Shown: piece after piece, positions 1 through 10,474 of the stretch
Numbering within the stretch: the stretch's first letter is position 1
Layout: the number at the start of each line of letters is the position of its first letter
Source of the DNA: a virus
Lineage: Duplodnaviria > Heunggongvirae > Uroviricota > Caudoviricetes
Length of the DNA stretch: 10,474 nt
Direction: 5' to 3' (one strand)
IMG/VR virus record: IMGVR_UViG_2698536570_000004
Program-made: the position numbers and the translations under genes
Notes under the pieces: generated by a model
What the model was told of the DNA's origin: nothing
Seen by the model: the letters and a program-made list of their open reading frames with translations, nothing else
Database searches by the model: none

Positions 1-711
1 CTGACTGAGCCGCACTTCAGAGATGAAAAACCGTTTGACGCCATCGTATCTAACCCACCGTATTCGGTGAAATGGATTGGCAGCGATGACCCGACGCTGA
101 TTAACGATGAACGTTTTGCCCCGGCTGGCGTTCTGGCCCCCAAATCCAAAGCTGACTTTGCGTTTGTATTACATGCGCTGAACTATCTTTCTGCCAAAGG
201 TCGTGCTGCGATTGTCTGCTTCCCGGGCATTTTTTACCGTGGCGGCGCGGAGCAGAAAATCCGTCAGTATCTGGTTGAAAATAACTATGTCGAAACCGTG
301 ATTTCACTGGCACCGAACCTGTTCTTTGGCACCACCATTGCCGTAAATATTCTGGTGCTGTCTAAACATAAAACGGATACCAAAGTTCAGTTTATTGACG
401 CCAGCGAACTGTTCAAAAAAGAGACTAACAACAACATCCTGACCGATGCCCATATCGAAAAAATTATGCAGGTATTTTCCAGCAAGGAAGATGTTGCTCA
501 TCTGGCGAAATCTGTCACGTTTGAGACCGTTGTCGCGAATGACTATAACCTGTCGGTAAGCAGCTATGTGGAAGCGAAAGATAACCGCGAAATTATCGAT
601 ATCGGTGAGCTGAATGCTGAGCTGAAAACCACGGTCAGCAAAATCGACCAGTTGCGTAAAGATATTGATGCAATTGTGGCTGAAATTGAAGGCTGCGAGG
701 TGCAAAAATGA
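1..711 (+). CDS. hsdM: Type I restriction-modification methyltransferase subunit HsdM, C-terminal part (5' end lies upstream of the window)
   Basis: Frame 1 is open from nt 1 to TGA at 709-711. Translation from nt 1 gives [25 protein letters not shown]..., with the N6-adenine methyltransferase NPPY motif at nt 52-63. The stop overlaps the hsdS start (ATGA at 708-711). The 67..711 ORF in the track is the same frame starting at an internal GTG. Confidence 0.9.
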
Positions 712-1964
712 GCGAGTTAAGTTATCTGGAAAAATTGCTGGATGGGGTTGAGGTTGAGTGGAAACCCTTGAAGGATGTTTGTGATTTTAAAAATGGATTT
801 GCATTTAAAAGCAGCTTATTTAAAGAAACTGGGTTACCGATAGTCAGAATCACAAATATAGATGGATTTAATGTTGACTTAGATGAGGTGAAATACTTTT
901 CACTAAATGATTACAAGGAAGATTTATCCTCCTTTGAGGTATCTATGGGAAATATATTGATTGCAATGTCAGGTGCCACTACAGGAAAGGTAGGAATTTA
1001 TAAAAAAGGAACAAAATGTTATCTTAACCAACGGGTTGGGAAATTCATACCCAAAGAAAATATTCTAAACAATAATTATTTATACCATTTTTTATTGTTA
1101 AATACAGAGACTATTTATATCCTCGCCGGGGGCGGAGCACAACCGAACCTAAGCTCAAATGCATTGATGTCAAAACTACTCATCCCAATCCCTTGCCCGG
1201 ATAATCCGGAAAAATCCCTTGCCATCCAGTCTGAAATCGTTCGGATTCTGGATAAATTTACTGCACTTACCGCTGAGCTTACCGCTGAGCTTAACATGCG
1301 TAAAAAACAGTACAACTACTATCGCGACCAATTGCTGAGTTTTGATGAGGGTGAGGTTGAGTGGAAGGCATTGGGAGAAGTAGCCAAAATACAACGAGGG
1401 GCATCCCCCAGACCAATTGTTAATTATCTTACTGAACAAGGAAATGGTATCCCATGGATTAAAATCGGAGATACTATACCCGGCTCTAAATACATTGACA
1501 AAACCTTACAAAAAATAACTGCAGAGGGTGCCCAAAAATCGCGAATCTTGAACCCCGGTGATTTCGTCATTTCTAACTCTATGAGCTTTGGCAGACCATA
1601 TATTTTAAGGATAACCGGAGCTATCCATGATGGATGGGCATCAATCAGCAATTTTGGTGAAAAATTAAATGCTGATTATCTGTATCACTATCTTTCATCA
1701 AAAAAGGTGAAAAATTATTGGGAAAGTAAAATCAATAGCGGGTCGGTCAGTAACTTGAATGCAGATATTATAAAAACATTACCAGTGCCATTGCCTGATA
1801 AACAGAAACAAGAGCGAATATCTGCTCTGCTCGATAAATTCGACACCCTGACCAACTCCATCACCGAAGGTCTTCCGCGTGAAATCGAGTTGCGCCAGAA
1901 ACAATACGAGTACTATCGTGATTTACTGTTCAGTTTCCCAACACCTGAAACTGTCAGTAATTAA
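708..1964 (+). CDS. hsdS: Type I restriction-modification specificity subunit HsdS (418 aa), type IC-like
   Basis: ATG at 708 overlaps the hsdM stop. The protein has the HsdS architecture: two variable target-recognition domains separated by a conserved central region (...[33 protein letters not shown]) and a matching C-terminal conserved region (...[36 protein letters not shown]). The tandem TAEL repeat is the signature of the EcoR124I family as I recall it. Confidence 0.92.
1266..1293 (+). repeat. Tandem 12-bp repeat CTTACCGCTGAG x2 plus partial third unit (CTTA), encoding LTAELTAEL in the HsdS central conserved region
   Basis: Direct reading: 1266-1277 and 1278-1289 are identical 12-mers in frame with hsdS, and 1290-1293 repeats the first 4 nt. 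Confidence 0.9.
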
Positions 1965-2085
1965 TTGACCATTGCTACCGACCGGGCCACCTTAACACCC
2001 GGTCTGTATATAGACTATTTTTTACGCGCCGGAAGTCACTCTTAACGCCCTTCCGGCCCTTGCCAGGCGGCACAAAGGATGCGCT
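1965..2085 (+). promoter_or_regulatory. hsdS-hsdR intergenic region: probable hsdR promoter region, two stem-loops and the hsdR ribosome-binding site
   Basis: The 121-bp gap holds stem-loop 1 (GACCGGG 1980-1986 / CCCGGTC 1998-2004) and stem-loop 2 (GCCGGAAG 2028-2035 / CTTCCGGC 2050-2057). Both loops contain CTTAAC. There is a TATATA at 2007-2012, a T-run at 2018-2023, and AAGGAT 6 nt upstream of the ATG at 2086. No clean -35/-10 pair could be fixed by eye. Confidence 0.4.
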
Positions 2086-5000
2086 ATGACTCATCAAACA
2101 CACACCATTGCTGAATCCAATAACTTTATCGTCCTTGATAAGTACATCAAAGCTGAGCAAACAGGCGACAGCTACCAGAGCGAATCGGACCTGGAACGTG
2201 AACTGATTCAGGACCTGCGGAATCAGGGCTATGAATTTATATCCGTAAAATCTCAGTCGGCTATGCTGTCCAATGTTCGGGAACAGCTTCAGAGCCTCAA
2301 TGGTGTGGTGTTTAATGACAGCGAGTGGCGGCGTTTCACGGAGCAGTATCTGGACAACCCGAGCGATGGCATTCTGGATAAGACCCGTAAAATCCATATC
2401 GACTATATTTGCGACTTTATTTTTGATGACGAGCGACTTGAGAACATCTATTTGATAGATAAAAAGAATCTCATGCGCAATAAGGTGCAGATTATCCAGC
2501 AGTTTGAACAGACGGGTTCTCATGCTAACCGTTATGACGTCACGATCCTGGTTAATGGCTTACCACTGGTACAAATCGAACTGAAAAAGCGCGGCGTGGC
2601 GATTCGTGAGGCTTTCAACCAGATACATCGTTACAGTAAAGAGAGTTTTAACAGCGAAAATTCCCTGTTTAAGTATCTGCAACTGTTTGTCATTTCTAAC
2701 GGCACCGATACCCGTTATTTTGCCAACACAACAAAGCGCGATAAAAACAGTTTTGACTTCACCATGAACTGGGCGAAATCAGACAACACGCTGATTAAAG
2801 ACCTCAAAGATTTTACCGCTACCTTTTTCCAGAAACATACTCTGCTTAATGTTCTGGTGAACTACAGCGTTTTTGACAGCAGTCAGACGCTACTGGTGAT
2901 GCGACCGTACCAGATTGCTGCCACCGAGCGCATTCTGTGGAAAATTAAGAGCTCCTTTACAGCGAAGAACTGGTCAAAACCGGAAAGCGGTGGGTATATC
3001 TGGCACACTACCGGTTCTGGTAAAACCCTCACCAGCTTTAAAGCCGCGCGTCTGGCAACAGAGCTGGACTTTATTGATAAAGTCTTCTTCGTGGTCGACA
3101 GGAAAGACCTCGATTACCAGACCATGAAGGAATATCAGCGTTTTTCGCCAGACAGCGTCAACGGCTCGGAAAATACCGCAGGCCTTAAACGAAATCTGGA
3201 TAAGGACGATAACAAAATTATCGTCACTACTATTCAGAAACTCAATAACCTGATGAAAGCAGAAAGCGACCTGCCTGTATATAATCAGCAAGTGGTGTTT
3301 ATATTTGATGAATGCCACCGCAGCCAGTTTGGAGAAGCGCAGAAAAACCTGAAGAAGAAATTCAAACGCTATTATCAGTTTGGTTTTACCGGCACCCCTA
3401 TTTTCCCGGAAAACGCCTTAGGCTCAGAAACAACCGCCAGCGTATTTGGTCGTGAATTGCATTCGTATGTAATTACCGATGCGATTCGTGACGAAAAAGT
3501 GCTCAAATTCAAGGTGGACTACAACGATGTGCGGCCACAGTTTAAGTCTTTAGAGACAGAAACTGACGAGAAAAAACTGAGTGCGGCTGAAAATCAGCAG
3601 GCGTTTCTTCATCCCATGCGTATTCAGGAAATCACGCAATATATTCTGAATAATTTCCGCCAGAAAACCCACCGTACCTTCCCTGGCTCAAAAGGTTTTA
3701 ATGCTATGTTGGCAGTGAGCAGCGTGGATGCTGCAAAAGCCTATTACGCGACGTTTAAACGGTTACAAGAGGAAGCAGCTAATAAATCGGCCACCTATAA
3801 ACCGCTGCATATTGCGACAATCTTCTCCTTTGCTGCCAATGAAGAACAAAATGCCATTGGTGAAATTTCCGATGAAACTTTTGATACCAGCGCAATGGAC
3901 AGCAGTGCTAAAGAGTTTCTTGATGCTGCAATTCGTGAGTATAACAGCTATTTTAAAACTAACTTCAGCACCGACAGTAACGGTTTTCAGAACTACTATC
4001 GTGATTTAGCCCAGCGGGTTAAAAATCAGGATATCGATCTGTTAATTGTCGTGGGGATGTTTTTAACTGGCTTCGATGCTCCAACATTGAACACGCTATT
4101 CGTCGATAAAAACCTGCGTTTTCACGGCTTGATGCAGGCATTTTCCCGCACCAACCGTATTTATGATGCAACTAAAACCTTCGGTAATATCGTCACTTTC
4201 CGGGATCTGGAACGCTCAACTATTGATGCCATAACGCTGTTTGGTGACAAAAATACCAAAAATGTGGTTTTAGAAAAGAGTTATGCAGAGTATATGGAAG
4301 GCTTTACTGATGCTGCCACTGGTGAAGCTAAACGCGGCTTCATGACAGTAGTTTCAGAACTGGAACAACGGTTCCCTGACCCTACCAGTATTGAAAGTGA
4401 AAAAGAGAAGAAAGACTTCGTTAAACTGTTTGGTGAATACCTGCGTACCGAGAACATCCTGCAAAACTATGATGAATTTGCCACGCTGAAAGCCCTGCAA
4501 CAAATCGATCTTAGCGATCCTGTTGCAGTAGAAAAATTCAAAGCAGAACATTATGTGGATGATGAAAAGCTCGCTGAATTGCAAACAATTCGTCTCCCTG
4601 CTGATCGCAAGATTCAGGATTATCGTTCTGCCTATAACGATATTCGCGACTGGCAGCGCCGTGAGAAAGAAGCTGAGAAAAAAGAGAAATCAACCACTGA
4701 CTGGGATGACGTAGTTTTTGAGGTCGATTTGCTGAAGTCTCAGGAAATAAACCTGGATTATATCCTTGGACTGATTTTCGAACACAACAGACAAAATAAA
4801 GGCAAGGGCGAAATGATCGAAGAGGTCAAACGCTTAATTCGTTCAAGCCTAGGGAACCGTGCTAAAGAGGGCCTGGTGGTCGATTTTATTCAGCAAACGA
4901 ACCTGGATGATTTACCGGACAAAGCCAGCATCATTGACGCATTCTTTACGTTTGCTCAACGCGAACAGCAACGTGAAGCAGAAGCATTGATAAAAGAAGA

Positions 5001-5202
5001 AAATCTCAATGAAGATGCAGCAAAACGCTATATTCGCACGTCTTTAAAACGCGAATACGCCACCGAAAATGGCACAGAATTAAACGAAACATTACCAAAA
5101 CTTAGTCCGTTGAATCCGCAATATAAAACGAAAAAACAGGCAGTTTTCCAGAAAATCGTCTCGTTTATTGAGAAGTTTAAAGGCGTAGGCGGAAAAATAT
5201 AG
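2086..5202 (+). CDS. hsdR: Type I restriction enzyme R subunit HsdR (1038 aa), type IC-like
   Basis: A 3117-nt ORF with an RBS. It has an N-terminal PD-(D/E)xK-like nuclease region (...[19 protein letters not shown]...), Walker A TGSGKT (about nt 3010-3027), a DEAH-type motif II as DECH (nt 3307-3318), and a TGTP motif III. Its length and co-linearity with hsdM-hsdS fit the EcoR124I-type HsdR as I recall it. Confidence 0.95.
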
Positions 5203-5218
5203 CCCAATTCGTATTTTT

Positions 5219-5246
5219 CTTGCGGGTTCTTAATTAAACCCGCAAG
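5219..5246. other. Stem-loop between convergent hsdR and a minus-strand small ORF (10-bp stem CTTGCGGGTT / AACCCGCAAG, loop CTTAATTA); possible non-canonical terminator
   Basis: A perfect 10-bp inverted repeat read directly. No U-run follows on either strand (TTTTT precedes it on +), so its terminator function is uncertain. Confidence 0.3.
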
Positions 5247-5281
5247 AGACCGTGGGGTTCCAAATGGCTAATATACTCCCC

Positions 5282-5368
5282 TTACCCATGCGCGACAATG
5301 CTGCCAAAAGTGATAGAGAACAGCCAGAAATAGATCGCGGCCATAATGATTTTGAATGCCGTGTTCAT
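5282..5368 (-). CDS. Candidate small hydrophobic protein (28 aa, MNTAFKIIMAAIYFWLFSITFGSIVAHG); small membrane peptide or type I toxin-like
   Basis: ATG at 5368 (minus) is preceded by AGGAG with an 8-nt spacer. The 28 codons are strongly hydrophobic and end at TAA (5282-5284). A possible sigma70-like promoter (TTGATA, 17 nt, GAAAAT) lies upstream on the minus strand around 5425-5455. A 41-codon ORF on the opposite strand (5264-5389) overlaps it, so the coding strand is not settled. Confidence 0.3.
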   Translation of the reverse strand: MNTAFKIIMAAIYFWLFSITFGSIVAHG

Positions 5369-5395
5369 ATCTTCAGCTCCTGTGATTGATTTGAT

Positions 5396-5430
5396 ACATG
5401 CCGCGCCCCTTGCGGCATGTTTTTATTTTC
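5396..5430 (+). terminator. Rho-independent terminator-like hairpin on the + strand (stem ACATGCCGC / GCGGCATGT followed by TTTTTATTTTC)
   Basis: A 9-bp GC-rich stem (5396-5404 / 5412-5420) with a 7-nt loop, followed directly by a T-rich run to 5430. On the minus strand the same hairpin would sit in the 5' UTR of the small ORF at 5368. Confidence 0.55.
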
Positions 5431-5456
5431 ACCTTCTCTGCTTTAAATATCAAGAT

Positions 5457-5469
5457 TTATTAGAGCAAT
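5457..5469 (+). repeat. 13-bp motif TTATTAGAGCAAT, copy 1; followed by TATTGCT, making the palindrome AGCAAT-T-ATTGCT (5464-5476)
   Basis: Exact 13-mer shared with 7599-7611 and, as reverse complement, with 7546-7558. It overlaps the stop codon of the minus-strand phosphatase gene. Confidence 0.7.
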
Positions 5470-5975
5470 TATTGCTGATGAAGAAGCGCGTTTTCATACT
5501 CCCTGACCATTAACGTAAGCACGCCGTGACGCCTGAAAACACGCGCCACTTCAATCTTATCTTCCAGCGCGAACGCAATTTTGCTTAGACCAATTTTCTT
5601 AAGGAGATCAATCTTTGCTGGACCGTCATTTCTGTCATCGGTGGCAGGACGCATAGATAGCAAAGGCTCATCCCCGTTTGTTACGTACTTTCGCAGCCAG
5701 GCTCATGTTTTATCCCTTGCGATCTCACAGCGCCCGGTTACAAACCAGACCGTGTAAACGTTATATAACTGGCGCACAATATCAATAACTGGAGTTATGG
5801 GAGTATCAGTGTCACAGGCGAGATTAAACTCGTTCCAGTCCTTTGTTAATGCACCTTTACCTGGTGGCGGAAGCAAATGCAGTCTGTCTTCAGTTGCCTC
5901 TGATATTGTTCCATCAATATCAACTATGACGATATACGGACGTTCATGGTGTGCGTGTTGGTTGAAAATACTCAA
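5469..5975 (-). pseudogene. HAD-superfamily phosphatase resembling phage polynucleotide kinase 3'-phosphatase domains, interrupted by an in-frame TGA
   Basis: TTG start at 5975 preceded by a strong SD (GAGGAGG). The N-terminal part has HAD motif I (IVIVDIDGT) and, from recall of T4 Pnk, a ...CDTD..TGR... segment. The frame hits TGA at 5703-5705 and then continues in the same frame to TAA at 5469-5471, with a DDR-containing C-terminal part. The track shows this as two ORFs (5703..5975 and 5469..5663) in one frame. Confidence 0.55.
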
Positions 5976-5992
5976 ATGCCCTCCTCATTGGA

Positions 5993-6029
5993 CGAAAAAA
6001 ATGCTGGTGGGACGCACTCCACCAGCATT
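5993..6029 (-). terminator. Rho-independent terminator for the minus-strand 420-aa gene (stem AATGCTGGTGG / CCACCAGCATT followed by a U-run on the minus strand)
   Basis: An 11-bp perfect inverted repeat (6000-6010 / 6019-6029) with an 8-nt loop. The A-run at 5995-6000 on + gives a T-run immediately 3' of the hairpin on the minus strand. It lies 20 nt downstream of the stop at 6049-6051. Confidence 0.65.
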
Positions 6030-6048
6030 AAAAGTGACACTGTAACTA

Positions 6049-7311
6049 TCAGCGAACGTAAATAGTACCGCCGTTCTCTTTTTCCCATGCATCGCTACGT
6101 GCATAGCAAACATCGAGAAGTCTTCTTGCCGCAGTTTCTTCTAAACCCAATTCAACAACCAACTGCTCATGACGGCGGGTAACTACATCAAATAGGCTAT
6201 GCAGCCCTTTATTGGCCAGTTCATCAATGAATTCCGGTTCGAACGGTAGCTCTGCATCTGCCAACATAACCTCTTGCGCCCACTCGACACGGCGGACCAG
6301 TTCCGGGCGGCGGCTTTCCATCTCTTTACAGATCATTTCATGGAAGAACTCTACCCAACCTTCCGGCTGGAACTCGCGGAAAATGGCCAACGGCTGGAAG
6401 TTTGGCATCAACCATTCGTTGATACGGATATCAATGGCATAGCCCATGTCACAGCAGAACTGATAAGCAAAGTCCAGCTTAGAAACGATATAAGGACGCT
6501 CGTTATTGAACTCTTTAGGCGATGAGATTCCATAAGCCAGGAGGCGCGGGAAGAATGAGATTTGCCCTAACGTCGGATGGAGTTTGCTTGCAGGAAAACG
6601 GCGCTCAGTAATGCCATACATTTCCTTCTTGAGCATCGCAAATTTAGCATTTTCATTAACCAGCTCGGTAACCTCTGCTTTTTTATTAGCAAATGCCACG
6701 CGCGCCTCGCTTGCATCTTTAATAGCCTTTTTGAGCTGTTGGTTAAGGTCGGCGACCTGCTTACGCAGTTCCTGGCGCTCGCTTTTGGCTTTGTTATAAC
6801 GTTTCTCAAGGTTAAAAGGATCAAGTTTCATGATCTCTTTATATTGAGATTTTAGTGTTGAAATCTGTGAATTCCGCAGCTCAACCATAGCGGTCATTTC
6901 ATTGAGTTTTGTTTCCAACTCAATGCTTATACGTTCGGCATTATCAGCACGCTGGTTGGCGTCATGCGTCGCATCGTCGATGGCATCCTGTTGCTGGCGT
7001 TTCAAATGCTCAATTTGCAGCTGAAGATCTTCAATTTCTTTACCCTTCAGACCGAGATCCAACTGCATATTTTCAGCTGCATCTACCAGGTCGTTATGGC
7101 TATCAGCTTCTGCGTTATAAACATCAATAAGCTGTGCGTGAAGCATCTCAGCTGACTGAACCGCATTATCAAAAAAACGTGCTGTGAGGTCATCACAACT
7201 AACGCGGCGTTGCGCGGCTCGGATGTTCTGAATAATGGCCGGGATACCGGCATTCAGGACGTCAGGGATAGATACATTTTCGATTGATTGGTTTTGTGCT
7301 GAAGTGCTCAT
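6049..7311 (-). CDS. Hypothetical protein (420 aa): N-terminal coiled-coil region of about 230 aa rich in Q/E/K/A, and a C-terminal globular domain of unknown function
   Basis: A long ORF with the ATG at 7311 one nucleotide downstream of the preceding gene's stop, and its own terminator after the stop. No catalytic motif recognised. Confidence 0.75.
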   Translation of the reverse strand: MSTSAQNQSIENVSIPDVLNAGIPAIIQNIRAAQRRVSCDDLTARFFDNAVQSAEMLHAQLIDVYNAEADSHNDLVDAAENMQLDLGLKGKEIEDLQLQIEHLKRQQQDAIDDATHDANQRADNAERISIELETKLNEMTAMVELRNSQISTLKSQYKEIMKLDPFNLEKRYNKAKSERQELRKQVADLNQQLKKAIKDASEARVAFANKKAEVTELVNENAKFAMLKKEMYGITERRFPASKLHPTLGQISFFPRLLAYGISSPKEFNNERPYIVSKLDFAYQFCCDMGYAIDIRINEWLMPNFQPLAIFREFQPEGWVEFFHEMICKEMESRRPELVRRVEWAQEVMLADAELPFEPEFIDELANKGLHSLFDVVTRRHEQLVVELGLEETAARRLLDVCYARSDAWEKENGGTIYVR

Positions 7312-7312
7312 T

Positions 7313-7531
7313 TCAAAGTTCCGTATTAGCTTGTGCTTCGGTCATTTTTCCTAAGTATGAAGGTGGAAGGACTACGCAATTTGTATCCAGTCCCTCACCA
7401 ATGGCAGCCTGTAAAATTCTGGCTAAGGTGAGTCTCTTGTTGCGATACCGGGTGATGACATGCCTGATATCGCCGGACGGTGTAACAAAGGCGATCAGCC
7501 AGTAGTGATATTTCCGTCGGAATGGCCACAT
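7313..7531 (-). CDS. Hypothetical small protein (72 aa)
   Basis: ATG at 7531 preceded by AGGTG with a 4-nt spacer; the stop at 7313-7315 lies 1 nt from the start of the 420-aa gene, suggesting co-translation. No recognised family. Confidence 0.5.
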   Translation of the reverse strand: MWPFRRKYHYWLIAFVTPSGDIRHVITRYRNKRLTLARILQAAIGEGLDTNCVVLPPSYLGKMTEAQANTEL

Positions 7532-7545
7532 AGTGCACCTTATGG

Positions 7546-7558
7546 ATTGCTCTAATAA
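7546..7558 (-). repeat. 13-bp motif, inverted copy (ATTGCTCTAATAA on +, which is TTATTAGAGCAAT on -)
   Basis: Exact reverse complement of the 13-mer at 5457-5469 and 7599-7611. With the 7599-7611 copy it forms a 13-bp inverted repeat flanking a 40-bp spacer. Confidence 0.7.
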
Positions 7559-7583
7559 AAAACGTGATGAGTGTACATCACGT
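7555..7583 (-). terminator. Candidate rho-independent terminator on the minus strand after the 233-aa gene (stem ACGTGATG / CATCACGT, loop AGTGTA, then T-run on the minus strand)
   Basis: An 8-bp perfect inverted repeat (7562-7569 / 7576-7583). The A-run at 7554-7561 on + gives TTTTTTATT directly 3' of the hairpin on the minus strand. Confidence 0.45.
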
Positions 7584-7598
7584 ATTAAAAATATGGAA

Positions 7599-7611
7599 TT
7601 ATTAGAGCAAT
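7599..7611 (+). repeat. 13-bp motif TTATTAGAGCAAT, copy 3
   Basis: Exact direct repeat of 5457-5469. It lies immediately 3' of the stop codon (7613-7615) of the 233-aa minus-strand gene. Confidence 0.7.
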
Positions 7612-7612
7612 A

Positions 7613-8314
7613 TTATTCTAATTCTCGCTCAAAAAACGAGCTAATGAGGGGAAGCCAATCCTCTGACACTTCGCGAGGCCGCGGTTTGCCGTGGAAAAAG
7701 ATTATTCGGCAGTCCTTTGGTAATGTCCCATTCCCCCTGGAGTAACGCGCGCTCGCATATTTTGAACCAGGTTCCACAACATCGGCCTTGTAACTTACAA
7801 ACCATCCTGGATACAGATCCTGAAATGCTGGTGTGTCATCGCCCATAACCTTCCGCAAGAACCCCTGATCCCCCCAGCACTCAGTTGTAACACAACGAGC
7901 AATCCAACCTTCCGGATCTTGCCAGAATGCACTCCAGATATGCGCTTTTACACTATTTGGTATCCACAGAGCACCGCTGCCACGATATTGTGGATGGTAA
8001 AAATCCCTAAGCATGGTGAAGTTGGTTGGTGGATTCTCAAGAATTGGGCGTATATCACCGGCAATAACCGTGTCCAAATCCAGATAGAACAGATCATCGG
8101 TTATATCAGGTCGGAACAACTCGATTTTCGCCCACCAGCCACGGCACTTTTGCCACTGGTTGATTAATGGGACAACCTTAACGCCTGGCACATGTAAACG
8201 CTTCAGGTCTGTCAGGCAAATAATTTCATAGCCTTTTGGCAGTTGATTAACCAGCCACTGCACATCGGAAGCGTTATAGTCACCACCAGAGCGAAGAACT
8301 AAAGCAATCTTCAT
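7613..8314 (-). CDS. Hypothetical protein (233 aa), possibly a nucleotide-sugar glycosyltransferase-like enzyme (acidic LDLD, DxD-like motif)
   Basis: ATG at 8314 overlaps the upstream phosphatase stop (ATGA). It contains ...[13 protein letters not shown]... and a C-terminal ...[10 protein letters not shown]... segment. The glycosyltransferase call rests only on the DxD-like motif and is weak. Confidence 0.7.
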
Positions 8315-9003
8315 GCTGCACCATCACCTTTCACTTTCATCAATGTCAGGTTTCCGCAAAATACGGCACCAGTGTCGATATAATGCTGATTCCAGAATGT
8401 CTTCGGGCTTTTCACCGGAGTGTGACCAAAGATAAAACGATCTGCGCCCGAAATTTCGCCACCAATATCATCCATCGAATCACTGATACGCTCGCGCGCC
8501 CAGACAACGTTGAAAAGCGGCACCTCCTTACCGAATTGATATTCATTATCCGGATAGTCGGCATGAGCTATAACGATAGTTTCTTGCCCGGTGTTCAACT
8601 CAATGATATAGGGCAGTCGTCTTACCAACTCCACCAGCGCCCTGGCTAATATTTCCTGATCAGCGTCCAGCATGAAGAACCATTGACCGCCATTCATTAG
8701 CCAGTTATTCACGTTGCCATCAGGACTTAACGCATCAATCATCAGCCGCTCATGGTTGCCCATAACCGCTCTGAACCATGGCATCTGCAATAGCTCCAGG
8801 CATTTAACATTTTCGGTGCCGCGATCGATAAGGTCGCCGACCGATATCAGTAAATCCTGCGCCGGGTCAAAATCCACACGATGGAGTTCGGACATCAGTC
8901 TGGTGTAGCAACCATGCAGATCACCAACAACCCAGACATTCCTGTATTTGGTCCCGTCGATACGGTGATAAATTGTTGGTGCCATCATGTATTCTTCAGC
9001 CAT
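8311..9003 (-). CDS. Ser/Thr protein phosphatase of the calcineurin-like metallophosphatase family (lambda NinI / E. coli PrpA-PrpB-like)
   Basis: Metallophosphatase motifs GDLHG, GDLIDRG and GNHE, and a C-terminal ...[17 protein letters not shown]... The overall pattern matches lambda NinI-type phosphatases from recall. The likely true start is the second ATG pair (M6/M7, about 8985-8988), which overlaps the upstream gene's TGA. Confidence 0.88.
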
Positions 9004-9611
9004 TCTTTAAGAGTCATCTGCGGAATACCTCCCATTTTCCCGCATGAAACAACGTCAATCTGTTCACGCGCAGACTGGAATAACAAAGGCAGGTGACTTA
9101 GATTTTTTGGCGTGCCGCCGGAGTGAACGCGTGGTTCTTGCGTAGCGTCAACGCCCACCAGGGCTACATGTTTGAATCCGATATGGAAAGCCAGGTTCAG
9201 AGCACCATATGCACTATTGCCGCTGGCAATTTCATTCTCATCTTCGCAAAGGCCGAAATGTGCGGACCAGCGCCACGCCCACCACTCGGGAGAATTCGTA
9301 TTTTTTGGCTCCGTGCCGCGCTCAGCCACACGACGGAAGCACAGAACGCCGTCTCTGACCTCACGTTCTTTAACATTGGGTAGCGCCATGCAATAACAAA
9401 CACCACGGCGACGGCGGCCACGACCAACGCGCCGCATATTGTCTGGCGATGGATCAAGGGTGAAAAAATAAGAAGCGCGGTTAAGCCAGTCGATGGCCCC
9501 ATTGACCGCTATAATCGGCACTCCGCGCGGCGCAACAAAGTTTGCGGCGCTAGGGCCACTGCCGACGATAATAACGCGATCACTGCCTCTAAATTTATTC
9601 TTGGGAAACAT
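8985..9611 (-). CDS. Rossmann-type protein, paralog B (208 aa): N-terminal VGSGPS glycine loop, IIAVN strand, [26 protein letters not shown] motif; carries an Arg-rich insert ([11 protein letters not shown])
   Basis: ATG at 9611. The motif order matches the sialyltransferase GT42 / MptE-like (DUF115) pattern as I recall it. It is paralogous to the adjacent upstream gene, and the Arg-rich segment is encoded at about 9402-9434. Confidence 0.7.
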
Positions 9612-10171
9612 TGAATTGCACTGCTCCTACTTGCATTCAAAATATGTAAATCTGCGTGTTTTTTGCGGGTATCCAGGAACTGCTGTTGCCATTTTGAAAT
9701 AGACACCTGCGTTGGATTCCGTAGTGCTTGAGGGTGTGCTCCATGCCAATGAAGGCCGTTTTGCAGAGAACAGTCATAGCCGACTAATACAACTACTTCA
9801 GCCCCTGATTCAGCCGCCAGACTGATAGCCTGCGCGCCGCTATTAACCCCTTCAGCCGGTCCACAATATCGCCTGTACTCCAACGAAAATGATTTCGCCG
9901 CCGCCAGGTTGGCTGTCACTTTGCGGAATCTCCCTCCCGGTATGGTGGATCCGTATTGCTTCCACCATGACAAATCACCGGCGTATAAGGCATAAATGTC
10001 ATCGAACATCTGCCAGGAATTGTTAACCGCGATGATTGAACAGCCAGTTTTTTCTATAGCAGCACAGTCCTCACGAGTGAGTGACGGACCGCTACCGACA
10101 CAAAAAACAGTCCTAGTCGCCCTGGGTGGTATGTTCATTCTCAGCTGCAAATTCAGCCTCCAGGCGAGCAT
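9509..10171 (-). CDS. Rossmann-type protein, paralog A (209-220 aa): VGSGPS glycine loop, IIAVN, GVNSGAQAISLAAESGAEVVVLVGYD
   Basis: The ORF runs from 10171 to TAG at 9509-9511. The more likely start is the internal ATG at 10136-10138 (MNIPPRATRTVFCVGSGPS), which matches the spacing in paralog B. Its 3' end overlaps the start of paralog B by 103 nt in another frame. Confidence 0.7.
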   Translation of the reverse strand: MLAWRLNLQLRMNIPPRATRTVFCVGSGPSLTREDCAAIEKTGCSIIAVNNSWQMFDDIYALYAGDLSWWKQYGSTIPGGRFRKVTANLAAAKSFSLEYRRYCGPAEGVNSGAQAISLAAESGAEVVVLVGYDCSLQNGLHWHGAHPQALRNPTQVSISKWQQQFLDTRKKHADLHILNASRSSAIQCFPRINLEAVIALLSSAVALAPQTLLRRAECRL

Positions 10172-10268
10172 TCATTTCAGCGATTACCGGGTCCACTACA
10201 GCATCTGCTTCCTGTTCATTACGCGGCATGATCGATGCCAGCGATTCATAATTAGCCTTGGATGACAC
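10113..10268 (-). CDS. Hypothetical small acidic protein (51 aa, MSSKANYESLASIMPRNEQEADAVVDPVIAEMNARLEAEFAAENEHTTQGD)
   Basis: GTG at 10266-10268 preceded by GGGAGA with a 6-nt spacer. The stop overlaps the start region of paralog A. The track ORF 10113..10310 is the same frame extended upstream to a GTG with no RBS. Confidence 0.45.
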   Translation of the reverse strand: MSSKANYESLASIMPRNEQEADAVVDPVIAEMNARLEAEFAAENEHTTQGD

Positions 10269-10334
10269 GATTATTCTCCCGATGTTAATGTGCGCTATAT
10301 CAAAGAGCACACATGCACTAATTAATTTATTATT

Positions 10335-10474
10335 TCACGCAGCGTACAACCACTTGTCACCGTTCAATACATGCTCAATAGCCTCACCCTTTTTAAGGCT
10401 CATGTATTCCAGGAGGCACTGTTGCAAATAGTCGGTGGTGATAAACTTATCATCCCCTTTTGCTGATGGAGCTG
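10335..10474 (-). CDS. Hypothetical protein, C-terminal 45 codons only (gene continues beyond the right edge)
   Basis: The minus-strand frame is open from the window edge to TGA at 10335-10337 (...APSAKGDDKFITTDYLQQCLLEYMSLKKGEAIEHVLNGDKWLYAA). No family recognised from this fragment. Confidence 0.4.
   Translation of the reverse strand, partial: APSAKGDDKFITTDYLQQCLLEYMSLKKGEAIEHVLNGDKWLYAA

Follow-up and report, generated by a model that had tools for sequence, protein, structure and literature searches.

The window analysed here, a stretch of 10,474 nucleotides from the virus record IMGVR_UViG_2698536570_000004 (IMG/VR), opens with the genes of a type I restriction-modification (R-M) system. 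This raises the questions of which type I family the system belongs to, whether it is likely to restrict DNA, how its nuclease gene is expressed and on which replicon it travels. The reading that we favour, to which we assign a probability of about 0.9, is a type IC (EcoR124-family) cassette carried on a P1-derived plasmid at the pmgT-humD site, which would function by an EcoR124I-like mechanism.

Organization and family assignment of the hsd genes

The window holds the distal part of a 6.2-kb cassette whose genes are encoded on the plus strand in the order hsdM-hsdS-hsdR. The earlier note described the R-M locus as complete, which does not hold for hsdM: the window start cuts this gene, leaving its last 236 codons and the stop codon (positions 1–711). 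Frame 1 is open from the first base to the termination codon at 709–711. The N-terminal half of the gene product (284 residues) and the promoter lie outside the window, and in the nearest public relative the full gene is found at positions 7155–8711 of locus L001; a cassette leader of 105 bp precedes hsdM. The hsdS gene (708–1964) codes for the specificity subunit of 418 amino acids (PADLOC Specificity_I, 4e-132). Its initiation codon (708–710) overlaps the hsdM termination codon in a 4-nt ATGA arrangement at 708–711, as the note had read, and hsdS is translationally coupled to hsdM. It is separated by a gap of exactly 121 bp (1965–2085) from hsdR (2086–5202), which encodes the motor and nuclease subunit of 1038 amino acids (TIGR00348 hsdR, 766 bits) and is preceded by its own RBS, an AAGGA sequence at 2075–2079 spaced by 6 nt from the hsdR ATG.

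The assignment to type IC was borne out by comparison with the EcoR124 subunits. The HsdM fragment features the catalytic motif NPPY at its residues 18–21, matches the TIGR00497 hsdM profile (270 bits) and aligns to residues 285–520 of the 520 residues-long EcoR124II M protein (E = 6e-150); 230 of its 236 residues (97.5%) are identical to HsdM of an EcoR124I-allele plasmid. HsdR gives a full-length match to the EcoR124I HsdR structure (PDB 2w00; 2286 bits) and shares 1027 of 1038 residues (98.9%) with HsdR of the EcoR124I-allele plasmid. None of the 11 substitutions falls in the motifs, which are all present (nuclease D151 and E165-x-K167, QxxxY, GSGKT, DECH). In HsdS the N-terminal, central and C-terminal conserved regions are near-identical to those of EcoR124 HsdS and include the TAEL repeat discussed below. 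Judged from their sequences, the subunits are very likely to interchange with those of other type IC family members.

Placement in another type I family (IA, IB or ID), which the earlier note had named as the outcome that would speak against type IC, is countered by the 97–99% identity to the EcoR124 subunits, while HsdM of the type IA system EcoKI matches the fragment with E = 2e-5 only. EcoKI follows the chemistry and the logic of subunits common to type I enzymes, but its genes are arranged in the order R-M-S and its similarity to the window is only remote. A locus of the EcoprrI type would have the same HsdM/S/R family and gene order, with prrC inserted between hsdS and hsdR. No other arrangement is as frequent in a set of 76 type IC loci from other species: PrrC occupies that place in 43 of them and the gap is shorter than 200 bp in only 8. 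However, the 121-bp gap of the window holds no ORF of at least 50 amino acids and PrrC is easily recognized in related loci (PADLOC PrrC, 2e-146), in line with the claim that a prrC-like gene is missing here. Both an EcoprrI-type locus and another type I family are thus so improbable that they can be set aside. The closest characterized system is the type IC prototype, EcoR124I from plasmid R124 (PDB 2w00, 7bst), which shares the M-S-R order, the ATGA overlap, the 121-bp gap and the two TAEL repeats. EcoDXXI and EcoR124II, type IC systems also borne by plasmids, are members of the same family with the M-S-R order and without prrC.

The system is an ordinary and well-known one, in which only the pair of recognition domains is rare. 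A type IC hsdR was found in 1325 of 5426 complete E. coli genomes. The statement that type IC systems are typically carried on plasmids or mobile islands fits this locus; in the complete E. coli genomes, chromosomal places of type IC hsdR (864) slightly outnumber plasmid ones (665).

Specificity subunit and predicted mode of action

Both target-recognition domains of HsdS differ from those of EcoR124 HsdS. The target of this system is therefore not the EcoR124I sequence GAA(N6)RTCG. Domain 1 covers amino acids 19–152 (762–1163) and its DNA is present in 14 of the 5426 E. coli genomes; domain 2 covers amino acids 222–368 (1371–1811) and occurs in 13. The two are found together only in AW1.7 and ETEC1731. 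Each also occurs in other combinations: among the nearest 120 HsdS clusters, domain 1 is joined to a different second domain in 45 and occupies the C-terminal position in 5, while domain 2 is joined to a different first domain in 32. A search for a characterized specificity among the best 120 clusters returned none, all being named only “restriction endonuclease subunit S”.

The central conserved region carries two tandem copies of the 12-bp unit ACCGCTGAGCTT (1269–1292), encoding TAEL-TAEL, as seen in the sequence and in its alignment with EcoR124 HsdS. The number of TAEL repeats determines the length of the target spacer in type IC HsdS. EcoR124II, EcoDXXI and EcoPrrI have four extra residues at this place relative to EcoR124I, the first two through a third TAEL repeat, and recognize targets with N7 instead of N6 spacers (PMC12707154, Table 1). 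The locus had been described as EcoR124I/EcoDXXI-like; because it has two repeats, only the first half of this description applies to the spacer length. By analogy, the two repeats predict an N6-type, EcoR124I-like spacer, assuming that the half-sites are placed in the EcoR124I register.

Near-identity to EcoR124I, which is structurally solved and biochemically studied, is the basis of the mechanism that we propose. HsdS and two HsdM subunits would form the methyltransferase, modifying at N6 one adenine in each strand of a bipartite target. Addition of HsdR would yield an enzyme that does not leave an unmethylated target, draws in DNA at the expense of ATP and cleaves it at a distance. Becoming established in a new host would depend on an assembly pathway with a cleavage-incompetent intermediate containing one HsdR, and would not involve ClpXP, on which restriction alleviation of EcoKI depends. 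Alleviation through failure of assembly is described in PMC12707154.

The hsdS-hsdR gap and expression of hsdR

The 121-bp gap contains two inverted repeats in addition to the RBS. Hairpin 1 (1976–2008) pairs 1976–1986 with 1998–2008, and hairpin 2 (2028–2057) pairs 2028–2035 with 2050–2057 (GCCGGAAG-N14-CTTCCGGC). The earlier note called this spacer structured: the repeats are real, but the fold energy is only modestly low (z = −1.8), 10 of 200 shuffled sequences folding equally well. The covariation signal across 10 related spacers is weak: 82% of the cells are paired, and four pairs changed on both sides, a number reached by 28 of 500 shuffles. The stems of hairpin 2 are constant in all eight E. 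coli and Klebsiella-phage sequences, except for one base in strain E50, and its loop varies. The spacer has equal length in the EcoR124I-allele locus, with 112 of 121 positions identical; of five further E. coli chromosomal loci, four have a 121-bp spacer and one has a 116-bp spacer. A Rfam scan of the whole window gave no match.

The note also assigned to hsdR a separate regulatory region and hence two transcription units, an arrangement that belongs to the literature on EcoR124I. A weak promoter-like sequence, TTAACA-18-TATTTT, is found on the plus strand at 1992–2021. Promoter-like matches in positions 1–6100 amount to 11, with 11.5 expected by chance, and the best one in the gap scores 9/12, so sequence statistics do not establish a separate regulatory region. 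The alternative is one transcription unit for all three hsd genes, in which hsdR would be expressed mainly by read-through from the promoter upstream from hsdM and the gap would supply nothing but an RNA element and an RBS. The chance-level promoter matches are compatible with such a unit, no canonical terminator was found after hsdS, and three distant type IC loci (L009, L029 and L044) have a single operon with overlapping hsdS and hsdR. It is nevertheless opposed by the conservation of the gap, in length and in most of its sequence, across the E. coli type IC loci, and by EcoR124I, whose hsdR reportedly has its own promoter. We consider a single unit unlikely, though it is the most serious of the competing explanations. 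Transcription of hsdR is probably driven by a promoter within the conserved gap and would end at 5396–5420, where the first canonical intrinsic terminator-like site downstream from hsdR is found on the plus strand in the P1-derived flank; it consists of a 10-bp stem and, after it, TTTTTATTTT.

Between hsdR and this flank lies a cassette-specific tail of 75 bp (5203–5277), which is conserved in the IncF EcoR124I-allele locus. It contains an inverted repeat with an 11-bp stem (5218–5228/5237–5247). This hairpin (5218–5247) was rejected as a terminator, a T-run being absent 3′ of it on both strands.

The P1 context of the cassette

The cassette ends at 5277/5278. From there to position 10,414 the window is phage P1 backbone in minus orientation, 96.2% identical to P1 84482–79349. 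The guess of the earlier note about the replicon thus holds, the phage-like genes being those of P1, with P1-derived plasmids and P1-like phages ranking first among the matches. Alignment to P1, together with PHROG matches to PmgS and others, identified a 28-amino acid ORF, the C1 operator OpmgT with the PpmgT promoters, pap, pmgS, pmgR, pmgQ, ppp, pmgP, pmgO, pmgN and a fragment of pmgM. A 420-amino acid minus-strand ORF (6049–7311) was considered as a candidate integrase whose attachment site would follow hsdR, but this was rejected: the ORF is P1 PmgS and there are no tRNA genes.

The best match to the full window is the plasmid of E. coli AW1.7 (NZ_CP073625.1; 99.8% identical). The cassette (L001 7049–13277) stands there in place of P1 84483–87969, i.e., the pmgT-humD segment. 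It is bounded by phd/doc on one side and pap on the other, and the genes to its left are phd/doc, pdcB, lpa, pacAB and c1. P1 itself has a 3.5-kb block of its own at this site (junctions 84482/84483 and 87969/87970), whereas here the 6.2-kb hsd cassette is found on the opposite strand. The segment from pmgT to humD is the highly variable region 8 of P1-like phage-plasmids (PMC9603915). The cassette is also present in two deposited genomes of P1-like phages, and phi456 is an example of a P1-like phage with it. In the literature searched, no type I system is described directly for a P1-like phage. The association is shared by related systems. IncF plasmids with the EcoR124I allele have the same phd/doc left flank, with the 75-bp tail and P1 sequence at the right, but IS1 and IS5 cut their copy off, while the window retains more of the P1 backbone. 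The P1 GenBank record states that the hsd loci of EcoDXXI and R124/3 are bordered by P1 sequence, which in the case of EcoDXXI comprises phd/doc and pap-side sequence.

The state of the surrounding DNA bears on whether the system is still active, as the genes could be a decaying remnant, restricted to modification or silent, in a degenerate plasmid. The AW1.7 plasmid is an IS mosaic that keeps only part of P1, with no annotated tail or head genes; in the window the neighbouring pap has a nonsense codon, pmgM is cut by IS26 at 10,415 and hsdM is visible only in part, so that it may be interrupted upstream of the window. Against decay, the frames of both hsdS and hsdR are open over their full length and no catalytic motif is missing. 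The nucleotide sequence of hsdR is 100% identical to the AW1.7 copy, and hsdM of that plasmid is annotated as intact; the 17 differences from the plasmid, all in hsdM, leave its reading frame open. The full HsdM of AW1.7 is identical at 513 of 518 residues in the comparison with EcoR124 HsdM. Loss of restriction is accordingly improbable, and an EcoR124I-like cassette with its three subunits remains our preferred reading.

PpmgT and the C1 operator are kept (about 5423–5469) and are now oriented antisense toward the hsdR 3′ end, with no canonical terminator found between them in the antisense direction. One may speculate that restriction is tied to the lysogeny/lysis switch, C1 inactivation releasing convergent transcription that lowers HsdR, with hairpin 2 as a second control point. 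We regard this as quite unlikely; if true, the decrease in HsdR might spare replicating, undermethylated phage DNA.

For the family, the locus adds one specificity allele to the best-studied group of type I systems and otherwise little beyond annotation. That the known type IC plasmid systems travel with P1 DNA beside the phd/doc addiction module is already present in the P1 GenBank entry. In the source strain, unmodified DNA that enters the cell and has the target motif would be restricted and the plasmid would impose its methylation pattern. The HsdS alleles provide a clean example of how a new specificity arises by reassorting two recognition domains.

Type IC assignment and gene layout

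Comparison of the three Hsd proteins with EcoR124I, the type IC prototype, argues for type IC, and the assignment made in the earlier note stands. HsdR (2086–5202, plus strand, 1038 aa) matches the sequence of the EcoR124I HsdR crystal structure (PDB 2w00) across all 1038 residues (2286 bits) and is identical at 1027/1038 positions to HsdR of a plasmid bearing the genuine EcoR124I specificity allele. Its translation contains all expected motifs, namely the nuclease motif (D151, E165-x-K167), QxxxY, GSGKT and DECH, none of which is touched by the 11 substitutions. The HsdM fragment, which features NPPY, is identical to HsdM of the same plasmid at 230 of 236 positions, while HsdM of the type IA system EcoKI matches it with E = 2e-5 only. 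The N-terminal, central and C-terminal conserved regions of HsdS align near-identically with EcoR124 HsdS, TAELTAEL included. NCBIfam and PADLOC calls are concordant (hsdR, hsdM, Specificity_I), and database comparison placed neither HsdR nor HsdM in the IA, IB or ID families. We infer the function of the locus from this near-identity to EcoR124I, whose mechanism is summarised in PMC12707154.

The ORF list and translations confirmed the gene boundaries proposed earlier. hsdS (708–1964, plus strand) starts with an ATG overlapping the hsdM stop codon at 709–711 (ATGA, 708–711), and is separated by exactly 121 bp (1965–2085) from hsdR, which is preceded by AAGGA at 2075–2079. Only the description of the locus as complete has to be given up, because the first plus-strand ORF is open in frame 1 from base 1 with no start in the window and, by protein comparison, corresponds to residues 285–520 of the 520-aa EcoR124 HsdM. 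Full-length hsdM is visible only in the nearest public relative, a plasmid of E. coli AW1.7 (NZ_CP073625.1; positions 7155–8711 of its locus record).

The hsdS-hsdR intergenic region

The gap is also 121 bp long in the EcoR124I-allele locus (112/121 positions identical) and in four of five E. coli chromosomal type IC loci, the fifth having 116 bp. The earlier note called it structured. It does contain two inverted repeats (1976–2008 and 2028–2057), but its fold energy (z = −1.8) and the four pairs changed on both sides across the spacers, a count reached by 28/500 shuffles, give modest support to an RNA structure overall. In an alignment of 10 spacers the first repeat shows a single G-C to A-U exchange, found in two loci. 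The stems of the second (GCCGGAAG-N14-CTTCCGGC, in the hsdR leader) are constant in all eight sequences from E. coli and Klebsiella phage, taken together, except for one base in strain E50, and its 14-nt loop is highly variable. The repeat may act as an RNA hairpin or as a palindrome to which a protein binds. Of the promoter-like matches, TTAACA-18-TATTTT (1992–2021) is the best and scores 9/12, and such matches occur in the region in chance number, so the case for an hsdR promoter comes from the EcoR124I literature: EcoR124I hsdR has a separate promoter, and the near-identity of the two gaps makes one plausible here.

No ORF was found in the 121-bp gap, in agreement with the earlier statement that no prrC-like gene is present. 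The locus differs in this respect from EcoPrrI; it is established that prrC can be lodged inside a type IC locus (PMC12707154). Eighty loci of other species (L003–L082; HsdR at 76–87% identity) were searched for hsdM, hsdS and hsdR. The gap, measured in the 76 loci with both hsdS and hsdR located, is shorter than 200 bp in 8 and at least 900 bp in 61. In 43/76 it encodes one protein family of 372–539 aa, a representative of which matches PADLOC PrrC at 2e-146 and Pfam AAA_13. Further loci carry RhuM, YhcG/DUF1016 (YhcG nuclease), Fic, RelA_SpoT, Bro-N or Schlafen-type genes, which lie in this gap or separate hsdM from hsdS. Outside E. coli, additional genes within the operon are found in most type IC loci. 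The "empty" EcoR124-type layout is a minority in the wider family; it is found in all E. coli loci fetched, and gaps of 122–125 bp separate hsdS from hsdR in the closest enterobacterial loci, those of Erwinia and Serratia.

A cassette in P1 DNA

The phage or plasmid surroundings suspected earlier were identified. The window is 99.8% identical over its whole length to the 105.6-kb AW1.7 plasmid; all 17 differences fall in 169–558, and the two sequences agree at every position in the remaining 10 kb. This 390-bp segment of hsdM looks as if a short stretch had been recombined in from a different type IC hsdM allele. Positions 5278–10414 are 96.2% identical to phage P1 84482–79349 and cover pap, pmgS, pmgR, pmgQ, ppp, pmgP, pmgO, pmgN and part of pmgM. 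To the left of the cassette, the AW1.7 plasmid keeps the P1 gene order with phd/doc, pdcB, lpa, pacAB and c1. The 6229-bp hsd cassette takes the place of P1 84483–87969, the segment from pmgT to humD, and lies on the opposite strand; PMC9603915 lists the replaced segment as "variable region 8" in P1-like phage-plasmids. The P1 GenBank record places the sequences that flank the EcoDXXI and R124/3 hsd loci at exactly these positions of P1, which was confirmed for the EcoR124I allele: two IncF plasmids carry pdcA-doc-phd, hsdMSR, a 75-bp tail, about 84 bp of P1 and IS1. The cassette is also present in two deposited P1-like phage genomes (vB_EcoM-673R5 and phi456).

The AW1.7 plasmid is an IS-riddled remnant with no annotated virion genes. 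Besides P1 DNA it carries ttr (tetrathionate reductase), ptxD (phosphite oxidation), an rpoH copy, McrBC-like genes and many IS26, IS1 and IS5 (records L083/L084, outside the window). An IS26 end (GGCACTGTTGCAAA..., 10415–10474) truncates pmgM, with the same junction in that plasmid. pap (P1 3'-phosphatase; 5469–5975, minus strand) has a nonsense codon at arginine 91 of P1 Pap and is a RefSeq pseudogene in the AW1.7 plasmid.

The cassette-specific tail 3' of hsdR holds an inverted repeat with a perfect 11-bp stem (5218–5247), kept in the IncF EcoR124I-allele locus. It was rejected as a canonical terminator, a T-run being absent behind the stem on both strands; the first canonical terminator-like site after hsdR lies at 5396–5420. 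The window still has the C1-repressor operator OpmgT (Op88) of P1 together with the PpmgT promoters (about 5423–5469, minus strand). With pmgT replaced, these now point antisense toward the hsdR 3' end, a direction in which no canonical terminator was found. A 28-codon minus-strand ORF (5282–5368), preceded by a strong ribosome-binding site (AGGAG), codes for a hydrophobic peptide (MNTAFKIIMAAIYFWLFSITFGSIVAHG) for which no PHROG match was found. It is intact just upstream of pmgT in P1, where it is unannotated.

Abundance and specificity

At a threshold of at least 80% identity to this hsdR, matching DNA is present in 1325 of 5426 complete E. coli genomes; the matches lie at 864 places on chromosomes and 665 on plasmids. 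Both HsdS recognition domains differ from those of EcoR124. Domain 1 DNA occurs in 14 and domain 2 DNA in 13 of the 5426 genomes; AW1.7 and ETEC1731 are the only strains with both. Comparison with the 120 nearest HsdS clusters gave 45 with domain 1 only, 32 with domain 2 only and two with both; domain 1 is in the C-terminal position in five. Judged by this distribution, the domains are each rare and reassorted among alleles. The exact HsdS protein is present on 21 contigs in public databases, and a near-identical one on 91. None of the 120 clusters has a characterised name that would point to a target sequence.

As regards TAEL repeats, the earlier likening to EcoR124I and EcoDXXI holds for EcoR124I only: HsdS has two, as in EcoR124I, where the spacer is N6 and 7 bp lie between the methylated adenines, whereas EcoDXXI, like EcoR124II and EcoPrrI, has four residues more and an N7 spacer (PMC12707154, Table 1). 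Apart from completeness, the observation and interpretation in the earlier note were right. The locus adds a new specificity allele to a family that is very well known, and its context was already on record.

Follow-up and report, generated by a model that had tools for sequence, protein, structure and literature searches.

Can a type I restriction-modification (RM) system be placed in a well-characterised family when both target recognition domains (TRDs) of its specificity subunit, HsdS, differ from those of the family prototype, and what do such TRDs tell of their origin and of the DNA that they read? The question is raised by a window of 10,474 nt, the whole stretch of DNA analysed here, in which hsdM, hsdS and hsdR adjoin the backbone of a P1-like phage-plasmid (Table 1). 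EcoR124I and EcoR124II, the type IC prototypes, are encoded by plasmid R124 and recognise GAAN6RTCG and GAAN7RTCG, respectively; EcoDXXI (TCAN7RTTC) and EcoprrI (CCAN7RTGC) are other classical type IC enzymes. The family was classically defined by subunit complementation and antibody cross-reactivity. In type IC operons, hsdM and hsdS are co-transcribed and hsdR lies downstream with its own promoter.

Table 1. Features of the window, with their positions and the observations that delimit them
Feature	Position	Strand	Basis
hsdM 3' part (N6-adenine methyltransferase subunit), last 237 codons	1–711	+	open from base 1, NPPY
hsdS, type IC specificity subunit	708–1964	+	intact ORF, 418 codons/418 aa
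N-terminal conserved segment of HsdS, includes upstream flanking repeat x (741–770)	708–761	+	similarity to L002 allele ends at 761
TRD1 cassette, AT-rich	762–1184	+	breakpoints 761/1185 relative to L002
Central conserved region: coiled-coil spacer with TAEL repeats	1185–1379	+	conserved relative to EcoR124I
Two TAEL repeats, 2 x 12 nt, TAELTAEL, aa 188–195	1269–1292	+
TRD2 cassette, AT-rich	about 1380–1829 (start 1379/1395)	+	breakpoints relative to L003 and L004
C-terminal conserved segment of HsdS, opens with downstream flanking repeat y (LDKF; 1830–1840)	1830–1964	+
hsdS-hsdR spacer, 121 nt, one promoter-like site (1992–2021)	1965–2085	+	ORF map, consensus scan
hsdR, restriction/translocase subunit, 1038 aa, intact	2086–5202	+
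P1 backbone: C1 operator/promoter region of pmgT, pap, pmgS, pmgR, pmgQ, ppp, pmgP, pmgO	5278–10417

The hsdM part encodes a Pfam N6_Mtase domain (E = 8.5e-61), and the C-terminal 214 aa of HsdM were ~97% identical to residues 307–520 of the EcoR124 M protein (7bst_D). The stop codon of hsdM overlaps the start of hsdS in the ATGA at 708–711. HsdR has HSDR_N, SWI2_SNF2, T1R_D3-like and EcoR124_C domains (Pfam) and was ~99% identical to EcoR124I HsdR (2w00_A) over its full length of 1038 aa (2286 bits). The ORF map revealed no prrC-like gene in the 121-nt spacer between hsdS and hsdR. The promoter-like site in the spacer is a weak match, with 9 of 12 consensus positions and 0.6 such sites expected by chance. 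HsdS is already annotated, under a generic RefSeq name, as WP_054626026.1 in NZ_CP073625; it has two Methylase_S stretches (Pfam, E = 1e-43) and aligned end to end with the EcoR124 HsdS chain 7bst_A (E = 1.8e-83). In silico, membership of the type IC family has been tied to HsdM and HsdR identities above about 90% to known members (PMC5399793). The identities found here, ~99% for HsdR and ~97% for the C-terminus of HsdM (the C-terminal 237 hsdM codons being in the window), lie above that value.

The alignment with 7bst_A resolved HsdS into the type IC layout: a short N-terminal conserved segment, TRD1, a central conserved region, TRD2 and a C-terminal conserved segment. Identity to EcoR124I was 90% over aa 1–20, 86% over aa 148–220 and 96% over aa 374–418, compared to 17% over aa 21–147 (TRD1) and 24% over aa 221–373 (TRD2). 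A preliminary description of this DNA, made from the sequence alone, had recognised conserved N-terminal, central and C-terminal segments framing two variable regions and had judged the TRDs not to be recognisably EcoR124I-like; the alignment bore out both observations. It had set the variable regions at 780–1130 and 1380–1800, which places them correctly but makes them slightly narrow compared to the cassette boundaries in Table 1. The cassettes are bordered by direct repeats. Repeat x recurs at 1344–1373, where it closes the central conserved region, and its two copies are 83% identical, while repeat y pairs with 1248–1258.

The likeness to EcoR124I extends to the gene order, hsdM-hsdS-gap-hsdR, and to the two TAEL repeats, around which the 18-residue linker is the same as in 7bst_A. 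HsdR, the HsdM C-terminus and the conserved HsdS segments are near-identical in the two systems, whereas both TRDs are unrelated in sequence. EcoDXXI and EcoprrI share the family architecture with the window system but have three TAEL repeats (PMC3874165) compared to two here, and EcoprrI has prrC between hsdS and hsdR where the window has a 121-nt gap without a gene. Two further, distant type IC loci encode an AAA-type ATPase in the interval from hsdS to hsdR, where EcoprrI has prrC: L009, on a contig of 36% GC (7238–8392; Pfam AAA_13), and L008, from Zymomonas pZM32 (3716–4876). Collectively, the comparisons with EcoR124I suggest that the locus is very probably an EcoR124-type (type IC) RM system in which an EcoR124I-like frame holds exchanged TRD cassettes. 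HsdM, HsdR and the three conserved segments of HsdS, which would supply the coiled-coil spacer and M-subunit docking, would be essentially those of EcoR124I, and a frame of this kind implies the type IC mechanism (PMC3874165).

The frame and the TRDs have different distributions. In megablast comparisons with hsdS, 899 plasmid records and 1303 of 5426 complete E. coli genomes contained the frame, whereas a match over at least 80% of hsdS was found in only four plasmid records and three genome assemblies. Relatives typically shared one TRD only. TRD2 was 99% identical at the amino acid level in an E. coli plasmid allele (L002) and 79–80% identical in a Salmonella Tennessee plasmid allele (L005), with TRD1 identities of 20% and 25%, respectively; conversely, a K. 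pneumoniae plasmid allele (L004) had 87% identity in TRD1 and 22% in TRD2. The transitions are sharp. Nucleotide homology to L002 stops at 761 and picks up again at 1185, and that to L003 and L004 stops at 1394/1378 and picks up again at 1830. L003 is the type IC hsdS of the E. coli ET201 chromosome (3001–5462), which has the TRD1 type at 98.9% nucleotide identity and the TRD2 half of which is broken by an IS3-family element.

Pairings among relatives were equally varied. In a set of 107 full-length HsdS relatives, which is a biased sample of top matches that each share something with the query and in which TRD boundaries were set by fuzzy anchors, the TRD1 type was paired with 25 slot-2 TRD clusters and the TRD2 type with 16 slot-1 TRD clusters; only three of the 107 proteins contained both types together. 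Of the 5426 complete E. coli genomes, 14 contained the TRD1 type and 13 contained the TRD2 type. The full pair was found in three assemblies of that collection, representing two strains, and the plasmid collection contributed one further record, NZ_MN510446. Relatives that share a single TRD, sharp breakpoints and many partner combinations agree with the TRD shuffling suggested in the preliminary description, and the reading of hsdS as a mosaic produced by TRD exchange through recombination in the conserved flanks is well supported. Both TRDs would be interchangeable cassettes, installed by homologous recombination in the short conserved flanking sequences, and the resulting organisation of hsdS would be x-TRD1-y-x-TRD2-y. 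At a greater distance, the hsdS genes of L009 and L010, proteins of a kind that the search ranking would favour finding, have the same TRD1 and TRD2 pair (58–70% amino acid identity) in type IC frames that are only 57–67% identical. Since the same pair occurs in distant frames and the TRDs and frames have diverged to a similar extent, the pair may be old rather than the product of a recent shuffle.

TRDs of this family were also found to change slots. Several P1-like plasmids from E. coli and E. fergusonii have the TRD1 cassette in the second hsdS slot (96–97% nucleotide identity). In the proteins of two such alleles, L006 and L007, the slot-2 TRD was 97–98% identical in amino acid sequence to the window TRD1, and the stretch 722–1258 of the window, which comprises TRD1 and its flanks, corresponds to 1147–1683 of L006 and 2454–2990 of L007 (96% nucleotide identity). 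The moved TRD1 brings its own flanks, 13 residues before the domain and 26 after it. In the set of 107 relatives, four had the TRD1 type in slot 2. To our knowledge, slot movement of TRDs is undescribed for the type IC family, and a limited literature search found no paper on it in the enterobacterial type IC family. The hsdS alleles show the features of domain movement, namely TRDs flanked by internal direct repeats and one TRD type, TRD1, in both slots among alleles. The x-TRD1-y-x-TRD2-y layout has been proposed as the substrate of TRD exchange and domain movement (Furuta 2011, PMC3077401). The same layout, flanking repeats and slot switching occur in the domain movement of Helicobacter pylori and Streptococcus pyogenes hsdS (PMC3077401; PMC8597746); the present case differs in concerning an enterobacterial type IC family and P1-like plasmids. 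Three metagenomic type IC HsdS relatives (P0245, P0246 and P0247) have the TRD2-type domain in both slots; the slot-2 domain is ~74% identical to the window TRD2, and slot 1 contains a domain of this type too. Because a TRD2-type domain fills both slots, these proteins should recognise a palindromic bipartite site.

What the window enzyme recognises can be approached through its TAEL repeats and its TRDs. The number of TAEL repeats sets the spacing between half-sites, and EcoR124I has two repeats (N6; 7 bases between the methylated adenines) compared to three in EcoR124II, EcoDXXI and EcoprrI (PMC3874165). Type IC targets are asymmetric and bipartite, with one methylated adenine per strand; the two adenines lie 7 bases apart with two TAEL repeats and 8 with three. 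The two repeats found here would give the EcoR124I placement of these adenines, separated by 7 bases. We infer that an M2S1 complex would methylate, and an R2M2S1 complex restrict, a bipartite target, TRD1 and TRD2 each reading one of its two half-sites; the activity of the enzyme, the half-site spacing and the half-site identities are all predictions from sequence comparison. Since both TRDs are unrelated to those of EcoR124I, the half-sites must, on this evidence, differ, and the predicted target is one other than GAAN6RTCG.

Candidate half-sites were sought in a library of 38 TRDs, composed of 36 TRDs from S. aureus (targets known for 32; PMC5399793 supplement) and the two EcoR124I TRDs. 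The best match of TRD2 was TRD W (CRAA/TTYG), with 30% identity and E = 2e-23; the next best scored 46 bits. TRD1 matched domains reading GAAY, CCAY and GAA weakly (E = 1e-4 to 6e-4), and these matches were set aside as uninformative. The 38-TRD library contained no informative characterised relative of TRD1, and the 5' half-site was not predictable from it.

Two relatives of TRD2 come from strains or systems with published motifs. The S. Tennessee phage-plasmid pCFSAN076210, a non-mobilizable plasmid of ~110 kb, encodes a type IC system with the same frame as the window and a TRD2 that is 80% identical at the amino acid level, but differs in TRD1 (25% identity) and in having three TAEL repeats. 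Strains of S. Tennessee carrying this 80%-identical TRD2 have two type I motifs, GRTAN8TTYG and GAACN7GTA. GRTAN8TTYG is the probable target of the plasmid system rather than of the chromosomal one, since it is the only motif that fits the 8-base adenine interval of three TAEL repeats; adenine spacing is the only basis of this assignment, which is ours and not that of the authors who published the motifs. The HsdS encoded by plasmid pZM32 of Zymomonas mobilis is type IC-like and has TAEL repeats; the TRD in its first slot shares 63% identity with the window TRD2. The pZM32 system differs from that of the window in having the related TRD in slot 1, three TAEL repeats and an AAA ATPase gene between hsdS and hsdR. 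Deletion and methylome analysis established that the pZM32 system, HsdRMSp, recognises GAAGN7TCC, the half-sites of which (GAAG and GGA) do not match the TTYG lead. The TRD of this HsdSp had the same best library match as the window TRD2, TRD W, although GAAGN7TCC lacks CRAA/TTYG; the 30% match to TRD W was therefore rejected as a predictor of the half-site. TTYG (CRAA on the other strand) may still be the 3' half-site read by TRD2, a tentative proposal that we judge somewhat more likely to be wrong than right. We place close to an even balance, leaning only slightly against it, the reading that the TRD pair would recognise, with EcoR124I-like adenine spacing, a 3–4 bp half-site followed by N6–7TTYG, a target unlisted for any characterised enzyme, and that the type IC locus of P1-like phage-plasmids would be a hotspot of TRD reassortment and slot movement.

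The published record was also searched for motifs. A Klebsiella methylome survey (PMC9684165) reported type I motifs, some of them with TTYG, as well as a plasmid-borne type IC motif, TTCAN7TTC; it contained no motif assignable to a TRD1-type allele. Other papers with TTYG motifs concerned Gram-positive bacteria or unrelated strains and were discarded. Searches on the methylation or genome of E. coli AW1.7, whose plasmid carries the window hsdS, and on six related HsdS RefSeq accessions returned no methylome and no link to a motif, and a search on hsdS of P1-like phage-plasmids found nothing relevant.

The main alternative is that the specificity is not novel and that one or both TRDs, or the whole allele, match a REBASE enzyme of known target, so that known half-sites are re-used. 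Such a match might be expected of a protein that is in RefSeq and whose exact sequence occurs in at least 21 public contigs, to which 91 contigs with a version differing at two residues can be added, particularly if, as we assume, the carrier genomes have probably often been sequenced on methylome-yielding platforms. A search with the full-length protein yielded relatives with generic names only. Many other alleles contain each TRD type, and a methylome is published for the strains of S. Tennessee in which the 80%-identical TRD2 occurs. However, few complete E. coli genomes have either TRD type, the full pair is limited to the two strains (three assemblies) and the plasmid record NZ_MN510446 mentioned above, and no paper found in the literature ties these HsdS proteins or AW1.7 to a motif. 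Among the listed complete-genome E. coli carriers of the TRD1 or TRD2 type, we know of none that is a strain with a published methylome. We regard re-use of known half-sites as a serious possibility that nonetheless falls well short of even. The probable novel specificity put forward in the preliminary description stands relative to EcoR124I, the one classical type IC enzyme covered by the TRD comparison; beyond EcoR124I the claim did not hold at that strength, and a new specificity is, as judged from the TRD sequences, plausible.

The cassettes are also set apart by base composition. The overall GC content was 0.325 in TRD1 (0.31–0.33 depending on boundaries) and 0.381 in TRD2, compared to 0.449 in conserved hsdS, 0.463 in hsdM and 0.434 in hsdR, and no equal-length window elsewhere in the 10.5 kb was as low (minimum 0.402–0.403). 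At codon position 3, where the deficit is concentrated, GC (GC3) was 0.312 in TRD1 (762–1184) and 0.320 in TRD2. The corresponding value was 0.487 in hsdM and hsdR (Fisher test, p = 8e-5 for TRD1 and 1.3e-4 for TRD2) and 0.508 in conserved hsdS (p = 0.0012 and 0.002, respectively). The TRD2 dip is weak by overall GC (p = 0.02–0.05) but as clear as the TRD1 dip by GC3. Both measures confirmed the earlier observation that the variable regions are more AT-rich than hsdM, hsdR and the conserved HsdS segments; the GC profile of hsdS, for which a flat course would have spoken against it, has two dips. The edges of these dips coincide with the nucleotide breakpoints relative to the related alleles.

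AT-rich TRDs were found in all eight related alleles examined. In six enterobacterial alleles, the window's own included, TRD GC3 was 0.28–0.36 compared to 0.47–0.59 in the conserved parts, and in two distant type IC loci on contigs of 36–40% GC the TRDs were the most AT-rich part, with GC3 of 0.16–0.26. This constancy, which extends to hosts of 36–40% GC and looks more like a property of a domain class than of one donor, could be taken to mean that AT-richness reflects the amino acid composition or functional constraint of DNA-binding domains rather than a separate origin, and GC1 of the TRDs is indeed lowered as well. However, GC is most strongly reduced at synonymous third positions (GC3 of 0.31–0.32 compared to 0.49–0.51), and GC2 of TRD2 (0.405) exceeds that of the conserved segments (0.33). 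The GC3 deficit together with the higher GC2 in TRD2 argues that amino acid composition is not the main cause of the AT-richness, and TRD exchange is independently evidenced by the breakpoints and the reassortment. We consider an explanation from composition or constraint improbable. Relatives of the TRDs were found in Halomonas, Aeromonas, Aggregatibacter, Helicobacter and Prevotella, and further in Fusobacterium, Acinetobacter, Leptospira, Streptococcus and Zymomonas. Because TRDs are AT-rich in all alleles and have relatives across many phyla, their composition marks them as a horizontally circulating class of module. AT-richness is a family trait and does not mark the window allele as exceptional. 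Its source may be donor composition or a general bias. The TRD cassettes would be drawn from a pool that circulates across many bacterial families, and this pool, AT-rich at synonymous sites wherever seen, would make the cassettes stand out compositionally.

The window derives from a P1-like phage-plasmid. The hsdS gene was 100% identical in two assemblies of a plasmid of E. coli AW1.7, which is ~103–106 kb, IncY and non-mobilizable. The source record, NZ_CP073625, has hsdM and hsdS at 92503–95312. Upstream of hsdM it contains c1, pacAB, lpa and phd/doc, which identifies the plasmid as a P1-like phage-plasmid. P1 homology resumes at 5278, the right end of the hsd cassette, and the backbone from this point (query base 76 onward) was 96% identical to P1, P7, SJ46 and RCS47, with PHROG matches. 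On the left, P1 homology stops just past the phd promoter (about 8341 of L001). The hsdMSR genes sit in the phd-to-pap gap, where they replace humD-lxr-hot-upfMNO-pmgVUT of P1; the junctions correspond to positions 84163 and 87650 of P1 (AF234173). In the P1 GenBank annotation, an identity of 96–98% is recorded between these junctions and both the sequences bordering the EcoDXXI hsd locus and that downstream of R124/3 hsdR. According to this annotation, P1 sequence adjoins the EcoDXXI hsd locus on both sides, phd/doc-like on one and pap-side on the other, which is the insertion point in the window, and R124/3 has P1-like sequence downstream of hsdR at the same junction as the window. The placement of a type IC hsd locus in a P1-derived context is already on record. 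In the window, pap (5467–5975, minus strand) has a premature stop after codon 90 (ARDKT followed by the stop, compared to ARDKTRAW in P1, where the protein has 168 aa). The frame beyond the stop is still readable, the source record lists no gene there, and pap is probably a pseudogene in this plasmid. Scans of the window for tRNA genes and Rfam families were empty. That the RM system is a decayed or inactive remnant with TRDs that have no current specificity is very improbable: the adjoining pap gene has a premature stop and one related chromosomal allele is interrupted by IS3, but both hsdS and hsdR are intact genes of full length whose products have every domain expected, HsdR is ~99% identical to its active counterpart in EcoR124I, the hsdM portion within the window is an open frame with the NPPY motif, and the annotation of the source plasmid gives hsdM in its entirety as intact.

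The allele adds no new principle, since TRD exchange, the control of spacing by TAEL repeats and AT-rich variable regions in hsdS are already established. By carrying a type I specificity, a phage-plasmid helps to decide which DNA enters its host, and every new TRD pair contributes a further barrier pattern among the lineages of E. coli. Knowledge of the target would help in transforming or transducing carrier strains, such as the heat-resistant food isolate AW1.7, although its practical value is modest. The population data illustrate cleanly how TRDs are reassorted and swap slots on P1-like plasmids.

Follow-up and report, generated by a model that had tools for sequence, protein, structure and literature searches.

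A conserved gene for a predicted single-helix peptide at the probable head of a C1-controlled operon in P1-like phage-plasmids

KdpF, YnhF, AcrZ and MgtS are small single-helix inner-membrane proteins of enterobacteria. The peptide gene described here resembles theirs in its length (<50 residues), in its one hydrophobic helix and in having been missed by annotation for its size, but no sequence similarity to them was found, and the gene is phage-borne, repressor-controlled and found in P1-like elements only. Type I toxin-antitoxin loci include hok/sok, tisB/istR-1, ibs/sib, ldr/rdl and zor/orz, as well as symE/symR, which lies beside hsd in E. coli K-12. As in such loci, a short hydrophobic peptide gene has its 5′ region under an opposite structured RNA that ends at a terminator, here a predicted one. 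In contrast to them, neither a dedicated antisense promoter nor a family match was found, control is by a phage repressor, relatives carry the ORF as the opening cistron of an operon, and there is no antisense overlap except where hsd has been inserted. The hairpin of the ompA 5′ UTR is a 5′-terminal stem-loop that stabilizes mRNA. A stable hairpin with compensatory changes likewise lies at, or within a few nt of, the predicted 5′ end of the peptide mRNA; it differs in that in the P1 lineage it is also terminator-like on the opposite strand, and the start is predicted from promoter consensus.

Within P1 itself, the icd-ant genes of the immI operon provide a small upstream ORF coupled to a downstream gene under C1 control. 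The two arrangements share a short first cistron of a C1-controlled P1 operon adjoining the next gene, but the present peptide is unrelated and hydrophobic, and its coupling is a prediction. Icd and Ant are mentioned in PMC8201110. The closest described region is that of the P1 operator OpmgT, which has the same 17-bp C1 operator, promoter hexamers and neighbouring pap gene; the P1 reference, however, has no gene annotated between the promoter and pmgT, and in our sequence pmgT and the following genes give way to hsdMSR in the opposite orientation. The pap-lxr interval is a variable hot spot in which type I restriction-modification systems take the place of pmg genes (PMC6906374, PMC9603915).

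The window, by which we mean the whole 10,474-nt stretch of DNA analysed, is a P1-like phage-plasmid, 100% identical to the E. coli AW1.7 plasmid NZ_CP073625. The hsdR gene (2086..5202, + strand, 1038 aa), a listed ORF that is also annotated in the RefSeq record of the identical plasmid, encodes the R subunit of an EcoR124-family type IC restriction-modification system and is the last gene of hsdMSR. It is followed by a 3′ flank that travels with the cassette (5203..5277, + strand). The next stretch, 5278-5468, corresponds to the pap-pmgT intergenic region of P1 (AF234172 / NC_005856), with ~95% identity. As P1-type elements align to 5278-5468 only and hsd-type elements to all of 5203-5468, the junction of the cassette with the P1 backbone could be placed at 5277/5278, 4 nt beyond the stop codon of the small ORF. 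On the far side lies the 3′-phosphatase gene pap (5469..5975, − strand), the last gene of the upstream block pmgR-pmgS-pap, which is a pseudogene here (in-frame TGA at 5703-5705; ‘internal stop’ in RefSeq). The position directly downstream of pap is kept, with pmgT itself absent and hsdMSR in its stead, and the interval from phd to the small ORF is wholly occupied by hsdMSR. In place of the P1 genes from pmgT to humD stands hsdMSR, facing the other way, and the swap has produced a convergent junction. Such a junction had been proposed in a first-pass annotation, and hsdR does end at 5202 with the minus-strand ORF beyond it. The P1 record AF234172 notes that this stretch is homologous to DNA beyond the EcoDXXI and R124/3 hsd loci; the old annotation puzzle of why DNA following the EcoDXXI and R124 hsd loci should match P1 is now explained. 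The peptide gene stands at a fixed edge of the known cargo-exchange hot spot from pap to lxr.

The C1 repressor operator OpmgT (formerly Op88; ATTGCTCTAATAAATCT) was located at 5453..5469 on the minus strand. It matches the operator annotated in AF234172 exactly, shares positions with both −35 boxes and takes in the final base of the pap stop codon. Promoter P1pmgT (− strand; −35 TTGATA at 5448-5453, 17-nt spacer, −10 GAAAAT at 5425-5430) was found both by scan and in the P1 annotation, while P2pmgT (− strand; −35 TTGCTC at 5463-5468, −10 TAAAGC at 5440-5445) was mapped onto the window from the P1 annotation; its −10 box reads TAAAAC in P1. Further downstream, a leader box AATCAATCACAGGAGC (5376..5391, − strand) includes the Shine-Dalgarno sequence AGGAG (5377-5381), 8 nt upstream of the ATG, and is nearly invariant in all lineages despite diverged flanks. 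Taken as a whole, the region is best explained, with a probability we would put at roughly 0.65, as the conserved head of a C1-controlled P1 early operon (Op88/OpmgT) extending over 5278-5469.

The small ORF had been predicted as a strongly hydrophobic minus-strand frame of 28 codons with a good Shine-Dalgarno sequence, and it is present as such at 5282..5368 (stop TAA at 5282-5284), behind the AGGAG noted above. Its product, MNTAFKIIMAAIYFWLFSITFGSIVAHG, has a GRAVY of 1.29 and a best 19-residue hydropathy window of 2.08, and carries G23S relative to the P1 consensus. The peptide is a predicted single hydrophobic helix that is presumably translated and located in the inner membrane. By itself a 28-codon ORF is unremarkable, as 5150-6100 is overlapped by 23 ORFs of 20 aa or more; the features of this locus rise above chance through their conservation, synteny, purifying selection and covariation among related phages. 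An annotated 44-aa form was not accepted as the true gene, since its start ATG falls within the hairpin, and it is in frame only where the loop is 2 nt shorter, being out of frame in this window. None of the 28-, 44- and 53-aa forms had a significant match in Pfam, NCBIfam or PHROGs. When the 44-aa form was compared with 5.8 billion proteins by word-indexed search, only near-identical E. coli entries came back, named ‘hypothetical’ or ‘membrane protein’. A full-text literature search for the peptide string gave no match, and the P1vir RNA-seq paper contains nothing on the small-ORF locus.

Comparison among relatives showed the ORF in the same position across five diverged P1-like lineages, in forms of 28, 48 and 53 residues. 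Homologues in the four lineages beyond P1 were found in Cronobacter phage JK004 and in elements that we label L195, L092, L093/L094 and L201, and in each further lineage the order is the same: C1 operator, −35 box, hairpin, leader box and then the homologue. Residues M1, K6, A11 and W15 of the peptide are invariant across homologues. The ORF was intact in all 79 of the intact-context P1-type and hsd-type copies examined and is the least diverse stretch within ~2 kb. Between P1 and L201, pS was 0.80 and pN 0.19 (p = 2.6e-5); a synonymous excess was also seen for L092 vs. L093 (p = 0.0013) and JK004 vs. L093 (p = 0.0004), and the 53-aa forms compared with one another gave dN/dS of 0.22-0.39. Within the P1 lineage, the variable sites of the ORF by codon position (5, 4 and 4) have no third-position excess, vs. 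28, 15 and 69 for pap and 25, 21 and 90 for pmgS. As these few P1-lineage sites are uninformative, the coding signal comes from the five diverged lineages only. A scan of genome contigs with PmgS gave two close relatives only, and a pattern scan of viral contigs gave P1-lineage copies only. Of the matches to the JK004-type leader in a metagenome scan, one (L195) was a true relative and seven were due to chance; the L092 peptide had no tblastn match in PLSDB.

The comparisons among lineages show that the 28-codon ORF is protein-coding. The P1 reference annotation omits it, yet by synteny and purifying selection it is a real gene, and of the two identities offered in the first-pass annotation, a small membrane-protein gene or a type I toxin-antitoxin locus, it is the former that these data bear out. 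P1, a classical model phage on whose backbone hundreds of E. coli and Salmonella phage-plasmids are built, many with resistance genes, gains a conserved, previously undescribed gene for a small peptide of predicted membrane location. The practical effect is modest: annotations of P1-type elements should list the 28-codon gene and not the 44-codon form.

Between the promoters and the leader box, folding and covariation revealed a conserved hairpin at 5396..5420 (both strands; 10-bp stem with 6 G-C pairs). On the plus strand it is followed by the T-run TTTTTATTTT (5421..5430), the complement of the −10 box GAAAAT (5425-5430) and AAAA of P1pmgT. The intrinsic terminator-like site described here on the plus strand is present at 5396-5430, at sequence level, as a G+C-rich stem-loop with a direct U-run. 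The site folds at −15.9 kcal/mol (z = −4.6; 0/200 shuffles as stable), and the terminator scan gave one terminator-like match vs. a shuffle expectation of 1.2. The hairpin differs in sequence in each lineage yet stays paired (94% of cells, with 5/8 pairs changed on both sides). Its covariation score was 0.53 vs. 0.21 in shuffles (0/500 as high) and ≤0.18 in slid controls, figures that are biased toward structure because the alignment was registered by hand with loops padded with N, and that draw on few independent lineages; MAFFT left the hairpins out of register. All four G.U wobbles (4/4) pair only in the minus-strand RNA, and in L093 and L094 the sense folds (−19.8 and −20.1 kcal/mol) are more stable than the antisense folds (−14.3 and −16.1 kcal/mol). 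In each lineage the −10 box lies ~5 nt ahead of the hairpin, which on the minus strand is therefore probably a 5′-proximal stem-loop of the peptide mRNA.

The A/T run beside the hairpin occurs in the P1 lineage only and is absent in the non-P1 lineages. In the window, the hairpin and T-run at 5396-5430 probably end hsdR transcripts. One hairpin may thus serve two strands, as a conserved 5′ stem-loop and, in one lineage, as a predicted terminator for the opposite cargo. The view that the region is just the hsdR 3′ UTR and terminator held in one part, in that 5396-5430 is the sole canonical plus-strand terminator-like site found by the scan after hsdR; it did not hold in the other, the site being P1 backbone that is present also in P1 relatives without hsdR.

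These elements suggest how the locus could work. In the lysogen, C1 at 5453-5469 would block the two overlapping minus-strand promoters, as can be inferred from the P1 annotation. Once C1 is inactivated, transcription would begin at ~5418-5420, at the base of the 5396-5420 stem-loop (a start derived from promoter consensus only), and the stem-loop may then protect the mRNA 5′ end. Ribosomes loading at AGGAG (5377-5381) would produce the 28-residue single-helix peptide, presumably into the inner membrane. Elements without hsd carry a polycistronic operon that opens with the ORF, and in every lineage the stop codon of the ORF overlaps or abuts the start or ribosome-binding site of the next gene: TAA-N9-ATG with the Shine-Dalgarno sequence over the stop in P1, ATGA in JK004 and L092, and TGATG in L201. 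The genes downstream of the ORF vary between lineages. Because of this overlap in P1 and relatives, translation of the peptide is probably coupled to that of the variable downstream cargo. In the window, the cargo from pmgT to humD has been swapped for the opposite hsdMSR; the peptide gene therefore faces hsdR convergently and, as hsdMSR stands in place of the downstream cargo, is orphaned. Transcripts of hsdR would pass the hairpin at 5216-5249, which is not a terminator (see below), cross the peptide gene in antisense and, most likely, end at the hairpin and T-run of the backbone (5396-5430). Since it was the cassette swap that placed hsdR opposite, the antisense overlap would be a by-product of insertion and not a dedicated antitoxin.

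The constancy of the stop/start overlap in all lineages, while the downstream genes differ, would also be expected if the ORF were translated just to load ribosomes on the next cargo gene, the peptide itself being functionless. A coupling device alone, however, would not need amino-acid constraint, and here the amino-acid sequence is under purifying selection with synonymous sites saturated, four residues are invariant, and the ORF stays intact even without a following gene; we consider a functionless peptide very unlikely. Another possibility is that in the hsd element the region is only the hsdR 3′ UTR and terminator, with the ORF and promoter as leftovers. A non-consensus peptide was found in 12/20 hsd-type vs. 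3/59 pmgT-type copies (p = 8e-7, uncorrected for phylogeny), with changes in or after the helix that include charged residues (G22D, G23D and G28R). These departures point to a loosened constraint on the peptide in hsd-carrying copies, and the copy in the window, itself carrying G23S, may be losing function. The neighbouring pap is a pseudogene, the P2pmgT −10 box is weakened (TAAAAC to TAAAGC), and the gene coupled downstream of the ORF is lost. The replacement excess may nevertheless stem from a few related clones. Moreover, the ORF is uninterrupted in 20/20 hsd-type copies, the start codon, Shine-Dalgarno sequence, operator and P1pmgT hexamers are intact, and the cassette junction misses the ORF by 4 nt, so that a mere relic appears unlikely.

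A type I toxin-antitoxin or excludon-like arrangement would make the peptide a membrane toxin silenced by the hsdR 3′ UTR or by a plus-strand sRNA (in one version ending at 5430) that pairs with the Shine-Dalgarno sequence and start codon. The peptide is small, hydrophobic and of a single helix, and by sequence properties (28 aa, GRAVY 1.29) it falls among the <60-aa hydrophobic ORFs typical of type I toxins; an hsdR transcript reaching 5396-5430 would be fully complementary to the ORF, Shine-Dalgarno sequence and leader. Outside P1-like elements, where there should be no C1 repressor, an IS1 insertion has removed the promoter, Shine-Dalgarno sequence and first two codons from copies of the hsd flank, but this truncation is one ancestral event. 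The Hfq-dependent sRNA model Hrs13 matches 5355-5426 (+ strand) at 21 bits (E = 0.13), below its gathering score of 52; in a search of the whole window against Rfam at E ≤ 1, Hrs13 and SNORD12 were the only two matches, both sub-threshold and attributable to chance. A consensus scan found no plus-strand sigma-70-like promoter in 4900-5800 at a 9/12 threshold, and the best relaxed candidate in 5180-5440 scored 8/12 with a 19-nt spacer. The comparison with type I toxin and antitoxin families was run and gave no match above threshold (Rfam, Pfam, NCBIfam, PHROG). The promoters of the ORF are overlapped by the C1 operator, a phage repressor thus controlling it, and in elements without hsd it heads an operon. 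None of the four non-P1 lineages has a U-run on the antisense strand of the hairpin, so that an antisense RNA with its end at this point is not a conserved feature. We therefore regard a silenced toxin as very unlikely; the type I toxin-antitoxin reading offered in the first-pass annotation is not supported, and the locus should stay off lists of such systems. Highly improbable, too, is a repressor-gated antisense switch formed by the convergent pair, in which the hsdR 3′ UTR silences a membrane-active, possibly toxic peptide in the lysogen. If it were true, loss of C1 would let the Op88 promoters fire into hsdR and release the peptide, transcriptional interference or antisense RNA would lower production of the restriction subunit, and restriction activity and a host-directed peptide would both be tied to the lysis-lysogeny decision; selection against a toxic peptide free of repression would in that case account for the IS1-truncated copies.

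The second hairpin, in the hsd flank, had been described as a perfect 10-bp stem at 5219-5246; it was recovered and extends to 13 pairs over 5216..5249, with a folding energy of −19.8 kcal/mol (z = −4.9). We rejected it as a terminator for either strand: no T-run follows the stem on either side (+ GAGACCG, − AAAAATA), and the terminator scan makes no call there. The hairpin occurs in hsd-type elements only, and the sole stem substitution seen is uncompensated. Its probable role is in the hsdR mRNA, as a 3′ stabilizer or processing stop, and not as a canonical terminator.

The window matches plasmid unnamed2 of E. coli AW1.7 (NZ_CP073625, 105.6 kb) at 100% identity, and over 900 E. coli replicons of ~90-140 kb, nearly all of them plasmids, carry close relatives. 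RefSeq annotates hsdM-hsdS-hsdR on the + strand and, on the minus strand, a 3'-phosphatase pseudogene, a 420-aa protein, a metallophosphoesterase and more genes, which are the P1 genes pap, pmgS, pmgR and pmgQ. These genes and the 94-95% identity of positions 5278-5468 to phages P1, P7, RCS47 and SJ46 identify the element as a P1-like phage-plasmid. The pap gene (5469-5975, minus strand), intact in most relatives, has an in-frame TGA at 5703-5705 (codon 91) and is marked as a pseudogene by RefSeq in this element. Two C1 operators between pmgR and pmgQ, at 7546-7562 (+) and 7595-7611 (-), are identical to P1 OpmgRb/Op86b and OpmgRa/Op86a, indicating that the entire minus-strand block is under repressor control, as in P1. 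A sub-threshold Rfam match to the eukaryotic snoRNA family SNORD12 at 7017-7080 (+) was rejected as a chance hit (23 bits, gathering score 43, E = 0.7).

In the P1 reference record AF234172 the stretch homologous to the junction with hsdR lies between pap and pmgT and is annotated with OpmgT, a monovalent C1 operator once called Op88, and with P1pmgT and P2pmgT, predicted sigma-70 promoters that both point towards pmgT. In the window these already known elements lie on the minus strand: operator ATTGCTCTAATAAATCT (5453-5469), identical to P1 OpmgT; P1pmgT, with a -35 box TTGATA at 5448-5453 and a -10 box GAAAAT at 5425-5430; and P2pmgT, with a -35 box TTGCTC at 5463-5468 and a slightly degraded -10 box. 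A hairpin at 5396-5420 starts 5 nt past the P1pmgT -10 box, which places the predicted transcript start at the foot of the stem or at most 2 bases away. No gene is annotated between promoter and pmgT in the P1 record. A 28-codon ORF occupies precisely this gap in P1, where its TAA overlaps the pmgT ribosome-binding site AAGGGGG and the pmgT ATG follows 9 nt further on. There is no literature on the peptide, and databases carry it under 'hypothetical' or 'membrane protein'.

The minus-strand hydrophobic ORF with a good Shine-Dalgarno sequence proposed by the first-pass annotation is present at 5282-5368, with AGGAG 8 nt upstream of the ATG; its product, MNTAFKIIMAAIYFWLFSITFGSIVAHG, has a GRAVY of 1.29 and one 19-residue window at 2.08. 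Chance alone could account for an ORF of 28 codons and for one terminator-like match; their meaning rests on comparative evidence. Within the P1 lineage this evidence is mixed. The ORF is uninterrupted in 79/79 intact-context copies examined (59 pmgT-type, in which pmgT follows it, and 20 hsd-type, in which hsdMSR lies beside it), and its first 58 nt show the lowest diversity in ~2 kb. A third-position excess was not seen at its 13 variable sites (5, 4 and 4 by codon position) vs. pap (28, 15 and 69) and pmgS (25, 21 and 90), and a word-indexed search returned no distant protein homologue. A 44-aa form given in some records (the SJ46 'membrane protein', WP_001312275) was rejected: its ATG lies within the hairpin, is in frame only with a loop shorter by 2 nt, and is out of frame in the window. 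The 28-codon start with its preceding Shine-Dalgarno sequence is the consistent one. Whether the in-hairpin ATG is in frame is set by a GG insertion/deletion in the loop (5406-5409), and pipelines therefore annotate 44 aa in most P1-type records and nothing or 28 aa in others.

What settled the matter was comparison with P1-like elements of greater divergence. In Cronobacter phage JK004, whose Pap is 74% identical, pap is followed in the same order by operator ATTGCTCTAATAAATAT, a -35 box, a hairpin that differs in sequence, a nearly invariant leader CCAATCAATCACCGGAGC and an ORF of 53 aa starting MHLIFKLAITAFYAWMLTVVITSFK; the stop of this ORF and the next start overlap as ATGA. Searches with the JK004 protein and a family profile added L092, L093/L094 and L201, three lineages from Logan assemblies, and L195 from a metagenome; in each, the homologue follows pmgS, or pmgS and pap, and its stop overlaps the start of the next gene. 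In L201 (2835-3000; Logan SRR10079640) pap is missing, and operator, hairpin and small ORF directly follow pmgS; its 48-aa peptide is intermediate between the P1 and JK004 types. Between P1 and L201 (25 codons), 12.5 of 15.7 synonymous and 11.5 of 59.3 non-synonymous sites are changed (p = 2.6e-5), and comparisons among the 53-aa forms gave dN/dS of 0.22-0.39 (p = 0.0004 to 0.02); these counts show purifying selection on the predicted peptide. Across the five lineages, codon position 2 varies least (19, 8 and 20 variable sites at positions 1 to 3), the pattern predicted by a hydrophobic helix, and residues M1, K6, A11 and W15 are invariant. The putative helix is the conserved part, followed by a variable C-terminal tail that is nearly absent in the P1 form. 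From these sequence comparisons we conclude that the small ORF is a real protein-coding gene; synteny and selection bear out the small membrane-protein gene suggested initially, the product being a predicted member of the small phage and bacterial membrane proteins.

The + strand terminator-like element at 5396-5430 is likewise present. It consists of a 10-bp G+C-rich stem (5396-5420) followed by TTTTTATTTT (-15.9 kcal/mol, z = -4.6), its T-run being the complement of GAAAATAAAA, and is the sole terminator-like site in a scan of 4900-5800. The stem sequences at this place are lineage-specific: ACATGCCGC/GCGGCATGT in P1, AAGGCCAC/GTGGCCTT in L201, GGCCGC/GCGGCC in JK004, GGCAGTCAC/GTGACTGCC in L092 and GGCGGTCGC/GTGACCGCC in L093. 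In a hand-registered alignment 94% of cells are paired, both sides change in 5/8 pairs, and the covariation score is 0.53 vs. 0.21 in shuffles (0/500 as high) and at most 0.18 in slid controls. All four wobble variants are G.U pairs in minus-strand RNA and A.C mismatches in + strand RNA, a bias towards minus-strand RNA that is suggestive only (p about 0.06), and the sense strand folds better than the antisense in L093 (-19.8 vs. -14.3 kcal/mol) and L094 (-20.1 vs. -16.1 kcal/mol). The A-run upstream of the stem, which gives the U-run on the opposite strand, is confined to the P1 lineage. Taken together, the pairing kept across lineages, the sense-strand bias and the restricted U-run indicate that the conserved role is most likely that of a 5'-proximal stem-loop of the peptide mRNA, and that the + strand terminator-like property is specific to the P1 lineage. 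Such 5' hairpins protect mRNA from 5'-end-dependent decay and, by analogy, this one may shield the peptide mRNA. The 9-nt loops of the non-P1 hairpins (L091 3029-3037, L092, L093, L201) share RCRCTWYCA, a possible binding site, despite differing stems; the loop in P1 (AAGGC or AAGGGGC) bears no relation to it.

While the initial observations were confirmed, their interpretation was supported in part. The proposed likeness to type I toxin-antitoxin loci was not borne out. A consensus scan found no + strand promoter above 8/12 (the best with a 19-nt spacer), no Rfam family scored above threshold (a 21-bit Hrs13 match was driven by the terminator), the peptide matched no known type I toxin family, and the antisense terminator is confined to the P1 lineage; these results argue against a dedicated antisense RNA gene. 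The peptide gene is, moreover, controlled by the phage repressor and polycistronic in relatives. In hsd-type elements an hsdR transcript reaching 5430 is the full complement of the peptide mRNA, Shine-Dalgarno sequence included, and such overlap could dampen leaky peptide expression. We treat it as a by-product and consider a switch or toxin reading of the small ORF/hsdR pair very improbable. The other proposal, that the region is just the hsdR 3' UTR and terminator, holds in so far as the 5396-5420 hairpin and U-run are the only plausible intrinsic stop for hsdR transcription in this element, but the ORF whose leader they overlap is a conserved gene. The perfect 10-bp hairpin seen at 5219-5246, downstream of hsdR, extends to 13 pairs (5216-5249; -19.8 kcal/mol, z = -4.9); with no U-run after the stem on either strand, it was ruled out as a canonical terminator.

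It is also possible, though unlikely, that the small ORF is a functionless relic in this element. Non-consensus peptides occur in 12/20 hsd-type vs. 3/59 pmgT-type copies (L002-L089; p = 8e-7, shared ancestry ignored), with changes that include G22D, G23D and G28R, and the window copy carries G23S next to the pap pseudogene. With relatedness ignored, this suggests that constraint loosened after the gene's separation from its operon; yet ORF, Shine-Dalgarno sequence, promoter and operator are all intact here.

Alignment of P1-type and hsd-type elements placed the breakpoint between 5277 and 5278, 4 nt past the small-ORF stop codon. In the AW1.7 plasmid (L090, NZ_CP073625 84000-93000), as in the window, hsdMSR takes the place of the complete P1 pmgT-humD block and occupies the whole interval from phd-doc to the small ORF, so that P1 hot, lxr and humD are absent. 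The pap to lxr interval ('RD-5' or 'region 8') is a variable hot spot of P1-like plasmids, in which pmg genes are sometimes replaced by a type I R-M system (PMC6906374; PMC9603915). The convergence with hsdR thus follows from cargo replacement and not from a designed module. A further set of records, ~270 in PLSDB along with many E. coli plasmids, matches only 5203-5361. These are non-P1 plasmids in which codons 3-28 of the small ORF are still present and codon 3 directly adjoins an IS1 end, with the cut between 5361 and 5362 (pCTXM15_020026, L005 2501-2720). The P1 record's 'R124/3 sequence downstream of hsdR' is of this class, which suggests that R124-like plasmids acquired their type IC hsd cassette by way of IS1 from a P1-like phage-plasmid. 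In IMGVR_UViG_2695420521_000002 a different insertion interrupts the small ORF behind codon 19 and joins it to unrelated AT-rich DNA, which makes two independent disruptions at the edge of the hot spot.

What the first reader, a model, noticed from the sequence alone, without database searches (positions are those of the whole stretch)
5469..5975. Phage Pnk-like HAD 3'-phosphatase gene interrupted by an in-frame UGA, next to a type IC R-M system
The gene has a strong SD and TTG start, HAD motif I (DIDGT), and from recall resembles the T4 polynucleotide kinase phosphatase domain. The frame contains TGA at 5703-5705 and continues in the same frame for 78 more codons that include a DDR motif. This is either a recent nonsense mutation (for example TGG to TGA), a site of stop-codon readthrough, or an assembly error. 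In T4, Pnk with RNA ligase repairs tRNA cut by the anticodon nuclease PrrC, which is physically coupled to a type IC R-M system (EcoprrI), so a Pnk-type phosphatase beside a type IC locus is a notable coincidence, although no prrC is present here.
Basis: partly seen in the sequence, partly recalled or inferred. Interest (0 to 1): 0.6.

Follow-up and report, generated by a model that had tools for sequence, protein, structure and literature searches.

The report
Nonsense-mutated pap phosphatase gene, P1-like plasmid
This is the phage P1 gene pap (a small phosphatase related to the phosphatase half of T4 polynucleotide kinase), knocked out by a single C-to-T change that turns an arginine codon into a stop; it is an ordinary pseudogene, already flagged in public annotation, and it lies beside the restriction system because of a known P1 insertion hot spot.

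Summary
On the minus strand, 5975..5469, there is a 168-codon frame with a GAGGAGGG ribosome-binding site, a TTG start, DIDGT, and an in-frame TGA at 5705..5703 (codon 91).

The gene is pap of phage P1/P7 (93.5-97% nucleotide identity, same neighbours). It is a stand-alone HAD phosphatase of the polynucleotide-kinase phosphatase family: Pfam HAD_PNKP E=5.6e-12, and a profile match to the T4 Pnk phosphatase domain at E about 1e-9.

Intact alleles carry CGA (Arg91), not TGG, so this is a C>T nonsense mutation. The 90-residue product lacks the residues matching T4 D254, K258 and D277/D278, so it should be inactive. There is no SECIS-like hairpin.

The allele is not an assembly error. It occurs on about 95 public contigs from one nearly clonal plasmid lineage, including E. 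coli AW1.7, where RefSeq already says "3'-phosphatase, internal stop". It is absent from about 350 other finished P1-like plasmids.

The neighbouring system is type IC: its HsdR is essentially EcoR124I HsdR. It fills the known pap-to-humD variable region of P1-like plasmids (Tyndall et al. 1997), and 216 complete E. coli genomes share the junction. There is no prrC.

Verdict: ordinary and already known.

The parts
5469..5975 (-). pap pseudogene: 168-codon frame of the P1/P7 pap gene (stand-alone Pnk-type HAD 3'-phosphatase), TTG start, TAA stop, interrupted at codon 91
   Evidence: Translation. 93.5-97% nt identity to pap of P1 and P7. Pfam HAD_PNKP E=5.6e-12. RefSeq annotation '3'-phosphatase, internal stop' on the AW1.7 plasmid, which is identical to the window over this gene.
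5979..5986 (-). Shine-Dalgarno sequence GAGGAGGG, 3 nt before the TTG start
   Evidence: Read directly from the sequence. P1 and P7 annotate the same start.
5703..5705 (-). Premature stop TGA (codon 91), derived from CGA (Arg91) by a C>T transition at gene nucleotide 271
   Evidence: Intact alleles (P276M plasmid, P7, P1, 06-00048 plasmid) have C at position 271. In 11 diverse homologues the residue is Arg in 7; the others have Ile (2), Lys or Glu.
5907..5921 (-). HAD motif I, D19-I-D21-G-T23; aligns with T4 Pnk D165/D167 (nucleophile and general acid)
   Evidence: D19, D21 and T23 are invariant in alignment A2. Aligned to the DVDGT of T4 Pnk.
5730..5738 (-). HAD motif II, T80-G81-R82; R82 aligns with T4 Pnk R213. 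This is the last catalytic element before the stop.
   Evidence: R82 is invariant and T80/G81 nearly invariant. Aligned with SGR of T4 Pnk and Pnkp1.
5613..5639 (-). D113-D-R115-N-D117-G-P-A-K121 block downstream of the stop; D117 and K121 align with T4 Pnk D254 and K258 (HAD motif III). Not translated in this allele.
   Evidence: D113, R115, D117 and K121 are invariant. Aligned with GDTRKDDVVK of T4 Pnk.
5559..5564 (-). E138-D139, equivalent to HAD motif IV (T4 Pnk D277-D278). Not translated in this allele.
   Evidence: D139 is invariant. Aligned with the DD of 'AIDDR' in T4 Pnk.
5453..5469 (-). C1 repressor operator (P1 Op88/OpmgT equivalent), abutting the pap stop codon
   Evidence: 16 of 17 bases match ATTGCTCTAATAAATTT; chance expectation is 0.09 per window. 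P1 and P7 annotate an operator at the same position.
5275..5468 (-). P1-backbone DNA downstream of pap: the operator, promoter region and a conserved 28-codon ORF. Homology to P1/P7 ends at about 5275, which is the right-hand junction of the hsd cassette.
   Evidence: Alignment of the window with P1 and P7. Records that have pap but no hsdR match only from window 5278 onwards.
2086..5202 (+). hsdR of a type IC (EcoR124-family) R-M system, convergent with pap
   Evidence: 2286 bits over all 1038 residues against EcoR124I HsdR (PDB 2w00). Pfam EcoR124_C E=1.2e-71.
708..1964 (+). hsdS, with two target-recognition domains and a central TAELTAEL repeat
   Evidence: Pfam Methylase_S, two stretches. 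Translation.
1..711 (+). 3' part of hsdM; the gene runs off the window start
   Evidence: Pfam N6_Mtase E=8.5e-61. Full gene seen in the AW1.7 plasmid.
6049..7311 (-). pmgS, the P1 backbone gene immediately upstream of pap in the same orientation
   Evidence: PHROG 1660 'PmgS-like' E=5.6e-193. Same gene order in P1 and P7.

Best explanation
The locus is the pap gene of a P1-like phage-plasmid.

What intact Pap is: a 168-residue stand-alone HAD phosphatase, homologous to the 3'-phosphatase domain of T4 polynucleotide kinase.

How intact Pap probably works (inferred from homology): it removes 3'-phosphates from nucleic-acid ends. Asp19 would form an acyl-phosphate intermediate, Asp21 would act as general acid/base, and Mg2+ and phosphate would be held by R31, R82, D117, K121 and E138/D139.

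What happened here: one C>T transition changed codon 91 from CGA (Arg) to TGA. Translation therefore ends after Thr90. The product keeps motifs I and II but lacks motifs III and IV, so it should be catalytically dead. The gene is a pseudogene.

Age and spread: the mutation is young. The downstream frame shows no decay, and the carriers form one nearly clonal plasmid lineage that has spread to many samples.

The R-M neighbour: the type IC hsd cassette is an independent insertion or replacement in the variable region between pap and phd/doc. It has no demonstrated functional tie to pap.

Shown here: gene identity, the ancestral codon, the allele's distribution, and the positions of the motifs. 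Inferred: the enzymatic mechanism and the loss of activity.
For: Gene identity:
- 93.5-97% nt identity to pap of P1 and P7, with the same neighbours: pmgS upstream and the C1 operator at the stop codon.

Family:
- Pfam HAD_PNKP 46.4 bits against a cut-off of 27.6.
- PHROG 415 E=3.7e-55.
- PDB Pnkp1 (4xrp) E=8.4e-5 with the single sequence.
- A profile of nine Pap-like proteins with no T4-type member hits 4xrp at 1.7e-15, the T4 Pnk phosphatase domain 5uj0 at 1.4e-10, and 1ltq at 1.3e-9.

Ancestral codon:
- CGA in the P276M plasmid, P7, P1 and the 06-00048 plasmid.
- Arg is the majority residue in 11 homologues; the flanking T90, W93 and L94 are invariant.

Lost residues:
- R109, D113, R115, D117, K121 and D139 are invariant and all lie after the stop. 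They align to T4 D254, K258 and D278.

Not recoding:
- The 73 nt from the UGA fold worse than shuffled controls, z=+1.5.
- No Rfam family matches.

Real allele, clonal spread:
- The exact 90-aa product occurs on 95 contigs.
- Ten fetched loci from SRA runs, ENA metagenomes and an NCBI genome all carry TGA. Nine have an identical 507-nt pap sequence. Each differs from the window at 0-6 sites in about 8.4 kb outside hsdM/hsdS.
- Among finished sequences, only the two AW1.7 records carry it, out of 342 genomes and 353 plasmids that match the surrounding 61-mer.

Intact alleles are constrained:
- pN/pS is 0.04-0.28 in all well-sampled allele pairs, in both halves. Only the near-identical window-P276M and window-P7 pairs, with 3-4 differences, score higher.

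Existing annotation:
- RefSeq already annotates it as pseudo, 'internal stop'.
Against: - No protein-level data exist. UGA is the leakiest stop codon in E. coli (general knowledge), so a trace of full-length R91W protein cannot be excluded. Position 91 tolerates I, K and E in homologues, so such a product might be active.
- The allele has persisted on about 95 contigs, so it is at least not strongly deleterious.
- Too little divergence has accumulated to show relaxed constraint downstream. There is only one extra change, A120E, in one of ten copies.
- A second 90-residue product on a different allelic background (P0004, 7 contigs) could mean the same nonsense change arose twice. I could not resolve this.
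Confidence: 0.9

Rival explanations
1. Programmed recoding: the UGA is decoded, either as selenocysteine or by regulated readthrough with Trp, to give full-length Pap at a controlled level.
For: The frame stays open and undamaged for 77 codons after the UGA. The allele is carried by about 95 contigs. Position 91 is not invariant in the family.
Against: - There is no hairpin downstream of the UGA: MFE -12.4 kcal/mol against -16.8 for shuffles, z=+1.5.
- No Rfam match.
- Relatives 97% identical, with the same downstream sequence, have CGA.
- The TGA is restricted to one nearly clonal lineage.
- The base after the stop is G. From my memory of Poole et al. 1995, that is not the leaky context.
Confidence: 0.02
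2. Sequencing or assembly error: the true sequence has CGA and the gene is intact.
For: A single-base difference from relatives is the usual signature of such errors.
Against: - The same T is present in two finished assemblies of strain AW1.7 with different lengths.
- It is also in an IMG/VR contig and in ten loci assembled independently from different SRA, ENA and NCBI samples.
- The window itself differs from the AW1.7 plasmid at 17 sites in hsdM, so it is yet another source.
Confidence: 0.01
3. The truncated N-terminal fragment, alone or together with a re-initiated C-terminal fragment (TTG at 5663 or ATG at codon 108), is a functional protein with a new or split function.
For: Gene callers call both a 90-aa and a 61-aa ORF. 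A 64-codon TTG ORF, 5663..5469, exists in frame. PHROG 36358 is a family of roughly 113-residue N-terminal Pap fragments, so truncated forms recur in phage records.
Against: - HAD catalysis needs motifs I to IV in one Rossmann-like core (established knowledge). The break falls inside the conserved T-R-x-W-L helix.
- Pfam and NCBIfam find nothing specific for the fragment.
- There is no conservation of a split arrangement outside the clonal lineage.
Confidence: 0.03
4. Selected loss of function: Pap activity is costly in this plasmid lineage, for example alongside the type IC cassette or in its hosts, so the nonsense allele rose by selection rather than by drift or hitch-hiking.
For: - The allele is found on about 95 contigs from varied samples.
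- A possible second origin at the same codon exists on another allelic background (P0004).
- pap is also seen truncated in other plasmids, as partial matches (H57-H60).
Against: - The carriers' backbones are nearly identical, as expected for hitch-hiking on one successful plasmid.
- The type IC-pap junction is present in 216 complete genomes. Only AW1.7 among finished genomes has the stop, so the cassette does not generally select against pap.
- P0004 may be a contig-edge partial.
Confidence: 0.12

Closest known systems
Pap of bacteriophages P1 and P7 (P1_gp094; 'putative P1 acid phosphatase' / 3'-phosphatase)
   Same: Orthologue. It has 93.5% (P1) and 97.0% (P7) nt identity over all 507 nt, the same TTG start and length, the same upstream gene pmgS, and the same C1 operator at the stop codon.
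   Different: Codon 91 is TGA instead of CGA. There are a few private amino-acid changes (Q6, H10, Y71). Downstream, pmgT-humD is replaced by a type IC hsd cassette.
Phosphatase domain of T4 polynucleotide kinase/phosphatase (PseT; PDB 1ltq, 5uj0)
   Same: Same HAD_PNKP family. Profile E-values are 1e-9 to 1e-10 without T4-type sequences in the profile, and 4e-20 with one. Equivalents of D165, D167, R176, R213, D254, K258 and D278 are present in the reading frame.
   Different: - There is no N-terminal P-loop kinase domain: 168 aa against 301 aa, and no AAA_33 hit. By contrast, the Vibrio phage nt-1 PseT hits both Pfam domains.
- The residue matching D277 is Glu.
- Here the gene is truncated before motifs III and IV.
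- No RNA ligase partner is seen in the window.
Bacterial Pnkp1 of the Pnkp1/Rnl/Hen1 RNA-repair system (PDB 4xrp)
   Same: It is the best solved-structure match: E=8.4e-5 with the single sequence and 1.7e-15 with the profile, covering the phosphatase domain.
   Different: Pnkp1 is a 312-residue kinase-phosphatase working with a ligase and a methyltransferase. None of these partners is in the window.
Stand-alone Pap-like phosphatases of many tailed phages (PHROG 415; e.g. K1ind1 ORF18, Aeromonas phage LAh5 gp49, Krischvirus MIZ3)
   Same: Same size (about 158-183 aa), 30-40% identity, all motifs conserved. They are often annotated 'polynucleotide kinase' although they are phosphatase-only.
   Different: They are intact genes in lytic phages. 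Some sit between a metallophosphoesterase-like gene and a P-loop-like gene, an arrangement not seen next to pap here.
Type IC R-M systems EcoR124I/II and EcoDXXI on P1-related DNA, and the EcoprrI-PrrC locus
   Same: HsdR is essentially EcoR124I HsdR. HsdS has the TAEL repeats. The cassette is flanked by P1 DNA, as the P1 record notes for the EcoDXXI and R124/3 flanks; Tyndall et al. 1997 made the same point (title read).
   Different: Unlike EcoprrI, there is no prrC between hsdS and hsdR. The gap is 121 bp (708..1964, then 2086..5202).

Membership tests
Pnk-type HAD 3'-phosphatase (Pfam PF25109 HAD_PNKP) | Profile score above the curated gathering threshold | tested here: met
   46.4 bits against a cut-off of 27.6, E=5.6e-12, with the stop read through (W was inserted at codon 91 for this scan).
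Pnk-type HAD 3'-phosphatase (Pfam PF25109 HAD_PNKP) | HAD motif I DxDGT (nucleophile Asp and Asp+2) | tested here: met
   D19-I-D21-G-T23. D19, D21 and T23 are invariant in 12 homologues and align to T4 D165/D167.
Pnk-type HAD 3'-phosphatase (Pfam PF25109 HAD_PNKP) | Motif II Ser/Thr followed by the conserved Arg (T4 R213) | tested here: met
   T80-G81-R82; R82 is invariant.
Pnk-type HAD 3'-phosphatase (Pfam PF25109 HAD_PNKP) | Motif III Lys and motif IV acidic pair present in the translated product | tested here: not met
   K121, D117 and E138/D139 are encoded in frame but lie after the TGA at codon 91, so the 90-residue product lacks them.
Pnk-type HAD 3'-phosphatase (Pfam PF25109 HAD_PNKP) | Sequence homology to a solved Pnk phosphatase domain | tested here: met
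   A profile without T4-type members hits 4xrp at 1.7e-15, 5uj0 at 1.4e-10 and 1ltq at 1.3e-9. No 3D model was built.
Pnk-type HAD 3'-phosphatase (Pfam PF25109 HAD_PNKP) | 3'-phosphatase activity on nucleic-acid ends | not testable with these tools
   I found no experimental data on P1 Pap. The P1 record says only 'putative acid phosphatase'.
Bifunctional T4-type polynucleotide kinase/phosphatase (PseT) | N-terminal P-loop 5'-kinase domain fused to the phosphatase | tested here: not met
   The frame has only 168 codons and gives no AAA_33 or kinase hit. A genuine PseT (Vibrio phage nt-1, 301 aa) hits both AAA_33 and HAD_PNKP.
P1/P7 pap orthologue | High identity over the full length plus conserved synteny (pmgR-pmgS-pap-C1 operator) | tested here: met
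   93.5-97% nt identity. pmgS and pmgR lie upstream. The operator is at the stop codon.
Type IC restriction-modification (EcoR124 family) | HsdR of the EcoR124 type with the EcoR124_C domain; hsdM-hsdS-hsdR gene order; HsdS central TAEL repeats | tested here: met
   2286 bits, full length, against 2w00. EcoR124_C E=1.2e-71. TAELTAEL in HsdS.
prr locus (EcoprrI with anticodon nuclease PrrC) | prrC gene embedded between hsdS and hsdR | tested here: not met
   hsdS ends at 1964 and hsdR starts at 2086. Of the ten window ORFs scanned with Pfam, none has a PrrC-type domain.
Programmed UGA recoding (selenocysteine or regulated readthrough) | Stable stem-loop just downstream of the UGA, and conservation of the UGA among relatives | tested here: not met
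   The region folds worse than shuffles, z=+1.5. No Rfam hit. Relatives have CGA. The UGA is confined to one clonal lineage.

The most novel reading that the evidence does not exclude
The same Arg91 CGA>TGA change may have arisen at least twice. The window allele is on about 95 contigs, and a second 90-residue product sits on a different pap background on 7 contigs. If so, it may persist because loss or strong down-tuning of Pap is advantageous in these P1-like plasmids, with residual UGA readthrough as the source of any remaining protein. That would be the first phenotype-linked clue to the unknown role of this widespread stand-alone Pnk-type phosphatase of phages.
Probability: 0.05. Interest if true: 0.35.

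Novelty: already known. Interest (0 to 1): 0.08.

Why it matters
It matters little. The result corrects an over-reading. The stop codon is a plain nonsense mutation, CGA to TGA, in a known P1 backbone gene, and RefSeq already marks it as a pseudogene. The neighbouring type IC restriction system sits in a P1 variable region that has been documented since 1997, so the adjacency is not evidence of a Pnk/PrrC-style repair-versus-defence pairing.

Two minor points have some use:
- Many phage genes labelled 'polynucleotide kinase' are phosphatase-only proteins.
- The biological role of P1 Pap is still untested. This naturally occurring null allele, in a widely spread plasmid lineage, shows that pap is dispensable for plasmid maintenance.

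Tried and rejected
1. Plus-strand reading of 5469-5975: full of stops, so the gene is on the minus strand.

2. TGG>TGA origin: rejected, because intact alleles have CGA.

3. 'Private to strain AW1.7': this was my first conclusion, from finished genomes and plasmids. An exact-protein look-up overturned it: 95 contigs, with ten loci checked.

4. SECIS or readthrough element: the RNA fold is weaker than shuffles and Rfam is empty.

5. NCBIfam scan of full-length and truncated Pap: no hit.

6. Second TGA lineage (P0004):
   - A 61-mer carrying TGA on the alternative background has no exact match in complete E. coli genomes or in PLSDB.
   - JGI metagenomes have no match to the TGA 25-mer.
   - IMG/VR has one match, identical to the window allele.
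   - Left unresolved.

7. Łobocka et al. 2004 (the P1 genome paper) is not held in the library. I used the P1 GenBank annotation instead.

8. Search for a kinase or ligase partner: the Pfam scan of the window ORFs found none. A Pfam scan of P1 pmgT, pmgU and pmgV also found nothing.

9. No 3D model was built.

Full report
**Observation**

The plus-strand translation of 5469-5975 is full of stops. The feature is on the minus strand.
- A GAGGAGGG ribosome-binding site lies at 5986..5979, followed 3 nt later by TTG at 5975..5973.
- The frame reads MSIFNQHAHHERPYIVIVDIDGT... and has DIDGT at codons 19-23.
- TGA is at 5705..5703, which is codon 91.
- The same frame then continues for 77 sense codons, including DDRND at 113-117, to TAA at 5471..5469.

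**What the gene is**

The 801 bases around the gene (window 5300-6100) are 100% identical to two finished plasmids of E. coli strain AW1.7. There NCBI's pipeline annotates exactly this frame as '3'-phosphatase', pseudo, 'internal stop'.

Against phage records, the 507 nt match the gene pap of P7 (97.0%) and P1 (93.5-93.7%) over their full length.

The neighbours are the P1 backbone genes:
- pmgS, pmgR, pmgQ, ppp, pmgP and pmgO lie upstream in the same orientation.
- A C1-repressor operator abuts the pap stop codon, as in P1 (Op88/OpmgT). It matches 16 of 17 bases, with a chance expectation of 0.09 per window.

The window is therefore a piece of a P1-like phage-plasmid.

**Family**

With the stop read through, the protein gives these matches:
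- Pfam PF25109 'Polynucleotide kinase PNKP phosphatase domain': 46.4 bits against a gathering cut-off of 27.6, E=5.6e-12.
- PHROG 415 'polynucleotide kinase': E=3.7e-55.
- tblastn finds relatives in 1180 phage records.

The relatives I fetched are 158-183-residue phosphatase-only proteins, even where they are labelled 'polynucleotide kinase'.

The best solved relative by single-sequence search is bacterial Pnkp1 (4xrp, E=8.4e-5). A profile of nine Pap-like proteins that contains no T4-type Pnk gives:
- 4xrp at 1.7e-15;
- the isolated T4 Pnk phosphatase domain 5uj0 at 1.4e-10;
- full-length T4 Pnk 1ltq at 1.3e-9, matching only its C-terminal phosphatase half.

Adding a true PseT (Vibrio phage nt-1) raises these to about 1e-20.

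The alignment places Pap residues on T4 Pnk residues as follows:

| Pap | T4 Pnk |
|---|---|
| D19 / D21 | D165 / D167 |
| R31 | R176 |
| R82 | R213 |
| D117 | D254 |
| K121 | K258 |
| E138 / D139 | D277 / D278 |

That these T4 residues are essential is my recollection of the Shuman laboratory's mutagenesis. I did not check it here.

Pap has no kinase domain. It gives no AAA_33 hit, whereas the nt-1 PseT hits both AAA_33 and HAD_PNKP.

So 'Pnk-like HAD 3'-phosphatase' is supported, with the qualifier that Pap is the phosphatase half only.

**Which residue the TGA replaces**

The P276M plasmid allele differs at 9 of 507 nt. Like P7, P1 and the 06-00048 plasmid, it has C at gene position 271, giving CGA (Arg).

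In an alignment of the window frame with 11 homologues down to 27% identity, the position is Arg in 7. The others have Ile (2), Lys or Glu. The flanking T90, W93 and L94 are invariant.

The change is therefore a C>T transition, Arg91 to stop. It is not TGG>TGA.

**Consequence**

The residues R109, D113, R115, D117, K121, D139, V143, R148 and V157 are invariant and all lie after the stop. The 90-residue product keeps motifs I and II but lacks the motif III lysine and the motif IV acidic residue. HAD phosphatases need these to bind Mg2+ and phosphate (established knowledge of the superfamily). Loss of activity is inferred, not measured.

An in-frame TTG (5663) and an ATG (codon 108) could give a C-terminal fragment, and gene callers do call a 61-residue ORF there. 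That fragment has no nucleophile.

**Is the UGA recoded?**

- The 73 nt starting at the UGA fold to only -12.4 kcal/mol, against -16.8 +/- 2.9 for shuffles (z=+1.5). There is no SECIS-like hairpin.
- Rfam finds nothing in the whole window.
- Close relatives with the same downstream sequence simply have CGA.
- The base after the stop is G.

Nothing suggests programmed recoding. Background leakage of UGA cannot be excluded.

**Is it an error, and how widespread is it?**

Among finished sequences, the 61-mer centred on the TGA is exact only in the two AW1.7 records, out of 342 genomes and 353 plasmids that match it.

An exact-sequence look-up changed the picture:
- The 90-residue product occurs on 95 contigs, and the 61-residue downstream ORF on 133.
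- For comparison, single intact alleles occur on 147-748 contigs each.
- Ten loci from SRA assemblies, ENA gut metagenomes and an NCBI genome all carry TGA.
- Nine have a pap sequence identical to the window. The tenth has one further change, C359A = A120E, after the stop.
- Outside hsdM and hsdS, each of these loci differs from the window at only 0-6 sites in about 8.4 kb.
- Their hsdS genes vary in length: 418, 421, 422 and 343 codons.
- The window itself differs from the AW1.7 plasmid at 17 sites, all within 169-558 in hsdM.

So the allele is real, young, and carried by one successful, nearly clonal plasmid lineage.

Allele comparisons give pN/pS of 0.04-0.28 in all well-sampled pairs, in both halves of the gene. 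Only the near-identical window-P276M and window-P7 pairs, with 3-4 differences, score higher. The intact gene is therefore constrained, and the stop has not been followed by visible decay.

A second 90-residue protein on a different pap background (P0004, 7 contigs) might be an independent occurrence or a contig-edge partial. I could not fetch its contigs. No such allele exists in finished E. coli genomes or in PLSDB.

**The type IC neighbour**

- HsdR (2086-5202) matches EcoR124I HsdR (2w00) over all 1038 residues with 2286 bits.
- Pfam finds EcoR124_C, and finds Methylase_S and N6_Mtase in the two upstream genes.
- HsdS carries TAELTAEL.
- The hsdS-hsdR gap is 121 bp and has no prrC.

In the AW1.7 plasmid the gene order is doc-phd-hsdM-hsdS-hsdR, followed by pap-pmgS on the opposite strand. 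In P1 the interval between pap and phd holds pmgT-humD, and P7 has yet other genes there.

Homology to P1/P7 on the pap side ends at about window 5275.

The P1 GenBank record itself notes that the DNA just after pap, and the DNA at phd/doc, match the flanks of the EcoDXXI and R124/3 hsd loci. This is the subject of Tyndall et al. 1997, Mol Microbiol 23:729; I read its title in the reference list of PMC12707154.

The interval also appears in the literature as:
- 'RD-5, between pap and lxr', with a type I R-M system acquired in pSvP1 (PMC6906374);
- 'variable region 8, pmgT-humD' (PMC9603915).

The same hsdR-pap junction is present in 216 of 5426 complete E. coli genomes. Of the finished genomes carrying the codon-91 region, only AW1.7 has the stop. 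The adjacency is thus a known hot-spot effect, not a Pnk/PrrC-style functional pairing.

**Verdict**

The feature is a plain nonsense pseudogene of a known P1 gene. It is already annotated as such, and it lies next to a type IC cassette whose position has been understood for decades. Interest is low.

Noticed in passing
window 5282-5368 (-): There is a 28-codon hydrophobic ORF (MNTAFKIIMAAIYFWLFSITFGSIVAHG) with an AGGAG ribosome-binding site. It lies between the C1-controlled promoter after pap and the hsd junction. It is conserved in P1 and P7, with 1 non-synonymous and 2 synonymous differences, but is not annotated in the P1, P7 or AW1.7 plasmid records. P1 homology ends right after its stop codon. 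It has no PHROG hit.
   Followed up: partly
window 6000-6029 (-): A terminator-like hairpin (11-bp stem, then TTTTTCGTCC) sits between pmgS and the pap ribosome-binding site. pap may therefore be expressed only by transcription that reads through this hairpin from the pmgR-pmgS operon.
   Followed up: no
window 169-558 (+), and hsdS in loci L013-L022: All 17 differences between the window and the AW1.7 plasmid cluster in a 390-nt stretch of hsdM. Within the otherwise clonal TGA lineage, hsdS is 418, 421, 422 or 343 codons long. The R-M specificity genes are being shuffled on a fixed backbone.
   Followed up: partly
window 10416-10474 (+): The left end of IS26 (GGCACTGTTGCAAA...) truncates the P1 gene pmgM (VRR-NUC domain protein). 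This 58-nt end accounts for the thousands of extra BLAST matches to the full window.
   Followed up: partly
L006 365-2531 (phage K1ind1); L011 479-2642 (Aeromonas phage LAh5): In unrelated lytic phages, the stand-alone Pap-like phosphatase sits between a weak metallophosphoesterase-like gene and a downstream ATP-binding gene. That downstream gene gives only a weak AAA_18 Pfam hit in K1ind1; in LAh5 it gives no Pfam hit and is annotated 'putative ATP-binding protein'. This could be a split end-healing module. In P1-like elements, a metallophosphoesterase (ppp, window 8311-9003) lies three genes upstream of pap.
   Followed up: partly
protein P0004 (90 aa) and P0026 (61 aa): A second pair of N- and C-terminal Pap fragments sits on a different allelic background, on 7 and 4 contigs. 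It may be an independent stop at the same codon 91, or a recurrent contig break. No matching allele exists in finished genomes or plasmids.
   Followed up: partly
window 5207-5250 (both strands): A perfect 11-bp inverted repeat (TCTTGCGGGTT ... AACCCGCAAGA) lies just after the hsdR stop, in the cassette-specific DNA next to the P1 junction. I saw it by eye in the alignment, and its role is unknown. A separate terminator-like hairpin with a T-run is at 5396-5420 (+).
   Followed up: no
PHROG 36358: A PHROG family of about 113 residues matches only Pap residues 1-111 (E=1e-71). Truncated pap genes therefore recur in deposited phage genomes, which is consistent with pap being dispensable.
   Followed up: no

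What the first reader, a model, noticed from the sequence alone, without database searches (positions are those of the whole stretch)
5457..7611. Three exact copies of a 13-bp motif (TTATTAGAGCAAT) at gene ends, two as direct repeats bracketing a 2.1-kb three-gene segment
Exact copies lie at 5457-5469 (+), 7546-7558 (inverted) and 7599-7611 (+). One exact 13-mer pair in 10 kb is near chance expectation, but three exact copies are not. Copy 1 is fused to its own half-site inverted repeat (AGCAAT-T-ATTGCT), and copies 2 and 3 form a 13-bp inverted repeat around a terminator hairpin. The two direct copies bracket the segment carrying the phosphatase pseudogene, the 420-aa gene and the 72-aa gene, and each sits immediately 3' of a minus-strand stop codon. 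Possible meanings are operator sites for a dimeric regulator, ends of a small MITE-like element, or recombination sites through which the 2.1-kb module was inserted.
Basis: seen in the sequence. Interest (0 to 1): 0.55.

Follow-up and report, generated by a model that had tools for sequence, protein, structure and literature searches.

The report
Known phage P1 C1 repressor operators
The repeated 13-base word is the conserved core of three long-known binding sites (Op88, Op86a, Op86b) for the C1 lysogeny repressor of bacteriophage P1, sitting in front of successive phage operons in a P1-derived plasmid, so the finding is real but ordinary.

Summary
In detail: TTATTAGAGCAAT occurs exactly at 5457-5469(+), 7546-7558(-) and 7599-7611(+), well beyond chance. 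The window is a P1/P7-type phage-plasmid segment. It is 99.84% identical to an E. coli AW1.7 plasmid and about 96% identical to P1 and P7 over 5278-10414. The 13-mer is the reverse complement of the first 13 bases of the asymmetric 17-bp C1 repressor operator consensus, ATTGCTCTAATAAATTT. The three copies coincide base for base with operators annotated in the P1 and P7 GenBank records: Op88/OpmgT, Op86b/OpmgRb and Op86a/OpmgRa. A fourth, degenerate operator (Op83/Oppp) lies at 10312-10328. The copies "bracket" a segment only because each operator and promoter sits just after the stop codon of the preceding same-strand operon. The 2.1-kb stretch is therefore one C1-controlled transcription unit (pmgR-pmgS, then pap) followed by the operator of the next unit. 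No empty site was found in over 600 related replicons in each of two overlapping collections. In the closest complete plasmid the motif occurs only in the P1-derived arc, which also encodes a C1 protein 281/283 identical to that of P1. The operators are invariant islands in two lineages about 70% identical to the window. The MITE and recombination-site readings are rejected. This is already known and of low interest.

The parts
5453..5469 (-). C1 operator Op88 / OpmgT (ATTGCTCTAATAAATCT, 16/17 to consensus). It contains copy 1 of the 13-mer, and its first base is the last base of the pap stop codon.
   Evidence: Identical to the protein_bind 'phage repressor C1' features in P1 (OpmgT, former Op88) and P7 (Op(hea)). 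Kept at the orthologous site in JK004 and a Salmonella plasmid.
5425..5468 (-). Overlapping predicted sigma-70 promoters P1pmgT and P2pmgT, pointing leftwards. P1pmgT: -35 TTGATA at 5448-5453, -10 at 5425-5430. P2pmgT: -35 TTGCTC at 5463-5468 inside Op88, -10 at 5440-5445.
   Evidence: Transferred from the P1 annotation using the alignment offset. The independent consensus scan also finds P1pmgT. No transcription data.
5396..5420 (+). GC-rich hairpin followed by a T-run on the + strand. It is terminator-like for transcripts coming from hsdR. On the minus strand it lies in the 5' leader of the small ORF and has no U-run.
   Evidence: Conserved in P1 and P7 with a 2-bp loop difference.
5282..5368 (-). 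28-aa hydrophobic ORF (MNTAFKIIMAAIYFWLFSITFGSIVAHG), the first ORF downstream of Op88/PpmgT. The left limit of P1/P7 homology (5278) lies just after it.
   Evidence: The same ORF is present in P1 and P7 with one residue different, and SJ46 annotates a 'membrane protein' under the match.
5469..5975 (-). pap (putative acid phosphatase / 3'-phosphatase) pseudogene with an in-frame TGA at 5703-5705.
   Evidence: (RefSeq 'internal stop'), and 35 (weak HAD_PNKP match).
6000..6029 (-). Terminator-like hairpin (11 pairs) plus T-run between pmgS and pap.
6049..7311 (-). pmgS (shtB in P7), the 420-aa coiled-coil putative morphogenetic protein.
7313..7531 (-). pmgR (shtA in P7), the 72-aa protein and first gene of the Op86-controlled unit.
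7546..7562 (+). C1 operator Op86b / OpmgRb (ATTGCTCTAATAAAAAA, 14/17). It contains copy 2 and lies between the predicted transcription start and the pmgR start codon. Its A-run encodes the U-run of the minus-strand hairpin.
   Evidence: Bases TTGCTCTAATAAAAAAC are invariant in four sequences from three lineages.
7562..7583 (-). 8-bp hairpin (ACGTGATG/CATCACGT) followed by UUUUUU on the minus strand. It is a likely intrinsic terminator for read-through from the upstream ppp-pmgQ operon and is not annotated in the P1 record.
   Evidence: The 81-nt region that contains the hairpin folds at -24 kcal/mol, z = -6.4; that structure also includes the 13-bp stem formed by the two operator copies. 94% of cells are paired, and 2 of 8 pairs change on both sides in JK004 and the Salmonella plasmid. 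No terminator feature is listed here.
7582..7610 (-). Predicted sigma-70 promoter PpmgR. The -35 TTGCTC at 7605-7610 lies inside Op86a. The -10 at 7582-7587 is TAATAC here and TAAAAC in P1, and lies in the 5' arm of the hairpin.
   Evidence: P1 annotation transferred by alignment. No transcription data.
7595..7611 (-). C1 operator Op86a / OpmgRa (ATTGCTCTAATAATTCC, 14/17). It contains copy 3 and ends one base before the pmgQ stop codon.
   Evidence: Invariant in JK004 and the Salmonella plasmid.
10312..10328 (+). Fourth C1 operator in the window, Op83 / Oppp (CATGCACTAATTAATTT, 13/17).

Best explanation
The three 13-mers are the conserved 5' cores of three 17-bp asymmetric operators for the phage P1 lysogeny repressor C1: Op88/OpmgT, Op86b/OpmgRb and Op86a/OpmgRa. 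They lie in a P1-derived phage-plasmid. In the prophage or plasmid state C1, helped by its corepressor Lxc, occupies these sites. Op86a covers the -35 of promoter PpmgR. Op86b sits 49 bp away, centre to centre, in inverted orientation in the transcribed leader, and probably acts as a second block or a looping partner. Together they silence pmgR-pmgS. Op88 covers the -35 hexamers of the PpmgT promoters and silences the next leftward unit. When C1 is inactivated by Coi or the Ant proteins, these promoters fire. The two direct copies bracket 2.1 kb simply because they are the operators of two consecutive same-strand transcription units, each placed right after the stop codon of the unit before it. 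Shown here: sequence identity and positional orthology to the annotated operators, conservation, restriction to P1-derived DNA, and the presence of the cognate repressor gene in the closest complete replicon. Inferred from the P1 literature and annotation: actual C1 binding, promoter activity and the mode of repression.
For: The window matches P1 and P7 at about 96% over 5278-10414. P1 and P7 annotate 'phage repressor C1' protein_bind features at exactly these sites, named Op88, Op86b and Op86a, and their sequences are identical to the window. The published consensus ATTGCTCTAATAAATTT is asymmetric, with 22 sites per P1 genome (PMC8546580). The window sites match it at 16/17, 14/17 and 14/17. 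Op88 was defined experimentally by Citron, Velleman and Schuster, J Biol Chem 1989, cited in PMC1934351. In the 105.6-kb AW1.7 plasmid (99.84% identical to the window) all 5 exact 13-mers lie in the P1-derived arc at 82.9-103.7 kb, as do 11 of the 12 sites within 4 mismatches of the 17-mer at positions and sequences expected for operators; the twelfth (TTTGCTCGTATAAATTT) lies inside the terminase gene. None lies in the roughly 80 kb of IS-bounded cargo, and three equal P1's Oc1a, Oc1d and Oc1e. That plasmid encodes C1 at 281/283 identity to P1 C1.100, and a gene of coi's size and position lies just upstream. In Cronobacter phage JK004 and a Salmonella plasmid, both about 70% identical, the operators are invariant blocks within diverged intergenic DNA.
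Against: No binding or expression data exist for this particular sequence. The promoters are predictions carried over from the P1 record, and in the window the PpmgR -10 is weaker than in P1 (TAATAC against TAAAAC). The c1 gene is outside the window, so its presence is shown only for the nearest relative. That replicon is a degraded P1 remnant with most morphogenesis genes lost and pap a pseudogene, so the operators may be relics with little current function. Whether Op86b acts as a roadblock, a looping partner or just a C1 sink is not established here.
Confidence: 0.96

Rival explanations
1. The two direct copies (5457-5469 and 7599-7611) are recombination sites, or the ends of a cassette through which the pap-pmgS-pmgR module was inserted.
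For: The copies are direct and exact and flank a discrete three-gene segment. The region to the left of Op88 is a variable cargo spot: pmgT-V in P1, the upf genes in P7 and type IC hsd here. Pap is absent in one lineage.
Against: A synthetic empty-site junction is spanned by 0 of 617 E. coli records and 0 of 613 PLSDB plasmids that match its flanks. The gene order pmgQ-pmgR-pmgS is kept in lineages at 70% identity. Where pap is missing, the operator is retained rather than consumed. The same word occurs at many other P1 promoters that have no cassette structure. The cargo breakpoint is at 5278, not at the motif.
Confidence: 0.02
2. The copies are the termini of a small MITE-like non-autonomous transposable element.
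For: Copies 2 and 3 form a 13-bp inverted repeat 40 bp apart around a hairpin, which superficially resembles a tiny element.
Against: The 66-bp unit is conserved in place in three lineages, with the inverted repeats invariant and the interior diverging by paired changes. No extra copies of the unit exist in the 105-kb plasmid. There is no presence/absence polymorphism. The repeats are annotated operators.
Confidence: 0.01
3. The sites are palindromic operators for a dimeric helix-turn-helix regulator other than C1, with AGCAAT-T-ATTGCT as the true recognition unit.
For: There is a perfect 6-1-6 palindrome at 5464-5476 in the window.
Against: The right arm is not conserved even in P1 and P7 (ATTGTT), nor in JK004 or the Salmonella plasmid. 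It lies in the pap coding sequence and matches only 8/17 of the operator. Copies 2 and 3 have no such partner. The conserved block is the asymmetric 13-17-mer.
Confidence: 0.01

Closest known systems
Bacteriophage P1/P7 C1 repressor operators Op88 (OpmgT), Op86a (OpmgRa) and Op86b (OpmgRb)
   Same: The 17-bp sequences, orientation, spacing, flanking genes and overlap with the annotated promoter hexamers are all identical.
   Different: Nothing at the operators themselves. The context differs. Pap carries a premature stop. The PpmgR -10 has one substitution. The operon that Op88 controls in P1 (pmgT-U-V) is replaced, after a conserved 28-aa ORF, by a convergent type IC hsdMSR locus. The closest complete replicon is a degraded, IS26-bounded P1 remnant.
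Dispersed asymmetric operators of other temperate phages, such as the mycobacteriophage L5/L1 repressor 13-bp sites
   Same: Many copies of one asymmetric word are scattered over the genome, at promoters and within transcription units, and are bound by a single repressor (PMC1934351).
   Different: The repressor family and the recognition word are unrelated. This is an analogy only, and it was not tested here.
Type IC hsd loci flanked by P1 DNA (Tyndall et al. 1997, Mol Microbiol 23:729, cited in PMC12707154)
   Same: The window shows this arrangement: hsdM-S-R abuts P1 sequence that includes Op88. The P1 record itself notes 96-98% identity of this stretch to DNA downstream of the EcoDXXI and R124/3 hsd loci.
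   Different: This concerns the neighbourhood of copy 1, not the motif.

Membership tests
P1-type C1 repressor operator | Match to the asymmetric 17-bp consensus ATTGCTCTAATAAATTT | tested here: met
   16/17, 14/17 and 14/17, with all three having 13/13 in the core. 0 of 200 shuffles give 3 matches. Consensus taken from PMC8546580.
P1-type C1 repressor operator | Positional orthology to operators annotated in the reference P1 and P7 genomes | tested here: met
   The protein_bind features Op88/OpmgT, Op86b/OpmgRb and Op86a/OpmgRa coincide with the three copies, and the alignments are identical across the sites.
P1-type C1 repressor operator | Overlap with, or close proximity to, a promoter of the controlled operon | tested here: inconclusive
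   The -35 hexamer TTGCTC of PpmgR and of P2pmgT lies inside Op86a and Op88 according to the P1 annotation. A consensus scan recovers P1pmgT only. The promoters are predictions, and there are no transcript data.
P1-type C1 repressor operator | Cognate c1 repressor gene in the same replicon | tested here: met
   In the closest complete replicon (99.84% identical to the window) c1 encodes a protein 281/283 identical to P1 C1.100. The c1 gene lies outside the window, so for the window's own replicon this is an inference.
P1-type C1 repressor operator | Motif confined to phage-derived DNA and conserved under divergence | tested here: met
   All exact copies in the 105.6-kb plasmid are in the P1-derived arc, and none is in about 80 kb of cargo. 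The sites are invariant in two lineages about 70% identical.
P1-type C1 repressor operator | Physical binding by C1 protein | not testable with these tools
   Published for P1 Op88 (Citron et al. 1989, cited). The window sites have the identical sequence.
MITE / insertion element ends | Terminal inverted repeats bounding a unit that is present in some genomes and absent in others, with multiple dispersed copies | tested here: not met
   The copies that bracket the 2.1 kb are direct, not inverted. No empty site was found in 617 and 613 related records. The 66-bp inverted-repeat unit occurs once per replicon and is conserved in place.
Site-specific recombination cassette | Alternative or absent cargo between the two sites, with one site left at the empty junction | tested here: not met
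   No junction-spanning match was found. The variable-cargo breakpoint is at 5278, 175 bp from the motif.
Intrinsic (Rho-independent) terminator (hairpin 7562-7583, minus strand) | GC-containing stem followed directly by a U-run, with the stem maintained by paired substitutions | tested here: inconclusive
   An 8-bp stem plus UUUUUU. The 81-nt region containing it folds stably, z = -6.4, partly because of the outer 13-bp operator stem. 2 of 8 pairs change on both sides, but that is probably one shared event among 4 sequences. No 3'-end data.

The most novel reading that the evidence does not exclude
The Op86 region may be a compact coupled switch that P1's record does not annotate. A conserved hairpin plus U-run between the two operators would terminate read-through from the upstream ppp-pmgQ operon. 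Its U-run is encoded by the 3' end of Op86b. Its 5' arm carries the -10 of PpmgR, so transcripts started at PpmgR lack that arm and escape termination. If so, C1 occupancy, upstream termination and local initiation would be physically interlocked. Separately, in hsd-bearing derivatives like this one, derepression of Op88/PpmgT would send transcription antisense into the 3' end of hsdR.
Probability: 0.3. Interest if true: 0.3.

Novelty: already known. Interest (0 to 1): 0.08.

Why it matters
It matters little beyond correct annotation. Recognising the motif as the C1 operator core identifies the window as P1-derived, explains the repeats without invoking mobility, and marks the boundaries of C1-controlled transcription units. 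It also points to a fourth, degenerate operator (Op83) in the window. One practical use follows. PGAP annotates none of these operators in the closest of the hundreds of P1-like plasmids in E. coli and Salmonella, so the 13-mer is a simple marker for P1-type immunity regions and early promoters, including in degraded remnants such as this one.

Tried and rejected
1. An empty-site test used a synthetic junction (window 5370-5469 joined to 7612-7711) against complete E. coli genomes and PLSDB. No record spans the junction, so the recombination and MITE ideas were dropped.
2. The half-site palindrome at copy 1 is not conserved in any relative and was rejected as a functional unit.
3. The attempt to read the P1 genome paper (PMC523184) failed because it is not held. 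The GenBank annotation and secondary citations were used instead.
4. The full-text search for Op86/Op88 gave only a reference-list citation.
5. The genome-contig scan with PmgS returned only two near-identical Escherichia loci and was of no use for divergence analysis.
6. Pfam scans of PmgS, PmgR, PmgQ and C1 gave nothing above threshold.
7. A distant PmgS homologue (22% identity, plasmid pEF-4) lacks the C1 word within 9.2 kb, so it could not serve as a conservation test. It did show an analogous motif of its own.
8. An exact string match of the window to the AW1.7 plasmid failed. BLAST showed 17 mismatches and no gaps, so the window comes from a very close relative, not from that record.
Full report
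**Observation.** TTATTAGAGCAAT occurs exactly three times, at 5457-5469 (+), 7546-7558 (-) and 7599-7611 (+). No further sites appear even when 2 mismatches are allowed. None of 200 dinucleotide-preserving shuffles reached three matches. As a fairer null I asked whether any 13-mer reaches three copies when both strands are counted. In the window only this one does, and none did in 300 first-order Markov simulations. Copy 1 shares one base with the pap stop codon. Copy 3 ends one base before the pmgQ stop codon. Copies 2 and 3 are inverted around a hairpin.

**Identity of the window.** The finding region is 100% identical to two assemblies of an E. coli AW1.7 plasmid and 95-96% identical to phages P1, P7, SJ46, RCS47 and others. 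The whole window is 99.84% identical to the AW1.7 plasmid, with 17 mismatches and no gaps. Homology to P1 and P7 runs from 5278 to 10414. The last 60 bases are an IS26 end. Positions 1-5202 carry a type IC hsdM-S-R locus.

**What the copies are.**
- The P1 (AF234172) and P7 (AF503408) records annotate 'phage repressor C1' binding sites exactly under the three copies. They are OpmgT (former Op88), OpmgRb (former Op86b) and OpmgRa (former Op86a, which "controls expression of pmgR and pmgS").
- Alignments show that the window, P1 and P7 are identical across all three sites.
- The 13-mer is the reverse complement of positions 1-13 of the published asymmetric 17-bp consensus ATTGCTCTAATAAATTT. There are 22 such sites per P1 genome, C1 is assisted by the corepressor Lxc and antagonised by Coi (PMC8546580).
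- In full, the window sites are:
  - 5453-5469 (-), ATTGCTCTAATAAATCT
  - 7546-7562 (+), ATTGCTCTAATAAAAAA
  - 7595-7611 (-), ATTGCTCTAATAATTCC
- A fourth annotated operator, Op83/Oppp (CATGCACTAATTAATTT), lies at 10312-10328.
- Op88 was defined experimentally by Citron, Velleman and Schuster (J Biol Chem 1989), cited in PMC1934351.

- *Genome-wide abundance.* I reassembled the 105,640-bp AW1.7 plasmid from three fetched pieces. It holds five exact 13-mers and twelve sites within four mismatches of the 17-mer. All of them lie in the P1-derived arc at 82.9-103.7 kb, and none lies in the roughly 80 kb of IS-bounded cargo. Eleven of the twelve have the position and sequence of operators; the twelfth (TTTGCTCGTATAAATTT) lies inside the terminase gene. 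Three of the sites equal P1's Oc1a, Oc1d and Oc1e.
- *Cognate repressor.* That plasmid encodes a C1 protein 281/283 identical to P1 C1.100.
- *Empty sites.* A synthetic junction joining the left flank plus one 13-mer to the right flank is spanned by none of 617 E. coli records and none of 613 PLSDB plasmids that match its halves.
- *Comparative alignment.* Cronobacter phage JK004 and a Salmonella Wandsworth plasmid are both about 70% identical to the window. In both, the Op88- and Op86a-type sites are found at the orthologous positions. Op86a, Op86b and Op88 are invariant blocks in intergenic DNA that has otherwise diverged.
- *Pap is separable.* In the Salmonella lineage pap is missing altogether. 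The Op88-type operator and the small ORF downstream of it remain, now directly after pmgS. Op88 therefore belongs to what lies downstream of it, not to a "2.1-kb module".

**Why the repeats bracket a segment.** All genes from 5282 to about 10300 are on the minus strand and tightly packed. Each operator and promoter is placed immediately after the stop codon of the preceding unit. The 2.1 kb is thus one C1-controlled unit (Op86a/b, then pmgR-pmgS, then a terminator-like hairpin at 6000-6029, then pap) followed by the operator of the next unit (Op88). The P1 annotation, transferred by alignment, places the promoter elements as follows:
- The -35 of PpmgR (TTGCTC, 7605-7610) lies inside Op86a, and its -10 is at 7582-7587.
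- The -35 of P2pmgT (5463-5468) lies inside Op88.
- The -35 of P1pmgT (TTGATA, 5448-5453) lies beside Op88. The consensus scan recovers this promoter independently.

These promoters are predictions, and I have no transcript data.

**Mechanism.** Shown here: the sites are sequence-identical and positionally orthologous to the P1 operators, they are conserved under divergence, they are confined to P1 DNA, and the cognate repressor is present in the nearest complete replicon. Inferred from the P1 literature and annotation: C1 binds each asymmetric site (the record calls all three "monovalent"). It occludes the -35 at Op86a and Op88. At Op86b it binds in the transcribed leader 49 bp away in inverted orientation, where it could act as a roadblock or a looping partner. 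Inactivation of C1 derepresses these early units.

**The half-site palindrome.** AGCAAT-T-ATTGCT is perfect only in this window. P1 and P7 have ATTGTT there, and JK004 and the Salmonella plasmid differ further. The second arm lies in pap codons and matches the operator at only 8 of 17 positions. I regard it as incidental.

**The hairpin between copies 2 and 3.**
- On the minus strand ACGTGATG-N6-CATCACGT is followed by UUUUUU.
- The 81-nt region that contains it folds at -24 kcal/mol, z = -6.4; that structure also includes an outer 13-bp stem formed by the two operator copies.
- Across four sequences 94% of cells pair, and two of the eight pairs change on both sides. The two divergent lineages share these changes, so this is probably a single evolutionary event.
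- The P1 record lists no terminator here.
- Its U-run is encoded by the A-run of Op86b, and its 5' arm contains the predicted PpmgR -10.
- From this I infer that read-through from pmgQ would terminate here, while transcripts initiated at PpmgR would lack the 5' arm and continue. This is a modest, untested refinement of a known locus.

**Comparison with known systems.** This is not a relative of the P1 C1 operators; it is those operators. The context shows known features of P1-like phage-plasmids. There is a variable cargo spot to the left of Op88. There is also the previously described association of type IC hsd loci with P1 flanks: Tyndall et al. 1997, cited in PMC12707154, and the notes in the P1 record on EcoDXXI and R124/3.

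**Verdict.** The "operator" interpretation is correct in kind, although the sites are asymmetric C1 sites and not those of a dimer. The MITE and recombination readings are rejected. The finding is already known and of low interest.

Noticed in passing
window 1-5278: A type IC hsdM (partial)-hsdS-hsdR locus occupies the place where P1 has pmgT-U-V and P7 has upf86.8 to upf89.5. It converges on the Op88/PpmgT promoter. Homology to P1 and P7 begins at 5278, just after a conserved 28-aa ORF. This matches the published association of type IC hsd loci with P1 flanks. It also means a C1-controlled promoter now points antisense at the 3' end of hsdR, with no canonical minus-strand terminator in between.
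   Followed up: partly
window 5282-5368 (-): A 28-aa strongly hydrophobic ORF (MNTAFKIIMAAIYFWLFSITFGSIVAHG) with a good Shine-Dalgarno sequence is the first ORF downstream of Op88. It is conserved in P1 and P7 (one residue different) and recognisable in JK004 and the Salmonella plasmid. It is not annotated in the P1 or P7 records; SJ46 calls it a 'membrane protein'.
   Followed up: partly
window 5703-5705 (within pap, 5469-5975, -): Pap is inactivated by a single in-frame TGA and is otherwise full length. RefSeq flags the same 'internal stop' in AW1.7.
   Followed up: yes
window 7562-7583 (-): A conserved hairpin plus U-run lies nested between Op86a and Op86b and is not annotated as a terminator in the P1 record. 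Its U-run is the A-run of Op86b, and its 5' arm holds the predicted PpmgR -10. Paired substitutions occur in two divergent lineages.
   Followed up: partly
window 10312-10328 (+): A fourth C1 operator, Op83/Oppp (CATGCACTAATTAATTT), is identical to that of P1 but has 4 mismatches to the consensus.
   Followed up: yes
window 10415-10474; L003-L005 (NZ_CP073625.1): The window ends in an IS26 terminus. The closest complete replicon is a heavily decayed P1-type plasmid. It keeps repA, parAB, cre, a ref pseudogene, a coi-sized gene, c1, pacAB, lpa, phd/doc and this block. Most morphogenesis genes are replaced by IS-bounded cargo (ttr, ptxD/phn, mla, rpoH, McrBC-like genes and others).
   Followed up: partly
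L010 (E. fergusonii pEF-4, NZ_CP137859.1) 3966-3984 and 5240-5258: A distant P1-like lineage (PmgS homologue 22% identical) lacks the C1 word within 9.2 kb. It has its own motif, TGTGTTAGAAAWTTAAATT, in direct orientation 23 bp before the start and 15 bp after the stop of the PmgS-like gene (0 of 200 shuffles give 2 matches). Weaker copies lie at 2913 and 5400. This is probably the operator of that lineage's own repressor, in the same bracketing geometry.
   Followed up: partly
L011 (Salmonella plasmid NZ_CP146848.1) 2122-2203: This lineage has no pap gene. The Op88-type operator follows pmgS after 64 bp, so pap is an optional insert between the pmgS terminator and Op88.
   Followed up: partly

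Follow-up and report, generated by a model that had tools for sequence, protein, structure and literature searches.

The solved structures nearest to the enzymes considered here act on proteins or protein-linked glycans, namely Maf (flagellin), glycogenin, Gat1 and GlyE, and relatives within the Maf/GT42 fold include transferases of ulosonic acids (sialic, pseudaminic and Kdo-type) from CMP-activated donors. In the mycobacteriophages Che8 and Rita, phage-encoded glycosyltransferases put glycans on the major capsid protein (Freeman et al. 2023, cited in PMC11256854). For the P1 genes pmgN-pmgQ, no published biochemical function was found in the literature searched, and the names 'putative morphogenetic' and 'head morphogenesis' that they bear in P1 and P7 are annotation only. 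In-frame deletions of pmgN, pmgO, pmgP, pmgQ and ppp leave P1 plaquing normal and anti-restriction unchanged (PMC9024508; PMC10695390). Here, we analyze a copy of this locus within a viral DNA stretch of 10,474 nucleotides (the window), which an earlier note had read as a candidate uncharacterized modification system beside a restriction-modification (R-M) locus.

Identity and boundaries of the operon

The region is 100% identical to the P1-like phage-plasmid of Escherichia coli AW1.7 (NZ_CP073625), and shares with phages P1 and P7 (AF234172 and AF503408) 96% nucleotide identity, the annotated pmg/hdm gene set and its order, the C1 operators and the pmgQ/pmgR boundary. It is the P1 pmgN-pmgO-pmgP-ppp-pmgQ operon on a P1-like plasmid, and hence a known locus (hdmA-D in P7) rather than an unrecognized one. 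The gene order runs from an IS26-cut pmgM remnant through pmgN, pmgO, pmgP, ppp and pmgQ to pmgR-pmgS and a pap pseudogene (Table 1). Unlike in P1 and P7, pmgL and most of pmgM are gone, IS26 having truncated pmgM and removed pmgL with the late promoter LPpmgL; what had been taken for a partial gene running off the window is the pmgM remnant, which retains the counterpart of PpmgN, a promoter predicted in P1 (-10 TACGCT here vs. TATGCT in P1). Also in contrast to P1 and P7, pap is a pseudogene, and a type I hsd cassette takes the place of pmgT-humD between pap and phd/doc. Because this insertion is confined to this plasmid, the proposed tie to the R-M locus has no support, and the R-M locus is cargo unrelated to the operon.

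Table 1. Features of the operon and its surroundings, in window coordinates
Feature	Position	Strand	Remarks
IS26 end	10415..10474	.	terminal inverted repeat GGCACTGTTGCAAA at 10415-10428
pmgM (VRR-NUC nuclease) 3' remnant	10335..10414	-	26 codons + stop
Site homologous to P1 C1 operator Oppp/Op83	10311..10327	+	upstream of pmgN; sequence identical to P1
pmgN (hdmA)	10113..10268	-	51 aa, acidic, pI 4.2; GTG start 6 nt after GGGAGA RBS
pmgO (hdmB), 'paralog A'	9509..10171	-	220 aa; Maf/GT42/MptE-like Rossmann enzyme
pmgP (hdmC), 'paralog B'	8985..9611	-	208 aa; second Maf/GT42/MptE-like enzyme
ppp	8311..9003	-	230 aa; lambda-PP/NinI-type metallophosphoesterase
pmgQ (hdmD)	7613..8314	-	233 aa; GT8-like (glycogenin/Gat1-type) GT-A glycosyltransferase
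Operon boundary	7546..7611	-	matches P1 Op86a/b with PpmgR
pmgR (shtA)	7313..7531	-	72 aa; separate C1-controlled unit
pmgS (shtB)	6049..7311	-	420-aa coiled-coil protein; outside module
Terminator-like hairpin	6000..6029	-	11 bp stem, T-run; after pmgS
pap (3'-phosphatase, HAD/PNKP-type) pseudogene	5469..5975	-	stop codon within
C1 operator Op88	5453-5469		after pap pseudogene

The tight coupling described earlier is present: stop/start ATGA overlaps lie at 8311-8314 and, if ppp starts at the alternative ATG 8988, at 8985-8988 with pmgP, and there are overlaps of 26 nt (pmgN/pmgO, from ATG 10138) and 103 nt (pmgO/pmgP). pmgO may start at ATG 10171, as annotated in P1, or at ATG 10138, giving 209 aa; the RefSeq call (9509-10009) loses the GSGPS loop. 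pmgN is restricted to P1-like elements.

The operon had been thought to continue to a terminator at 5993-6029. A hairpin does lie there (6029-6000), but the transcription unit stops short of pmgR-pmgS, because between pmgQ and pmgR lie a terminator-like hairpin with a T-run (7583-7562; the fold around it has z=-6.8) and, on either side of it, two matches to the C1 operator (7595-7611, minus strand; 7546-7562, plus strand, inverted). Three such matches were reached in 0/200 shuffles, and the homologous P1 stretch is annotated as the operators Op86a/b and the promoter PpmgR. The Oppp/Op83-homologous site fell below the cut-off of our consensus scan (three mismatches allowed). C1 represses the pmgN-pmgQ operon while the element is a plasmid prophage, and lytic growth turns the operon on. 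In P1, pmgR is essential, with a phenotype in finishing the head or attaching it to the tail, and pmgS is non-essential (PMC10695390).

Folds and motifs of the encoded proteins

The suggestion of a GT42/MptE-like fold for both paralogs is borne out by their models, whose best matches are the Maf glycosyltransferase, archaeal MptE and Cst-I, with Maf at the top (162 residues covered vs. 125-136). Invariant in PmgO are G28, P29, S30, N50, D66, S111, G112, G131, D133, C134 and S135, together with H141, H143, N179 and R182; six residues are invariant in both paralog families, and the GxGPS, N, (N/T)SG and GxD motifs are collinear with two aligned segments of Cst-II (N-terminal and mid-chain). PmgO and PmgP match Pfam PF01973 but score under its gathering threshold, and both are basic (pI 9.0 and 9.7). 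PmgP, which carries a Trp-rich motif (SPEWWAWRW), is the most conserved of the triad described below, with 65% identity to a Pseudomonas prophage copy.

The PmgQ profile matches the GT8 structures of Gat1 (6mw5, E=1.7e-8) and glycogenin (1.5e-4) over ~170 residues, and its K63, D79-x-D81 (D79-L80-D81 being invariant), G148-D-Q-G-F and H208-G-K-P-R-P align with the GT8 motif set. No LPS GT8 such as LgtC appears among its profile matches up to E<=10, and it has no match to the Pfam GT8 models. Since this DxD protein is a glycosyltransferase, as had been supposed, 'phage-derived glycosylation module' is a fair reading of the locus. Ppp is indeed a phage-type phosphatase (Metallophos 1.4e-15; PHROG NinI-like 7.5e-113), but its inclusion in the module does not stand: ppp is missing from all non-P1 copies and several P1-like copies, and it is a P1-lineage insert outside the conserved core.

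A conserved triad linked to the capsid gene

When neighborhoods were compared across genomes, PmgO, PmgP and PmgQ recurred together in many phages, and they form a conserved triad in phages of diderm bacteria, which is new here. The three genes co-occur in genomes of Gamma-, Beta- and Alphaproteobacteria, Bacteroidota and Gemmatimonadota, and in isolated phages of Citrobacter, Escherichia, Xanthomonas and Stenotrophomonas. They are also found naturally fused, as O-P (P0051), P-Q (P0301, P0364) and Q-P (P0383), and with methyltransferases as Q-P-methyltransferase (P0348) and methyltransferase-P (P0389). Additional cassette genes are of kinds that tailor glycans, with one weak match to Nucleotid_trans (GT-A) besides methyltransferases of the SAM and FkbM types. 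Several copies adjoin holin/lysozyme/Rz genes (L004, L086, L104, L116, phiNP), some in large phages adjoin ribonucleotide reductase or ligase genes, and chromosomal copies in five Enterobacteriaceae genomes are interleaved with Big_1/inverse-autotransporter adhesin genes; in Serratia, PmgO adjoins two Big_1 genes.

At least seven HK97-type lineages share the order TerL-portal-(protease)-capsid-[O-P-Q]-head-tail connector, and in some the connector gene sits within the module. Of the 66 loci in a second sample, drawn from capsid relatives, 16 have a PmgO-like gene 3' of the capsid gene, at a distance of -4 to 283 nt (912 nt in one case). D3-like Pseudomonas phages carry, in order, capsid, PmgO-like, connector, head closure, GT-B glycosyltransferase, methyltransferase and tail genes.

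The C-terminal tails of the capsids co-vary with presence of the triad, with few independent gain or loss events. Within the L087 capsid family, the 42 loci scored gene-positive all have tails ending in GSLT(A/S)S, and one more gene-positive locus with a short flank ends in SLTAT, whereas the gene-negative tails (at least 30) all end in A or P without those serines. The module-positive L087/L117 tail reads GSLSES, and in a capsid tree built without the tails L087/L117 adjoin the module-less clade. In the broader sample, a terminal Ser/Thr was found in 7/16 gene-positive vs. 2/38 gene-negative loci (Fisher p=0.0016, the loci not being phylogenetically independent). Other module-bearing capsids end in DAGDSE (P1 gp23) and SSGKSE (JK004), and module-less D6 in GKVNEKK (n=1). 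Exceptions are L283 (module-positive, GDFI), L287 (module-negative, SGSF), and the module-bearing L004 and L130, whose tails lack Ser.

Discussion

We tentatively favor, at a little under an even chance, the explanation that the operon is a lytic-phase glycosylation module acting on a virion (capsid) protein. The conserved core would be a three-enzyme glycan-building module active in the cytoplasm, with PmgO and PmgP as two divergent Maf/GT42-like transferases and PmgQ as a glycogenin-like, Mn-dependent retaining hexosyltransferase of GT8 with a UDP-sugar donor. The three would act jointly, probably in a complex or one after another, PmgO recognizing the acceptor and PmgP and PmgQ lengthening the glycan; in other phages the cassette also includes a second GT-A enzyme or a methyltransferase, and in P1 the non-core Ppp instead. 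A virion target is favored by the position of the triad behind the capsid gene, by the tail covariation, by the protein-directed activities of the nearest solved relatives and by the adhesin genes among which chromosomal copies lie. We infer the transferase activity, donor sugars and acceptor alike from these comparisons, and the benefit to the phage may be shielding or stabilizing of the virion outside laboratory conditions, under which the genes are dispensable. E. coli K-12, a normal host of P1, is not known to make CMP-sialic acid, and sialic acid is therefore unlikely as donor.

Several observations run against a capsid target. P1 virions have no reported glycan, the 2022 virion proteome and gp23 N-terminal sequencing not having been aimed at glycans, and the P1 deletions have no plaque phenotype. 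Sites after the capsid gene or beside lysis genes are general landing spots for phage accessory genes. The tail covariation has exceptions, P1 gp23 is from another capsid family, and the D6 comparison is a single case; the Pfam scores noted above (sub-threshold for PF01973, no GT8 match for PmgQ) belong here too. PmgP is conserved far above the capsids, which fits a conserved host substrate, and PmgO and PmgP share their basic character with WaaZ, an LPS enzyme.

The last two points lead to the main rival, remodeling of the LPS inner core during lytic growth, which we consider rather unlikely. WaaZ-like PmgO and PmgP would add Kdo-type residues from CMP-Kdo onto Kdo2-lipid A, and PmgQ would resemble the core hexosyltransferases of WaaO/WaaJ type, so that new LPS is capped or truncated; the phage might thereby remove its own receptor (core glucose for P1), limiting superinfection or progeny loss on debris, or weaken the outer membrane at lysis. 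E. coli WaaZ, too, matches PF01973 (6.9e-7), the O-P fusion has a precomputed faint match to PF27901 (WaaZ_KDO_III), the alpha-hexosyltransferases of the LPS core belong to GT8, and several module copies lie inside lysis cassettes. The hosts seen are all diderm bacteria, in which CMP-Kdo is the only CMP-sugar known to be universal, and a conserved acceptor such as Kdo2-lipid A would be expected to keep PmgP conserved. However, PmgO and WaaZ match only weakly when their profiles are compared (8% probability in hhalign), the solved relatives nearest to PmgQ are glycogenin and Gat1, and only newly made LPS could presumably be altered within a short lytic cycle. With the operon repressed in the lysogen, the change would not amount to lysogenic conversion, and LPS remodeling accounts neither for the location of the module between capsid and connector genes nor for the tail covariation. 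A distinctly less probable variant, identical in enzymology to capsid glycosylation, has a non-capsid acceptor such as the tail tube, fibers, a decoration protein or a host protein during takeover. The interleaved adhesin genes and the Ser-poor capsid tails of L004 and L130 would suit it, but no positional link is as tight across lineages as that to the major capsid gene, and no gene context examined offers a host candidate.

Chemistry other than protein or LPS glycosylation appears more improbable still. MptE and thiamine pyrophosphokinase transfer pyrophosphate from ATP, and one or both of the MptE-like proteins here might do so to the hydroxymethyl group of a metabolite, with Ppp perhaps as counterbalance, so that a metabolite or signaling molecule is made or destroyed. 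We rate this as highly unlikely: Maf is the better match, the motifs align with Cst-II, the obligate partner is a GT8 glycosyltransferase naturally fused to PmgP, and Ppp is lacking in nearly all copies. Least probable of all, with only a very slight chance, is the DNA hypermodification (glycosylated or pyrophosphorylated bases) that the earlier note put forward as anti-restriction. Phages do glycosylate DNA with their own glycosyltransferases (bioRxiv 10.1101/2023.12.21.572611), ribonucleotide reductase genes adjoin the module in two large phages or contigs, and an R-M locus is adjacent in the window. Yet ~60 related neighborhoods held no hydroxymethyl-base synthesis gene (thymidylate-synthase-like hydroxymethylase), no C5-methyltransferase/TET (5mYOX) pair and no JGT or T4-type DNA glycosyltransferase, the module-linked methyltransferases are of small-molecule or sugar types rather than DNA methyltransferases, and the hsd cassette is peculiar to this plasmid. 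Hypermodified bases are not known from P1 DNA. The role is also argued against because the published P1 deletions alter neither plating nor anti-restriction (PMC9024508; PMC10695390).

The enzymes of the triad differ from their relatives in several ways. Maf proteins (e.g., of Magnetospirillum, PDB 5mu5) reach ~600 aa and include additional domains for binding the acceptor; PmgO and PmgP, by contrast, are catalytic cores of ~200 aa with 16-17% identity to Maf and no nonulosonic-acid synthesis genes beside them. Relative to Cst-I and Cst-II of Campylobacter jejuni (GT42), sequence scores are not significant (E 0.18-1) and the lid region differs. PmgQ shares with glycogenin and Gat1 the aligned K, DxD, GDQG(F/L)L and H..G..P motifs, but is shorter, with a condensed H-G-K-P-R-P in place of H-x-x-G-x-x-K-P-W. 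WaaZ, which adds KdoIII to LPS and which we take to be CAZy GT73, resembles PmgO and PmgP in its PF01973 superfamily signal, its basic character and a donor, CMP-Kdo, that every host seen would offer, but its gene lies in the chromosomal waa cluster rather than in late or lytic phage operons. The hosts of Che8 and Rita are Actinobacteria, their glycosyltransferases apparently belong to other families, and the genes are found close to the right end of the genome and do not adjoin the capsid gene; the working principle is the one proposed here for P1 and the other phages of Gram-negative bacteria.

Identity and organization of the locus

Positions 5600-10474 of the window match a 105-kb plasmid from Escherichia coli AW1.7 at 100% identity, hundreds of E. 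coli plasmids of 90-100 kb at 96-98% and phages P1 and P7 at 96%. The records of these two phages name the homologous genes pmgM, pmgN (hdmA), pmgO (hdmB), pmgP (hdmC), ppp, pmgQ (hdmD), pmgR (shtA), pmgS (shtB) and pap. The locus is therefore what is classically known in P1 as the 'ppp operon', here carried by a P1-like phage-plasmid. It forms a minus-strand block that follows the end of hsdM, hsdS and hsdR of a type I restriction-modification (R-M) system on the plus strand. The earlier note pointed to a candidate modification system beside the R-M locus. Because the hsd cassette replaces pmgT-humD of P1 between pap and phd/doc, it is a cargo insertion, and any functional tie of the hsd genes to the enzymes discussed below was rejected. 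P1-like sequence also flanks the EcoDXXI and R124 hsd loci, as stated in the P1 record itself.

Positions of regulatory, mobile and accessory features in the window
Feature	Position	Strand	Remarks
Type I R-M cassette	67-5202	plus	hsdM (partial), hsdS, hsdR
Strong hairpin terminator	5396-5420		3' of hsdR
C1 operator Op88	5453-5469		1 mismatch to consensus; survives beside the hsd cassette
pap pseudogene	5469-5975		HAD/PNKP-type 3'-phosphatase; internal stop in this plasmid
Inverted C1-operator match	7546-7562		after the pmgQ hairpin
Hairpin with T-run	7583-7562		after the operator match at 7595-7611
C1-operator match	7595-7611		directly 3' of pmgQ
IS26 terminal repeat	10415-10474		marks the right edge of the window; pmgM reduced to 26 codons; pmgL and late promoter LPpmgL deleted

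The open reading frames, the ATGA overlaps at 8311-8314 and 8985-8988 and the overlaps of 26 and 103 nt are as the earlier note described them. The gene for the 51-aa acidic protein PmgN starts at GTG 10268, preceded by a GGGAGA ribosome-binding site. The hairpin terminator to which the operon had been extended is present after pmgS (6029-6000), but the operon itself does not appear to reach it, as C1 operators and a hairpin intervene after pmgQ. The three C1-operator matches in the window were equalled in 0 of 200 shuffles, the fold z-score of the pmgQ/pmgR hairpin region is -6.8, and the P1 record marks the homologous stretch as Op86a/b with promoter PpmgR. Because of the operator-hairpin-operator arrangement and this annotation, pmgN-pmgQ is best regarded as one unit and pmgR-pmgS as another. 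To be expressed in this copy, pmgN-pmgQ would need either the promoter region under C1 control or read-out from IS26. One T-to-C change separates the -10 hexamer (10340-10346) of this copy, TACGCT, from that of P1's predicted promoter PpmgN, TATGCT.

The RefSeq/PGAP call for PmgO (WP_225858621, 9509-10009) starts at Met55 (10009) and has 166 aa, omitting the invariant N-terminal GSGPS and IIAVN motifs; homologs and the structural model show that the true start lies upstream, at ATG 10171 or 10138. Weak matches of PmgS (6049-7311) to SMC, LmuB and JetC models all fall within a coiled-coil segment (residues 45-230, approximately), and its composition is their most likely cause; apart from such noise, a PADLOC search gave no matches. 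The G+C content of pmgN, pmgO and pmgP (8985-10268) is 0.50-0.53, against 0.47-0.48 for flanking P1 genes and 0.43 for hsdR, which fits a cassette acquired by horizontal transfer.

Family assignment of PmgO, PmgP and PmgQ

The earlier note had placed the two Rossmann proteins, PmgO and PmgP, in the GT42/MptE-like fold. This call is correct, since AlphaFold2 models built from homolog alignments are confident (pLDDT 85.6 for PmgO and 93.9 for PmgP) and the conserved motif blocks align collinearly with two segments of Cst-II, in an HMM alignment that is statistically not significant. Both models have the Rossmann-like fold common to Maf, Cst-I/II and archaeal MptE. The motif order that the note described for both proteins is likewise borne out: the GT42-type nucleotide-binding series (GxGPS loop, Asn after strand 2, (T/N)SG, GxD) is invariant in each family, and P, N, D, S, G and D are invariant over the two families combined in a joint alignment (A5), which placed PmgO homologs on the PmgP half of the natural O-P fusion P0051. 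Candidate catalytic histidines are H141, H143 and H146 in PmgO and H173 in PmgP. PmgO (23.4 bits) and PmgP (21.0 bits) both score below the 34.6-bit gathering threshold of PF01973, the Pfam family MptE-like/DUF115 that takes in Maf and GT42-like enzymes; their relatives P0051 (44.6 bits) and P0338 (44.1 bits) pass it, and many homologs carry a precomputed match. PHROGs already label homologs 'sialyltransferase' and 'glycosyltransferase'. Single-sequence PDB searches with PmgO and PmgP gave no useful match, and an NCBIfam search gave none for PmgO, PmgP or PmgQ.

Judged from sequence comparison, the paralogy of PmgO and PmgP is real but distant. Pairwise BLASTP reaches E=0.004 at best, and the family HMMs, computed without P0051, cross-match at 1e-4 to 1e-6 in two motif blocks, in agreement with PHROG cross-matches. 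A profile comparison of alignments A1 and A3 was discarded as a test of paralogy because the PmgP half of P0051, which lies inside A1, dominates it.

PmgQ, the 233-aa DxD protein, has both the profile similarity and the motifs of CAZy GT8, the glycogenin-like GT-A family. Its family profile matches the solved GT8 structures Gat1 (6mw5, E=1.7e-8 over profile positions 32-198), glycogenin-1 (1.5e-4) and 5gvv (2.2e-4); polyubiquitin rows in the same search are sums of sub-threshold repeats. K63, D79 and D81 never vary in the family, conservation reaches 90% or more at G148-D149-Q150 and H208-G209-x-P211-x-P213, and the lysine, DxD, GDQG and C-terminal His motifs align to those of Gat1 and glycogenin. 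The protein matches PHROG 1962 'glycosyltransferase' at 9e-127; the Pfam GT8 model does not match it, nor does any Pfam family at E<=10.

Ppp, the 230-aa phosphatase at 8311-9003, is a calcineurin-like metallophosphoesterase of the Lambda-PP/NinI Ser/Thr phosphatase type, with lambda PP and PrpA/B as close relatives (PF00149 1.4e-15, above cutoff; PHROG 246 at 7.5e-113), 64% identical to lambda PP according to the P1 annotation; its 279.7 bits against NCBIfam PRK11439 lie under the equivalog cutoff of 326.

Conservation of the triad

PmgO, PmgP and PmgQ travel together, as searches in genomes, in viral contigs and among isolated phages show. A first viral-contig scan with the PmgP alignment gave P1 copies only and was repeated with a distant member placed first. 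The triad occurs in bacterial genomes of Enterobacteriaceae, Pseudomonas, Zhongshania, Methylophilaceae, Brevundimonas, Ochrobactrum-like bacteria, Commensalibacter, Sinomicrobium (Bacteroidota) and one member of Longimicrobiales, and in phages phiNP, IME392, EP_H11 and jumbo phages of Xanthomonas and Stenotrophomonas; all hosts seen are diderm. Ppp and PmgN are confined to part of the P1 lineage, and several P1-like contigs carry O-P-Q-R-S without Ppp. Ppp was rejected as a member of the module, being missing elsewhere.

The three proteins are also fused naturally, as O-P (P0051), P-Q (P0301, P0364), Q-P (P0383), Q-P-methyltransferase (P0348) and methyltransferase-P (P0389). Elsewhere, additional genes in the cassette encode another GT-A-like protein and methyltransferases of SAM or FkbM type, enzymes that usually carry out tailoring in glycan pathways. 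The PmgP family is small (581 clusters at E<=1e-3 among 1.84 billion representatives) and unusually conserved: the P1 protein is 65% identical to that of a Pseudomonas prophage, compared with 40% for PmgO and 47% for PmgQ. In Xanthomonas phage XacN1 (L193, 6324-8946), PmgO-like ORF375 and PmgP-like ORF374 precede the 438-aa ORF373, whose C-terminal half is the PmgQ domain, and the group adjoins ribonucleotide reductase genes.

Association with capsid genes

The linkage of phage glycosyltransferases to structural genes that marks virion glycosylation of the Che8 type is found for the triad as well. In at least seven HK97-type lineages the gene order is terminase, portal, (protease), major capsid, PmgO-PmgP-PmgQ and head-tail connector, with the connector gene inside the module in some of them. 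In D3-like Pseudomonas phages the order is capsid, PmgO-like orf7, connector, head closure, a GT-B glycosyltransferase, a methyltransferase and tail; in the record of one of them, P. aeruginosa phage PP9W2 (L274, 3691-6471), the orf7 homolog is split into two CDS. Other copies lie between lysis genes and the terminase, or near nucleotide-metabolism genes in large phages. In Serratia and Buttiauxella, PmgQ-PmgP lies between holin and lysozyme genes.

Chromosomal copies in five Enterobacteriaceae/Pseudescherichia genomes (L093-L097) and in Serratia plymuthica (L086, 674-3115) are interleaved with giant Big_1/inverse-autotransporter adhesin genes, and may represent a domesticated locus for adhesin glycosylation or secretion. 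In these chromosomal copies PmgO stands directly 3' of a 1178-aa intimin/invasin-like gene, with no phage structural genes nearby.

The C-terminal tail of the major capsid protein covaries with the module, perfectly in one family and more weakly, but persistently, in a diverse sample. Among 80 close relatives of one capsid (L194-L273), all 42 loci scored as carrying a PmgO-like gene immediately 3' of the capsid gene have capsids ending ...GSLT(A/S)S; one more gene-bearing locus, with a flank too short for scoring, ends ...SLTAT. All gene-less loci of this sample (at least 30) have capsids ending ...DLTAA, ...PLTPAA, ...PLIAAP and similar, with both serines absent. The capsids of the two O-P-Q loci (L087, L117) end ...GSLSES; in a capsid tree built without the tails this pair adjoins the module-less clade, and the D3-like clade lies elsewhere. 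The five other module-bearing lineages all have Ser-terminal capsids. Of the 66 more diverse loci in the second sample (L278-L343), 16 have a PmgO-like gene 3' of the capsid gene, at a spacing of -4 to 283 nt and in one case 912 nt. Capsids end in Ser or Thr in 7 of 16 loci with the gene and 2 of 38 without it (Fisher p=0.0016, kinship ignored), with exceptions in both directions. The P1 major head protein gp23 ends ...DAGDSE (C-terminal peptide ...ISGDTIDAGDSE) and that of JK004 ends ...SSGKSE, the module being present in both; the P1-related phage D6 has no match to PmgP or PmgQ, and its capsid ends ...GKVNEKK. The glycans of Che8 reportedly sit on C-terminal residues.

Discussion

We consider it probable that PmgO, PmgP and PmgQ constitute a glycosyltransferase module; that its target is the virion is plausible, though we stop short of calling it probable. 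Such a module would build a glycan in the cytoplasm during the lytic phase and would act on protein, most probably on the C-terminal tail of the capsid, with PmgO, the variable member, recognising the acceptor and the other two extending the glycan. The Maf/GT42-like enzymes may use CMP-Kdo as donor and PmgQ a UDP-hexose. As far as is known, CMP-Kdo is the one CMP-sugar supplied by every diderm host, and it is an attractive candidate because genes for nonulosonic-acid synthesis do not accompany the module and all of its hosts are diderm. In its most specific form, in which P1, D3-like Pseudomonas phages and many HK97-type Gram-negative prophages O-glycosylate the tail of the major capsid protein through PmgO, PmgP and PmgQ, using CMP-Kdo to make a Kdo-containing virion glycan, this idea is speculative and on balance doubtful.

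A serious rival, which we nevertheless judge unlikely, is that the module remodels the inner core of lipopolysaccharide (LPS). WaaZ has the same PF01973 signal and is basic, as are PmgO and PmgP, the O-P fusion P0051 has a faint precomputed match to PF27901 (WaaZ_KDO_III), GT8 is a family of LPS core hexosyltransferases, and the conservation of PmgP would suit a conserved acceptor. However, the direct match of the PmgO profile to E. coli WaaZ is weak (hhalign probability 8%, E 0.004, C-terminal half only), the module is repressed in the lysogen, and it is linked to capsid genes. Lysogenic conversion was rejected because of the C1 operators.

The earlier note had also entertained DNA hypermodification with an anti-restriction role, which now seems barely credible. 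Neither the window nor any of some 60 related loci showed hydroxymethyl-base synthesis (ThyA-like, or a C5-methyltransferase with 5mYOX) or DNA-type glycosyltransferases, and the contexts of these loci do not favor this reading; the associated methyltransferases are of the Methyltransf_23/24/25 and FkbM types. Published data argue in the same direction, since in-frame deletions of pmgN, pmgO, pmgP, pmgQ, pmgS, ppp and pap in P1 leave plating and anti-restriction normal (PMC9024508; Gonzales et al. 2022). Moreover, pmgO, pmgP, ppp and pmgQ were scored as non-essential by CRISPRi (PMC10695390). Pyrophosphokinase chemistry of PmgO and PmgP, which the fold by itself would allow, is also improbable; the ATP-dependent pyrophosphoryl transfer and pterin pathway context that define MptE as a 6-hydroxymethylpterin pyrophosphokinase were not found for either protein. 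Whether the capsid or LPS is the target, both the anti-restriction idea and the R-M link can be dropped.

The locus itself was already known; four points appear to be new, namely that the triad is conserved, that its members occur as fusions, that it is tied by position to capsid genes and that the capsid tail covaries with it. Literature searches (pmgO/P/Q; DUF115, MptE-like or Maf-like phage enzymes) found no functional study, and the 'head morphogenesis' names in the P1 and P7 records rest on annotation. P1 is among the most used phages in genetics, and this 'putative morphogenetic' gene block has been without a function for twenty years. Because P1 deletion mutants exist already, its function is readily testable. 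With LPS as the target, the module would amount to a new system of receptor editing in the lytic phase. If instead the capsid is glycosylated, the triad would be a small, portable protein-glycosylation cassette, with a bearing on antibody recognition, stability and use in phage therapy.

A 2024 paper (PMC11256854), citing Freeman et al. 2023, relates that glycosylated virions have been reported in the F1-cluster mycobacteriophages Che8 and Rita. Should the triad glycosylate the capsid, virion glycosylation would spread from mycobacteriophages to Gram-negative phages, including resistance-spreading P1-like phage-plasmids and D3-like Pseudomonas phages, and, with CMP-Kdo as donor, it would be both the first such system beyond actinobacteriophages and a new use of Kdo.
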